A DNA stretch of 64,000 nucleotides from Eukaryota sp. TZLM1-RC (GCA_040285825.1 JAUPSS010000002.1:1054001-1118000); one strand, 5' to 3'. Numbered from the stretch's first letter, positions 1 to 64,000 are shown. Program-made: numbers and translations. The notes: a model not told the origin generated them from the letters alone.

Positions 1-347
1 TTTTAAAACCAATATCTGTCAGTTTTATCTTGTGTTGAAACTGTCGTCAGCACAATAGTGTGCTGTGTAATAAAAATACAGTTTACAAAAAACAATAGTG
101 TGTGGGTTAGAAACGATTCAAATAAATAAACACTGTGAATATCAACTGAGAACACTAATGTAAAATAAAGGAAAGTTTTTGACTAATTCGTCACAATTAC
201 AATAATTATTTAATAATTATTTAATAATTTAAATTGATTTCCGGATTCATTTGAAATATAATTAATTCATTTAAATTCTCTAAATTATTGCATTCTGGCA
301 ACACCACCAAATTCATCAAATGCCTGCATGAAACAATACTAACTTTA

Positions 348-830
348 CTAAAGAAGCATCTCATGTCGGGAGATGGTTGGACCTTTTCTTCCCAGCAAAA
401 ATGGAAGGAATGGATTCCACTTTGCCAAATCTAACTCCATGATGCTAAGTTCGATTGTCCTCGATGTCAGACCAACTGGTTGTGAAATTCTCAAGTTTTG
501 AAAACACCACATTTCTACTTCCACCAGGACAGGAGAAGAGGTGAGGGTGGAGTTGAACTCATGAAGAAGACTGTATTGAGTGGGAATTGTGGACAGAGTA
601 GAAAGTAGGGAAGCAAGCATTTGTTTAGGTCTCATCGAAACAGAGAGGGAGAGAAGGGAGAATTGTTGAGATAGCTGAATGGGAAGAGGACAAGAGGTAA
701 AGGAAGGAGAAGGAAACTGGAAAAAAATGGAGTTTAGACGGAGTAACAACGACCAGAACAGCTAGAGGGTAAATCGATCTGATGTTGATGACCACTAATA
801 GCGATTCAGTGGATAGGCATTTGATACCAC
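348..830 (-). CDS. Hypothetical protein (5' structure uncertain, possibly spliced)
   Basis: 133-aa ORF 348-749 has coding-like composition and an overlapping upstream ORF in another frame. No recognisable domain. Confidence 0.3.
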
Positions 831-955
831 TATGGAAATATGCAATGAATTTGAAAAAAATTTGAAATTGCACTTAAACAACAAAAATTGATCGTGTATT
901 TATGGGAATTTCCCATGAATAGTCCAGCAAATAATTTTTCTACATTTTTGGTTCA

Positions 956-1879
956 ATGCAACCAACCAGGGGATCTGCCTTTTCTAAATGGACTCCACCA
1001 TCAAAGCAAAACCGTCCTGAATCCTTTACACAGTCGCAAGAAGATGCGTCACTTGAAACTGGACCACTGTTTTCCAGTGAAGAAATGAGTCAGAGTCAGC
1101 TCTCCCCAGATGCTGTACCACCAATTTCCATATCACATCATGCTCAACCTCTTTTCAGTAGCAATGAAATGACACCTTCCTCTCTTCCACTGCACCACCC
1201 TCCACATCTACCACCACCCGGAATACACACAGCCCAAACAGTGCCTGTCAGCACAGTAGCTCCTATTCCTCCTCCACCTCAACCACCGGCAATGTCTCCA
1301 CCCCAACCACCTTCAATGCAGCCTTCCTCCAACAATGGTAACTTTCCCTCTTCGCTCATGCAACTTCACCAACAAATACCAAACTTGACCCATGTCAAGA
1401 TTACCACCCACCATGGTGCTGTAAACTATTACATGGACAAGTCCCTCACACTGGATGCCAATGTGGCAACTCTTGTGCGTCAACAAAACATCAAATGGAC
1501 AGATATTACTGAGATTCATTTCTATCACTACTCCACTGACAATCGTCCTTCTCAATACCAACCTCCAAAAAGCGATTCACTATCAACAAAACGTTCTCTA
1601 CCAGCAGCTGCTGTGGATGAGATGACCCGCTGGTACAATGAGCACATATCTTACCCTTACCCCACCGAACCACAAAAGAAAAGCTTTTGCAGACATGGCA
1701 TTACACTACAGCAAGTCAATTATTGGTTTTCTAACAGAAGGAGGCGTAGTGGAAGAGGCCAAGGTCATCAAGTGCATGAGGTAAGGGGTACAATACCACA
1801 GCAACCATTGAGTGGCATGGAAGAGGCTCATCCTTACCCTAATAGTAATAATAGTGAGGTTATTGATATGAATAGTTAA
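956..1879 (+). CDS. TALE-class homeodomain transcription factor
   Basis: WYNEHISYPYPTEPQK...ITLQQVNYWFSNRRRR contains the PYP loop extension and the WFxNxR helix 3. N-terminus is Pro/Ser-rich. Confidence 0.9.
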   Translation: MQPTRGSAFSKWTPPSKQNRPESFTQSQEDASLETGPLFSSEEMSQSQLSPDAVPPISISHHAQPLFSSNEMTPSSLPLHHPPHLPPPGIHTAQTVPVSTVAPIPPPPQPPAMSPPQPPSMQPSSNNGNFPSSLMQLHQQIPNLTHVKITTHHGAVNYYMDKSLTLDANVATLVRQQNIKWTDITEIHFYHYSTDNRPSQYQPPKSDSLSTKRSLPAAAVDEMTRWYNEHISYPYPTEPQKKSFCRHGITLQQVNYWFSNRRRRSGRGQGHQVHEVRGTIPQQPLSGMEEAHPYPNSNNSEVIDMNS

Positions 1880-1968
1880 TATTTGCTGTAAGAAAAAAAT
1901 CTCACAGGTTTTAACAAAAAGAGATGGAATTATTTTATTTGATTGTACTATTAGATTTTAAAAATAAA

Positions 1969-3159
1969 TCACTGTTGCATTTCCTCTTCTTCTGTTTCTT
2001 TTATTGGCAATCCTCTAATGGTCATTAATGATGAAAGTCTGGTCGAATTTGCTTGACTATCATCAAATTTGTCTATTTCAATGTTAACTATCTTTTGAAT
2101 CTTTTCATAAATTTCTTTCTTAATCCAACCATATTTCAAGGTACAAATATCAGCTGGAGATTCATTCAAAAGTTCTTGCACTTGTGGAATGGGTAATTCA
2201 CACAGCATAACGATCAAGCATTTTTGGGTGGTGATGCTCTTTGGTTGAGAATGTTGCCGTGTTAGATAATCTAATTGAGCAGAATTTAAGTCCCGTATAT
2301 CAATGGTTTGAAACTTGCGCATTTGAGGATCTAAAGCCAAGTTTAATCCCTTTTTACATAAACACCTTCTCCATGGACCATTTTTGACCGAGTAGAACAA
2401 ATGAGCAATCACTTGACGGCACTGATTGACAGAATTAGCTTCCAATCTTGCCATTAATCTAGATCGTATCCACACAGGCGATTCGTTTAACAGCTGACTG
2501 ACATTATCATAGACCCCAATTGACTGGAGTCGTTGAGGAGCCTCTGTAACTTCAGGAACCTTGCCATTGACAAGATCTTCAAAGGAAACATTAATGGTCG
2601 AGACCGGTAAAAATGAAGATTGTGGAGGACTAACTACCTGAGTAACGTTCTCGTTCTGTTCATCAACGACTTCACTAGTGTCATTAATCAATGAAAAGGC
2701 ACCTGGGACAGATTTGAGAATTGAATTCCAACTCGGATGGTAGACATCGGTGTAGCGGCTAAACTTTGAAACGGGGAAGAAAATGTCATCAATCGGTGGT
2801 TCATCGTCTGTTTCTGCAAGTGTTTGAAGAGGAGTTTCAGGTACTAGAACTTGGTGATCAGCAATGTTGGGAAATGAAAAGGTTTGTGTAATAGTTCCAG
2901 TACAGTGTGCACTGATGGATGACTGTGAGGAGTCAATGTTGAGCAGAAAAGAACAGGAACTGTTAACCTTCCCTTGGATAGGGACAGGGCAGGAAGTTGT
3001 CTCTTTGAAAAATAGTTTAAGAGGCGCTTTCTCTGTAATTGCCTTTGTCAATGAGCCATATCCCCCTAAAAAGGAAACAGCACGCCCACTGTTTAGAACT
3101 CTTCCAGGAAATTCAATACAAGAGTGGGGTTGTTTATTCAGAGAAAAAGTAATACTCAT
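1969..3159 (-). CDS. GTF3C5: TFIIIC subunit tau95/Tfc1
   Basis: N-terminal CIEFPGRV...AVSFLGG and central FYSVKNGPWRR...DPQMRKFQTIDIR motifs. First ATG is at 3159. Confidence 0.85.
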   Translation of the reverse strand: MSITFSLNKQPHSCIEFPGRVLNSGRAVSFLGGYGSLTKAITEKAPLKLFFKETTSCPVPIQGKVNSSCSFLLNIDSSQSSISAHCTGTITQTFSFPNIADHQVLVPETPLQTLAETDDEPPIDDIFFPVSKFSRYTDVYHPSWNSILKSVPGAFSLINDTSEVVDEQNENVTQVVSPPQSSFLPVSTINVSFEDLVNGKVPEVTEAPQRLQSIGVYDNVSQLLNESPVWIRSRLMARLEANSVNQCRQVIAHLFYSVKNGPWRRCLCKKGLNLALDPQMRKFQTIDIRDLNSAQLDYLTRQHSQPKSITTQKCLIVMLCELPIPQVQELLNESPADICTLKYGWIKKEIYEKIQKIVNIEIDKFDDSQANSTRLSSLMTIRGLPIKETEEEEMQQ

Positions 3160-3237
3160 ATGGACATCAGCTAACAGCACAGAAACGTCAAATAGTAGTA
3201 ACCCGTTGAGATTACTGGAATATGAAGATGAAATGAA

Positions 3238-3790
3238 TCAAATTGATCTTTTCATTTGACGATATTGATCCACAACATGAATCATATCAAAAACAGCATT
3301 GACATTACGATTCCATAGATATCCACACTTCTTGCAAGTGAGTATTTCATGTCTGACGATCGTCGGAGTCTTTGCTCTCCTGTAAGGTATTGGGTTAGGT
3401 ACTCTATGTTTCTTTACATTTTCACCTTCTTTTTCCTCGAGTACACATACATCACATAGACAACTTGTTCTATATTGATCCAGTAGCAATAGACGTAAGT
3501 TACGTTTTTCAAACATCTTTTGATATCCAACAATTTTTTATACATACTTGATGCCTAAAATTGATTTGATTCCAATCACTCATCACTACAATGCTGTTTT
3601 CTGTGCCTCCAAACTTATTTTCAAATTCATTCATCCATTTTGCTTCAAACCTCTCTGTGGCCATGAATCTTTAAAGTTTCATGACTCTCAATTCTTTATT
3701 AAAGTGAAAAGCTCCAAGGTGGAGAGAACAGTTGTTCTTTGCCTTGCAGTAATATAGGAATTCTTCATGATCTAGGGTTTTCTTTGAAAA
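3238..3790 (-). pseudogene. Fanzor (eukaryotic TnpB) C-terminal remnant, family F1
   Basis: Reads ...NKFGGTENSIVVMSDWNQ... then LLLDQYRTSCLCDVC...RHEILTCKKCGYLWNRNVNA (RuvC-II, Zn ribbon, RuvC-III). A stop and a frameshift lie upstream. Confidence 0.8.
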
Positions 3791-4379
3791 TTGTTTTAAT
3801 TCTTCTTCCCATTTCTTTACAATTTCGTTTTGATAAATTCATGATTTTTTAGCATCCTTACAGAATTTTTGTTGGTCTTTGTTGACAGTTTCTCTTCTTC
3901 TTTGAGGAGCAGTTAGTCTCTTAAAAGTAAATTCCTTTAGTTTTGTTTTTTGGTTTTCATTCGCAGGTTTAGACGTAAATTTGGAAGTGATCGGGTGGGA
4001 ATTTCTTAAACATTTTGAGGAAAACACTGAATCCAGATATCACTAGGCAAATTATCTAATTCAATTTTTTTGTAATTCTAATTCAATTTGAAGTTGATTC
4101 AAATAAAAATTTGATTCACAATGGATCAAATGAACATCATAAGGAAACCTTTGGAACTATTCAAAACTAAAATTTTTTCCACCTCCTAAAATAGCTGCTT
4201 TACATAAACTCGAAGATTTCGTGAAACCAATTTCACCAATTCAGCAGAACAAACAACATGACTTCGAATTCAAGATTCATTTACCTCCAATAAAGAAAAA
4301 AAAATTTGACCCGAAGTTTGTTGAAAGATCTACAAAAATTAAGAGATACTGAAGGAGGAGTTGACGTTAAAATATGAGT

Positions 4380-4820
4380 GAATTTTCCAGAATAACAACT
4401 TTTTAAAATAAAAATTTGATGTGTTTCTCAATATTACATTCAGCAATAAAACTAGGATCCTTGTCAAAATTCTCCAATAAATTGTTCAACTGGAAATAAA
4501 TTTCATCCAATTTACCTAACCAACATTCAAGAAACTTGAACGCTTGTTGAAAACAGAACTGGAAGAATATTTGACTGAACCTTTTGGCAAAATAGAATTG
4601 TATTTTCTATTTTTAAGAGAATGTATAGCCTTGTTTCTAGCTCGTTGTTATCACTAGGAAGATTTTATAAAGAAAATGTTGTAGGTAAATTTTCAATGGT
4701 AGATGTGAACTTTGAGGAAATTTGGAGATTTAGCGAAATTAATTCCACCAAAATTAGATGATGAAAATACATGACTTCAAATTAGTTCAGGATTGACATC
4801 AATCAAAGATGCAAAAAATT
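4380..4820. mobile_element. Mosaic of short CRE-like retrotransposon fragments (families B and C)
   Basis: 4575-4720 matches 26460-26610 and 4740-4818 matches 8302-8378. Confidence 0.7.
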
Positions 4821-4954
4821 GTTTTTAGGTGGTTATACGAGCGGCAAAAATCACGCGAAATATTCGGCTCTGCTTCACTATTCAATCTAAATCAAAAGAG
4901 TATTAATATTTTATTAAAGTTCCAAAACACAACACCATAAAATTGATCACCAAC

Positions 4955-6985
4955 TCACTTTCTCGTCCTTTTTTGTCTCCTCATCCTATCACCAAATATA
5001 TCGTGTTTTGGTTTCGTGTTCCTCCTCTTGACGCCTGCATCATGGAACACTTCCTCGGACTCTTGTTGTGTTAGAGACTGTTCCATTCCAGGTACATTTG
5101 CAGATACCAATAAATCTAAAATTTCATCTGGGTTACTTTTAAAGTCAACATCAGGGAAAAGTTTCAAAATCTTCATCATTGTGACTGTAAGAACCGGTTG
5201 TTCAATTGAATTAACATCACTAGTCAACTTATCAATATTAGGTTGGGGGTATTCAGAATTTGCTTCCAAAAAACAAGTTTGCTCGCCCGTTTCATTTGTG
5301 GTGTAGTACTTTGAAAAATCCCGTTTTTCCTGACTTAATTCTTGAGAAGAATCTTGAAGGAGAAAGACCTCAGGGGCATCTGTTGGCCAGAAATATCCTT
5401 GCTTGGTTCTACAGGCTAGTGGGTAGAGAGGGGCAAGAGAAAAGGAAGAAGTTTGTTTCTTCTCTAATTGCCAAACTCTATCCAAATTACCAAACATTAG
5501 CTCAAAATTAACGTAAGCACTATAGACTTCTCTTGACGGATGACGTGATAGAACACGTTCAAACAAAAGCCTGCAATTACGCTCATCTTTGATTCGAATT
5601 AAAAAATCAGAATAGGCTAATACGAATGAAGATTTATCAGAAAAAAACTTCAATCCCCGTTCAAAAATCTTTTGAGCTGCAGTATCATCATTGTTAAGAC
5701 TTGATTCTAACTGGGCGACTGCCAGGTATACGTGATGATTCACGTAACTTGAGTCCTTGAGAGACCTCACAAATGCTTTTCTACCCCCGTCTTTCCCTGC
5801 AGTCCTTCTTTTAAAGAGTATATACTGTACAAAACCTTCTGGCGATGGATATGATTCTAAAAAGCTTTCAAAAACATTACTAGCAAGAGGCAAATCGTTC
5901 ACCAACTCATAGAAATCAATTCTGGAAAAAACAAACAAAGGATGATGACCTAAAAACTTAGAGCCTCTTTCGTAAACGTGCTTAGCATCTTCAGTTTTAC
6001 CAATAGAGAAAAGATAGTGGGCGTAGCGATGCCAGACCTCGGTAAGCCGGCCAAGACAAATAGTCATTTGATCAAAAGAAAGGATTGTTCTTTTTTTGAC
6101 CCGGTCTTCATCAGTCAAGGGATTTGTGAGCTCAAACTCAATCAACTTTGACCACGCAAGAAACTGATCCCCACTACTCCTTGACTCAGCAGGAACTGAC
6201 AACCTAGACATATCAAGCGACAGCCTCCTGCTTTCAACTTCCTTCAACACCGCTCTTGCTTCCAAGTATTTTGGTTGTACTTCTGCAATGTGTGAGGAAT
6301 GTGTTTGTGGAGAGTGAATATTCTCAAAGGAAACATAGTCTTCCCAGAGAGCATCACTACCTTTGAGGGGAGTAGTGAGGGCTCTGTGATAAACAAATCT
6401 TATGGTGGAAATTTTCTTATTTTCATCAAAGGCTGTGGTGTAATTTCGAGAGTTCAGTAGGCTTATGTATTCTTTATAAAGTACGAGAGAGGAAGGATCC
6501 TCACCAACCTCATTGAGGGAATATTCAAAGGCTAAAGAAGCTTCCTTGAACTGTTCTTCAGAGAGAAAGGTCAGGTCAGGAAAAGTGTCAATATTAGCAT
6601 CATCAGGGGAGAAGGCTCTTGACTGATCACGAGAAACATAACGTACATATAGACGGTAGAGATCTACATCCTTACAAAGAGCGAGAGCTTCGTTAAATCT
6701 TGTGTCTGCAGAGTCAAAGTGTTGAGAGATCAGGTCGATTGAAATTAGCTTCAACCAATAGCGCGGCGTTGTGGGAAAGACAGAAAGAAATCTTTCAAGG
6801 ATGTCGATAGCAAGTTCTTGTGGAAAAGTGTGCAGTGAAAGCAGTAAATGCTTCCATGTAAAAAGAGAAAAAGGGTCTTCTTGAATCTCAGTGAAAGAAT
6901 CTAAAACCGTTGTTGGTGTAGATTTGGGAAACGAACGTTGTAGTATGTGTGCTGTTTCTAAAGGTACTGAAGCATACTCACCCAT
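4955..6985 (-). CDS. CSTF3: Cleavage stimulation factor 77 kDa subunit / Rna14 (HAT repeats)
   Basis: HAT repeats (ERFLSVFPTTPRYW; IRFVYHRALTTPL...LWEDYVSFEN; AQKIFERGLKFF; ERNCRLLFERVL) and C-terminal DIFGDRMR. ATG at 6985. Confidence 0.9.
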   Translation of the reverse strand: MGEYASVPLETAHILQRSFPKSTPTTVLDSFTEIQEDPFSLFTWKHLLLSLHTFPQELAIDILERFLSVFPTTPRYWLKLISIDLISQHFDSADTRFNEALALCKDVDLYRLYVRYVSRDQSRAFSPDDANIDTFPDLTFLSEEQFKEASLAFEYSLNEVGEDPSSLVLYKEYISLLNSRNYTTAFDENKKISTIRFVYHRALTTPLKGSDALWEDYVSFENIHSPQTHSSHIAEVQPKYLEARAVLKEVESRRLSLDMSRLSVPAESRSSGDQFLAWSKLIEFELTNPLTDEDRVKKRTILSFDQMTICLGRLTEVWHRYAHYLFSIGKTEDAKHVYERGSKFLGHHPLFVFSRIDFYELVNDLPLASNVFESFLESYPSPEGFVQYILFKRRTAGKDGGRKAFVRSLKDSSYVNHHVYLAVAQLESSLNNDDTAAQKIFERGLKFFSDKSSFVLAYSDFLIRIKDERNCRLLFERVLSRHPSREVYSAYVNFELMFGNLDRVWQLEKKQTSSFSLAPLYPLACRTKQGYFWPTDAPEVFLLQDSSQELSQEKRDFSKYYTTNETGEQTCFLEANSEYPQPNIDKLTSDVNSIEQPVLTVTMMKILKLFPDVDFKSNPDEILDLLVSANVPGMEQSLTQQESEEVFHDAGVKRRNTKPKHDIFGDRMRRQKRTRK

Positions 6986-7038
6986 GATTAAGGGAAAAAT
7001 AACCAGAAGAAATCGTAAAGGCAAACTATAAGAAGTGT

Positions 7039-8960
7039 ATTCCCATGTGTACACGATCAACTTTCGTGCGGAATAATTACAAAATCTATTTGCTACACAG
7101 ATACTGATATTTTAAGATATATGATTTATTTCAATAAAAAGCTATACGACAAAGTTAAAATTCTATATCTTCATAACCCAAATCAGCCAAGAACAATTGG
7201 CTGGAAGTTTTTCTTTCATAAAAGCGTCCAAGAGATAACAAAGCTGAGGATAATAAGGGATCAACACCTTTGAAAATTGAAAATACAATTCTGTTTTGCC
7301 AAAAACTCTTGTCAAAAACTCTTCCGGTAGGTTGTTTCACAATTTCAACAAAATCATCCAAGAAAGATAAAGCAAGTGGTCCGAGCGAGCCATGAAGGGA
7401 AACTGTAAATGAACAGAGGACATAATGAGTATGCGATTCTGCATTTAAGGATAGCAATTTGCTTTATATTTGTCAATTTTGGCTTTTTCGGAAACAGATA
7501 AGGGGTCCTTATATTTTGATTGAGCCATTGGAATAAATGAAACATTAAACAAATCAGTGGATCTCACATCAGTAATAATAATCGTCCCTTCAAGACCTCC
7601 AAGCATTAAATCACCCCTATTTCGACCAAAATAATTCAAAGTATCTTCATCAACCAAATGGGAGAGTAATGTTTCTAAATAGGAAACAATTTTATGTGAT
7701 TTCGACATACAAAAGAGTTGATGTCCTACTGCATCATGAACTTTTGATCGGAAAGTAATAAAATGTTTACAATTGAATAGATGATTTGGAGAAATTTTTG
7801 ATCCACATTTACAAATCAAATTATGAGGCAAGTTATCAGGCAAAATGAAACAGCGAAGGCGCATTGTACAAGAAAATTCGGTATCATTTAAAAGAAGAAC
7901 ATAAATTTGAGGAATCTGAGTGATTGAACACGAAAACGAACTGTTTTGGGCATCTTACAAAAATTTGCGAAAGCTGGATTATCTTTTTTGGCCGAGCCAA
8001 GACGAACATTAAAATCCAAACCTTCAAAAATTATTGTTAACTTTTGGTGCAATTTTTTGACACAATACCTCAAATTAACTAGTGTTCTAGATGGTATTTC
8101 CTGCACATTGTCGGGAAAACTTTTACTCCAGATTCTAGGGGGCAAACAATCAAGAGCATTTTCAAGGTCTCTTAGATAATTATTGCTTGTAAAATTCAAT
8201 AAATTAACATCATTGGGAAAACGGTTGCAAAATTCAAAAACAAAATCTTTCCCTCCACCAAGAAAAGCAGCTTGACAGAAAATAAACGATTTAGTGAGAT
8301 TAATTCCACCAAAATTAGATGATGAAAATACATGACTTCGAATTAGTTCAGGATTGACATCAATCAAAGATGCAAAAAAATTCTACACAGATATTGAGGT
8401 CTTTCATTACCACTTTTTTTGGCTTCGGCAATTACAATCATATTCAGACAAGCCAGCTTATTTCTACTGGAAAGCATAGTGGAGCCTTTATTTCTGAATT
8501 TGCAACTGTCACTGTTACAAGCTAATAAACCATGACATGTAGTAGCACTAGTCTTTTCTCTCTTATGGAATTTGGGATTTGTTACTCTCAAAAACGTAAC
8601 AACCCTTTCAAAACAAACAGGGCATTTTGCTGAAGTCAATGCTTCATTGATCATCAATACTTCAAATCCATTTCTTTTCAGAAATTGAATCCATCCAATG
8701 CCTTTAGTAGGTCTCTGATGTTTCAAATTCTTGGATCCTTTTTATTTTAATCACCCATTAGTATCAAAGTGTCTTTTGGATTGCCAAACTGCTGAACAAG
8801 ATTTTTTAACAACCATTTTTCAGTCTTTTGCTTGTGAATAAAAGCTTGCATTTTTTGAATGCTCCACAAGTCAAGACTGTAAAAGTCAATTGTTTATGAA
8901 TCCAATTGGTTGACAAATTTTGCTATCAAACTCACATTCAGCATTCAAGGTTTGTAATCT
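7039..8960 (-). pseudogene. Fanzor family F2 remnant including its 3' end, split by a retrotransposon insertion
   Basis: 8364-8726 reads HQRPTKGIGW...INEALTSAKCPVC...HGLLACNSDSC...SRNKLACLNM...RPQYLC. The last codons resume at 7107 after a 15-bp duplication. 7039-7107 matches the intact F2 end at 44588-44655. Confidence 0.85.
7108..8382 (-). mobile_element. 5'-truncated CRE/R2-like non-LTR retrotransposon, family B, with TSD
   Basis: CKCG...HLFNC...HDAV, RGDL...D...KIDKY (REL endonuclease). Flanked by ctacacagata(c/t)tga at 7093-7107 and 8383-8397. Confidence 0.9.
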
Positions 8961-8967
8961 CTTCCGA

Positions 8968-9300
8968 TCAGAAAATTATTGGTACCAGTATGATCTGGAG
9001 TTCGATTCTTAAAATCACTTGAGTGGCCAAGCTACCCACATTTAGGGCGAGGACACCACTTGCACATCCTAGGGTCGTAGAGCGAATAGCATTTGCCGAT
9101 AGGTATTTGACGGTTTTATTGTCATTAACCGTCGTATTACGTTTTAAGGCTAAGTCCATTGACAATGCTGAGAATGTAGCTCCATTATCAATTTCGCTTT
9201 GTACTTCCGCGATATTTATAGTACAAGTTAACCAGCGTTCCCCGTTAGAACTTACTTGGTTACTTGCCACCCTTGACAGTCTTACGCTGTGGATAGAACC
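8968..9300 (-). pseudogene. Retropepsin-like aspartic protease fragment (Ty3/gypsy remnant)
   Basis: INIAEVQSEIDNGATFSALSMDLA resembles the D(S/T)GA motif, followed by a flap-like YLSANAIRSTTLG. Confidence 0.55.
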
Positions 9301-9559
9301 CACAGGATTGAACGACTCTTTAAATCTTTTTAATAAATTTAGGTGATTGCAAACCGAATCAGTTTTGCTCCTTTTATATATACTACTGATTGTGTTTGGT
9401 GTAAGGTTGTTGTTTAAAGATGTATACTCATCTGATTTATTTACACTACGCATATTGTATGGAAAATTACTCTACATTTGTACTTGGCATTGAATTCATC
9501 CCTTTAAATTTTATGATTGTTCATTGTTAACTCTTTATATGCCTAACTGAATTTTAATT

Positions 9560-10690
9560 TATTTTCTACGTAATTACAAAACAAAACCAATTATAACACA
9601 TGAGAAACAAAATTCTTCACGCCAACTCTTAATGAATCCTTATACAGCTTGGACATCATTAACGTTAAATACTTGGGAACACTTCTATACAAAGCAAACA
9701 TGATACGATTCTTCCATAAATACCCAGCAAAATTCTTACCACTTGAACGACAAAAATTATCACTATTTTCAAAATTATCAATTATTATTACGAAATTCAG
9801 CCTTGTTCAGGTGGCCATTAGTACTAACTAAGACATCATCATGTCAAATTGAAAATAAGGGATCAACAGTAGTAAAATCAACAACTTGAGAGGAATCCAC
9901 AAAAGGAGCAATTAAATCACCACGACGAGAATCAAACAAATTATTATCGCTATAAAGCTTCAACAAGGGTTCTACTTTGCAATTGAAATTGTAACACTTA
10001 AATATTTTATATATCACATCATGAACAGCATAATGAAGAACTGACCGATATTGAAGAAACTTCTTACAATTCACAATATGACGGAAATTGGCAGACGGTT
10101 TTTCGTTACAAATACAAGCAGAAGTATCCAAAAGTCCACTTGGATACAACCCCAATCTCAACCCCATGTTTTGTTTCCAAGTTTCATTTGTTAAGTGAAA
10201 ATCAAGTGGCCTTGGTTGCTGAGAAATTAAACTAGTGCAATTATGGATTTCTGACAAAAAGGCAGCAAATACGGGATTATAAATCTTAGTCACACTAAGT
10301 CGTCTAGGAAAATCCAGGTCTTCAAAACAATTTAGAAAAGCCTTTTGTAATTTCACAACAGCAAGATGAAGATTAGTCACAGATCTCGAAGGGATAGAAG
10401 GCAAATTTGAAGGAAAACACTAATTGCGCAGATCAATAAGTAATTCTTGCACCATATTTTCGAGAGACTTCAATAAAGGATGTGATTTATTCAAAGAAAT
10501 TTCATCAAATCGGAGTTTCCACTCAAAAAGTAAATTTTTCATACCACCAATGAGAGCATTATTTGCATAAATATTCCGCTTTTGAAAAGCAAACTCCAGC
10601 AAAATTAGGACTAAAAAATGCATGATAAGGAATTTTTGACGGACATATTCCCACCAAATTACCTAAAAAAATCTCAAAGCATAACTTATT
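9560..10690 (-). mobile_element. CRE-like non-LTR retrotransposon 3' fragment, family D
   Basis: Near-identical to 50750-51970 with an internal deletion. CIC...HIVNC...H and RRGDL motifs. Confidence 0.85.
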
Positions 10691-11321
10691 TTTGTTTTTT
10701 GTTTTTCTTGATGGTTCTGGACAACACTCCGTCTCTCGCATTTTTATTTAACATTATAAATTTAGCACTATATATTTCAGATTGTTTCTTTACCATTGTT
10801 TTAGCATTTGTAGTTTATAGAACAGCCGTTGGTCTCAATCATTCGTACTTGTAGATGTTTGATGGCACTTCGGTGGTTGTTTATCATTGACGAATAACAG
10901 AAACAGTCTTCTTTTATTAAATGAATAGAATGAATAAATAAATAATAACACCAAAAATATAAATCTTGAACAATATTGACTACAGATGAGAAGAAAACCT
11001 ACTGGTTGGCCCTTCTAATGACTATCCCCCAATCATAAAGATATCACAGTACTGAAGACTAAGATGGATGAGACTACGTTTAATGCGCAGGTGAAGAGCA
11101 AAGACCAGCGTTTGAAATGGAGTTATCGTCAAGAATGATCATGTTTAACACTAGGAAGTTTTAGTTACTTCAAAACTCCATTGTATACATTGTTTCTAAC
11201 CTTGATTGATTTTATTGATCAATCATGATCACTGCCAAAGTGCAGCTGAAATAAGAAATTTTAATAACAACTGTCCTAGAAAACAGTACCTTACTTAACA
11301 GATTCCTATATCAGATTCCCC

Positions 11322-11860
11322 TTGTTTACTGCAATAGAAAACCCAGAAAACAATAATGTCATCAAAGAAATTTCAGATGAACCAGACAATTTGAAACCTG
11401 ATTTTTGCCGGGATGAAAAAATTCAAAGAGGTGTTCAAATGATACAAATAGATAAATCTCATAACCTTGTATTAGAATCATCACAGTTCTTTCTTTTGAC
11501 ATCTAAGAGTGGAGCTGATTTGTCTTCTTGTTCTTATACAATTTTGGAAACATTCAATGAAAAAGGATTACTTTATCAATTTAATCTCAACCTCGAAAAA
11601 TGGCGTCCATTGTTGATCTGTGGTTATAATATCAACGCATTTGATATACCATTTATTCTTAAACGGATGGAATTAATGAAATATCATTTGATTTCAATAT
11701 TGCACTCTCCTCTGATCAATCTCCTTTTTCCTGGTTTTTCAAAAGATGGGTTATTCACACTTACCTTGCTGGTCTGTTTTCGTTAGACCTTTACAAAATT
11801 TATCGATCCACTTATTCGTTTCCCGGAGGAAGATCTTTGGAAAATGTTTGTTCATCTTAA
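11322..11860 (+). pseudogene. Family B DNA polymerase 3'-5' exonuclease fragment
   Basis: ExoII motif LICGYNINAFDIPFILKRME, with a frameshifted continuation LDLYKIYRSTYSFPGGRSLENVC. Confidence 0.65.
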
Positions 11861-12479
11861 TTTCCTGAACACCGCAAACTAACTTTGTTATCAGATGAAG
11901 AAATTGATTCAGTTAATAACCTTGATACCTTGGATGCTGTTATTGTTCGTGACCACAAAACACTTCAAAAAAAAGATCATCAGTTTGAAAAATCAGTTCT
12001 TAAGTTTAGTAAAAGTTAGTTTAAAATAAACATCAGTTGTAGTTTTAAAAAAACACCAGGAAAAGCTAAAAAAAGCAGAGAAAAGAAGAGAAAGGAAGTG
12101 ACCAGAACTGTCTGGTATTATTTCAAATTAGGTGCTCATCAAAATCAAAAAGCACTCACCCTTTAAAGTCATTGACTCTGACAAAGAGTCACTGATGTTG
12201 ATCGTAGAAGTGAGGCACCATAAAGATCGGAGAAGAAAGTGTGCCATGAGAGATGACAGAATGGAGTGAAGTTGCATGTTTAAATTTAAATTAAATTTTC
12301 ACATGATGCACACAATGCAGGATTGCTATTATTAGACATCTCGTGTCTTTCACATAGCCTTGATTTTCTCTTGTATCTAAATGATTCAACTAATTTTTCT
12401 AAAGTTTTCTGAATTAATTTTTTTGAAGTTCTTCTTCATTATAACGAAGACTATTCAAAAGTATGGTAATTAAAAAAAT

Positions 12480-12960
12480 TTATTGATCTATAGCATTTGA
12501 TAATAAAAATCAGATCTAATGTAACTAGTTTCAGTGAACCAAGATTTCCTCTACAAACCTGAACTCCTTGTGTTCTCGCCATGTTTGTTCTTGAACCAAT
12601 TTTTGAAAATTATTCAAAAAAATTTTCCTGCTTTTATTGATGATGTTTTGTTTACAAAAATAGGAAATCAATAAAAGAGTGGTCTGTTTCTATCAGCATT
12701 AGCGTTTTGATAACTTTGTCTCATTTTTATGTTTTTCTTTCGTTTTGTATCCAAGAGCATCTGCAAGATTGAATACCTTCTTTGAACCAAAGTGTCATCT
12801 GCGACATCACAGGAAATCAAATTAACAACCTCAGAGTTATCAATCCAATCGTACTAAGAATCAGGTCTATCATCAGAACCAAACTTGTTTGATGACAGTG
12901 TTTCTTTCAGCAAAGACACATTAATACACGAGATTCTTACACTTTTTACCCTATTGAAAT
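12480..12960 (-). mobile_element. Degenerate family-A-like retrotransposon 3' fragment
   Basis: Reverse complement resembles the family A REL region (ETLSSNKFGSDDR..., ISCDVADDTLVQ). Confidence 0.65.
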
Positions 12961-13041
12961 GATTTTGGATTTTCAAAATTTATTTTTCTCTTCATTTTTA
13001 ATTTCAAAAGATTTTTTATTGATCCAAAGAAACTAACAAAA

Positions 13042-13540
13042 CTAAGGACATTCTGGACAGCGTGAGGATTGAGGAACAGTACGAGGTGCTATCTCACTCC
13101 CCATTACTTCAAAGGTTTCCTGGTCAGCTTTGTCTGACTGTACCAAAAACTTGTTTTGAGAAAGCTTCTTTTTGATATGTGCTTTACTGAGAAAGTTGCT
13201 GTTGGGATAGCGAACGAATACAGGATCGTTTTCTACAAAATCTGTTTCAGCAAACTCAACAAAATCAGAACCTTGAATTAATTGTTGTCTACTATCTAAG
13301 GTCCTCCCAACGTAAACGGATCTTGCTTCGTCGTAGTTTTCGAAGCTACATACTTCATATATGTCTTCCTTGATGGGTTCCTCTAGACCAGAGGGAATGC
13401 GTTTGAGACCAATTTTTTGTCCTTTCTGAGGCATCGTAACAAATGGTGTGAGAATATGTTCTCAATGCTACTTGCGATATCCTTACCGCAAAATGATATC
13501 CTTTTTGAAACTCGAGAGGAATGGCTTGTTGTAACGCCAT
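13042..13540 (-). CDS. Small Tudor-like protein, possibly SGF29-type (probable intron near 13426-13471)
   Basis: Two overlapping ORFs can be joined by a GT...CCTCAG intron. VFVRYPNSNFLSKAHI...FLVQSD resembles the second SGF29 Tudor domain. Confidence 0.4.
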
Positions 13541-14440
13541 TTACAAGAACTCAAACTTAAGAACTATCAATTGTTTGATATACTGATTATTATTTACATG
13601 TATAGCTAAGAATTCTACCCTTATCAACATTATTTTGAAAGGGAACATCACCAGAAAATGATTTCCACGATTCCCTTGTCATATTATAGAGGAAATTTAT
13701 TTCAGAAAATGAATCGTCGGACGAACCAAGGAACATTGGATTAGAAATCTTAGTTCGAAAAATGAAAAATTACAATCCTACAGTAATTGTACATTGAAAG
13801 CCTTGGAAGCGACAATTGTGTGTTGAGTGAGTGTTGGCAACTCAAAAAATGTACGATTATGTCATTGTCTATATGCTCTAAACTTTCTATTCCCTTCACA
13901 GATCTTTGCAGTACATATGATCTACAATTAATAAGAAAATGTGAGTGATCAGTTTTAAACTTGTTGGAAGTAATAGTAATAATAGAAATATTTTGGAATT
14001 GATAAAATAAGTTAATTTAGTTATTTCCTTTGGTAAAAATTTAGAAGTAAAACTTGAAAGAATTTCAAAAACAACAGTGTAGACACAGAGTTCGGGCAAG
14101 CTCAACAACTTTCGGTAGTGAAGAAACATAGAAATAGGGATTGGCAGGGAACAGTGTTGCCAATACACGAAAATTTTTATACATAGTGAAATATTAGATC
14201 AATTCGATTTTATAGGCTCAAACATTATTAAAGTTTATTATTGTACCGCAGTCTGGTATGCTGGCGAGACTTCTTCTGTCTCAGTTCCTGACGTTAAAAG
14301 CAGTGAGGCATACCAAACATTCTTCGTCCTAGAGGGAAAGAAATGGGAAGGGAGAAACGGGTGTTGTGACTCTCGAAAAATATGTGTATGCAAGAACGAA
14401 CCTGAAAATTACACTAGGTAAGAACTGAATAAAGAAATTA

Positions 14441-14964
14441 CACTTATGCCTGTAATTAGTCTCACTGTGACTAATTTTGTACTCAGCATTTTCAATGTCC
14501 AGGACAATATTAGTCTCAGTGAGACTATTTGTGCACTGAGACTAATTCTGTACTGAGACTAATTGTGCACTGAGACTAAATTTGTCCTGATGTTCTGAAG
14601 TAATAAAAACATTTTATTTGGTCGAACTATTCTAATACATAGCAATCATCATCATCTCCTTGCAAGGATTGCGGAGCTCAACTCTCGCAAATGCTCGGAG
14701 GATAGGGGACCCTGAAAAAATATTGTTCATTAACAAAGGATAGGAGCTACTGAAAGGAACAAACTCGAAAGAATACAATCTTTTATATGTGTATAATACC
14801 ACACTATAGTTACGTTTTCATAGGTGAATGTTCCCTGAAAAAGAGATCGTGTTTACTGTTGAGCTATAACATCCGTTGCAAACTTTATCAAATGGCAAAT
14901 ATTTTGGACAATATTAGTCTCAGTGAGACTAATTGTGCACTGAGACTAATTACAGGCATAAGTG
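14441..14964. mobile_element. Non-autonomous pogo/Tc1-mariner TIR element (MITE-like, 524 bp)
   Basis: Perfect TIR CACTTATGCCTGTAATTAGTCTCA, TA at both ends and subterminal TGAGACTAATT repeats. Minus-strand remnant GDDDDCYVLE* resembles the tail of the 20.4-kb element. Confidence 0.9.
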
Positions 14965-15762
14965 TAAATTGTGAAACTTTATACAAACTCATGGAATTTA
15001 AAAATTCCCTGCATTAAACACACAACTGCTGTGACTAACCACAATTTCATCAATTTTGACATCACATTACTATTTTTACGAAAGATAATGATTGAAGCAG
15101 GTACAATATCCATTATAAATATGTCTATTTATCAGTTTGGCCATGTATTATTGTTTTGTGGATGTAAGAAGTTGAAAATAAACCAAAGTTTAAAAGTAAC
15201 TGAAACACAGAAATCAATCATTTCTTATTGTCTGTGCACGTTCCATTTCCAGTGAGGTCTATGTAGTCATGGATACCTGCCTGCTCTCTTCATCAGTTCT
15301 TTGAGCAGCCAGTATGTGATAATATTGGTGGACAGCTTGCTGGCCAGAGTTTTTGCTGTACGCTTCCCTGAAGACAGTCGTTTTCTGACTCAACCACAAT
15401 TGTGGATCCAATGTCTTGACTTTGTGGCGGTATCTGAGCCAGTCGGTCATAACTGCCCTGCACCAGCCATTTATGCTGGCTTTGTACTTCACAACAACAT
15501 GAACTATCGGGAAGAGTGACCCTTAATCAAGGAAACAGTACCTACATCTGCCGTTGCGGATTAACAATCCAAAACAACCTCGAGCAAGCCTTTCCGCATA
15601 CCTTCAGACGACAGAGACTCACCCCTATCGCTAGTTTGAAGCCTGCTTTTGTTCCCTTTTTTTGTTTCCTTTTTGAATCATCATTGCGCGAAATTAACAG
15701 ATGTTCAAGCGATGACGATTTAACACAATAAATATTCTTGAATAGTGTAATATATAAATATA

Positions 15763-16210
15763 TTAATAGTGGAAACAGAATGTTTTACTGGGGACTCTAC
15801 ATAGTATAGCATCAAATACAATGTGCAGTATATATAAAACTGCAACACTAAGAAAACAAAGAAACTGAAAAATAGTAAAGTTTGAAACCTCAATCAATGT
15901 TATGTAATAGAAAGCTGCGATTGGGTTCACTTCGAATAAATCCAGAAAATTGTACAACCTGGTAATGAATTTGGTAAGAGAAAAGTAAGAGCTAAAGTGT
16001 TATAGGTCGTAAATCGGCGCTCGCGTGATATCTGAGTTACCTGATAACCGCTGATTGAGACTTTTCCATAGAAATAAGTGCATTACGTAGAGAAGGAAGG
16101 TTGTCATGGGATAGAAGAAGATCGAAGGTGTATGGCATTGATAGGGAGGCGTGAGAAGAGGTGGTTGTTAACAGGTGGGTGCGTTGTTGTGAATTTGAAA
16201 TTAAGCTCAT
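15763..16210 (-). CDS. Small hypothetical membrane protein (putative intron 15959-16040)
   Basis: ORFs 16037-16219 and 15763-15957 join in frame through GTAACT...TTACCAG. Hydrophobic C-terminus. Confidence 0.4.
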
Positions 16211-16297
16211 CAGTTGCAAATCACCAGAGAAAAATGAAAAATGAACCCAAACCTACATTGGTGTAAATCTTTTACCGACTGCAACACATCTATTTGA

Positions 16298-19243
16298 ATG
16301 ATGCCTGATGAGCCCTCGGATTCATTCCACTTTTCCTCGAGGTACATTTTAGCGCTTATACCAACATGGGTAGTCATTGCTTTTTTGGGAGGTCGTCATT
16401 CTTTACTTTTCGTTGGTTTTGGGGTACTTGCCAATCTGCTATCCAGAATCACCAATAATGATATTGCATCTCTGTCATCCAAGTTGATTACACATTTTTG
16501 CTACTTTATGTTTGTGCTGTTACGCTTCATTTCCACTGCTTCCTTCTCTTTTTCCATTATATTCTGGCTTTGTTACATTTCGATCTATTCGACCACGACT
16601 TCTCTTCTTATCTTACTCACTTCTGCTGCTTCATCCCTCTTCCCTCCCTCATTTTCCCAATCCTTCCAGCGTCTACTGTATATCTCAACACTCTTGTCAT
16701 CTCTTCCTGGTGCTCACTTCTTCAATACCCTCTTCTTTGCCCCTCTTATCACCAATACAGCCATCTCGTACTCTCTGTCACTCATCACATCCATCAGCTA
16801 TGTCTTTGCCCTTGTCCTCAACACTGGACAATCTCTGTTAGGCAACACTAAGCTGTGCAAACTCTCTCATTTCCTTTCTACTCTTTCCATTCACCTTCTT
16901 CCCCTCCTGTCAATGCTTGTCAACAACGGATTTAGCATCTACCACGCTGCCTTCCTGCTCTCTCTTGGTGCGTTGCTTTCCTACCTCATAGATCAATCTC
17001 AGACCATTTCTTCCCCTTCTCCCTCCCCAAAGACTCCCTTGGTTAGTGTGGGACATACCATTAGTTCAGCATTTGTCAATGTTAAACTTATCTCGATCGT
17101 TCGGTTTATAATTCCCTTGTCTCTTTCACTTTCCCTTCTTCCTGGTTTTGTGAATCCTGATCATGCTGGACTTCGAGGTCCTTTGGTGTTGCTTTGTTCA
17201 GTGTTTGGTATCCCATTATTGGTTCAATTAGGTAAAATCTACCAAAACTCGGAAGAATTCACAAGAAATGCCAGATTATTGACCCTTCTCGTCTCGGTTT
17301 TGGTCTCCCTTATGGTCTTTGCTTTCTTTGGAGTTGCAACTCCTCTGCCTGCTCTGACTGTTACTATTTTAGGAAGTTTCCTTTTAGGTTATATCTTCTA
17401 TTCCACTACTAAATCTCTATTCCTAAAGACTTTTTCCCAATACCGATTCAAAACCATTTACCTCCTTCTAATCTCAACTTACTCAATTTCTCTTATCCAT
17501 TCCTATCTTACCTTCTCTCACCTCTCTTCAATCCCCCCTGTCTTAGTTTTGGTTTTACCTTTACCTTTGGCTTTAGCAGTTGGAACCCTCGCAGTGTTTT
17601 TGTTGTTAAAAAGTGGGGAAAGTCATTTGACTGATGTTTTCATTCTGTTATTCACCATTGCTCAATCTTTTGTGGAGTGTTTAATTAAAAGTTTACCTCA
17701 TGAACATTCATTATTACCACCACTCTTCATTGTTCTTTCTTCTGCTTTAATTTTGGTAATTTCATGTCACTCGAAGCTGAGTGAACGAACGAAAGCTTCT
17801 ACAAGAGCTTTTATAGTTTCTTTAGCCTATGGGAAGCTAGTCTTGATCATTCCCACCTTTCGACCTGCAGGTGACGTGATTGATTGGTTTTTTAGGGTTT
17901 TATTCCTTTCTATTTCGGTTACTGGTTCACTTTTGGACTATGAAAAAGTCCGTACTTTGTCTGAATTGGTTTTTCAACATGCTTTCTTTGGTTTCCTGTC
18001 GTCTTTTTCTACTTGTTTAATCCTGTTACCCCCATTATTATTTTCCTTGACTGGAGTACAAATTTCGATTCCCTCCTTCTTCCTTTTCCTCTATGCTTTC
18101 ACCATGTTTTACCTCTACATTTCAACCCTCCCTCTCTTTCCTTCCTTTGCAACCTGGGTTCGTTTTGGAGAGGAAGAAGGTAAAGAAGTGATGGCCAGGG
18201 TAAAGAAATTTTGTGCTATTTCTATTGTCTTAGTTTTCTCTGCTCTCTTGTTTTATTATTCTGCTCCTAGGTCTGTATTTTTTGATGAAACTCCCGTCAC
18301 TTTTGGTGGGTTTTTCTATCTCTGCTTGTCAGCTTTGATTATAGTTAATTCAGCATTCTTTGCACCATTGAAGGCTTCATCAATGTCAAAGTTCACCAGT
18401 TTTACTTCTAAATCACACGTCAAATTGATTATTACACTTTTGAATTCTTTATTAAGTTCATTTGCTCTAACCAAATGGACAAGCTTATCTTCGTTTTCCG
18501 ATTACGGAGTATTCTTTTTAATGATGATAACTCTATTTTTTGCTCTATTTAGTTTATTCAATTCGCTGCCTCAACTAAGTAATTTTGTTTTTGTTCCAAT
18601 ACTCTCTGCTGTTTTTGGTTTAACTTTTTCTATTTGCTGTTTCATCATTCCCTTATTCCGTCCTGCTTTGGCAATTTCCTTGCTTAATGTGGTTTTAATT
18701 TCAACATCAATTAGCATTATAGCATGTAAGGCTATTAAACGGAGTTCCCTACCCACAGAATTTACTGAGCCGTTACTTGTCACCAATTCTCTCAATTTGG
18801 GAGTTTTGTGGCTTTGCTTGGTTTATTATATGTCTAAATACTTTGTAGGATTCTCCCCTGAAGTTTTTCTTTCAAGTGTTTTGTTTCTATTTATAGAAAC
18901 TAATAAGTTGACAAGCTCTTTAACCATTATGCTTGCTGGGCTGCCTTTTTCTGCAATTTTTGCTTTATTTTTTGATCCTATTACTGTTGTTTTTCCAACA
19001 ATTTTCTTTTTATTTGGAGTATGTATTATTTATTTTATGGTTTTATTCTTTGTCTTGTTTGGTGATTATAAATTAAATCACTTTCAGTCAATTGGGCTCT
19101 CCATTGTTGTAGTTTTGTTGAGTATTCCTGCAAAATCTATAGTGGTTACTCTCATAGCCCTGGTGACTGTCATTCAACTCGTTTCTAGTGTTGTAATTCA
19201 AACTTATCTGACCACTGGATATGATCGTGTAAGGACTGATTAG
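16298..19243 (+). CDS. Large polytopic membrane protein of unknown function
   Basis: Uninterrupted 981-aa ORF, hydrophobic almost throughout (by eye more than 20 TM-like segments). Confidence 0.8.
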   Translation: MMPDEPSDSFHFSSRYILALIPTWVVIAFLGGRHSLLFVGFGVLANLLSRITNNDIASLSSKLITHFCYFMFVLLRFISTASFSFSIIFWLCYISIYSTTTSLLILLTSAASSLFPPSFSQSFQRLLYISTLLSSLPGAHFFNTLFFAPLITNTAISYSLSLITSISYVFALVLNTGQSLLGNTKLCKLSHFLSTLSIHLLPLLSMLVNNGFSIYHAAFLLSLGALLSYLIDQSQTISSPSPSPKTPLVSVGHTISSAFVNVKLISIVRFIIPLSLSLSLLPGFVNPDHAGLRGPLVLLCSVFGIPLLVQLGKIYQNSEEFTRNARLLTLLVSVLVSLMVFAFFGVATPLPALTVTILGSFLLGYIFYSTTKSLFLKTFSQYRFKTIYLLLISTYSISLIHSYLTFSHLSSIPPVLVLVLPLPLALAVGTLAVFLLLKSGESHLTDVFILLFTIAQSFVECLIKSLPHEHSLLPPLFIVLSSALILVISCHSKLSERTKASTRAFIVSLAYGKLVLIIPTFRPAGDVIDWFFRVLFLSISVTGSLLDYEKVRTLSELVFQHAFFGFLSSFSTCLILLPPLLFSLTGVQISIPSFFLFLYAFTMFYLYISTLPLFPSFATWVRFGEEEGKEVMARVKKFCAISIVLVFSALLFYYSAPRSVFFDETPVTFGGFFYLCLSALIIVNSAFFAPLKASSMSKFTSFTSKSHVKLIITLLNSLLSSFALTKWTSLSSFSDYGVFFLMMITLFFALFSLFNSLPQLSNFVFVPILSAVFGLTFSICCFIIPLFRPALAISLLNVVLISTSISIIACKAIKRSSLPTEFTEPLLVTNSLNLGVLWLCLVYYMSKYFVGFSPEVFLSSVLFLFIETNKLTSSLTIMLAGLPFSAIFALFFDPITVVFPTIFFLFGVCIIYFMVLFFVLFGDYKLNHFQSIGLSIVVVLLSIPAKSIVVTLIALVTVIQLVSSVVIQTYLTTGYDRVRTD

Positions 19244-19769
19244 ATGGAAAAACAAAATAAAGGCAAAATGTAAGTGTTTCCTCATGTTTGTATCATCTGT
19301 TCTATTTATTCAACATTAATAATCTTGAATTAGGTTACAAAAACTATCTGCAGTATTAGACTAAAATGAATAGAAATAGGATAACATCTGCTAAAACTCA
19401 AGTAATAAAGTATACCATTAAATAAGAACTTCAGAATTTGACTTTCTTCTCTAAACCAAAATGTTATTTGCAACGTTACAGCAAAAAAAGATAACAATTG
19501 CTTCAAAGTTTGTAATCCAATCTTAGTAAACTTTAACTCTATCAGCAGAACCCTAATGTCCAACTATTTAACGGCAGTGCTTGTGCTACGAAAATTTCTT
19601 TCATACGCAGGATTTCCGCAAATTGAATGTAAGAACAGAATAAGAGGAGCAATTTTTCCCTTTTTACCAATTGAGAGCATGGCGTTAATACTAAGTGAAT
19701 TTAAGATTACATAAGGAGTTTTTTCTACTTCCTGGGATTTGAATTATATTTATTCCACGAGAAACTAAA

Positions 19770-19925
19770 CAACAAACTTAAATTCTAAATCTTCATACCC
19801 CAAATCAGCCAAAAAGATTGACTGGAAGTTCTTCCTTCATAAAAACGACCAAGAGGTAATAAAGCAGAAGATAATAGGGTGACAACACCTTTAAAAATTG
19901 AAAATACAATTCTGTTCTGTCAAGA
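19770..19925 (-). mobile_element. Family B retrotransposon 3' end fragment
   Basis: Matches 7155-7295 and 43665-43810. Confidence 0.75.
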
Positions 19926-20285
19926 TTCCTGTTGAAGTCAGTCCTGATTCTTCAATCCCATTGTCTGTTCAACTTCGTTCATTTACAAGTAAGTTGAAGA
20001 GAAATGAATGGGACATAAGTAGCTTTTGTAAATTTTTTTTGCAAAAAAGAATCTTTTGTCAACAAAAATGCTGTCTACAAACAAAATTCAATGCAAAAAG
20101 TCAAACAACAAAGAAAACTATGTCTTCGAGGAAGGTACGGTGCCGGAGTTCAGACATTATTTTCCTCTGTTATTGCCAAACCAACTCCTTAAACAGTTGA
20201 AAAATTGAAGAAGCTCCATCCTGAAGAAAATTTTGTTTGTCCAAAACCCAATATTTGTGAGTTTTGGACTAATAATCCAATTATC

Positions 20286-21588
20286 TGTTGGGTCAATATG
20301 GGGCTGCATCAAATAATAAACTACGGATAAACGGAAACAGGGTGTTTATTACAGCGGGTGTGAATAATCAAGGGAAATTATGCGAGAATCTACACTGTTG
20401 GCAGTAATTAGTCTCACTCAGACTAATTTTGTACTGAATTGTTTGTGCTTTCCGGACAATATTAGTCTCACTCAGACTAATTTTGCAGTGAGACTAATTC
20501 TGTACTGAGACTAATTTTGCAGTGAGACTAATTTTGTCTCGACCTTATTTCCTTTGACCACCAGACAAACAACATCTTTATCAATAAAAAACACTCAATC
20601 TATTCTAAAATATAACATTCATCCTCTTCTTCATCCTTCAGCTTAGTAATCTCCTGTTGTGTTATGAAATCTTCGGTTACTTGAATTTCCTCCTCTGAAT
20701 TATCGTCGAATCCCTGTACTTCAGTGAAATCATCGTCGTCACTCACATCTTCCCAGATATCTTCATAACAACCGAAACTCCTCCAGCAGTTCTTTGTGTA
20801 CCCATTCTACCCATTCAGCTCTCTTTCTACCTCTTCCGCTCCTGGCTTTTTAAAAAGAATTTTTCTTCACTGTACTGTTTTTGTACACGTTCTAGGGACA
20901 ATTTGTCCTTTTCCAACCTCCTATAAAACTGATGGCGGTTTTTCCACCAGTCTGATGCCTTTTGGATGTTGGCGTTTGAAGACGATCTGAAGTGCTCGGG
21001 AAACTGTTTGACAGTGGCAGCTTTCAACCCCTTTTCGGTGTTTTGTTCTTGTACCCATCTTTCCATCCACTCAAGAACCACTTTACGAGTTTGTTTGGTG
21101 GAAACTTGTTGAATTCGTCTTTTAGTTCCTGCAGTGGGAGACAACACAGCGTTTTCATCATGGTGTTGTATTTCAGGAAGTGGTAAGACGATAGGAGTGG
21201 AGGTATCTACTTCTGCAGAAGGAGGTGTAGTGTGAGCCGTGCTAGAGCGTTGAGCCCGTGCAAAAGATTGTACGAGAGGAGAACCCGAGAAAAGACCGTT
21301 CATTAGTAAGAGAAAAAATGAATAAAAAATGATTGGTACAAAATTTTATAAGTTTTTGAAAAAAGTACTGGAAAAATGTTTATGAAACTCAGGACAAAAT
21401 TAGTCTCACAAAGACGATTTTGAATGGTCATTGGACAAAATTAGTCTCACTCAGACTAATTTTGCAGTGAGACTAATTTGGCAGTGAGACTAATTACTGC
21501 CAACAGTGTAGATAAATAAGTGATGACGTGGCATCACGTGATAACTGTAAAATACAAATAACTATCTAACTATGGCGAGGAGCCAACA
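20286..21588. mobile_element. Probable solo LTR (about 185 bp) interrupted by a pogo-like element
   Basis: TGTTGG...CCAACA termini interrupt the family C reading frame. Carries the ATGACGTG motif seen in the other LTRs. No clean TSD. Confidence 0.6.
20393..21508 (-). mobile_element. Internally deleted pogo-like DNA transposon
   Basis: 26-bp TIR CACTGTTGGCAGTAATTAGTCTCACT with TA TSD. ORF 20827-21303 continues into GRKRAEWVEWVH (CENP-B-like HTH), and KNCWRSFG plus an acidic tail follow. The DDE core is absent. Confidence 0.85.
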
Positions 21589-22535
21589 TAATTCTTCTAA
21601 AGTTCTTGCTTTAATTAAAAAATTACCAAAAGGTAAAGCTGCTGGACCATCAGGGATTTCGTTTGATATTTTGAAACCGCCTGCAATATGACAGCTGAAA
21701 TTGCAGATGGTTTAGCGTTTTATTTTCAACAATTGGTCTCTTTGAAAGTCGTTCCTCCTCCTGAGCTTACTGCTGCACGTCTCATTGCTTTAGTAAAACC
21801 TGGGAGTGAATTTAAACCTTCAGAGATTCGTTGCAGTAGGTGAATCTCTCTCGTTTGTTTGCCTCAATTATTTTCAGAATTGTGAAAAAGGCTGGTAAAT
21901 TTTTGTCGCCATTGATGGAGCTTCAGCTTTGATGCTCTAACATCTGACTTGTTTCTTAACTCCAAAGGAAACAATTTTATTTTCAATTTGGATTTCAGCA
22001 ATGTTTTCAACAGTAAAAAAAGCAATTTACGAAGTGATTGAAAGCATTTCCCTGAACTATCAAGTTATTTCTACTGGTTTTACGGTAAATCCAGTGAATT
22101 AGTATATGATGTATCTCTATAAAGTCTTCATCTGGTGTAAAGCAAGGGGATCCCTTGGGCCCATTATTATTTTATATTGCAATTCAGAAATCTTTGATAG
22201 CAATTAATGAAAACTACACTTCTCTAAAAATTGTAGGTTACATGGATGACATCTCCCTTATTGGTCCTTTTGATGTTGTCCAAAAAGTTTCAATTGAAAT
22301 TGCTTCACAATATGAAAATATAGGACTTCACTTGAATTTTCCGAAAGTGTTTATTAATTGGTAATGAATTCAAACAGTTTGAAATTAATAATTGTAAAAT
22401 TCCTTTTACCAATTATTCTCACGAAGCTTTTCGTTTTTTAGGTTGTTGGTTAGGAAATGTTGATGAAACAACTAAAACTCTTAACGAAATTGCTGAAAAA
22501 CTTGGTAATGAGCTTCAATCAATTTCTGAATCGGA

Positions 22536-25262
22536 ATACAATGAATTTGCTTTCGTTTTTAAATGATTTTTGGATCAATTATGTAAGGGAAGGTATGCTA
22601 TCAATATTCTTTGGGAATTTTTTGGTTCTTTTTGTCCTCCTTTTGAACAAAATTTCGTAAATAATTCCGAAGATTTAATTGATGAAGCACCGAGAAATCA
22701 GTCATCTGAGAAATTGAGTAAAATTTTTGAAGACAAATGCTTTGATAAAAAATGGTCTAGGGCTTTGTCTGCTTTAAGTCCCGGAGTTAAAGCTCCCAAC
22801 AATCAAGATACTAGGGGTAAACTGAAAATACTTCATCCATTGGAAGACCCTATAATGGATCAAAATTTTTACGGAACCTATTGGGAAAATTATCCATTGA
22901 TGGCATCAGAAGTATTTTCGATGATAAAAAAGAGACCACGCGGAAAGTCTGCCGGGCTTTCTGGTATTTCTATTGATCATGTAAAAGCCGCAATTATTTC
23001 ATCAGAGTATTGTCTTGTTTTATTAACCAAATTTTTTAACAGAATATTGACTGGTCAACTTAAATATCCAGAAGAATTAAGAAGTTCTCGTTTGACTGCA
23101 CTTGTCAAGAATTCAAAAATGGATGTTCGTCCTATTGCAGTCTCTGAGAGCTTACAAAATTATTTTTCTGCTTGTTGCTTAAGCAAGTTCAATGAAAAAG
23201 CAAAAAAGAATTTGTTGCCCTTTCAATAAGGAATTAATACCACTGATGGAGTTTCTTCAGCGATATTTGATACAGATGTATTATTTCGCCAAAATGAATC
23301 CAATGTTTGTATGTCATTGGATTTAGTAATACATTCAATTCACTCAGTCGTTGCAGTATCCATGGTGCTTTGTTGCAATATATGCCGGAATTAATACCGT
23401 ATTTCCGATCAACATATAGCACAAATTCTAATTTACATTTTGATAATTCCATTTTGAGTTCATCAAGTGGTGTAAAGCAAGGAGATCCATTAGGACCCTT
23501 TTTGTTTTGTTTGGCCATTCATCCTATTTCATTACAAATCCAAGAGATGTTTCCTTCGCTGATAATGATTGCATATATGGATGATGTTGTTCTTATAGGT
23601 GATTTAAATATTGTGAAAAAAGCAACTGTATGTTTTAAAGAATTATTTACCAAAATTAGTCCCCGACTTAATTTACTTAAATGTGTTTTGTTATCGAATT
23701 CTCCAGTTTCTACAATAGTTGTTGGTATTAAATTTCAAGCCAAATTATATTCAATTGATGCTATTCGTCATTTGGGTTCGTTTTTAGGAAATAATGATGA
23801 AATTACCAAAAAATTGTTTGAGATGTTGAACTCAATTTCCGATAAAATTGACCGAATGTTGACTTTATACAGAAACATATCAAATTTACCATTATAAGAC
23901 TGTGATTTAATTCCAACTTCAATCATATATTTCGATCTACAAATCCTCTTGTCACTAGGCCTTTGGCTCAGAAGTTTAATGAGTCACGTGCAAAAGTTTT
24001 GTCACAATTACTGGGATGTAAAATGTTCCAAATTCCAGACCATGCTTATCTTAGTCCACATTATGGTGGTTTAGGGTGGACGAAGGCTTCTATTCTTACC
24101 TCGTGTGCTTTTGTTGGTGGATGCAGAAATGCAATCTTTGAGTTTTCCGAAAGATTTGCAGATTGGGCAGATTTATTGATGACAACGCAAAGTTCCACTG
24201 TTTTTGCATGAAATGAAGAAATTTCAAAAATTGATGTAGTCGATGCTTTCCCCAATCATTCAATGGCAATATTCCAGAAAACAATCTTTTAAATATAAAA
24301 TACACTCTTCGAACATTACAGAAACGATTGACTGGAATGTATAAAAATGATCTTTATAATAATATATGCTGCTCGGCTGTTTTAAATCAAGATCTTCACT
24401 CATTGTTATTGGAAAAGGGTGTTTGCGAAAATAAGTCATAGGATTCTTCACTTTTTTTAACCATTGTACCACGAAGATTTAGATTGTGTGCCACTAATGA
24501 AGCATTTGTAACAAAAGTGAGATTATATTTGAATATCCCCATTAATCAATTATTATCAAAAGAGAAATGTATTTGTTCGAATTCACCTCAACTCACTTTG
24601 CGCCATGCTCTGAATTGTTCTAAATTGATAACTTATCGTTCTTCATTACATGATGCTGTTAGAGACACTGTTTTCAATATGGCACAAACTGCAAGAATAT
24701 CGTGTATCAAAGAGCCTCTGCTGAAGGAAACACTTTCTCTGAATATTTTTGGTTCTGATGATAGAGGTGATGTATACTGTGATTGGATTGATAATTCTGA
24801 AGCTATTGTTGACTTTGTCTCATGTAATGTTGCAAATGATACTTTGGTTCACAGAAGAAAACTTAATTCTGTGAGTGCTCTTGATTTTAAAGCAAAAGAA
24901 AAACATCGAAAATATGATAAAGATATTGAAGAGGCTAATGCTGATAGAAATACACAGCTGGTTTTTATTGCTTTCCCATTTTCGATAAACGGAAGATTAT
25001 CAGTAGAAGCAGGAACTTTTTTGAATGATTTCCAAAAAATGGTTCAAGAAAAAACAATGAAAAGTTTTGATATTTTTTTATGCCGATCGCGGATTCAATT
25101 TGCCATTATTATTAGATTACCTCGGTTTTTCAATCGAATTAGAGAAGCTTTAGCTAGACAGCAAGCAGATCAAAATTTTGTAGAGGAAATTTTGGTTCAA
25201 TGATATTCGTCCCATTAGTTATGAGTTAATTTAATTAAGTGTGCATGTTCAATAAATATAAA
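22536..25262 (+). mobile_element. 5'-truncated family A CRE-like retrotransposon inserted in family C
   Basis: High identity to 54275-57015 (RT YMDD, REL DRGD...KHRKY) with stops and frameshifts. Conserved 3' UTR. Confidence 0.9.
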
Positions 25263-26659
25263 AAAAATAGAGAAACATATCAATTTTTTATTTTGAAAAT
25301 TTGTTATTCCGGAAAAATTACTCACTTATTGTAATCGACAGCACCATCTTTGTCTATTAATTTTTGTCCATCATTTAATCAACTTCGTGTAACTTTCTTT
25401 GCTTCCCAATTAGAAGTAAATCCTGATCTAATTCGAGCCCACTTGTTCTCGTCTTCACAATTTGGTGGTATTGGCTTTACTAAATCTTCAATTCTTTGTC
25501 AAACAGCTTTTTGGTGGTGGCAAAAATTTTATTTTTGAATTTCTCAATCGTTTTCCTGAAGATAGCCATTTGCTTAGTCCATCATTTTCAAAATATTTGT
25601 ATGACCTTGTTGTTGCTATAAATAAAATTGTACCAGAAATTTGGTGTTAATGTTTTCCCGACTCAGTTCAAGAGATTCATCTACGAAATTTAGTTAATTT
25701 AAGGTATTGTGTGAAGAAGCTTTAACCAAAACTGACAGTAATATTTGAAGGCTTGGATTATGAAGTACGTTTTGGCATGGCCAAACAAAAAAATCCCGCT
25801 TTTGCAAATCTTTTACTGGATGTTTGTAAAAGTTCTGCGTCTTGTTTAATTAATCATGTACTAAGAATTTTTGGTTTGTTTCTAGTTGACCCTTTTTTTT
25901 CATTATCTATGCGTCTTCGATCTTTTATTTGGGCTGATAATCTTCCCTATGGTTTAATTTGTAAATGTGGAAAGACTGTCACTCCAACCCATTTGTTTAA
26001 CTGTAATCGTTTTATTACTTTTAGATCAAAAGTGCATGATGCAGTCCGTGATCAGCTCTATTGTATGTTTAAGTCTTACAAGATCGAATCCTTTTTAGAA
26101 CCTTTGCTTTCAAATGTGGCTGATGAAGCTGACAGAAATTCTTTTGGTGACAGCCGCGGTGATGTGTTAGTTCCCGGTCTTGATGGATCAATGATCATTA
26201 TTGACGTCAGATCTACTGATGTATCAAACAGCTCAAATAAAAAATTCGCACCATCTTATAGTTCACCTTTACGTAGCGCTGAAGAAGCGAAAATTATCAA
26301 ATATACTGAAAAAATCAATAATCTGAATTCCAACTCACATACTCAATACATTCTTTGTCCTTTTGCTTTTTATTTAATTGGAACCTTGGGTAATACTGCG
26401 TTATCTTTTATAGACGATTTTTCATCTATTGTCAAAAACAGAACTGGAAGAATATTTGACCGAACCTTTTGGCAAAATAGAATTGTATTTTCTATTTTTA
26501 AAGGAATGCATAGTCTTGTTTCTAGCTCGTTGTTATCACTAGGAAGATTTCATGAAGAAAATGATGTAGGTAAATTTTCGATGGTAGATGTGGAGTTTGA
26601 GGAAATTGATTTTTAGTTTTTAATAGTTTCTTTTGAATAAAATAATAAATAAAAAAAGT

Positions 26660-27210
26660 TCTGTCAAAACAATTTGTCAACAATTCTTCCTGTTAGTTGT
26701 TTCACATTTTCAACAAAATCATCCAAGAAAGATAAAGTAAGTGGTCCAAGCGTGCCATGTAGGGAAAAAGCAAATGGGCAAAGGGCATAAAGAGTATGCG
26801 ATTCAGCATTTAAGGATGTCAACTTTGCTTTATATATATCAATTTTAGAATATTCGGCAACGGACAGCGGATTCTTGTGTTTTGACTGAGCTAATGGTAT
26901 GAAAGAATTATTACACACATCAGTGGATCCCACATCAGTAATAATGGTAGTACCTTCAAGTCCTTCAAGCACTCAATCACCTCTATTTCGACCAAACAAA
27001 TTCAAAGTGACTTCATCAACCAAACGAGAGAGTAATGGTTCTAAATAGGAAACAATTCTGTGTGACTTTGACATGCAATAGAGTTGATCAGTAACTGCAT
27101 CTTGGATTTTTGATCAGAGAGTAATAAAGTGTTTACAATTAACAAGATGATTGGAGAAATTTTTGATCCACATTTGCACATCAAATTATGAGGCAGGTTA
27201 TCGAGCCAAT
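26660..27210 (-). mobile_element. Family B retrotransposon fragment
   Basis: LEGLEGTTIITDV...KIDIYK...CPFAFSLHG; similar to 43810-44340. Confidence 0.85.
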
Positions 27211-27656
27211 AAGCAGTGTAAAAAGAAGTTGAACACAGTTGTTACTAGTTGAAATAATTCGAAGGTTTTTGCATAGTTTTCAGGTAGAGATGGGAAAATA
27301 CTTGATTCAAACTAGAAATTGAACTTGGGTTGTGTCAACTCAAGTGGGAATCAGGAAGCAATACGAATTTTCGAATAGCATTTTGTCCAACTCACGTTCA
27401 ATGAACTCGATTCAAAGTGATCTCAATGATTGGTTCAGGAGACTGCTCATCTTATTTTTGCTCCCATGCAACATAATCGGAATGTTGGTGCTGTTGTCCT
27501 TGCTGACATGGTTTGTTATAACTGGTCATCATTGTTGGTTGAGAAAAATTATCACCATATGTCATTACCACCAGGAGAGAACAAACAAAATCAGTTAAAA
27601 GCTTTTTTGTGGTGTTTTCTTATAGATGGCAATTTGATTTTGGTATTTTCAAACAA

Positions 27657-27727
27657 CAAAAACTTGGTCCCTCTACATCAACGTAAAGGATTCTATTATT
27701 GCATTGTTACAGACATTATCTGTAAAA
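27657..27727 (+). other. Fanzor F3-type 3' terminal sequence (putative omegaRNA scaffold or element end) abutting the PMM start codon
   Basis: Aligns over about 70 nt with 39012-39082. Ends in the hairpin TTACAGA-CATTA-TCTGTAA. Confidence 0.75.
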
Positions 27728-28462
27728 ATGACCAGAAGTACTCTCATATTGTTTGACATTGATGGCACTCTTACACCTGCACGAGACTCTGCCTCACCTG
27801 AAATGCTCTCTCTTCTGCAGTCTTTGCGAAAGCGTTACACTGTCGGTATTGTGGGAGGAAGTGATGCTGAAAAACAGAAAGAACAACTAGGCCCATCCGT
27901 GCACTTAGATTATGACTATGTTTTTGCTGAAAATGGTCTTGTTGCATACAAAGATGGTACATTATTCCATGAAGGATCCATGGTTAATTTTCTTGGTGAA
28001 CAACGGATGCAAACACTTATAAACTCCATTCTGTTAGAGTTGTCGAAGATTGAATTACCATTTAAGAGAGGAACCTTTATTGAATTTAGAACAGGGATGT
28101 TGAATGTGTCACCTGTAGGGAGGAGTGTATCATCTGAGGAAAGACTAGCATTTTACAAGTATGATCAACAGCATCACATTAGGGAAAAACTTATTGACAT
28201 TCTTAAAGATATCTTTGCAGGTTGGGGACTGTGTTTTTCAATTGGAGGTCAAGTGTCATTTGATGTGTTCCCACAAGGATGGGATAAGACGTATTGTTTG
28301 CAGTTTTTGAACGAATACAAAGATATTCACTTTTTTGGGGACAAAACGTCTCCTGGAGGAAATGATTATGAGATTTATTCTCATCCAAATGTACACGGAC
28401 ACTCAGTTACTAGTCCAGATGATACTGTTCAACAGCTGAAATCTTTGTTTGAATTTGAATAA
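27728..28462 (+). CDS. PMM: Phosphomannomutase (HAD family)
   Basis: FDIDGTLT, VGGSD, FAENGL, KRGTFIEFRTGMLNVSPVGR, GGQVSFDVFPQGWDKTYCL, FFGDKTSPGGNDYEI. Confidence 0.97.
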   Translation: MTRSTLILFDIDGTLTPARDSASPEMLSLLQSLRKRYTVGIVGGSDAEKQKEQLGPSVHLDYDYVFAENGLVAYKDGTLFHEGSMVNFLGEQRMQTLINSILLELSKIELPFKRGTFIEFRTGMLNVSPVGRSVSSEERLAFYKYDQQHHIREKLIDILKDIFAGWGLCFSIGGQVSFDVFPQGWDKTYCLQFLNEYKDIHFFGDKTSPGGNDYEIYSHPNVHGHSVTSPDDTVQQLKSLFEFE

Positions 28463-28478
28463 ACTTTATGTATGTGTA

Positions 28479-28805
28479 TTATAATTGTAGCAACTCTACA
28501 AGAGTTCTTTCGACAATAAGCCAAGTTTCATATTCATGAGTGGTTAGGTTACCAGATATCGTGATAGGAATCGAGAATCGTTTACTTAATCTACACGCCA
28601 TATCGTTGACGAATCCTGAATCGTCGCTTCCTATGAGAGTGGTAACAGAAGAAGATTCATCATCTCGTCTAGAGGGGAAGCTTTGAGACAACAAAACCAT
28701 ATCCGATGTTGACCCAAACCAACAAAATGCAGATTTGTCAAGTCGAGAGACCATACATGATATAATCTGGTCGTTGAAGTTGAGTTGTTTCGTATGTGTT
28801 TGCAT
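28479..28805 (-). CDS. PSMG4: Proteasome assembly chaperone 4-like protein
   Basis: SAFCWFG...TTLIG...MACRLSKRFSIPITISGNL...VERTL pattern; 108 aa. Confidence 0.7.
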   Translation of the reverse strand: MQTHTKQLNFNDQIISCMVSRLDKSAFCWFGSTSDMVLLSQSFPSRRDDESSSVTTLIGSDDSGFVNDMACRLSKRFSIPITISGNLTTHEYETWLIVERTLVELLQL

Positions 28806-29137
28806 CCACTATAACAAATATTGATATAATAAGAATAATAAACACAGATGACCCAATCTATTGAGTGAATCAATTGTTTTTGTTTTTATTAACAGGGAAA
28901 AAACTGGGCTACAGCTACTTGGAACCAATTCACCTATACCAGATGATTCTCACAACATTGGTTGTTTTAACATGTTTAGCATATAAGATCGACAATGTGC
29001 AAACAAGAACGATAGGACACTGTAAGGTGATTAGTGACGAAATAATAATCACCAGAATGGGCAAATAATAAAATTCCAAGTCATACGTGAATTAATTTAT
29101 GAATTGCTTATTTAAAACTAAATATACTAAAATAAAA

Positions 29138-30724
29138 CTAAATTTTTCTACTTCTCTTGACGTTTTTCTTTATAGACCCAGACTCACCACTATAATTGCT
29201 ACGATCGCCTTTAACTCTTCTCTTTCCAGAATCACTCTTTTTCTTTTTCTTATCATATTGTCCCCTGTATTTAACTCTTGGGTTCCTACTGGCTTTGGAG
29301 TGATGGGCTGTGAGACCTTTATTCTTATTGATTTCCCAAGAAGTCTTTCTCCTTCCGTCAGCTTCTTGATCCATCTCTGGCAACTGTGGGGTATAATTTG
29401 AGTCCAAATCGTCTTCGATATCAGACAACTCGTCATCAACATCATCCAATTTCCCTTCTTCATTGTCAGAAAACCCACCAAATCTCTCCAAATCACCCTC
29501 TTCGATTCTTGATTGTTTCAAAGATCTTGGCTCAGAGTACGGAAGGTCAGCATCAGGATTGAGGTTGGGTTTCTTTGATTTCGAACCAAGAAGTTGACTA
29601 AATTGTCTCTTCTTCCCTGCAGTACCATCAATCAAATTTGATTCCTCTTCCAGCAAATCAGCCAAATCATCAGTAAATTCCATATTAGTAACCCCTTCCA
29701 ATCCATTTTTGACCCTCTTCTTCTTCTTTCCCTTGTTAACACGGGTCATGAGCTCTTCTTCAGCCGCTTCATGTTCCAGATCAGCAGCTAGAGCCTCGCG
29801 GTCAATGTTAACTAAACTTTCCACCTCTTCTGGGGCCTCAGTAAACTCGTAAGAAAGTTCTTTAAACATTTTAGACTTTCGAACTCTTGCTTGTTGTTGC
29901 TTCTCTAATAGTTCTTGTTTTTCTTGTTCCATAAGTTCCATTCCAGAAATGCGTGGTGGTCTGTAGACTTCTGATGACCCCTCATCATTGCTGACGTCAT
30001 CAAGATCAGAATCTGCTTGACTCATTTCATCTTCCTCAATCATAGCGTCAGGATTTGGTTTAAGGTGTTCTTCAGTTGATTGGTGCTTACTGGCACCCAA
30101 AATTCTATTTATAGTGTGTTTTACTCGAGATTCAAGGTCAATCGTTCGCTCCAAGTAAAGTCTAAGAGTGATTAACTGCTTAACCACAGGATGATTGGCG
30201 ACTGGTTTGTTTCTAATCTTGAGTAGCAAATAGAAAGTGCAGTTCATACAATAGTTGAGGAGTAAGTGGTATTTAGTGGTGAGAAGGGAGATTCCCTGCT
30301 CTAGATCTTCAGAATGAGGTGATGATTTGTCCAAATGTTCTCGAAGAAGCTTAGCTTCCTTCAGGAGTTCAGCCACACGTTGTCTAGTAGAAACTAGGTT
30401 AGATTTGAGGGAAGCTAAAAGTTTGGGGAGTTCAAGGGCATCAGATTCCTTGAAAGAAGGTTCCTGGGAAGTAGATGTGGTAGGAAGAACAGCAGTTCCA
30501 GTGTGATCTGTTGAGTTGGAAGCAGAGAGGGAAGACTTTGAGACAAGAGCGATGGGTTCAAAATCGTCATCATCAAGCATAGAAACCTGCTGCTCACGAA
30601 TACGAGCAGCTTCAATAGCTTCTAATTCTTCAGGGTCTTCATCAGAAGAGCTCATTTCAGCATCAGCATTCCCCTGATAGTAAGAGCTCTTCTTCCTGCC
30701 CCAATCTTGTTGATGATCACTCAT
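29138..30724 (-). CDS. UTP3: SSU processome protein Sas10/Utp3
   Basis: WGRKKSSYY, KYHLLLNYCMNCTFYLLLK...NHPVVKQL, YRPPRI and C-terminal NKGLT...RNPRVKYR...YSGESGSIK. Confidence 0.93.
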   Translation of the reverse strand: MSDHQQDWGRKKSSYYQGNADAEMSSSDEDPEELEAIEAARIREQQVSMLDDDDFEPIALVSKSSLSASNSTDHTGTAVLPTTSTSQEPSFKESDALELPKLLASLKSNLVSTRQRVAELLKEAKLLREHLDKSSPHSEDLEQGISLLTTKYHLLLNYCMNCTFYLLLKIRNKPVANHPVVKQLITLRLYLERTIDLESRVKHTINRILGASKHQSTEEHLKPNPDAMIEEDEMSQADSDLDDVSNDEGSSEVYRPPRISGMELMEQEKQELLEKQQQARVRKSKMFKELSYEFTEAPEEVESLVNIDREALAADLEHEAAEEELMTRVNKGKKKKRVKNGLEGVTNMEFTDDLADLLEEESNLIDGTAGKKRQFSQLLGSKSKKPNLNPDADLPYSEPRSLKQSRIEEGDLERFGGFSDNEEGKLDDVDDELSDIEDDLDSNYTPQLPEMDQEADGRRKTSWEINKNKGLTAHHSKASRNPRVKYRGQYDKKKKKSDSGKRRVKGDRSNYSGESGSIKKNVKRSRKI

Positions 30725-30778
30725 GTAACACAGAAAAAATACACTTGAATTGAAATTATATATTGTTCAATTAATTCA

Positions 30779-32941
30779 ATGTTGGATTTGATACATATTG
30801 CTCAACAGCAGTGTGCCCATGTCGCTGTAACAGAGCTTAATGGTCTCGTTACGTCTACTACAGAAACTGCTTCCAGTGCCCCAGTTTCAAATGCATGTTC
30901 TCTTCTGGATTTTCTTACTTCTATCTCAGGAGAACAACATCCTTTTGTTGTATACGTTCTCAGCAATACCCTCTTCAACCTTGTTCCGTCTGCTTTAAAT
31001 TGTTCGTCATTGCCTGCATCATTTCCCCCAAGGTTGAGCAGAATTTATGACAAGCTTCTCAATTTTTACTATACTTGCGTCACCAGTATAGATATGTCAA
31101 GATCTCAGTTTTGTGGTTTTGATAAGTTAATTCACAATCTCTTTTCGGCACTCTTTTGTGAACAAAACAACAGCAAATCTAGAATTTCAAATATTCTTTG
31201 CAGCATCATGTATTTAAGAGGTCATTTATCTCTCGTTTTGTCGGCAATTACAGACTCTTTTGACCTTTACTCGGCTTTTGACAAATTATTAAAATATTCA
31301 AGTGAATCTTTTAGGCTTAAATTAACCAAAACTTTGATTAATTTGAATGATTTTTCTTTCTGTCTGCCTGCTATAGGATGTGCTCATCTACATTTAATTA
31401 TACATTCAATCAAAATCAATAATTTAGCTCATTTAAAAGCACTGATTTCTTTTTGTGCAACAAATTATACTGAATTGTCTAATGAGCAAACAACTTCCTT
31501 AATAATTAATATTTCAAACAATTTGGATTTGAATCTCAATACGTTAACCAATATGCAACGGTTATTTGCATTCTGTATTTTATCTGGATTCATTTCGTTG
31601 CTAAAACACTATGAATCAATCACTATATCAAAAGTTCTGGCCAACATGAACAGCATATTAGCTTCAGGAGATACTTCTGATCGCCATCGCTCAATGATAG
31701 TTCTTGGTTGCATCAATCAAAATGCTTCCAACCATGATCAATTTGATTACATTTTTGATTTGGGAGATGATCTTTATGCATTTAAACACACTTTTTCTAT
31801 ATTCGATTACACTGCTGAGTTTCTCTGCCAATCCAACAGAGAAGATGATATCAATGATCCAGCTGAAGAGTTTTACAACAATGTCAAGGTTCAAAGTACA
31901 GAACCTGAAACACTTCCAAATAACTATAGTTCTATTTTCGACACACCGCGAGAGATTGGTTCACGGAATGTAACACTTAGAGAATGTCTTGATTTAGTAC
32001 ACAGTAGCAAGTTCAATGACTGGTCATATGGATTTAATAATCTTCCACATCTTACCAAAGAGTTTTCAGAGTCACTTGCTCACAGTCAGCATCTTGTTGA
32101 ACATTTGTTCAAAACAACCCTCAACATGGAGAATAAGTTTGGGGTAAGTTCATTTCTACCTACACTTTCAGCTACATTATCGAACGTTATCGTCGCTGCA
32201 CCTCATCGGACACCCCTACTTGTAAAATTCGGCCTGGCAGGAGATCATTCCACAAGTAAGATTATGGTGGTCATGAGTTCTCTGACGTCTGCTGTGAATA
32301 AATTATCGATTGAGCAAGTCAAAACAGCCCAAAGTACCAGTAGTTATTTAAAGCCGATGAGTGAGCCAAGACGTCGCCCAGAAAGAGCAGAGAAGGAGAT
32401 TCAGGAACGTCTCAAAAGAAGAACCAAATTCTTTAAAAGAAAGACAACTGAATCATTCAATTCACTCCTTTATCCATCATTTAATGCTCTTTTTTGGCCT
32501 ATTTTTAATCATTTTTCTTCACGTTCTAGGGAAATAGCTGCTGCTCTATCCGATGTGTCCCATTTTCAGTTCCCTCATTATTCCAGTATTATATCTGCTG
32601 TGTTGGGGTACTTTGGCGTTTTATGCTCATCAATTCCTTTGACGTTTGAAACTAAGGAGGCGTTTCAAAGTACTGCTGAAATGTCTATTCATTTGGCTAA
32701 ATTTAGGGGAAAGTCGAAGTATTTTGACAAATCCCTTTTTCTTTGCTTTGCTCTTTTATTGGGGTCAGTTAGTAATTTTACTGATTTAAAAACATTGTGT
32801 CCTTCAAATGATGATCTTGTCGTTGTTCAAAACTTACTCCTAGAGGGACTTCAATCTCCAGATGACAGAGTTCGTGATTCATGTGGAATGGGTTTATCGG
32901 TAATTTCCAAGGTCCGAAATGAGTTATCATTGGAAATATAA
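30779..32941 (+). CDS. TELO2: Tel2-like (TTT complex) helical-repeat protein
   Basis: LRECLDLV...NLPHLTK...LFKTTLNMENKF resembles the Tel2 conserved region; IQERLKRRTKFF; 720 aa. Confidence 0.6.
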   Translation: MLDLIHIAQQQCAHVAVTELNGLVTSTTETASSAPVSNACSLLDFLTSISGEQHPFVVYVLSNTLFNLVPSALNCSSLPASFPPRLSRIYDKLLNFYYTCVTSIDMSRSQFCGFDKLIHNLFSALFCEQNNSKSRISNILCSIMYLRGHLSLVLSAITDSFDLYSAFDKLLKYSSESFRLKLTKTLINLNDFSFCLPAIGCAHLHLIIHSIKINNLAHLKALISFCATNYTELSNEQTTSLIINISNNLDLNLNTLTNMQRLFAFCILSGFISLLKHYESITISKVLANMNSILASGDTSDRHRSMIVLGCINQNASNHDQFDYIFDLGDDLYAFKHTFSIFDYTAEFLCQSNREDDINDPAEEFYNNVKVQSTEPETLPNNYSSIFDTPREIGSRNVTLRECLDLVHSSKFNDWSYGFNNLPHLTKEFSESLAHSQHLVEHLFKTTLNMENKFGVSSFLPTLSATLSNVIVAAPHRTPLLVKFGLAGDHSTSKIMVVMSSLTSAVNKLSIEQVKTAQSTSSYLKPMSEPRRRPERAEKEIQERLKRRTKFFKRKTTESFNSLLYPSFNALFWPIFNHFSSRSREIAAALSDVSHFQFPHYSSIISAVLGYFGVLCSSIPLTFETKEAFQSTAEMSIHLAKFRGKSKYFDKSLFLCFALLLGSVSNFTDLKTLCPSNDDLVVVQNLLLEGLQSPDDRVRDSCGMGLSVISKVRNELSLEI

Positions 32942-32982
32942 AAACTCTTTATTTGTCTTGTAGTTTATTTTTCCAAAAAGTT

Positions 32983-33282
32983 TTAATCCGAAGTGGGATA
33001 GCTTTTGTTACCTGCTCTTCCATCTTTCATTACAAAATCGCCTTCGGGTTCATGTACTACCAGCTTTGCAGATGGTCGGGACTCCCAATTCACTTGTCTA
33101 TGAAAGTCATCTAAATGTACATTCTGAACAGCATCAATCTCGTATTGTCTGTATATCTTTGCTAGTTTTCGTGTATTTCGTTCTAGCTTGCGATGGCGTC
33201 CAGGCTTGGGACGAGTGTAATGTGTAGGTCTTTGGTTGGTGTCGATACCGAAACGAGGTGGTTGTTGGTGAAACTGGGGCAT
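32983..33282 (-). CDS. Small basic hypothetical protein immediately downstream of an LTR and PBS
   Basis: Open frame starting MPQFHQQ at ATG 33282 (alternative ATG 33366). No known motif. Confidence 0.45.
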   Translation of the reverse strand: MPQFHQQPPRFGIDTNQRPTHYTRPKPGRHRKLERNTRKLAKIYRQYEIDAVQNVHLDDFHRQVNWESRPSAKLVVHEPEGDFVMKDGRAGNKSYPTSD

Positions 33283-33402
33283 TGTAACAAAGTAGATACA
33301 TGAAACATGTTTAAGATCTTGTGTGAAACCGGCAAAAAGATATCTGGTAGATTGTTTTAGAAACATAGCTTTGCATTGCTCGACTTGGGCTCCAGTAACT
33401 AC

Positions 33403-33595
33403 TGAAATTAAAGTCAGTCAATAATACTTCTATTTAATAATTAAGTTTAATCCAGACATCACTATAGTATAAGTCATGATTAACATCAAAACTACATCAA
33501 TTCATATGACAAACTCCAACTACAGCAAATAACTACTGATGACGTGGTACTGACAAGGATAGATTAGTGATGGGTAACCATCACTAATAATTACA
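33403..33595 (-). mobile_element. LTR (193 bp) with adjacent PBS-like motif
   Basis: Minus strand reads TGTAATT...AATTTCA followed by GTAGTTAC-TGGAGCC, the same arrangement as the 5' LTR at 49820. Contains ATGACGTG and an 11-bp perfect hairpin ATTAGTGATGG-GTAA-CCATCACTAAT. Confidence 0.65.
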
Positions 33596-34976
33596 GAAAT
33601 TATGTCGTCTAAAGCTATGAGAAATAATTAATGAATGTATTGCTAAGTTTAATTGTTCTCATTTGTGCCTTTCACTTATCTACCTGAGACACTAAAAATA
33701 TAGAGATCAACAATTACACTGTCCGCAAAGAAATTTTTATATATTATTTACTAATATTGGCATTAGGTAATTAATTAATTTTCATCCCATTAGTTATGAG
33801 TTTAATTTTTTAAGTGTCCAAGTTCAATAAATTAATATTATATTTCAGTAATTAATTTCTATTATTTACAGAAAACTTTGAACAAGAACAAGAGACTAGA
33901 ATGGCTATCCTTATTGATGTTGTTTAAAAACTATAGTCCTCTACATGTGTAATTTAAAGTAAGTTTCCATTACAACCTATTGGTTGTCCACAAATGTTGA
34001 AATCGATATCATTCCAACAAAATGTGTCATTGTTTTTCCGCAATTAATGTACTATTTTCGATTTTAATATCAATTGTTTTATTTTGGACTGACCTTTAAA
34101 ACAGACACTGTTGTTGATTCACCGATAACTATAAAGATACCAGGGTGGCTGCAGAGTTTGTCGCTCTAGTATGCATCATCATAACTCTGTTCTATGAGGA
34201 GACAATGGACACTTCCCGTTTGTTGTTAAGAAATTGAAATCTCTGAGAAGTGTCAAGAGTTTAATACACAAAGGTGTCGGAGTTAGGAAAGCACAAGAGC
34301 AAAAACTAAAATGAGGAAGTCAAAATGACAAAAATAGTTTAATTGTGCTTCATTCTCTTTCTTCACATGCTGAGAGGGATAGTGTTCTTTTCCCTGTTCT
34401 TGATCAGGTTGAATATGATTCATATACCCGCTGCAGAACCAAATGCCAATTATATAAATACAAATAACGCTGACAGTGAAGACCAAAAAGAAGTATCTAA
34501 ATTTACTCTTAAAATAAATTAATTTCATGAATATTTAATAAATAATTATTGTAATCGTTACAATATGGAAAATATTTTATTTCAAGAACATTGCACAAAG
34601 ACTAAAAATGATTTATACTAGCAAAGCTAGGTTAATGAGGGTTGTAGAACAAACGATGTGTCACTAGTGGCACCCACTTTGTAGTGAAAAATCACAAACT
34701 GAATTAAGCTCGAATGAGAGTTTAGATTCTCAACTTCGTAGCACCATGTAACAATCGAGAAAAGGATGAAGAAGGACTTCAAACCTGACTCCGTTTATTT
34801 AACGATACTAAACTGCAGCCATCTAAAAGAACTCAACAAAGTAGGTTCCTTAGAATTTGATTTACTTAACTGTAGAAAGAATGAAGTATTTTGCAAAGTG
34901 ATAGTAGAAATAACTTTAAAATTAACTAAGCTTTATGGTACAATTAATATAGAATTGAAAGTCTTTCATTTCGCAA

Positions 34977-36830
34977 CTACTCAGTAACATCATCACTAAC
35001 CACCTCCTCTGACGGAATTGTACATTCTACATCATGCTGCTTTTCCAAAAGTTGCTTCTTCCCTAAACTATCAGATTCCAACCTCTGTTTCTCATTTTCC
35101 AGCTTTAATTGATTAAGTTCTTCAGAAAACTGAGCCTCTTTATCTACTAATTTCCCTTCCAATTCACTTATTTTCTCCAAAAGCTGCCCTTTTTCTGCTT
35201 CCAAATGGCCAATAGTTTCAAACTTATCCTCTTCAATTTCTAATGACAATCTTTTCACCTGTAATTTAAGATCACTGATAATAGCATTCTGAGCTACAGT
35301 TTTAGACCTTGTGTTTTCCAATTCCTTTTCCAGGGTTTGAATCTGCGAAAGTAACGCACCCTTCTCGCAAAGTCCTTCATTCTGAATGACTGGTTGCTCT
35401 GGTTTACTTTCTACGGATTCTAGACCATTTAGTCGTTCAAACAATGAATAGATTTCTTTTTTTAATTCTTTGATTTTAACATTTTCAGCCTCTTTTATGT
35501 TGAGAGGAATTGAAGACGACAGCTTATCTATAAGCAACTGTTGGCTTTTCAACAAATTATTCCAAATTCCCTCTCTCAACTTGAAGAAGTTAACCTTACT
35601 TACCACTTTTCGCAAAGAATTTCTCAACTGGTTGACATATTCCTGTTGAGATTCAATGCATCGAATAACTGTAGAGTCACGATGTTTGATATACCCACTC
35701 AACTCTTCTTGTGAGTAAGCCAGCTCCTGCCAAGCCAGTTCTAGCTTGGTTTGGAGGAAAGAGTTTTGATTGGACAAAGAAAGCTTTTGACTGGTCATTT
35801 CTTTTGTATAACTTGATTTGAGTCGTTCCAACTCAATGGAATGGTCACGAGATTGAGTTTTTAACCGTTCTTGCAGGTCATTAATCAATGACGACTGATT
35901 AATTTCCGAAAAGCGCAAAAGTCTGTTATAATTAACTAAACCGGAGAAATCTGTTTCAATTCCTTTAATAATCATAACTATTTCCGGCTGTGCCAAAAGT
36001 TGATTTAGTTGATGGTAAATATCATCGAAATTTGTTTCTAACAATGGCTCATTCACTTGAAGAGCTTGGTTATTGCTGGCTTCCCTACACTCCTCTATTT
36101 CAATCAAAAGTGATTGATTAGTATTTGATAGTTTAGAAACAGTATCCTCCAACCGTTCAATCTCTGCTTTGAGTGATTTATTTTCCACTTCAATTTCCAT
36201 AAGTGTACTTGGATCAACACCTCCAATCTTAGACTGCAGCTCTTTGATGTCCCTTCTCAATTGTGCATTCTCTTCTTTCAGCTCGTCTACTTCAAGATCA
36301 CCATTGTTAGACGAAGGGCATTCAGAGAGACTTGACTGTTGGGAAGTAGAGGAAAGGACAAAGCCAGTGGATGAAGCTAAATCCCGAGTAATGGATAGCG
36401 AACCACCCTTGACCAGAGCTTCAACTGACTGATTTGATTGAAGAAATGATGCAATGTTGTTGTTAATGGGATATTCAAAGTCCACGGTAAAGTCGATTGA
36501 AGTGGTGAGGGATTCAAGAAAGAAGAAGAGAACGAGGGCATTGTAAGATGCTCTGAATCTTCCCTTTTGAATGCCTGCTTTGTCTATGAGATTAGTGGGT
36601 ATACCAGATTGTTTGAGAGCATTAAAGATGGTTTCCCAATAAAGACTCTTATCATGTTCACTTCGAGCTGCATGGGCGGTGCGGAAAGTAGAGCTGACAA
36701 AGTTTGGGAACAGTTTGCCACAGACCCTGACCAGTGTAGAACCATCAGAGAGATCTTCAAATACAGAAACGTTGCGTTTAGTAGATGTTGTGATCCATTG
36801 AAGTAGGTCAGCCTTAGTGACTTTGGACAT
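34977..36830 (-). CDS. Calponin-homology domain plus long coiled-coil protein
   Basis: N-terminal KADLLQWI...FEDLSDGSTLVRVCGKLFP (EB1/Hook-like CH), followed by heptad-rich coiled coil. Confidence 0.8.
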   Translation of the reverse strand: MSKVTKADLLQWITTSTKRNVSVFEDLSDGSTLVRVCGKLFPNFVSSTFRTAHAARSEHDKSLYWETIFNALKQSGIPTNLIDKAGIQKGRFRASYNALVLFFFLESLTTSIDFTVDFEYPINNNIASFLQSNQSVEALVKGGSLSITRDLASSTGFVLSSTSQQSSLSECPSSNNGDLEVDELKEENAQLRRDIKELQSKIGGVDPSTLMEIEVENKSLKAEIERLEDTVSKLSNTNQSLLIEIEECREASNNQALQVNEPLLETNFDDIYHQLNQLLAQPEIVMIIKGIETDFSGLVNYNRLLRFSEINQSSLINDLQERLKTQSRDHSIELERLKSSYTKEMTSQKLSLSNQNSFLQTKLELAWQELAYSQEELSGYIKHRDSTVIRCIESQQEYVNQLRNSLRKVVSKVNFFKLREGIWNNLLKSQQLLIDKLSSSIPLNIKEAENVKIKELKKEIYSLFERLNGLESVESKPEQPVIQNEGLCEKGALLSQIQTLEKELENTRSKTVAQNAIISDLKLQVKRLSLEIEEDKFETIGHLEAEKGQLLEKISELEGKLVDKEAQFSEELNQLKLENEKQRLESDSLGKKQLLEKQHDVECTIPSEEVVSDDVTE

Positions 36831-36879
36831 TTATCAAAAGATTGCAAATATTGAATTATTAATTTATTATAATAAATAA

Positions 36880-37775
36880 TACATGCAGCTCAGCTGTTTT
36901 AAATCAAGATCTTCACTCATTGTTGTTGGAAAAGGGTGTTTGTGAAAGTAAGTCATCAGATTCTTCACTTTTTGTAACCGTTGTACCACGAAGATTTGGA
37001 TTGTGTGCCTCTAATGAAGCATTTGTAACAAAAATGAGATTATATTTGAATATCCCCATTAATCAATTATTATCAAAAGAAAAATGTATTTGTTCGAATT
37101 CACCTCAACTCACTTTGCGCCATGCTCTGAATTGCTCTAAATTGATAACTTATCGTTCTTCATTACATGATGCTGTTAGAGACACTGTTTTCAATATGGC
37201 ACAAACTACAAGAATATCGTGTATCAAAGAGCCCCTGCTGAAGGAAACACTTTCTCTGAATAATTTTGGTTCTGATGATAGAGGTGATGTATACTGTGAT
37301 TGGATTGATAATTCTGAAGCTATTGTTGACTTTGTCTCATGTAATGTTGCAAATGATACTTTGGTTCACAGAAGAAAACTTAATCCTGTGACTGCTCTTG
37401 ATTTTAAAGCAAAAGAGAAACATAGAAAATATGATAAAGATATTGAAGAGGCTAATGCCGATAGAAATACACAGCTGGTTTTTATTGCTTTTCCATTTTC
37501 GATAAATGGAAGATTATCAGCTGAAGCAGAAACTTTTTTGAATGACTTTCAAAATATGGTGCAAGAAAAAACAATGAAAAGATTTGATATTTTTTGATGG
37601 CGTTCACGGATTCAATTTGCCATTATTAATAGATTACCTCGGTTTTTCAATCGAATAAGAGAAGCTTTAGCTAGGCAGCAAGCAGATCAAGATTTTGTAG
37701 AGGAAATCTTGGTTCAATGATAGTCGTCCCATTAGTTATGAGTTAATTTAATTAAGTGTGCAAATTCAATAAATA
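36880..37775 (+). mobile_element. Family A retrotransposon 3' fragment
   Basis: Near-identical to 56115-57012. Confidence 0.9.
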
Positions 37776-37949
37776 CTAATTATATTAATTGATTCGAAGT
37801 TTGTATTTAAAAAATAATTACATGTGCTTACTACGTCATCTAACATCTTGGAGTAGGCAAAAGTGTGTGGAAAATAGCACAAATCTATTGAATTCGAAGA
37901 TACAGTCTTCAATTAGGATTGATATGTTAATATCATTAATCCTTCTCAA

Positions 37950-39082
37950 TATCATGGAACGACCCTTGCTGCTGCTGATGCAGCTAAATCGGATCTAATT
38001 TATTATCCTGCCAATTTGGCTACTGGATTGACTCATTCAAAAAACTTTAAAGAGACAAATATGCGCATTCAAGTAAAATCAAAGTCAACCAAGACTTGAG
38101 TCCAAAGTGCCAAATTTAAACGAATAGGAGAAAGTAAACAGAAGGACACTTTAGAAACAATAAGTAAGTCGTCTGGCAAGGTAGTTGATCTATCTAATTA
38201 TGAACTATCTTATGCTCAACAACGAAGGATGGATTTAAACAGCAGTATAATTAATCAAATGACTGAAAGAACAATTAGTTTATTAAGAAGTGACCAATCA
38301 GAAGAAATCAATACTCCCCAAAAATTAATTACTCATTCAACTTGGGTAATAATGATCACACGACTAAATCTGTAGCAAAACAAGAAGCAACGTTATCCCA
38401 ATTCAATTCCAAACGCTGCAGGTTTGATAGATTTATGGCATATATTAAACAAAAGAATTTTGTGAATAGTATTGTTGGTCAAGTCTATCATCAAAAAATA
38501 TTTAGGAAACTAAGATGGTGGGCTGAGATTAATCGCAACAAGATCTGAGGCGAAAATGATTCAGAGATTCAAATCAGTAAATGGTGATCCCAGCCAAGTA
38601 GTTACCGGAATTGGAGACTGTGAACAACGAAAAGACATGAAATTCAAAGAACCTATCAAAAGAAAAGGTTTGAGAATTTTAATTAAAACAACCGGTTATA
38701 AGGACTCTTTAACTGATGAGTTTCGAACCGGTGGCTGTTGTTTCAATTGCAAGAAAGCGGAGAAAACAGTTGAAACATTCCGACGGTGCAGAAATCCTAG
38801 GCCATGGAAGAGACATGAGATGTCTATTCGTCACGGGCTAACCATGTGTAAACCATGCGAAAGTTGGCGTAATAGAGATCGAATGCTTCACTGAATAAGC
38901 TGGCAGTGATGGAAGCACATGTAAAGGGTGAGGACAGACCGGTATACTACAGAGAGTCAAGGTTGATGAAGGTTCAAAGAAAAGGTATTCAAGAGAAAAT
39001 CTTCCACTTCTCAAAAACTCAGTCCCTTTACATCGGTGTAAAAAGGACACTTATTTCATTGCTATAGACATCATTTGTAAGA
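37950..39082 (+). pseudogene. Fanzor family F3 remnant with 3' end
   Basis: RuvC-I-like TLAAADAAKSDLIY (about 37960), FNSKRC...YIKQKN...FRKLRWW, GIGDCEQ...KEPIKRKG, TDEFRTGGCCFNC, RHGLTMCKPC..NRD. About 110 nt of non-coding, hairpin-containing sequence follows up to the next ATG. Confidence 0.85.
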
Positions 39083-40420
39083 ATGACTTTGCAATCACTT
39101 TCGGCCTTCTTGGATCGTTGTTTTCAAACAGCTACTTCAGGAGATGCTCGAAAACAAATGCAAGAAAAATTGAAATCGCTATTAGATTATCATAAGGCTA
39201 ACAACACTCTCACCACTCATGATTGGGCTTCTGAACCAATTCCCCATTTAGAACAACCAATTAAGGTTCATTCACCCATCATGCATCGAGCTCCTCCTCC
39301 TGTTCCCACTCCTCCAAAGAAGAAGAAACGAAAAGCTGAACCCACTCCAATTGTCTCTCACCGATCTGAATCTATTTCTGCAGCCAGAGCAAGAGTGAAG
39401 GAGAGAATCACAAAGAGAAGAAAGTCCAAAAGTGAAGTAATGTATGTCGTTCCAAAGTGCAAGTCTATTTGTCCCCCCTCTGAGACTCAACAGCGTATTG
39501 AAGATGACATGATTGACCAACTCGAGTGGGACAATGGTGTCTTGAGGACTATTAAACAGTTTAAAAGGTCAGCTGCTGGGGTTGACGTTTCCCCAGATGA
39601 TGTCAGGTCTCCTCAAGCCTTGGTTGACTCGTTCAAAAGATTATTAAAAATTGTTGGTGATAATGAAGATAATCTAATTGAAGTTTTTCCATTTGTGAGT
39701 AACAGAATAAGGTCGATACATCAAGATTTAAGTTTTCAAAATCCCATTGATGGCATTTCTGTTTTGATTCCTTTGTTTGAATCTATTATACGTTTATTGA
39801 TACTTTTTGATTTTAAACTAATTGAGTTTTCCCATCGAGATTATGATTTTCATTTAAATTTAGATCAAATTTCTAAACTTCTTACTACGCTGAAATTTCT
39901 ATATAAATTAGTTTCACCAAACAATTCCCAATTAACCATTAATATGCCAATATTTAAAACATTTTCCCTATTTCTGACTCTTAATTCACCTCCTTTTAAC
40001 TTTTCTTGTTCGAGTTCATTATTAGGAGAAGCTCAAATTGAAAGAATTTGTGAATGGATAAGAGATGAAGTAGATCAGAGTAATTTACATCATTTCAAGA
40101 GTTTGAATATCGTTTCAAGATACCAAAACAAGGATTTTTATCAGTTTTTCAAGCAGTTTCAAGATGAAACAATGGATCTTTATTGTCAAATTCTTCTACA
40201 ACGTCCTGCAACATACATCCAGCAAATGGCACTTCAAATGATTAACAATTTAACCAAAGATCCTAATAGTACAAAAACTTTTGCAAACACATGCTTAATA
40301 AGAACTAACGAAATTGAAGCTAAAATGGAAATCTTAAATGATTCATCAAGAAGATTTCCTTTACAGCAATTCGATATAGTTAAGAAAAGGATAATCAAAC
40401 CTATAGTTGATTATTGTTAA
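39083..40420 (+). CDS. SAC3/GANP/THP3 (LENG8-like) family protein
   Basis: AFLDRCF...QEKLK...HDWASEPIP and KQFKRSAAG...DVRSPQAL...NRIRSIHQDLSFQ. Confidence 0.8.
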   Translation: MTLQSLSAFLDRCFQTATSGDARKQMQEKLKSLLDYHKANNTLTTHDWASEPIPHLEQPIKVHSPIMHRAPPPVPTPPKKKKRKAEPTPIVSHRSESISAARARVKERITKRRKSKSEVMYVVPKCKSICPPSETQQRIEDDMIDQLEWDNGVLRTIKQFKRSAAGVDVSPDDVRSPQALVDSFKRLLKIVGDNEDNLIEVFPFVSNRIRSIHQDLSFQNPIDGISVLIPLFESIIRLLILFDFKLIEFSHRDYDFHLNLDQISKLLTTLKFLYKLVSPNNSQLTINMPIFKTFSLFLTLNSPPFNFSCSSSLLGEAQIERICEWIRDEVDQSNLHHFKSLNIVSRYQNKDFYQFFKQFQDETMDLYCQILLQRPATYIQQMALQMINNLTKDPNSTKTFANTCLIRTNEIEAKMEILNDSSRRFPLQQFDIVKKRIIKPIVDYC

Positions 40421-40517
40421 AGAAATAAAAAAAAATATCCCTAGACAGAACTACTGACAATAAACTTAAATTATCTTCACATAATTTCATAGGGAAAAAC
40501 GTCCAACAACTCTACAG

Positions 40518-42486
40518 TCATTTTTTTAGGGGTGGGAACTGCTCCACTGAGTCCAGACAAAGCTTCACATCCACAACTTCCTCAGCCTTTTGCTTCTTCC
40601 CGGCACTCCCATGCCGTGACCTCCTCTCCCCTTGGTTTCGCCTTCTTCCTTCCCTTTTACGATCTCTATCAGATCTTTCCCTTGGTGCCCTATCCTTCTT
40701 CTCAGTCCAATTTTTACCTCCCCTTCTTGGATTTGATTCCTTCCTGCTTCTATTGTCCCTCGAAATCTCCGTCCTAGTAGGATCAACAGATCTGGACTGA
40801 CCATCCCTCTGGACTTTTGGATTGGTTGCCGGTATTTCAGCATTATTGAGCTGTAATGATTGTGATTTTTGACCCTCTCCCTCATGACGTTTACTAAACC
40901 CATGGACCATCAAAGCTTGTGTTAACTGAGTGGAGATGTTGAAGACTCCTGAAGAAAAAGGATCGTAGGGTCTATTGCTAAACAATTCAAAACTATTCAA
41001 AAGCAAGTTATCCAAATGAGGTCTCTTTGCCACCTTTGGTTCAGGAGCCAAAACTTTCTTTACATTGGTTGCAACAGCAGAAGCAAAAGTCTTCTGTGTG
41101 CCTATAGGAGACGTCAAACAGCTTTTGGAACCTGAACTTGGATCATTGCTATCCACCATTGTGTTATTTGAATTAATTTGTGGCGGGGCGGTTTGAACTC
41201 GAGGTAAAGCAAATCCAATCTGACTGGCAGAATGATTGATTGATGACACGACTGATTCAGGACTTCCAAAACGGGAAACAGGAGAAGCTAATTCTTCTCT
41301 CTTCCGTTGTGAATGATCTAGATACCGATCTTTTGGAATATTGTCCCACACACCTTTAAAAAACAAATCAAATAAAGAGACCACGGAAATACATTTAGGT
41401 AACCCAAGCTTATCAATCGAAGCAATTTGATTGAGCGTCAGTAACCCCCTCCGAAGTGCTGTCCTTATCCTATTCGCATTAGCAAATGAGACAGATCTAC
41501 CGAGATTGTTATCAGGATTAAGTGGATCCGAAATGTTCATGGCCTTTAGTAAAAAAGGCCTAGTCACTGCTGCTCTTGTAGAGTTACCAGGATCCTTCAA
41601 TGACTTTGAACCAATCTCTAGTACATTGTACTTTTGACACAACTCGATCAGCGCATCCTTTTCAATCAAAGGGTCCCCACCACAAGGTGTTAGTGATTTA
41701 AGTGAACCTAATGGAGGAATGCACCCATTTTCCAACTCATTGAAGGACAGGGTTCCCATAATAGTACAAATATGTGAATCCCAAGGAAAGGAAGAAACAA
41801 AGTCAAGGAAGGTCACAAAAAGGTCAAGGGGGGTCTTGATTAATGAGCCATACCTGACAAAGAGGTGTAAAACAATCGTTTGAACAGCATAAGTACTAAA
41901 TAGGCCAGTATGAGAACCTAAGACCCGAGACTGATAACTGCACCAAGCTTTAACCAATAAAATGGACCTTTTAAATAAATGGTCTTGGCCTATTGTTTGG
42001 TCAACTGCATCAAAGAAACAGAGGGAGCAAAGACCTCCTATTTGGTTTGCCGAGATATCAACAGCTACCTCGCCAATGAAACATTTGAGGACCTTGACCT
42101 CTGCATTCACATAGATAACGTTGGAGACTTGAAGTTGTGGACGGGGATGTTTACGGGAAGATTCAGTGACAAGAACTTGTTGAAGTTTCGTCAGCCACGA
42201 GGCGTCTGTAGAACTACCTTGGATGAGTGAGAAAGGAGGAATACCCTTTACAAAGCAACCAATATCGATATCGGCGTCAGGAAGATAAGTTTTCAATGGA
42301 ACTGAGCCAAATTGGTAGACATGTGCACCTACATTGTCGTATATAAGTTTCTGGTATAAGAGAAGTAATTAAGCACATTACCGAAATATGACTAACTACA
42401 ACAGCACGATGTTCATCAGAGGATCTAGAAGGTTGGAGTACGTGAACAAGGTCATCAGCACGTTCGTGAAGTTCAGGAGAAAGCAT
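40518..42486 (-). CDS. PAP/OAS1-like nucleotidyltransferase (31-nt intron 42351-42381)
   Basis: Spliced product gives FGSVPLKTYLPDADIDI, AEVKVLKC...VDISANQIGG, HLFKRSILLVKAWC and DPLNPDNNLGRSVS. Confidence 0.9.
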
Positions 42487-42544
42487 GAGGAAGAAGAACA
42501 GGGATGTGTGAGGTTTGACAATTGCAAATTGTTTGACAATCTTT

Positions 42545-43580
42545 GCTCATTGATATTGGAAAAGGGTGTTTGTGAAAATCAGTCATCAGATTCTTCACTG
42601 TTTGTGACCATTGTGCCACGAAGATTTGGACTGTGTGCTATTAATGAAGAGTTTCTAACAAAATGAGATCATTTTTGAATATTACCATTAATCAATTATT
42701 ATTAAAAGACAAATGTATTTGTTCGAATTCACCACACCTCACTTTGCATCATGCTCTGAATGGTTCAAAATTGATAGTTTATCGTTCTTTAATACATGAT
42801 GCTGTTAGAGACACTGTTTTTAATATGGCACGAACTGCAAGAATCACGTGTTTGAAAGAGCCTCCGCTGAAAGAAACACTGTCATTGAATAATTTTGGTT
42901 TTGGTGACAGAGGTGATATATACTGTGATTGGATTGAGAACTCTGAAGCTGATGTTGACTTTGTCTCCTGTAATGTTGCAAATGACACTTTGTTTCAAGG
43001 AAGAAAACTTAATCCCATAGACGCTTTTGAATTTAAAGTGAAAAAGAAACATAGAAAATATGACAGAGATATCGAAGAAGCTAATGTTCATCGAAATAGA
43101 CCACTTGTTTTGATTACTTTCCCATTTTCTATAAACGGAAGACCATCTGTAGAAGCAAAAACTTTTGTGAATGATTTCCAAAAATGGTTCAAGAACAAAC
43201 AATGAAAAGATTTGATATCTTTTTATGGCGTTCTCGAATTCAATTTGCCATTGTTAATAGATTACCTCGGTTTTTCGATCGAATAAGAGGAGCTTTAGCT
43301 AGACAGCAAGCAGATCAATATTTTGTAGAGGAAATCATGGTTCAATGACATTCGTCCCATTAGTTATGAATTAATTGAATTAAGTGTACATGTTCAATAA
43401 ATATTTTATAGTGCTCTCGAATTCAATTTGCCATAATACTTTACCTCGATTTTTCAATCGAATTAGAGAAGCTTTAGCTAGACAGCAAGCAGATCAAGAT
43501 CTTGTAGCGGAAATCTTGGTTCAATTAATTAATCCCATTAGTAATGATTTGATTTTGTCAAGTGTGGAAGTTCGATAAAT
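42545..43580 (+). mobile_element. Family A retrotransposon 3' fragments (one long plus a duplicated short 3' end)
   Basis: Similar to 56150-57012. The 3' end recurs at 43415-43580. Confidence 0.85.
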
Positions 43581-43639
43581 ATATTGAAATCTTTGCTATA
43601 AAGCATAAAATCAAAACAAATAACCTTATTTTATTAATT

Positions 43640-44440
43640 CATAATAACAAAACACTATTTAACAAACTCAAAATTCTAAATCTTCATACCCCAAATCAGC
43701 CAAAAAGAATTGACTGGAAGTTTTTTTTTCATAAAAATGTCCAAGAGATGATAAAGCAGAAAACAATAGGAGGACAACAGCTGTAAAACTTGAAATTACA
43801 ATTCTGTTCTGTCAAAACATTTTGTCAACAATTCTTCCTATACGTTGTTTCACAATTTCAACAAAATCATCCAAGAAAGATAAAGCAAGTGGTCCAAGCG
43901 TGCCATGTAGGGAAAAAGCAAATGGACAAAGGACATAATGAGTGTGAGATTCAGCATTCAAGGATAACAACTTTGCTTTATAATTACCAATTTTGGTGCC
44001 TTCGGCAACAGACAGCGGATTCTTGTGTCTTGACAGAGCTAACGGTATAAAAGAATTATTACACACAACAGTGCATCTCACAGCAGTAATGATAGTCGTC
44101 CCTTCAAAACCTTCAAGCATTAAATCACCTCTATTTCGACCAAAAGAATTCAAAGTATCTTCATCAACCAAACGAAAGAGTAATGGTTCTAAATAGGAAA
44201 CAATTTTGTGTGATTTTGACATACAATAGAGTTGATCACTAACTGTGTCATGAACCTTTGATCGGAGAGTAATAAAGTGTTTACAATTAACAAGATGATT
44301 TGGAGAAATTTTTGATACACATTCGCAAATCAACTAATTGGGCACCTTATCAGACCAAATGAAATATCTATGGTGTATTCTACAGGAAAATGTGGTATTA
44401 TCTGAAAGAAGACCATAAATTTGAGAAATTAAACACGAAG
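43640..44440 (-). mobile_element. Family B retrotransposon 3' fragment
   Basis: CECV...HLVNCKH...HDTV, RGDLMLEG, CPFAFSLHG. Confidence 0.85.
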
Positions 44441-44582
44441 AGGAACTCTTTTCATAAAATCATAAAGGCTTTTGTATATTTGAAAGTTTTGACACCGCTG
44501 GTTTTGGTTTGCCATAAGAAGTGAACCTATAAAGCATTCCTACCAACAAACACCAGTAAAAATCAATCCATGTTAATAGTAG

Positions 44583-45160
44583 GGGAAATTCCCATAATTA
44601 CACGATTTATTTTCGTGCGGAATAATTACAAAACTATCTACTACACAGATTCTGAGGCCTTTCATTACCACTCATTCTGGCTTCAGCATTTGCGAACATA
44701 TTCAGACAAGCCAGCTTATTTCTATTGGAAAGCTTTGTTGAGCCTTTGTTATTGATTGTGCAACTGTCACTGTTACAAGCTAATCAATCATGACATGTAG
44801 TAACAGGAGTCTTTTCTCATCTATAGAATTTTCGGTTTGTTATTCTCAGACACGTATCAACCTTTTCAAAACAAACAGGAAATTGTGCTGAAGTTAAAGC
44901 TTCAATGATCACGATTACTTCAAATCCATTTCTTTTCTGAAATTGAATCCATCCAATTGTTCAAGTAGGTCTGTGATGTTTCAAATTTTAAAACCCTTTT
45001 TGCCATAATGGACCATTGATAGTAAAATGTCTTTTGGGTTACCAAACTTTTGAACAACGTTTCTTAACAACCAACTTTCAGTCTTTTTGCTTGTGAATAA
45101 AAGCTTGCATTTTATGAATGCTCCACAACTCAAGACTGTAAAAGTCGATTGTCAAAAAAA
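44583..45160 (-). pseudogene. Second Fanzor F2 copy with intact 3' end
   Basis: Collinear with 8383-8895. Ends ...GNERPQNLCSR* and is followed by the hairpin GCACGA-N7-TCGTGT...ATGGGAAT. Confidence 0.85.
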
Positions 45161-45428
45161 CTTGCCGAAGTTTGGCCACCAAACGGTGAGAAAATCGATA
45201 ACAGTTGCTGAAATTTGCAACAAAAGGAGATATTCCTGTGCATTTTCCATTGTCATTCCGTTACAAACGAAAAGGTTTTTTTAGACAGTAAAAACTAATC
45301 AATTAATTGTATTCAAAATAGAGATAGAAACTCTTCTTGTAAACTCATAAACATCTGTGAAAGCTTTATAATTGCTACAAATGGACAACCACAATCTGCT
45401 TTTATTACCTAAAGTACAAATAAATCAT

Positions 45429-45997
45429 TCACTGTTTGGAAAAACTTAGTAACATTTTGTGAATTCGTTCGACCTCCTGGGGAGGGGCATCGGCGCCTGC
45501 TGAGGCTGTAACTCTTTTGTAAGGAGGCTTTATCACAAAAGTACTAGACACTATGATAGACTTGTTAGAAGGGTCAATTTCTGTAGGGTAAAGGTCTGAA
45601 AACTTCTCAAATACTTGCTGTCCAAGAGGACTAAGGCCATCAAGTAACTTTTTACGACTCTGTTCAATTTGGCATTGCCTAGTTGCATGTTTGAGTCGGG
45701 CTTCTCCTTCTTCCAGCAATTGAGACTCATTCAAATGTTTGGGTATAGCAGGGCTCCGTCGCTTTTGGTCTGTAACTTGCCATGAAGATATTTGGTTGAT
45801 ATTTAAAATGTGAAACGTTGGAGAGGGTGGAGAAGTCACTAGGGTTAGTGGAGAGGGCGTAACGAACTGAGAATCAAGAGGCCTGAATCTTGGTCGTAGC
45901 AGTGTACAAAACCAGTAAATGTGTCTGCATTGATCATGGAAACATGTATTAAAGTATTTGAAGGAGGCTTTGAGGATGTAGACATTGTGGTGGTCAT
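45429..45997 (-). CDS. LSM12: LSM12-like protein (29-nt intron 45839-45867)
   Basis: Spliced N-terminal Lsm fold FTGFVHCYDQDSGLLIL and C-terminal AD domain GLSPLGQQVFEKF...IIV...VIKPPY. Confidence 0.8.
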
Positions 45998-46385
45998 TCT
46001 TACAGATATTGTCTATAACTATGAGTTTTTGGGAAGTGGAAGATTTTCTCCTTGATACCTCTTTCTTTAAACCTTCATCAACCGTGGCTTTCTGTAGGTA
46101 TACCGGTCTATCTTCACTACTTGGCTGGGATCACCAATAACTGAGTTGAATCTCTGAATCATTTTCGTCTCAACTCATGTGCGTTTCATTTCCTATATGA
46201 GTTTCCTAATTTTTTTAATGATAGACCTCACCAACAATACTATTTATGTAGTTCTTTTCTTTAATATACTCCATAAATGTGTCAAACCTGTAGTTTTTGG
46301 AATTGAATTGTGATGAAGTTGCTTCCCTTTCTGCTACAGATTTAGTCGTGTCATCATTATTACCAAAGTTGAATGAGTCAATTGA
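45998..46385 (-). mobile_element. Internally deleted Fanzor F3 copy retaining the 3' end
   Basis: 46120-46380 matches 38330-38605. 45998-46110 matches 38935-39082 with one hairpin deleted. Confidence 0.85.
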
Positions 46386-47285
46386 ATTGAATTCCTTTTA
46401 CAAAAACAAATTGATGATTGTTTTTGTGGTCAATAGTCCACAACCATATAAAGGAGATTGAAATAGTTCAGATAAATTCTGTTACATAGTGACATGGGAT
46501 CATAGGTCTTTGATTCATTTCAGTAAACGTTATCCTATGTTGAAAATCGTAGAATATGTGATGATATCTCAACTATTATCCCTCTAAATGTTTTGCATGA
46601 AATTGCTTCTGAAGCTTCATTTTTCTACAGAAAAAATGGTCTTGTTAAATCCCCACATATGTCTCCTCATATGCAAGGTGAAGGATAGTCTAATTATTGA
46701 TGTTGTTGAAATTCTTTATGTTAACTATTCTTTAATTGCTTTTCGCTTCCTGATCTGCTGGCTTGGAAATGTTACCAAAATTACTGAAGAATTAAATAAT
46801 TTTCTTACATAATTTGGTTTCTCCAAATCATTTGTTTATTTGTAGACAGTTTATTACTTTTCGATCAAAAGTCCATGATGCAGTTAGAGATCAGCTCTAT
46901 TGTATGTCTAAGTCTCACAGAATTGTCTGCTATTTGTAACCATTACTTTCTCGTTTAGTTGATGAAGATTCTTTGAATTCTTTTGGTCGTAACGGAGGTG
47001 ATTTAATACTTGAAGGACTTGATGGGACCACTATCATTACTGATGTGAGAACAACTGATGTGTGTAATAGATCTTTTATACCGTTAGCTCAGTCAAGACA
47101 CAAGAATGCGCTGTCTGTTGCCGAAAATTCTAAAATTGATAAATATAAAGCAAAGTTGCTATCCTTGAATACTGAGTCTCACACTCATTATGTTCTTTGT
47201 ACATATGCTTTTTCCCTACATGCACGCTTGGATCACTTGTTTTATCTTTCTTGGATGATTTTGTTGAAATTGTGAAACAACGTAT

Positions 47286-49972
47286 TGTTGCTTTTCGTGC
47301 ACTAAACATAAACAAAAACGAAAGTTTATGGACAGAATATAAGAAATCAAGGAAAAATAAATAAAAACTACAATTTAAACCTACCATGACGTGATCCACC
47401 TTCCTAAAGAGGAAGGTCACGTTTAGCCACAGCTAACACTGCCTTCTCTTTCTTTTTCGGCGGGATTTGGGAGGGTCGGTGGCAAGCTTGATGTACCTAG
47501 AGTACGCGGCAGTGTTCCGAATAGAAGAAACAGGCTGAACAGTGGTGGTCCCATCGGACCAGAGCACGGTGGCGGATTCATCAGTGATATCGATAATAGC
47601 GTCAAGAATCAGCTCACCTGAATCGGCAGCTACATAAGCGTCGAGTATCTCCGGAGGCAACGAGGACAGGCAGGGCTTTACAAGGTGGGTGGCTGTTTTG
47701 AGAGATGAGCCCGAGACAGGGTTCTGAACCAGGAGAGAGCTAGGGAAGAGGAGTTTGAGGACGACATAGGGGCCTACAAAGTGACCGTGGAGTTTGTCTG
47801 GCTTCTCGCGCAGAACAAAACTCGATCATCGGCCTGAGGGCAATATGCAGGTTCAGGCACGTCAGTAGGGAGCAAAACAGGGGATAGGGTTACTGCTTCC
47901 CATGAGGCTAGAAGTGTCTTCGTTAAGGTCAGAAGGTGTTCGATGAACTCGGGTTTGTCTGGAGGGAGAAAGTGTGTGGACAATGAATTCAAAAGCTGGT
48001 TGGGCAATAAACGGGGAGAGGTGTCGGGTCCAAAAATGAGACAATATGGGAATGTGTTCAGGGCCTTTCTTTCCTGAGAATTCAACACCATTTGACACAG
48101 GGGAACATAGTCTGACCAGTTATGGTAGTCAGAGAAATCGAGTAACATTCGGCGGATTACTTGGAGAAAACTACGATGTTGGCGCTCGACCAAGCCATTG
48201 GACTGATGGTAGTGGGGTAGGGATTGGGAATGTTCTATGTTCAAGAATTGGCATAGCAAACTGAATATCTTGTTGGCAAATTCAGGGCCGTTATCAGAGT
48301 GGATTCGACGAGGAGCGCCGAAAACAGAGTAGACTGAGGAAATCAAGGCATTAACGATGGTAGTGACCTTAAGGTCCTTGGTGGGAACAAGGATGCTAAA
48401 TTTAGAAAAAGCATCGACGAAGTGGACTATATACTTATAGCCATAAGTATAGGCTGAGAGCGGACCGATGGAATCACAATGTAAACTCTCAAAAGGGCGA
48501 CGAACAGAATTTAGAGATCCAGTAGAGGAGATCGCGGTCTTGGGGACGGGGGCAGTCTTCTGGCATATACAGGCGTTAACATGGGTTGATAAATCGTTTC
48601 GCATATCGGGCCACTGAAAATCAGATCGTTGGAGGGGCTTCCTACATTGGGCGAAAGGAGGGTGACCGGCTTCGATAGAACCATGGGCCAGTAAGAGAAT
48701 CTCAGAGCGCATGGATGGAAGAATCAGGATCTTTCCAGATTTGGAGAGCTTCAATCCAGACTTAGCATTAATGATGCAGTCTTTAAACAGGGGATCATTA
48801 TCAGGCACTTTCTGTTGGTCCTTAAAGATCTTATTTAAGAAAGCGGCAGCAGGAAAGCTGGAGGGTTTGGCCGGGAGCAGTTCTTGGGCGGAGGAATCTG
48901 ACGAATTGGACGCTGTGATGGCTTATACGATATGAATTTCATCAAAAGAGTCTAAAGAAACGTCGACGGGTTGACCAGAGTCTTCACGAGGAGGGAGGCT
49001 GTCTTTAGGCGACATGGCTTGCTCTTCGAGGAATCGTTCGTGATTATGTGTGAAAGGTTCGGTTTTAAAGATCTCCATCCTAGAGGGCAATTCATATCTG
49101 AGAGACGGCAAGTAGTACCTGGGTTGGTCTTCGGAGAATCCTGGGAGAGCAATAGCGAAGGAACGAGAGGGATGAGACACTCTTTCAAGACGCTTGTCCT
49201 GGAGTATTAAATCTAGTCTTGAATGATGTTGGATTAAACCATCAAAATATAGACGAACCAGATCATGGAAATGAGGACAAATAATTGTGAACTCAGGATC
49301 GGGGTTATCGAAATTGGAGTTAGCAAGGGAAGAGTAATCGAGGGGCTTCAAGTGATAGCGGATAGACCGTTCGCTGGGGTCTATTTGGTGTCCGTAAACA
49401 AGTTCTATTCCTGAGATGGCAAAGGGGCAGGGGGTTAGTTCATTATCGTCATAATGGTAGATTCAGTGGACAACTGGCTTTAACAAGCAGAGAGGAATAT
49501 AGGTGGTTACATCAACACAGGGATTCAGCAAGTACAGCCGGTAGGCAGAGTCCGGGTAAGTGGGTCCTATGGGTATGGGGGCGAAAGGTGGACGGGAGGC
49601 TTTTTTGGTGGACGAGGACTGAGAGTGAGTAGCAGGAGGGTATCTTGTCACATCTGTCATGACATGACATGACATACGTTGCGCGTAAACCTTCTATGCT
49701 TCTACATAACGGGAAACGGACTCTCGACCGGTATGACTCAAGTACGGAGCAATCAGGTTCGCGGGGTTCTGGGCGGGGACATGAGGCAGGACGGATTCCT
49801 TACAGGCTCCAGTAATTATTGTTGCTTTTCGTGCACTAAACATAAACAAAAACGGAAGTTTATGGACAGAATAAAAGAAATCAAGGAAAAATAAATAAAA
49901 ACTACAATTTAAACCTACGATGACGTGATCCACCTTCCTAAAGAGGAAGGTCACGTTTAGCCACAGCTAACA
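47286..49972 (-). mobile_element. Ty3/gypsy-type LTR retrotransposon lacking RT and RNase H (2687 bp)
   Basis: 153-bp LTRs (TG...CA) at 47286-47438 and 49820-49972 with 3 mismatches, TSD GTAT and PPT GAAAAAGAAAGAGAAGGCAG. Confidence 0.95.
47433..48808 (-). pseudogene. Retroviral-type integrase with chromodomain-like C-terminus (frameshift near 47800)
   Basis: HGSIEAGH...CICQK (HHCC), LHCDSIGPL, IHSDNGPEF and QSNGLVER (DDE), then LILDAIIDI...VLWSDGTTTVQP. Confidence 0.9.
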
Positions 49973-50740
49973 GTATAGGAAGAATTGTTGACAAAACGTA
50001 CTTTCAATTTTTAAAGGTGCTGTACTTGTTGTCTTCTGCTTTGTTATCTCTTGGTCGGTTTTATGAAAGATAAACTCCCATTCAATTGTTTTTGGCTGAT
50101 CTGGGGTATGAAAATATAGAATGTTATGTTTGTTGTTTAGTGTTTCGTTAGAATAAATAAATTGGTAAAAAAGTATTTCCAAAACTTATGATTTCCTCGT
50201 TGAACTACAACCCTTAGTAAAATTAAATCAGAATTAATGGGACTAAATTCATTGCTGTTCTTCATTATGACGAAGACTAACAAAAAGAAAAGCTTTTGCT
50301 GTTCTGGATTTGATCCAGAATGCAGCAAGTACCGAATGTTGAGTAATAGTAAATTATTGGTCAACAGATACGATCAAATTTGATTGATGAAATGTGACAT
50401 TGTAAAGTAGAAGATTCAAAGTGTTTTTTCCATTATTAGAATTGATCAATTGTGAGCTAAAATCCTCTTCAACATATCTTCTACAGATAATAGAAAAATG
50501 AATAATAACGCACTAAACAAGTTTTCTGTAATGTGGCCGTGGAATTGATGAGTGAATGATATAGTTGCTGATTGAATTAGTGCTTTGTTGATTATCTAAC
50601 CACCTGTTTTTTTTAAAATTATCATTTTGTTGCCCTCTACCTGATAAATTAATTTTCTGTGTTTTAGATTGTTTTGTTTTGTTTTGATTCTTCGTAGAAA
50701 ATAAAATTAGTTTAATTTTATTTAAATGAATTAAATTTTT

Positions 50741-53400
50741 TTATAAAAAGTAATATTTGTTTTCTACGTAATTACAAAAACAAAACAAATTAAAACACAT
50801 AAGAATCAAAATTCTCCACACAACTGTTGAGGAATCCTTGTACAGCTTGGACATCATTAAGTTTAAATACTTGGAAACACTTCTATACAAAGCAAAAATG
50901 ATACGATTCTTCCGAAAATACCCAGCATAATTCTTACCACTTGAACGACAAAGATTATCAAAATCATTGAGAAAATTCAAACTAGACTGACCGCCATTAC
51001 CAAAAATCGAGAAGGCAAAAGGAACAAAAGAAAACTTCAAGTAAAGGTTCTTGTTTAGATCGTTCAATAACTCAACATATTTGTCTCGTTTACGAACCTC
51101 AGCCTTGTTCAACTGGCCATTAGAACTAACTAAGACATCATCACGATAAATTGAAGCAAAGGGATCAACAGTAGTAAAATCAACAACAACTTGAGAGGAA
51201 TCCACAAAAAGAGCAATTAAATCACCACGACGAGCATCAAACAAAGTATTATCGCTATAATGCTTCAACAAGGGTTCTACTTTGCAATTGAAATTGTAAC
51301 ACTTAAACATTTCATATGTCACATGATGAACAGCATTATGAAGAACTGACCGATATTGAAGAAACTTCTTACAACTCACAAAATGACAGAAATTGGCAGA
51401 CGGTTTTTGGTTGCAGATACAAGCAGAAGTATCCAAAAGTCCACTTGGATACAACCCTAATCTCCAACGCATGTTTTGTTTCCAAGCTTCATTTGTTAAG
51501 TGAAGACCATATGGCCTTGGTTGCTGAGAAATTAAACTAGTGCAATTTTGAACGTCCGACAAAAAGGCACCAAATACGGGATTATGAATCTTAATCACAC
51601 TAAGTCGTCTAGAAATATCCAGGTCTTCAAAACTATTTAAAACAGCCTTGTGTAATTTCACAACAGCAAGATGAAGATTAGTCACAGATCTCGAAGGGAT
51701 AGAAGGCATATTTGAAGGAAAACAGTTATTCCGCAGATCAATAAGTAATTCATGCACCATATTTTCGAAGGACTTCAATAAAGGATGTGATTTATTCAAA
51801 GAAATTTCATCAAATCGCAGTTTCCACTCAAAAAATTTTTTCACACCACCAATGAAATCACTTTTGCATAAATATTCTGCTTTTGGAAAGCCAACTGCAG
51901 CAAACTTAGGACTAAAAAATGCATAATAAGGAGTTTTTGACGGACATATTTTCACCAAATTACCTAAAAAAAATTAGATCTCAAAGCACTAAACTGACGT
52001 CCAAATTCTTGTGAAATTGTGGGGGATAAGGAACGTAGAAGGTGATTAATCTTTGATCCAAAACACACATTCAGGACCGAAAACGCTAAATGCTTGTCAA
52101 TTCCTAACTTTTGAATAGCTAAAAGCTGCTCTTCAATTTTCTCCAAAATGCCGATCAAAATCGATTTAATTCTTTTACTGTTTCCAAAATAAGAGCCAAG
52201 AAAACGAATTGCATCTGCTTGATAATCAATAAATTTGGAAAAAGTCTCATTAAATGATACCTCAACAGTCTGTTTACCCATAATGAAACATTTGGGAAAT
52301 TTAACATCTAATTCAATTTGTTTGGACAAAAAACGACATGCTGTAATTTTTGCTGTAAAAGGGGCAAAGGACCAATAAGTGACAAAACATCTGCATAAGC
52401 ACATAAGTGAATGTCAGGAAAATCCATCTTAAATTTTACTAAAACTGATTAAAGTGCTAAACAAAAAAAATGGGGCCAAAGGATCTCCCTGCTTGACACC
52501 TCTTGATGAAGAAATGTCCTCAGAATGAAAAATCAGGTTAGGTGATCCATACATCAATTTAACATATGGCAAAAGAGGGGGAACACGAAAGAACTTAATT
52601 GTGGATGACTTAATTCTATTAAAACAATTATTAGCGATTTCTGGGCATATGTTAATGACCGACTTCAAATGATCGCAACTAAGTCCAAAAGGCCCAGCTG
52701 AACGACCAGACGGAGGTCCTTCAATGGATACTTTAACTTCATCAGAAGTAACAGAATTAGCGGTAAATAAAACACGTTCAGCATCAGAAACAGTATGGTT
52801 CAAGTCGAAATCCTCATGAGGATGAAGTGATTTCAAAGAATCCAACGTGTCATCATTGAAAGCAGCAGGAGAAGAACCAGCCAACAGTTTAAGAGCAGAA
52901 GAATATTAAGATCGAAGAATAAAAGACTCAAAACGCTTTTTCAGATTTTTAGTTTGTTGAGCAGGCACCTGATGATTGGATTCCTTGCGAGTTGGAGACA
53001 TGGCTATTGAAAGAAAAAATTTCCAAAAAATGGAAGGATTCCAAGTACCTTTACGAAGAGAGAATGTTAGAGATCGAATAAATGTAGCAAGAGAAGACGA
53101 GTGTGCAGGAGAAACGAATTGGGGGATTGCAAATGGAGGTCTACAGGGATCAACTCATTTTGATAATCACACTGAGAAGCCATCAACCTCTCTAAAATAA
53201 ACACAAAATGAAATGCTCTCTGCTATAAAGAGACTGTGGGTAGAAACACTGATGTGTGAAACACAAGAATCTTCCAGGTTCGTGTCCCAGACACAGCCAT
53301 CAAATGTATATTTTCTGTGTTTTCTTGACAGATTTAGAAAGTTGTGGTTATTAATAAAAAATGTTAAATAATTTATGAGAAAAACACTTTATAAAATCTT
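50741..53400 (-). mobile_element. Near-full-length degenerate CRE-like retrotransposon, family D
   Basis: ORF pieces PSGRSAGPFG, RGVKQGDPLAP, IRFLGSYFG, CIC..HFVSC..H, RRGDL, KRDKY. Confidence 0.85.
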
Positions 53401-53651
53401 CATGAGGGACAACTCGGAAAAATTGACCCTTCTCAACCAAAAAGATGCAAGAGTCAACCAGACCAAGTAGTTCATTTTCAAAATGATCAATCTTAATCAG
53501 ATGATAAAGACGAGGAAGCACAATCAATGCTGATAATAGTACAATAAAAGTAACAATAATAGAAGCATGTAGTTCTTAGTATAGCTCTCTTGATGTGTTA
53601 ACCTCTGTTAAATACGAATGATAGTTTAACTGTTGTTTTATTTAAATCAAA

Positions 53652-56600
53652 TTTAAATTTAAATTTTATTTTTTCTTATTTTTTTTTCCTTCCTCTACAT
53701 ATAACCGTTTAACTTACAACCTGGCTGAACCGCGATCATTGCTTCTATTCTTTCTTGTTGATGCCTGAATCAGTTTCTGATTCTAATGGAGTCAAAAGAA
53801 AGAACGATAGACAACAAAATGCTCAAGACGTCCTTTCCACCTCTCCTCCTCATCCTCTTCTCTCTTCATTTTTGGACAAAAAAAATTCTGATCAAGAATT
53901 TTTAGAAAATCACGATGAAAACAAAGTTTGTTCAAAAACAAAGCCACGCTCCTACAGATGCTCAAAGTGTCGACAACAAGGACATAATGCTCGAACATGC
54001 CCCAATGTTGGAAAAAATAATGTGGCAAATTCTGAAACAAAATGTAAAAGAAAATTTATTAGAAGAAAAGAGTCTAAGGTAGAACCCATAAATGATGCTC
54101 CACAAGTTGTTGCAAAACCAGTTAGCAATCGATTGAAGCACAAAGTTTGCAACAATTGTGGTATTTCTTTTAGAAAAAATGCAAAAGGAAAAACTTCTGA
54201 TCGATGCTTGAAATGCCGCATAGTTGATAACTACCATCCTCCCATAAGAATACCTCAAGAAATTCATCCGACCAAATGCAATGAATTTGCTTTCGTTTTT
54301 CAAAGATTTTTGGATCAATTATGTAAAGGAAAGTATGCTATCAATATTATTTGGGAATTTTTTGGTTCTTTTTGTCCTCCTTTTGAACAAAATTTTGTAA
54401 ATAATTCCGAAGATTTAACTAATATAGCACCGAGAAATCAATCATCCGAGAAATTAAGTAAAATTTTTGAAGACAAATGCTTTGACAACAAATGGTCCAA
54501 GGCTTTGTCAGCTTTAAGTCCCGGAGTTAAAGCACCCAACAATGAAAATACAATAGATAAACTAAAAATACTTCATCCTTATGAAGACCCTATAATGGAT
54601 CAAAATTTTTATGGCACATACTGGGAAAATTATCCATTGATGCCATCAGAAGTTTTTTCGGTGATCAAAAAGAGACCACGTGGTAAGTCTGCCGGACTTT
54701 CTGGTATTACTATTGATCATGTAAAAGCCGTGATTATTTCTTCAGAAGATTGTCTTGGTTTATTGACCAAATTTTTCAACCAAATATTATCTGGTCAACT
54801 CAAATACCCAGAAGAATTAAGAAGTTCTCGTTTGACTGCACTTGTCAAAAATTCAAAAATGGATGTTCGTCCTATTGCAATCTCTGAGAGCTTACACAAT
54901 ATTTTTTCTGCGTGTTGCTTAAGCAGGTTTAACGAGAAAGCAAAAAAAATTTTATTACCCTTTCAATATGGTATAAATACTACAGATGGAGTCTCTTCAG
55001 CGATATTTGCTACTGATGTTTTATTTCGCCAAAATGAATCCAATGTTTGTATGTCATTGGATTTTAGTAATGCTTTCAATTCACTAAGTCGTCGCAGTAT
55101 CCATGGTGCTCTATTGCAATATATGCCGGAATTAATACCGTATTTTCAATCAACATATTGCACATATTCTAATTTACATTTTGGTAACAACATTTTGAGT
55201 TCATCAAGTGGTGTAAAGCAAGGAGGTCCGTTAGGGCCTCTTTTGTTTTGTTTGGCCATTCATCCTATTTTACTGCAAATTCAAGAGATGTTTCCTTCAC
55301 TAAAAATGATTGCATATATGGATGATGTTGTGCTTATTGGTGATTTAAATATTGTGAAACAAGCAACTGTATGTTTTAAAGAATTATTTACCAAAATTGG
55401 TCTCCGACTTGATTTACTTAAATGTGTTTTGTTATCGAATTCTCCAGTTTCCACAATAGTTGATGGTATTGAAATTCAAGGCAAATTATATTCAATTGAT
55501 GCTATTCGTCATTTGGGTTCGTTTTTAGGAAATAATGATGAAATTACCAAAAAATTGTTTGAAAAGTTGAACTCAATTTCTGACAAAATTGACCGAATGA
55601 TGAATTTAGATATAAAAAACACATCAAATTTACCATTATAAGACTGTGTTTTAGTTCCAATTTTAATCATATATTTCGATCTACAAATCCTCTCGTCACT
55701 AGACCTTTGGCTCAGAAATTTAATGAGTTACGTGCAAAAGTTTTGTCTCAATTACTGGGATGTAAAATGTTTCAAATTCCAGATCATGCTTACCTTACTC
55801 CACATTATGGCGGTTTAGGGTGGACGAAGGCTTCTATTCTTACATCGTGTGCTTTTGTTGGTGGATGCAGAAATGCAATCTTTGAGTTTTCCGAAAGATT
55901 TGCAGATTGGGAAGATTTATTGATGACAACGCAAAGTTCCACTGTTTTTGCATTAAATGAAGAAATTTCAAAAATTGATGTAGAAAAATGGGGTCGATGT
56001 TTTCCTCAATCATTCAATGGCAATAATCCAGAAAAAAATGTTTTAAATTTGAAGTACACTCTTCGAACATTACAGAAACGATTGACTGGAATGTATGAAA
56101 AAGATCTTTATAATAATATATGCAGGTCGGCTGTTTTAAATCAAGATCTTCACTCATTGTTATTGGAAAAGGGTGTTTGTGAAAACAAGTCGTCAGATTC
56201 TTCACTTTTTGTAACTATTGTACCACAAAGATTTGGATTGTGTGCCACTAATGAAGCATTTGTAACAAAAATGAGATTATATTTGAACATCCTCATTAAT
56301 CAATTATTATCAAAAGAAAAATGTATTTGTTCGAATTCACCTCAACTCACTTTGCGCCATGCTCTGAATTGCTCTAAATTGATAACTTATCGTTCTTCAT
56401 TACATGATGCTGTTAGAGACACTGTTTTCAATATGGCACAAACTGCAAGGATATCGTGTATCAAAGAGCCTCTGCTGAAGGAAACACTTTCTCTGAATAA
56501 TTTTGGTTCTGATGATAGAGGTGATGTATACTGTGATTGGATTGATAATTCTGAAGCTATTGTTGACTTTGTCTCATGTAATGTTGCAAATGATACTTTG

Positions 56601-57016
56601 GTTCACAGAAGAAAACTTAATCCTGTGGCTGCTCTGGATTTTAAAGCAAAAGAGAAACATAGAAAATATGATAAAGATATTGAAGAGGCTAATGTCGATA
56701 GAAATACACAGCTGGTTTTTATTGCTTTCCCATTTTCGATAAATGGCAGATTATCAGTTGAAGCAGAAACTTTTTTGAATGACTTCCAAAAAATGGTGCA
56801 AGAAAAAACAATGAGAAGATTTGATATATTTTTATGGCGTTCACGGATTCAATTTGCCATTATTAATAGATTACCACGGTTTTTCAATCGAATAAGAGAA
56901 GCTTTAGCTAGACAGCAAGCAGATCAAGATTTTGTAGATGAAATCTTGGTTCAAAGATGGTCGTCCCATTAGTATTGAGTTAATTTAATTAAGTGTGCAA
57001 ATTCAATAAATATAAA
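53652..57016 (+). mobile_element. Essentially full-length family A CRE/R2-like non-LTR retrotransposon (one frameshift near 55615)
   Basis: CCHC knuckle CSKCRQQGHNARTC, CxxC...CxxC, RT (LDFSNAFNS, GVKQG, YMDD), C-terminal Zn finger and REL. Possible TSD ttaaatcaaa at 53642-53651 and 57017-57026. Confidence 0.92.
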
Positions 57017-57089
57017 TTAAATCAAAAAGAAACAATTAAGCCATTTTTCCAAAACTCAACATTCCTTTATCGGTGAAGGTGATATAACA

Positions 57090-58813
57090 ATGGTTCTAAG
57101 TTCAAGGAAATTGTCTACCATTGAGGACCCTCTATGGTTCAAGGATGCTGTTTTCTATGAACTTTATGTACGTGCCTTCTCCGACTCTAACGCTTCTGGG
57201 TCGGGTGACTTTATGGGTCTTACTTCTAAACTTGCTTACTTAAAATGGCTTGGAGTAGACGTTATTTGGATTCTACCTCATTACCCCTCTCCTCTGTTCG
57301 ATGATGGTTACGATGTCGCTGATTACACAAATGTCCATCCTGATTATGGTACTCTTTCTGATTTTGACAGATTCATTTCTGCTGCACATGATTTTGGTCT
57401 CAAGGTGCTAGTTGATTTTGTCGTAAACCACACATCGGACCAGCATCCTTGGTTTCAAGCTGCTCGATCCGACAGAAACTCCCCCTACAGAGACTATTAC
57501 GTTTGGTCTGATACTGACTCAAAGTACAAGGATGTTCGCATAATCTTTTGCGACACTGAATCCTCCAATTGGACATATGATGAGATTGCAGGACAATACT
57601 ATTGGCATCGATTCTTTAGCTCGCAACCAGACCTCAACTATGATAACCCCCAAGTAAAAGAGGAAATCTTTAATGCCATCAGGTTTTGGTGTAGGAAGGG
57701 AATTGATGGTTTTCGTGTGGGTTTGTTTTTAATTCTTTTTTTACCTCAGATGCTGTCCCCTATCTCATTCAAAGGGAAGGTACAAGCTGCGAGAACTTAC
57801 CAGAAACACACTCCATTTTAAAAGAGATGAGGGCCATGATTGATAAGGAGTTCCCCAATGTGTTTTTGCTTTGCGAGGCTAACATGATGCCTGAAGATGT
57901 CGTTCAATACTTTGGCACTCCGGAAGAACCTGAATTCCATTCTGGTTTTCATTTCCCAGTAATGCCTCGAATCTTCATGAGCCTAGTTCGGGGTGAATGT
58001 TCTGCAATTAAGGACATTCTTCACCGGACACCTGCCATACCCTCCAATACCCAGTGGATGCTCTTTCTGAGGAACCATGATGAGTTAACGTTGGAGATGG
58101 TGACTCCAGAAGAGAGGGAGTGGATGTGGTCAGTATTGGCTGGCGGACCGAGAGAGAAACAGAATTTAGGAATTAGGAGACGTTTGGCTTCAATATGTGA
58201 CTACGACAACCGAAAGATTCTAATGTTAAATGCACTTTTGTTCTCTCTTCCTGGCAGCCCTATTATTTACTATGGTGATGAAATTGGGATGGGCGACAAC
58301 TTGTTCCTAAGGGATCGAGATGGTCAGAGGTTGCCTATGCAATGGGATCCCAGATTGTCTTTGGCTGGATTTTCCCAATCACGAAGACCTTATGCAAACC
58401 CAGTTGGAGGGGGACCAGGTTCACCTGTCCATGCTTCTGTAGCAGTCCAACAACTTAATGAAAATTCTTTACTTCACAAGATGAAGAATTTGATAGCAAC
58501 AAGGAAACAGAGTAGGGCCTTTGGAAGGGGAAGTTATTTCGTTGCAGACTGCGCTGATTCAGTTTTTGCCATTATTCGTGTTTATGGCGACGAAATGCTA
58601 CTTTGCTGTTGTAACATGACTTCTTTGTCTCAAGTCGTTTCAATATCATTCAAAACAGAACATCTTCCCGCAAATAGAACTTTTGAAAGGGTGGTTTTCA
58701 CTGATATGCTTTCTCCCTTTTATGTCAATGCTGATTTCGATAAAAATAGTGGTAGTTTGATTGTAGATATTAGTTTGTGTGAATATGGGTTTATGTGGCT
58801 TCGATTGGAATAG
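57090..58813 (+). CDS. treS: Trehalose synthase / maltose alpha-D-glucosyltransferase (GH13), 29-nt intron 57721-57749
   Basis: [44 protein letters not shown], spliced [38 protein letters not shown]. Confidence 0.95.
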
Positions 58814-58970
58814 ATGTCGTATAAAAACAGTGTATCTTGTTGTTTATTAAAATAGTTGTTATTAAAATGGAATGGTGAACATATTTACAAGTACATAAAT
58901 AAACAATAAATTAAGTAAAAAAAAGAAAAATAAAAAAAGAACTAAAGACTAACACAAACTAGAGACCGTA

Positions 58971-61900
58971 CTATTCGAGATATTCTTCCAAAGACCACAG
59001 AGTTTTTAAACTTCTTGTCCTGCTCAAGAGAGAACTTCCAGTGGCTGTGGTTTCTGGTTCACTTGGTGTCATTGGAGGTACTGCAATATTAGGAAAATTT
59101 CGCCTTGATGCAAGGGAAGCTGATGAACTGCTAGGAGAAGCCATGTTAATTGATTGTTCAACAGTAGGTAAGTTTGCCATGGAGCCTCGTTGGGCATGAA
59201 TCCTTCCTGAGTGAAGGTTTGCCATTGACCTTGTGTTGACTAGTGGAAGATTGGCCATAGAGTGAGTCGTATTGGGTAAACTAGCCATAGACGGACCCCC
59301 TGCCAAAGGAGGCAGATCATCTGGCAAATGAATCTCCACTCCCTTCTTCACCTCATCCATGGACCATATCTTCGTCCACATCTCAGGATGCATATTCAAA
59401 GAAAGGTAATTGTGGTAATAAGGTACCTTGAGATTAGGATCTTCACTAGAAGGCATCCTTTTTTTGGGAAGGTATTCAAAGAGATTATAAAAAAGAGCAA
59501 AAACTCTAAATAGCGAAAGAAGCAACCTGTAGAAAGGAAAAAGTAAGACAATGATGAGAGGACTTTGGAGGTCTTTTCGTCGACGCAATTTCACATAATT
59601 AAAGGCAAAAAACACAATATACTGAAGTAATATTACTCTGAAATAAATCAAACCAAGAGCTGCCAAATCAGCCATTAAAAAGAAATAAAGAATGATTAAT
59701 AAATGAAAATAGTCTCTCAGAATAGTAAGCATTTCATAGAGGTAAAAAGGCTTGAGAATAATCGTGTTAATGTTCCAATATCGCACAAAATGCTCCAAGT
59801 ACTTAAAAAAGAACCTATGAGCACATGCATCCTGAGGTAAGCTAAACATTTTGGTGGAAAGAGACATACCCAAGATTTGACTCTCTGGTTAAAGAGGGAT
59901 TTTTCGTCTATACAGTGGTCTCCAAATAAATCTTCTCCCAAATGGAAAAGGTCTTCTGGTGCTTGGGTGAGTGCGGGGGTAGCAGCTAAGCATATCAATC
60001 TCTTCATTTTGCCAGTAACACATCGCTCCCTCAAGATAAACCCCATCTGAGCATCTTCACCATGGAAAGCACTGTGGTTAAAAACTGAGTTGTTCAACAA
60101 ACCTGTTATGACATTCCAATACAAAATTCAACTCTTTCTTTTTCCAGATAGAAATTGCGCCACTGAGGTGAAGATAAACAAAGAAAAACATACTGAGGGT
60201 AAGCACAAGTCCCAAACTTTTCTTGAACAAGTTTTAGTAATCCGCTGAGTAAATATTCCATATCCTGGAAAGCAACAAGGAACGATCTCCTCCTCCAAGA
60301 ATTTCGGCATTGAGGTCTATTCATGTCAGCTCTAATGGTGATAACTCCTCCCGCGACGTCATCTTCTGCTAACCGATGGGTCTGCCAGCTCATATCCGCT
60401 GGAATCATGACGTCATCATCCATAATCACGACATATTCTATTTCTGGACGATAAGCTAAAATGTTTTTGTTGACATAATGTAAGCAAAACGTCTTATTAC
60501 CTGTGGGAATGTAGACATAATTGACAGTTCTTCCCCAAGCTTTAACTTTTTTAATGACTTCAATGGTACCATCATTGGGGAAAGGAGTAGGTCTGTTAGC
60601 ATTGTGACAGACATAAACATTACCATTTCCAACACTTCGACTAGCTAATCTTAGGGTTCTTTCAAAGTCAATAGCTTTTTGTTTCTTTAACTCCACCAAA
60701 TCTTCTCTTGACGGAGGTTTAATAAAGTTGTTTTTACAATTATTTAAAATCATATCGGGATCTCTACCTGCAGAGATATGGCTTGCTATAAGAATGGCAA
60801 CATTAGAATTATCATCATTGAACCCCTTTACTACCCTGTGTTCTGGCCAAGAAACACTAAAGAAGGCGAGAATGATGAGAAAATGCTCCAAGCCAAGGAT
60901 GAACAAGGTGATATAAATACTACCAAGTGAATGAAAAAACTTGGTGGCAACAAGAAAGTCTCGGTAAAAGAAAAATAAAAGAATAAACAAAACAAACGCA
61001 AAAACCATCCAAAAAACAATTTCTACCGTGTCTCTTGAACCAGGAGTATATTGTTTCTTTAAGCTTTCAAAGGCTTCAAGCAATCCAATCCAAGTATCAT
61101 TACGGAATACCCTTGCAGGGGGTTCTTCTGGCTGGTAACGTTCCTTGGCAGCAAGAGTTTCTTCGTCTTGGATTAATTCAAACCAATTGTCTGGTAGAGA
61201 GTGGTATTTTTCATTTGAAGTGTTTATTGAACCTTTGAAAAATCCTTTAAATCGTTCAAAAAGAAGTGCCAGAGTCAAAAAGAATATAAATATTGAAATC
61301 AAAAGAAAATCCAGAACATCAAAGCGATCCAAGTCTTCATCATACGCAAAGTACTCAATGCTTATAAAGTTGCAGACAGAATCGTGGGGAGAAGTTATTT
61401 CGACATTGAAACCGAGGAAGTCTACATGTCTGGCCTCTACTTTGATTGCAAATGGTGAATTACCCGTATCGATTCCAGTAATATATACAAAAACTTCAGG
61501 GATTCGTTGAAATTCGAAATTGAAAAAAATTCTTTTTGTAAAAACAAAATTATCCTCAAGGTGAAGTTCCCAGTTACTTGTGTTATTGACTCCAAAAGCC
61601 AACGAACTTCTATCAAAAACATTATACCTCAAGAAAGAAGAATTAAATGCCAACAAAGCGTATCTAATTTGCCTTAAATGTCCCATAGAGATAAAAGATG
61701 TTTCAGCAGAAACCGAATCGTTATATAAGGGATGAGGAACAACTTCATAGTTTGTTTCTATTGAATGGGCTTCTGTGAAGGGATCATCGTAATAGAATCT
61801 TAAACCTCTAAAGGAAAAGAAAACTTCAATATCATCAAAGTATTCGTGATTCATAGGTAGGGTAAAATCACCCAGCCACTCAGTTCCAAAACCCAAGTCA

Positions 61901-64000
61901 TTTGAGTCCAACTGATTGATGTCGGCATCTACAATGGCACTCAGCCCAACTAGTGAAGGATCATCAAAGCAGAGAGTACCAACTGCAAACCAAGAAAGAG
62001 TAATTGAATCTAGGTAAGATTCATCAAAGATGCTGATTCGAATGGTAAAATAATCCAGTTGAGGTCTATTCACCATAATGTCAACCCCAATCTGCTGTGA
62101 AGTCTCAATACCGGCCAAAGAGACGAAAACATGAGGACTTGACTCAAAGGCATTGTTATAGTATATGTCTGTATCAAAAATACTACCCCCACCTCCTCTA
62201 TGAAGTCTCCAAGCCGGTTCCCTGGTGTTGAATTGAATGACGCCCGAGTCTATTTGAAATGCTTCTGGGCAGAGAACGGGGTTAATTACATCAGAAATAG
62301 AGGGTGGTTGAATATAAAAGAAAATAAAAACAAATAAAGCGATAAATGAACTGTAAAAAACAAACGCCTTGACTTTTTTCCAAGTAAAAAAAGACCATCT
62401 ATAAGGTCTTCCTGGCTGAGGTGGTTGGTCGTCGTTGGTCTCTTGATTTTGGTTGACTTCTGATTCATCATTTCCGTCCTGATCAGTACCTACATCAGTT
62501 TCGGTAACATAAACACAATCAGAAGGTAGTTCCACGTCGATAGAGTTAGATTCGCCTTCATCACCATCATTTAATTGATCATTTGATTGATCAGTTTCCG
62601 ACTGACGACCACCAGACCCAAACACCTTTTCCCCCACAAGTTTCAAATCATTAACATCCTTGACACTTACTCGGGACGGTAATTGCTTCACATCATCCAC
62701 CTCCTCACCACTACTATCCATGCTAGCTGTTTCCCCGCTACTGTTTTCGTCTTCTGTGGAGTGGTATTCGAGATCAAGACCAGTAAACTTGGAAAGTTCT
62801 GCTGTGAATTCGGGTTGAGAAACTTTCTGTAAATGACCATTTTTTGGTTCTTTTTCTTTTGTCTTCTCTTGCTCTCCTTCACTCTCAAGTTCAGATTCCT
62901 CCGTGTCTCCAAGTTTTTCAAGCATGGGATCTGTATCGCCTTGGAATTTCTGCCCCCTAATCAAACCTATTCTTCTGAAAAATAAACAAGTGTTGAGGGA
63001 ATCGTGGACATCTTTGGGGTTTAAAGAAAGATTTGCAATCATTTGAATTCTAGGGCAATATTGTAGAATAAACCTTAGAACGGAGGTGAATAAGCAGTTC
63101 CTATAAGGAATGTGGGTCTTTTTGGAGGTAATTGCATTTAAAACCCCTTCCAAGAAGAACAGACTCTTATTGATCTTTACAGATTCATTAAAAAAGGGAG
63201 AATTTTTTCCCGACTCCTTATCAAAAGCCGCCAAGTCTACCAAAACTAACTTTGAATGGGTTTGTAATTGTCTGGAAACTAAATGAATTGAGAAAATACC
63301 ATGCCCTCTTGTAGACAACATATTAGATTTAGTTTTTCTTATAGTTCTAAATTCAGTACCCCTTGCCAGTTTTACCATTGCATCTCTTAGATCATCAACC
63401 TTGACTTGTCTCAGTCCTGGAATGATGCTGATTTGCTGGTTGGCAGATGCAGACATCACTAGTGAAGTGTTTAATTGAACAGGGCTTTTCTCACCTCTAT
63501 TGTTCTCTTCAATAGAAAGTAAGTCTGAAACACCCTCGCCATGAACTTCGAAATAAGACAAATGAACTTCTTGATCATCAGAAAGATTGTTGAAAATACA
63601 CTTTAAGCACCGTGGAATTAACCCCATAGTTTCGGTGGTGTTTTCAAGAGGTGATCCAAATAAGGTGTAACTTTTCCCTGCACCTGATCCTCCGTGATTC
63701 ATTATAGTTGTTGATTTATTTGCAAATAAGGCTGAAATACTTGGAACTGCAACTTCCTTGAATATAGCCAAGTTATCTTTTGTAAAAACTCTGGTAAAGG
63801 GAAAAGACCACGTTTCCTTCGTGTTGTTGACGCCTTGTTGTGTATTGGTTCTAGGGATCTTCATAATGATGGAATCTGTTGCGTCATCAAGTTCAATGGG
63901 AGACTGGTCGGGATAAGGCTTGAGTCGGCAGAAAACCGCTATTGGTTTTATTGTTTTCCTTTGTCTAGTTGGACTAGAAAGTTCAACTTCATCTCTGTCG
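58971..64000 (-). CDS. Kinesin motor - H-type lectin x3 - GT2 processive glycosyltransferase fusion (5' end outside the window; introns 60163-60193, 60103-60132, 59832-59869)
   Basis: IAVFCRLKP, GGSGAGKSYT, LSYFEVHGE, HIPYRNCLFT; TM; lectin-like repeats; TMs; MDDD, spliced YPHGAISIWKRK, GED, QRVKSW; C-terminal TMs. Confidence 0.85.

Follow-up and report, generated by a model that had tools for sequence, protein, structure and literature searches.

Does one gene of the soda-lake flagellate Skoliomonas litria TZLM1-RC join a kinesin-like head, H-type lectin domains and a glycosyltransferase family 2 (GT2) synthase in a single chain, and what might such a protein do? The window, by which we mean the whole analysed stretch of 64,000 nucleotides (GCA_040285825.1 JAUPSS010000002.1:1054001-1118000), contains one intact gene on the minus strand, running from 58971 to past 64000. 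Its product is the database protein P0001 (1733 aa), which is 100% identical to the spliced window translation and of which about 91 N-terminal residues are encoded outside the window. The frame at 60106-63864 comprises 1252 codons and continues without a stop up to the window end at 63999, giving at least 1297 codons. It encodes, in this order, a kinesin head, an acidic linker, a membrane helix, an H-type lectin region, three helices and a GT-A domain with MDDD at 60423-60412, confirming the single open frame from kinesin to GT-A that a sequence-only reading of this DNA had proposed. With three introns spliced out, the chain goes on to GED, QRVKSW and the C-terminal helices, and the stop codon lies at 58973-58971. 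The intron borders were first set by eye from GT..AG and then checked against P0001, which reads ...CAYPHGAISIWKK...NSAFHGEDAQ...NQRVKSWDACAHRFFF... across the junctions and thereby supports the splice sites and the three tiny introns of the earlier reading.

60163..60193, minus strand: intron 1 (31 nt, GT..AG, phase 2), at the same place in the paralogue and in TZLM3-RCL
60103..60162, minus strand: exon 2, encoding (H)GAISIWKKKELNFVLECHN, with HGA..W nearly invariant across the family
60072..60102, minus strand: intron 2 (31 nt, GT..AG), at the same place in the paralogue and a few codons off in TZLM3-RCL
59870..60071, minus strand: exon 3, with GED at 60061-60053 and QRVKSW at 59887-59870
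59832..59869, minus strand: intron 3 (38 nt, GT..AG)

It is extremely improbable that two adjoining genes were joined into this fusion by an error of annotation or assembly. In GEM-RC1 the annotation does divide one copy into a kinesin gene (550 aa) and P0005 (1064 aa). However, the frame of this copy is interrupted at several points and the annotated split falls inside the kinesin domain, which marks a damaged copy rather than two neighbouring genes. Three Skoliomonas species and one paralogue have the kinesin-lectin-synthase fusion as a single ORF, with the head-to-GT frame uninterrupted in three independent assemblies and in that paralogue (1376 codons in the paralogue L001 and 1320 in L004 of TZLM3-RCL), and the fusion holds whatever introns are called. 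Chance is no issue either, because the open frame extends over 3.9 kb at 37% GC, carries four profile-supported domains and is kept as a single ORF in the paralogue and other species. A separate lectin-synthase product may be made from an internal start.

The N-terminal part of the protein consists of the head and the segment that follows it.

62938..63945, minus strand: kinesin-like motor domain (P0001 residues ~110-445; Pfam PF00225, E 1e-53, and 1.8e-53 in the window ORF)
62377..62937, minus strand: short, conserved neck-like segment and then an acidic, poorly conserved linker (residues ~446-632; from the alignment)

The PF00225 match scores 182 bits against a cut-off of 29.3 and covers profile positions 23-324 of 327, and the kinesin motifs first noticed in the open frame proved to belong to a whole motor domain. 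The orthologues share the P-loop (GGSGAGKS) and switch I (NMLSTRGH). The head also retains RxKP and the alpha4/L12/alpha5 elements, and the tubulin-facing INKSL (alpha4) and HIPYRN (L12/alpha5; HIPYRNC in P0001) are among the best-conserved parts of the head. Switch II is degenerate and reads VDLAAFD, not DLAGSE: the Gly is Ala (DLAA for DLAG) in all seven heads of the family (P0001-P0004 and P0169-P0171), and the Glu position is occupied by D, D, E, I, Q, K and I. The nearest solved heads, kinesin-9 KLP1/KIF9 (7n61, 1e-30) and kinesin-1 (1goj), are matched over the whole head with 110 and 104 bits, at low identity, and have DLAGSE in switch II whereas the Skoliomonas heads have DLAA(F/P/A). 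Beyond these seven heads, no protein was found at E 1e-20 in a word-limited database search. Relative to the paralogue, dN/dS was 0.14 for the kinesin domain, 0.12 for the ectodomain and 0.02 for the GT domain, indicating purifying selection in each. No trace of a coiled coil was detected behind the head; the acidic, low-complexity linker found there is only 28% identical to that of the paralogue, with saturated substitutions.

As switch II is DLAA in seven of seven copies, the head is likelier to be a tether than a walking motor, and its coupling to microtubules, judged from these motifs, is more likely tethering than transport. We consider it unlikely that the head is a working motor with which the protein rides in secretory or encystation vesicles along microtubules, the synthase starting only at the surface. 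Such a role would agree with the retained P-loop, switch I, RxKP and alpha4/L12/alpha5, with the purifying selection on the head and with the short conserved neck-like segment after alpha6, and two or more heads could be brought together if the lectin modules or the synthase oligomerised. However, it is contradicted by the Ala of switch II in every copy and its unfixed Glu position, and by a linker that lacks a coiled coil and has diverged this far between recent paralogues. Also against it, the kinesin-1 G234A head shows rapid ADP release, yields nucleotide-free crystals and serves as a nucleotide-free model (bioRxiv 10.1101/2024.09.19.613825).

The head has a counterpart of another type in the same organisms. 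P0006 of TZLM1-RC and P0068 of GEM-RC1 have the same lectin-synthase body with an Hsp70-type nucleotide-binding domain exactly where the kinesin would be, and these Hsp70-headed paralogues are sister to the kinesin clade in the tree (94/93). Because the Hsp70-type head is no cytoskeleton binder, attachment to microtubules may not be the role that the heads share. The head could then act off the microtubules, as a regulatory or assembly module that binds nucleotide, gates or clusters the synthase and is interchangeable with the Hsp70-type ATPase domain; the degenerate catalytic site of the kinesin would suit such a function as well. We nevertheless regard it as improbable, since the good conservation of INKSL and HIPYRN is unexpected if microtubule binding had been lost, and no kinesin head is known that acts away from tubulin.

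Between the linker and the synthase lies an ectodomain bounded by two predicted membrane helices.

62302..62364, minus strand: transmembrane helix 1 (residues ~637-657; hydropathy), with basic residues before the helix marking the cytosolic side
61960..62271, minus strand: H-type lectin domain 1 (residues 668-771; Pfam PF09458 34.3 bits, E 2.6e-8; local HMM)
61582..61956, minus strand: middle ectodomain module of ~125 residues (773-897), fold unrecognised
61336..61581, minus strand: H-type lectin domain 2 (residues ~898-979, the domain call covering 891-979; Pfam PF09458 49.6 bits, E 4.5e-13; local HMM)
61252..61314, minus strand: transmembrane helix 2 (residues ~987-1007; hydropathy), followed by a basic cytosolic loop

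In the window ORF, H_lectin is matched in two stretches (Pfam E 4.5e-19), both domains scoring above the 24-bit threshold, and domain 1 is flanked by two invariant cysteines. The sequence-only reading had described a triple lectin; two domains are certain, whereas the third, the middle module, is undetectable by sequence in P0001 (no Pfam match for residues 773-897; E 0.46 when compared with the repeats by hhalign). In the paralogues P0010 and P0012, and in these only, the position of this module is taken by a third H-lectin-like repeat (lectin profile E 4.5e-5). The lectin repeat profile matches Helix pomatia agglutinin (HPA, 4e-6), discoidin-1 (6e-4) and SLL-2 (4e-3). H-type lectins are a Gal/GalNAc-binding family, and the known members form their sugar site between neighbouring domains of a trimer with aromatic residues (DscA W235/Y241). 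Such aromatic pocket residues appear to be lost from the repeat consensus: over 12 repeats it has Leu/Glu/Glu at the positions aligned to HPA W83/H84/Y89, which we take to be the Gal/GalNAc pocket residues of HPA. In contrast to HPA, the Dictyostelium discoidins and coral SLL-2, the Skoliomonas lectin domains are arranged in tandem in one chain and are membrane-anchored on both sides.

The remainder of the protein is the synthase and its tail.

60850..61026, minus strand: transmembrane helices 3 and 4 (residues ~1083-1141; hydropathy and AF2 helices 10-36 and 40-67)
60194..60840, minus strand: first part of the GT-A catalytic domain, at the end of exon 1 (VCHNAN, GNKT, DDD metal site at 60420-60412, QDMEY)
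59493..59831, minus strand: start of exon 4, with interface helices and three long C-terminal membrane helices, a putative polymer channel (residues 1448-1560; AF2 helices 367-498, hydropathy)
58971..59492, minus strand: C-terminal tail (residues 1561-1733), with a conserved EYLPKKRMPSxEDPNLKVPY and then a low-complexity Ser/Met/Ala-rich stretch

Helices 3 and 4 lead into the catalytic domain and are the counterpart of the N-terminal helix pair of class I hyaluronan synthase (HAS), and the membrane helices of exon 4 align with the membrane region in HAS, Chs1 and BcsA. The metal site and the acidic pair are DDD 1285-1287 and E1385-D1386. None of the 61 relatives departs from D1285-D1287 or D1386, and at 1385 there are 51 Glu and 10 Asp; where the GT-A signature has its first Asp, P0001 carries a His (VCHNAN). 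In QRVKSW, earlier called QxxRW-like, Q, R and W are invariant in all 61 relatives (Ser in 59); the motif aligns to the QRRR-W of Chs1 with a one-residue gap and, being one residue longer, is a variant of QxxRW. PF13641 was matched in P0001 at E 0.017 (15.5 bits against a gathering score of 27) and in the orthologue P0003 at 6e-8. Neither P0001 nor its relatives matched a Pfam chitin-synthase model at E up to 0.1-1; their GT2 matches were to the generic PF13641, PF13632 and PF00535 only. A chitin synthase proper (Chitin_synth_1/2) was rejected as a class on this basis.

An AlphaFold (AF2) model of the synthase part (pLDDT 87, pTM 0.88) has the strand and helix order of GT-A. Its best Foldseek matches were CvHAS, XlHAS1, ScChs1 and BcsA (E 1e-10 to 1e-7), and for this predicted model the VIA Z was 24.7 to CvHAS, 22 to XlHAS1, 21.8 to yeast Chs1 and about 20 to BcsA, over roughly 350-380 residues including the membrane part. 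With CvHAS, 371 residues were aligned between model residues 44 and 494 (rmsd 3.2). The profile built from the 61 sequences had chitin synthase 1 (8k3p) as its sole match in the PDB (E 2e-5), with the motifs aligned in order. The GT2 identity, including MDDD and GED, which the sequence-only reading had suggested be checked by modelling and profiles, was upheld by these fold matches to hyaluronan, chitin and cellulose synthases (Z 20-25) and by the invariance of DDD and of the D of ED; the model supports a GT2 part with the predicted fold of the membrane-integrated processive synthases.

PcManGT, which is not known as a maker of long polymers, reached a VIA Z of 23.1, on par with HAS, and the fold alone is therefore no proof of a long polymer. 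We judged it very unlikely that the GT2 part is a membrane glycosyltransferase for a glycolipid or short oligosaccharide, comparable to PcManGT or the dolichol-phosphate sugar transferases, with lectins binding something unrelated. This would accord with the high rank of PcManGT among the structural matches, the non-canonical QxxRW and the weak GT2 Pfam match. However, about 370 residues of the predicted model, with interface and C-terminal helices, superpose on HAS, Chs1, BcsA and CesA, the only sequence-level PDB match is chitin synthase 1, with QxxEY, G-A-x-S, ED and QRxxW in order, and the Q, R and W of the motif do not vary in the 61 sequences.

A membrane protein with seven helices is predicted, four of them between the head and the GT domain and three C-terminal. 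Because of these four intervening helices, the basic residues at the cytosolic sides and the invariant cysteines in the ectodomain, the predicted topology places the head and the active site on the cytosolic side and the lectins on the opposite, extracellular or luminal side. By analogy with HAS, Chs and BcsA, the synthase would polymerise a UDP-sugar and pass the polymer outward through a channel of its own, at whose exit the lectin modules would hold the nascent chain or wall matrix. The head, with its P-loop, switch I and tubulin-facing elements kept and its switch II altered, would act as a nucleotide-sensitive microtubule tether that fixes the synthase, or vesicles bearing it, to microtubules, so that polymer would be laid at defined sites. 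We infer a wall or cyst polymer as the product, for which the double-walled, plugged cyst of the genus would be the obvious candidate. On balance we lean slightly towards this membrane-bound combination of kinesin tether, lectins and polymer synthase as a whole. Double-walled cysts with a plug are formed by Skoliomonas TZLM3-RCL (PMC11603281). They were reported for TZLM3-RCL only and not for TZLM1-RC (PMC11603281).

The motor-fused polysaccharide synthases known so far have myosin heads only and occur in fungi and molluscs. The architecture had not been recognised by the sequence-only reading, and our literature search found no paper describing a kinesin-headed polysaccharide synthase. Its analogy to the fungal myosin-chitin synthases was apt: these also combine an N-terminal cytoskeletal motor head and a membrane-integrated processive GT2 synthase in one polypeptide. 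They differ in using myosin and actin where the Skoliomonas protein has a kinesin and microtubules, in being opisthokont and not metamonad, in lacking its extra membrane helix and extracellular lectin domain between head and synthase, and in their GT2, that of Skoliomonas belonging to another, uncharacterised protist family. In Ustilago, the Mcs1 myosin head tethers vesicles at the exocytosis site and is not a transporter (PMC3252574), and the Skoliomonas head likewise looks catalytically compromised. Fungal class V/VII motor-domain chitin synthases have a myosin head (PF00063), a cytochrome b5-like domain and a DEK-C domain (PMC5122149). Pfam found none of these in P0001, ruling out membership of that class; by this comparison P0001 appears to resemble the fungal enzymes in outline and is not one of them.

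The class I HAS of Chlorella virus and Xenopus (HAS1) are the best structural matches (Z 22-24.7, ~370 residues, rmsd 3.2-3.5) and share with the Skoliomonas synthase the layout of two N-terminal helices, GT-A, interface helices and C-terminal helices. However, they are only 13-14% identical to it, give no sequence-level match, have QxxRW in place of QRVKSW and are without the head, lectins and long tail. In the alignment with yeast Chs1 (8k3p), the Skoliomonas motifs QD.EY, HGAIS, GED and QRVxSW correspond to QNFEYK, PGAFS, AED and QRRR-W; Skoliomonas has EDA for EDR and a QRxxW motif longer by one residue, and in that profile alignment a WGT-type motif was not visible downstream. Plant cellulose synthase is guided by cortical microtubules via CSI1/POM2, a separate adaptor protein. 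There too, as proposed here, a plasma-membrane processive GT2 is tied to microtubules and polymer deposition follows the cytoskeleton, whereas in Skoliomonas the microtubule-binding module would lie within the synthase polypeptide.

The H-lectin-bearing GT2 clade was found in Skoliomonas and Barthelona only, and Barthelona has the lectin-synthase core without the kinesin. The wider GT2 family has 529 representatives, carries the signature DNGN / DDD / QDxEY / HGAxS / GED / QRVxSW and includes members from Skoliomonas, Barthelona, Stygiella, Phalansterium, Telonema and many metagenome contigs. The Skoliomonas/Barthelona flagellates are the sister group of Fornicata. In Giardia, the beta-1,3-GalNAc 'cyst wall synthase' is an enzyme activity still without a gene (PMC13315228). 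Considering this activity and that kinship together, the GT2 family could contain the missing enzyme or point to it. That the H-lectin clade supplies the lineage with its cyst-wall or surface polysaccharide synthase, wired to microtubules by the kinesin in Skoliomonas, and that the wider family could lead to the Giardia enzyme, is a distinctly doubtful proposal.

If the favoured reading is true, a natural kinesin-synthase polypeptide would represent an independent origin of the link between synthase and cytoskeleton, on microtubules and in a deep-branching anaerobic protist, and would offer a compact system for studying how the site of polymer deposition is set by a cytoskeletal anchor. The kinesin and Hsp70-type heads on sister genes form a natural domain-exchange experiment, in which one body carries different cytosolic NTPase modules. 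Additionally, a sizeable uncharacterised protist GT2 family, distantly related to the chitin and hyaluronan synthases, is now defined and is a candidate source of new wall or cyst polymers.

Based on the open reading frames of the window, the synthase gene was located on the minus strand, with a 1252-codon frame at 60106-63864 and, overlapping with its 3' end, two shorter frames that extend to the stop at 58971. Translation revealed that 63865-63999 is also open in this frame, up to the window edge, and already holds the first kinesin strand (IAVFCRLKP), so that the frame is uninterrupted for at least 1297 codons, with its start codon beyond the window. One open frame from the kinesin to the GT-A domain and three tiny introns behind it had been claimed by the sequence-only reading, and both were borne out. 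The introns were placed in the DNA as follows.

60193-60163, minus strand, intron 1, 31 nt, GT..AG
60102-60072, minus strand, intron 2, 31 nt, GT..AG
59869-59832, minus strand, intron 3, 38 nt, GT..AG

Each has a body that is short and C/T-rich and a 3' end of the A-C-C-x-C-A-G type. A homology search returned the gene's own product at 100% identity, the database protein P0001 (1733 aa), which spans the exact intron junctions (CAYP-H-GAISIWKK, CHN-S-AFHGEDAQ and QRVKSW-DACAHRFFF) and whose residues 1 to ~91 are encoded beyond the window end. P0001 served as the full-length product and individual exons were used as search queries.

As half of the GT domain shares one ORF with the head, the linker and the lectins, the fusion is independent of splicing. 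The same head-to-GT fusion was present in a 1376-codon ORF of a paralogue on a different contig of assembly GCA_040285825.1 (locus L001), with 3/3 introns at positions identical to the window gene, and in a 1320-codon ORF of the TZLM3-RCL orthologue (locus L004), where the C-terminal helices are encoded in the following ORF. P0004 of GEM-RC1 showed the complete architecture by Pfam. Another GEM-RC1 protein, P0005, starts within the final helix of the kinesin domain, with a 550-aa kinesin gene 26 nt upstream of it. At this locus (L003:3323-9101) the gene is cut into five overlapping or adjacent frames that are annotated as two genes, and it is either a broken or decaying paralogue or an indel-rich, badly polished stretch of the assembly. 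P0005 "without kinesin" was rejected as evidence of a two-gene state, since its locus is frame-broken.

Several further observations were made at the related loci. The annotated model of the TZLM3-RCL orthologue (P0003) is short because the third intron looks GT..AT and the model reads through it and stops. This intron (L004:9265-9300) appears as GTATGT...CTAATCGTAT, 28 nt, with an AT end instead of AG that keeps the usual, constant spacing from a preceding CTAAT branch-like motif; either the acceptor is non-canonical and selected by distance, or a base is wrong. P0169 and P0170 of GEM-RC1 are more copies of the divergent kinesin head, both with a DLAA switch II, and are annotated as one 459-aa stand-alone head and one 745-aa head with an H-lectin. 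They are probably truncated models of further fusion genes. Just upstream of the paralogue start (6001), L001:3748-5788 contains two genes: a small one that encodes a Cas12f/TnpB-like (Fanzor-type) domain, and a MULE transposase-like one whose end is 213 nt away from the paralogue ATG.

The head of P0001 matched the Kinesin Pfam model at E 1e-53 with almost the entire profile covered, and the closest solved motors were Chlamydomonas KLP1/KIF9 (1e-30) and kinesin-1 (8e-29). It keeps the P-loop (GGSGAGKS), switch I (NMLSTRGH) and the RLKP motif, as well as INKSL in alpha4 and HIPYRN in L12/alpha5. Switch II is degenerate, reading VDLAAFD where DLAGSE is expected: the Gly-to-Ala change was found in 7/7 heads from three species, with D, D, E, I, Q, K and I at the glutamate position. 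Nucleotide-free kinesin binds microtubules strongly. The G234A variant of human kinesin-1 showed fast ADP release without microtubules and gave nucleotide-free crystals (bioRxiv 10.1101/2024.09.19.613825). In a word-limited database search with the head, only further Skoliomonas copies were obtained at E 1e-20 or better, and therefore no kinesin family was assigned. The head is not in decay: selection was seen on every part in comparison to the paralogue, and dN/dS was 0.14 in the head, 0.12 in the ectodomain, 0.16 across TM2-TM4 and 0.02 in the GT domain, with substitutions saturated in the acidic linker. The dS between the two TZLM1-RC paralogues (window 60194-60840 versus L001) was ~0.32 in the GT domain and ~1.0 in the kinesin head, an unevenness that could reflect a strong constraint on codons or gene conversion in the 3' half.

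The H_lectin Pfam model matched both the window ORF and the full-length P0001. Scanning the ectodomain piecewise gave two H-lectin domains, at residues 668-771 and 891-979, with 34 and 50 bits at a cut-off of 24, and no Pfam match in the 125 residues between them. A "triple H-type lectin" had been claimed; two of the domains stood, and the third found no Pfam or hhalign link, with an E of 0.46 for the middle module of P0001 against the lectin repeats. The equivalent module of two lectin-synthase paralogues (P0010 and P0012) did match the lectin profile, at E 4.5e-5, which makes a degenerate third repeat plausible. A profile of 12 repeats from six proteins matched Helix pomatia agglutinin (HPA) at 4e-6, and also discoidin-1, discoidin-2 and a coral lectin. 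The sugar pocket of discoidin lies between adjacent domains of the trimer and depends on two aromatics six positions apart. At the aligned HPA positions the repeat consensus is Leu and Glu, so that sugar specificity is not readable from the lectin name, and GalNAc specificity was rejected as the pocket residues are not conserved in the repeats. Lectin 1 is flanked by two invariant cysteines. Seven membrane helices were detected in P0001 by a hydropathy scan: TM1 follows the acidic linker, TM2 follows the lectins, a pair precedes the GT domain and the last three come behind it. If the head is cytosolic, the lectins face outward and the GT domain is on the cytosolic side again; basic residues are found at the cytosolic sides of TM1 and TM2.

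Against PDB sequences, neither exon 1 (phmmer) nor a six-sequence GT profile gave a match. Glyco_tranf_2_3 was weak in the full-length P0001 (E 0.017, below threshold) and significant in the orthologues P0003 (6e-8) and P0004 (9e-6). Exhaustive HMMER with the GT region of six relatives returned 529 representatives at E 1e-3 or better and 377 at 1e-10 or better. In an alignment of 61 of these the signature was DNGN(S), GNKT, DDDV, QDxEY, PHGAISxW, GEDxxMG and QRVxSW, with D1285-D1287, E1339, D1386, Q1442, R1443 and W1447 invariant and His at the first-Asp position in P0001 and in 18 of the 61 sequences. The 61-sequence profile had one match among solved structures, yeast chitin synthase 1 (E 2e-5), of which QNFEYK, PGAFS, AED and QRRR-W aligned in order, the last with a one-residue gap. 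By sequence, the GT part is a distant relative of chitin synthases. The label "chitin synthase" was withheld, as the chitin-synthase Pfam models did not match P0001.

An AlphaFold model from the six-sequence alignment reached a pLDDT of 51 and was not used. Repeated with 61 sequences, the prediction for residues 1073-1608 gave a pLDDT of 87 and a pTM of 0.88, with the fold of hyaluronan, chitin and cellulose synthases. The top Foldseek matches were the Chlorella virus and Xenopus hyaluronan synthases, followed by the chitin synthases of yeast, Candida and Phytophthora and by bacterial cellulose synthase (E 1e-10 to 1e-6 overall). A second structural aligner gave the following values.

Matches of the predicted model in the second structural aligner
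CvHAS (Chlorella virus hyaluronan synthase): Z 24.7, 371 residues, rmsd 3.2
PcManGT (archaeal): Z 23.1
XlHAS1 (Xenopus HAS1): Z 22
ScChs1 (yeast chitin synthase 1): Z 21.8
BcsA: Z ~20
Plant CesA: Z 18-19
Soluble GT-A enzymes: Z ~15

Since the structural alignment spans the helices on both sides of the GT-A core, the GT part of P0001 is predicted to have the architecture of membrane-integrated, channel-forming GT2 synthases.

Skoliomonas litria, of which TZLM1-RC is the type strain, is an anaerobic metamonad from soda lakes and a relative of the barthelonids (PMC11603281). The relatives returned by homology search came from Eukaryota sp. TZLM1-RC, TZLM3-RCL and GEM-RC1. A maximum-likelihood tree of the GT region placed every lectin-bearing protein in one clade (support 100/99), present only in Skoliomonas and Barthelona. 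The kinesin-headed genes grouped together (86/88), with P0001/P0002 and P0004/P0005 as species-specific duplicates, and were sister to P0006 (94/93). In P0006 (TZLM1-RC, L002:4001-8752) and P0068 (GEM-RC1) the shared TM / H-lectin / GT2 body carries an Hsp70-type nucleotide-binding domain instead of the kinesin; this head matched Pfam HSP70 at E 3e-48 over profile positions 32-370 only. Two neighbour genes in L002 also have Hsp70-like domains, one of them with a VWA domain. The gene of P0009 in Barthelona sp. PCE encodes lectin and synthase without introns; the divergent gene upstream of it is unrelated, and hence P0009 lacks a head. The N-terminal ~500 residues of the paralogues P0007 and P0008 had no PDB match and no similarity to each other. 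Among the best 150 of the 529 family representatives, local phmmer found kinesin only in Skoliomonas proteins. The wider GT2 family includes Barthelona, Stygiella, Phalansterium, Telonema and many metagenome contigs, and no member carries a functional name. A profile search of a word-indexed database gave mostly metagenome proteins, with no functional or taxonomic information, and the large family members scanned (2-3 thousand residues) had no recognisable extra domains.

In the remainder of the window the following features were observed.

57090-58813, plus strand, bacterial-type trehalose synthase (TreS / maltose alpha-D-glucosyltransferase), convergent to the synthase gene and 158 nt from its stop
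55707-56972, plus strand, 421-codon ORF with no NCBIfam match, which may be part of a mobile element
48001-50000, GC 0.46 and GC skew +0.26, versus 32-39% GC elsewhere
16001-18000, GC 0.41 and AT skew -0.28, versus 32-39% GC elsewhere

A short gap at ~57822-57826, around which ~25 profile positions are absent, divides the trehalose synthase gene into two ORF halves, which matched TIGR02456 at E 8e-102 and 6e-91.

We propose that the enzyme would make a sugar polymer and extrude it through its own helices, that the lectin modules at the outer face would hold the product or the matrix, and that the head would link microtubules to the enzyme or to the vesicle that carries it. We prefer the head as a tether rather than a motor, based on the switch II changes, the lack of a coiled coil and the precedent of Ustilago Mcs1, whose myosin head lengthens vesicle residence at the exocytosis site while transport is by kinesin-1 and myosin-5 (PMC3252574). 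The main caution comes from the Hsp70-headed sister gene, according to which the lectin-synthase body may need an ATP-binding module as such. A putative role of the tethered synthase in cyst-wall formation is attractive, since TZLM3-RCL makes double-walled, plugged cysts; none have been reported for TZLM1-RC (PMC11603281).

Among known systems, the myosin-headed chitin synthases of fungi and molluscs come nearest, and plant cellulose synthase, which is microtubule-guided, is a functional counterpart. The added domains in the chitin synthase classification are myosin, cytochrome b5 and DEK-C (PMC5122149). The architecture had been called unfamiliar, and our full-text literature search on kinesin with chitin synthase, fused motors and H-type lectin agreed, giving only separate kinesins that carry chitin synthase vesicles and no kinesin-synthase fusion. 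The Skoliomonas genome paper makes no mention of kinesin, lectin or glycosyltransferase, and P0001 and its relatives are deposited in GenBank as hypothetical proteins. In comparison to the myosin-fused synthases, P0001 is a predicted motor-fused processive synthase that combines a new motor class, a new ectodomain of inserted lectins and a synthase of an uncharacterised GT2 family.
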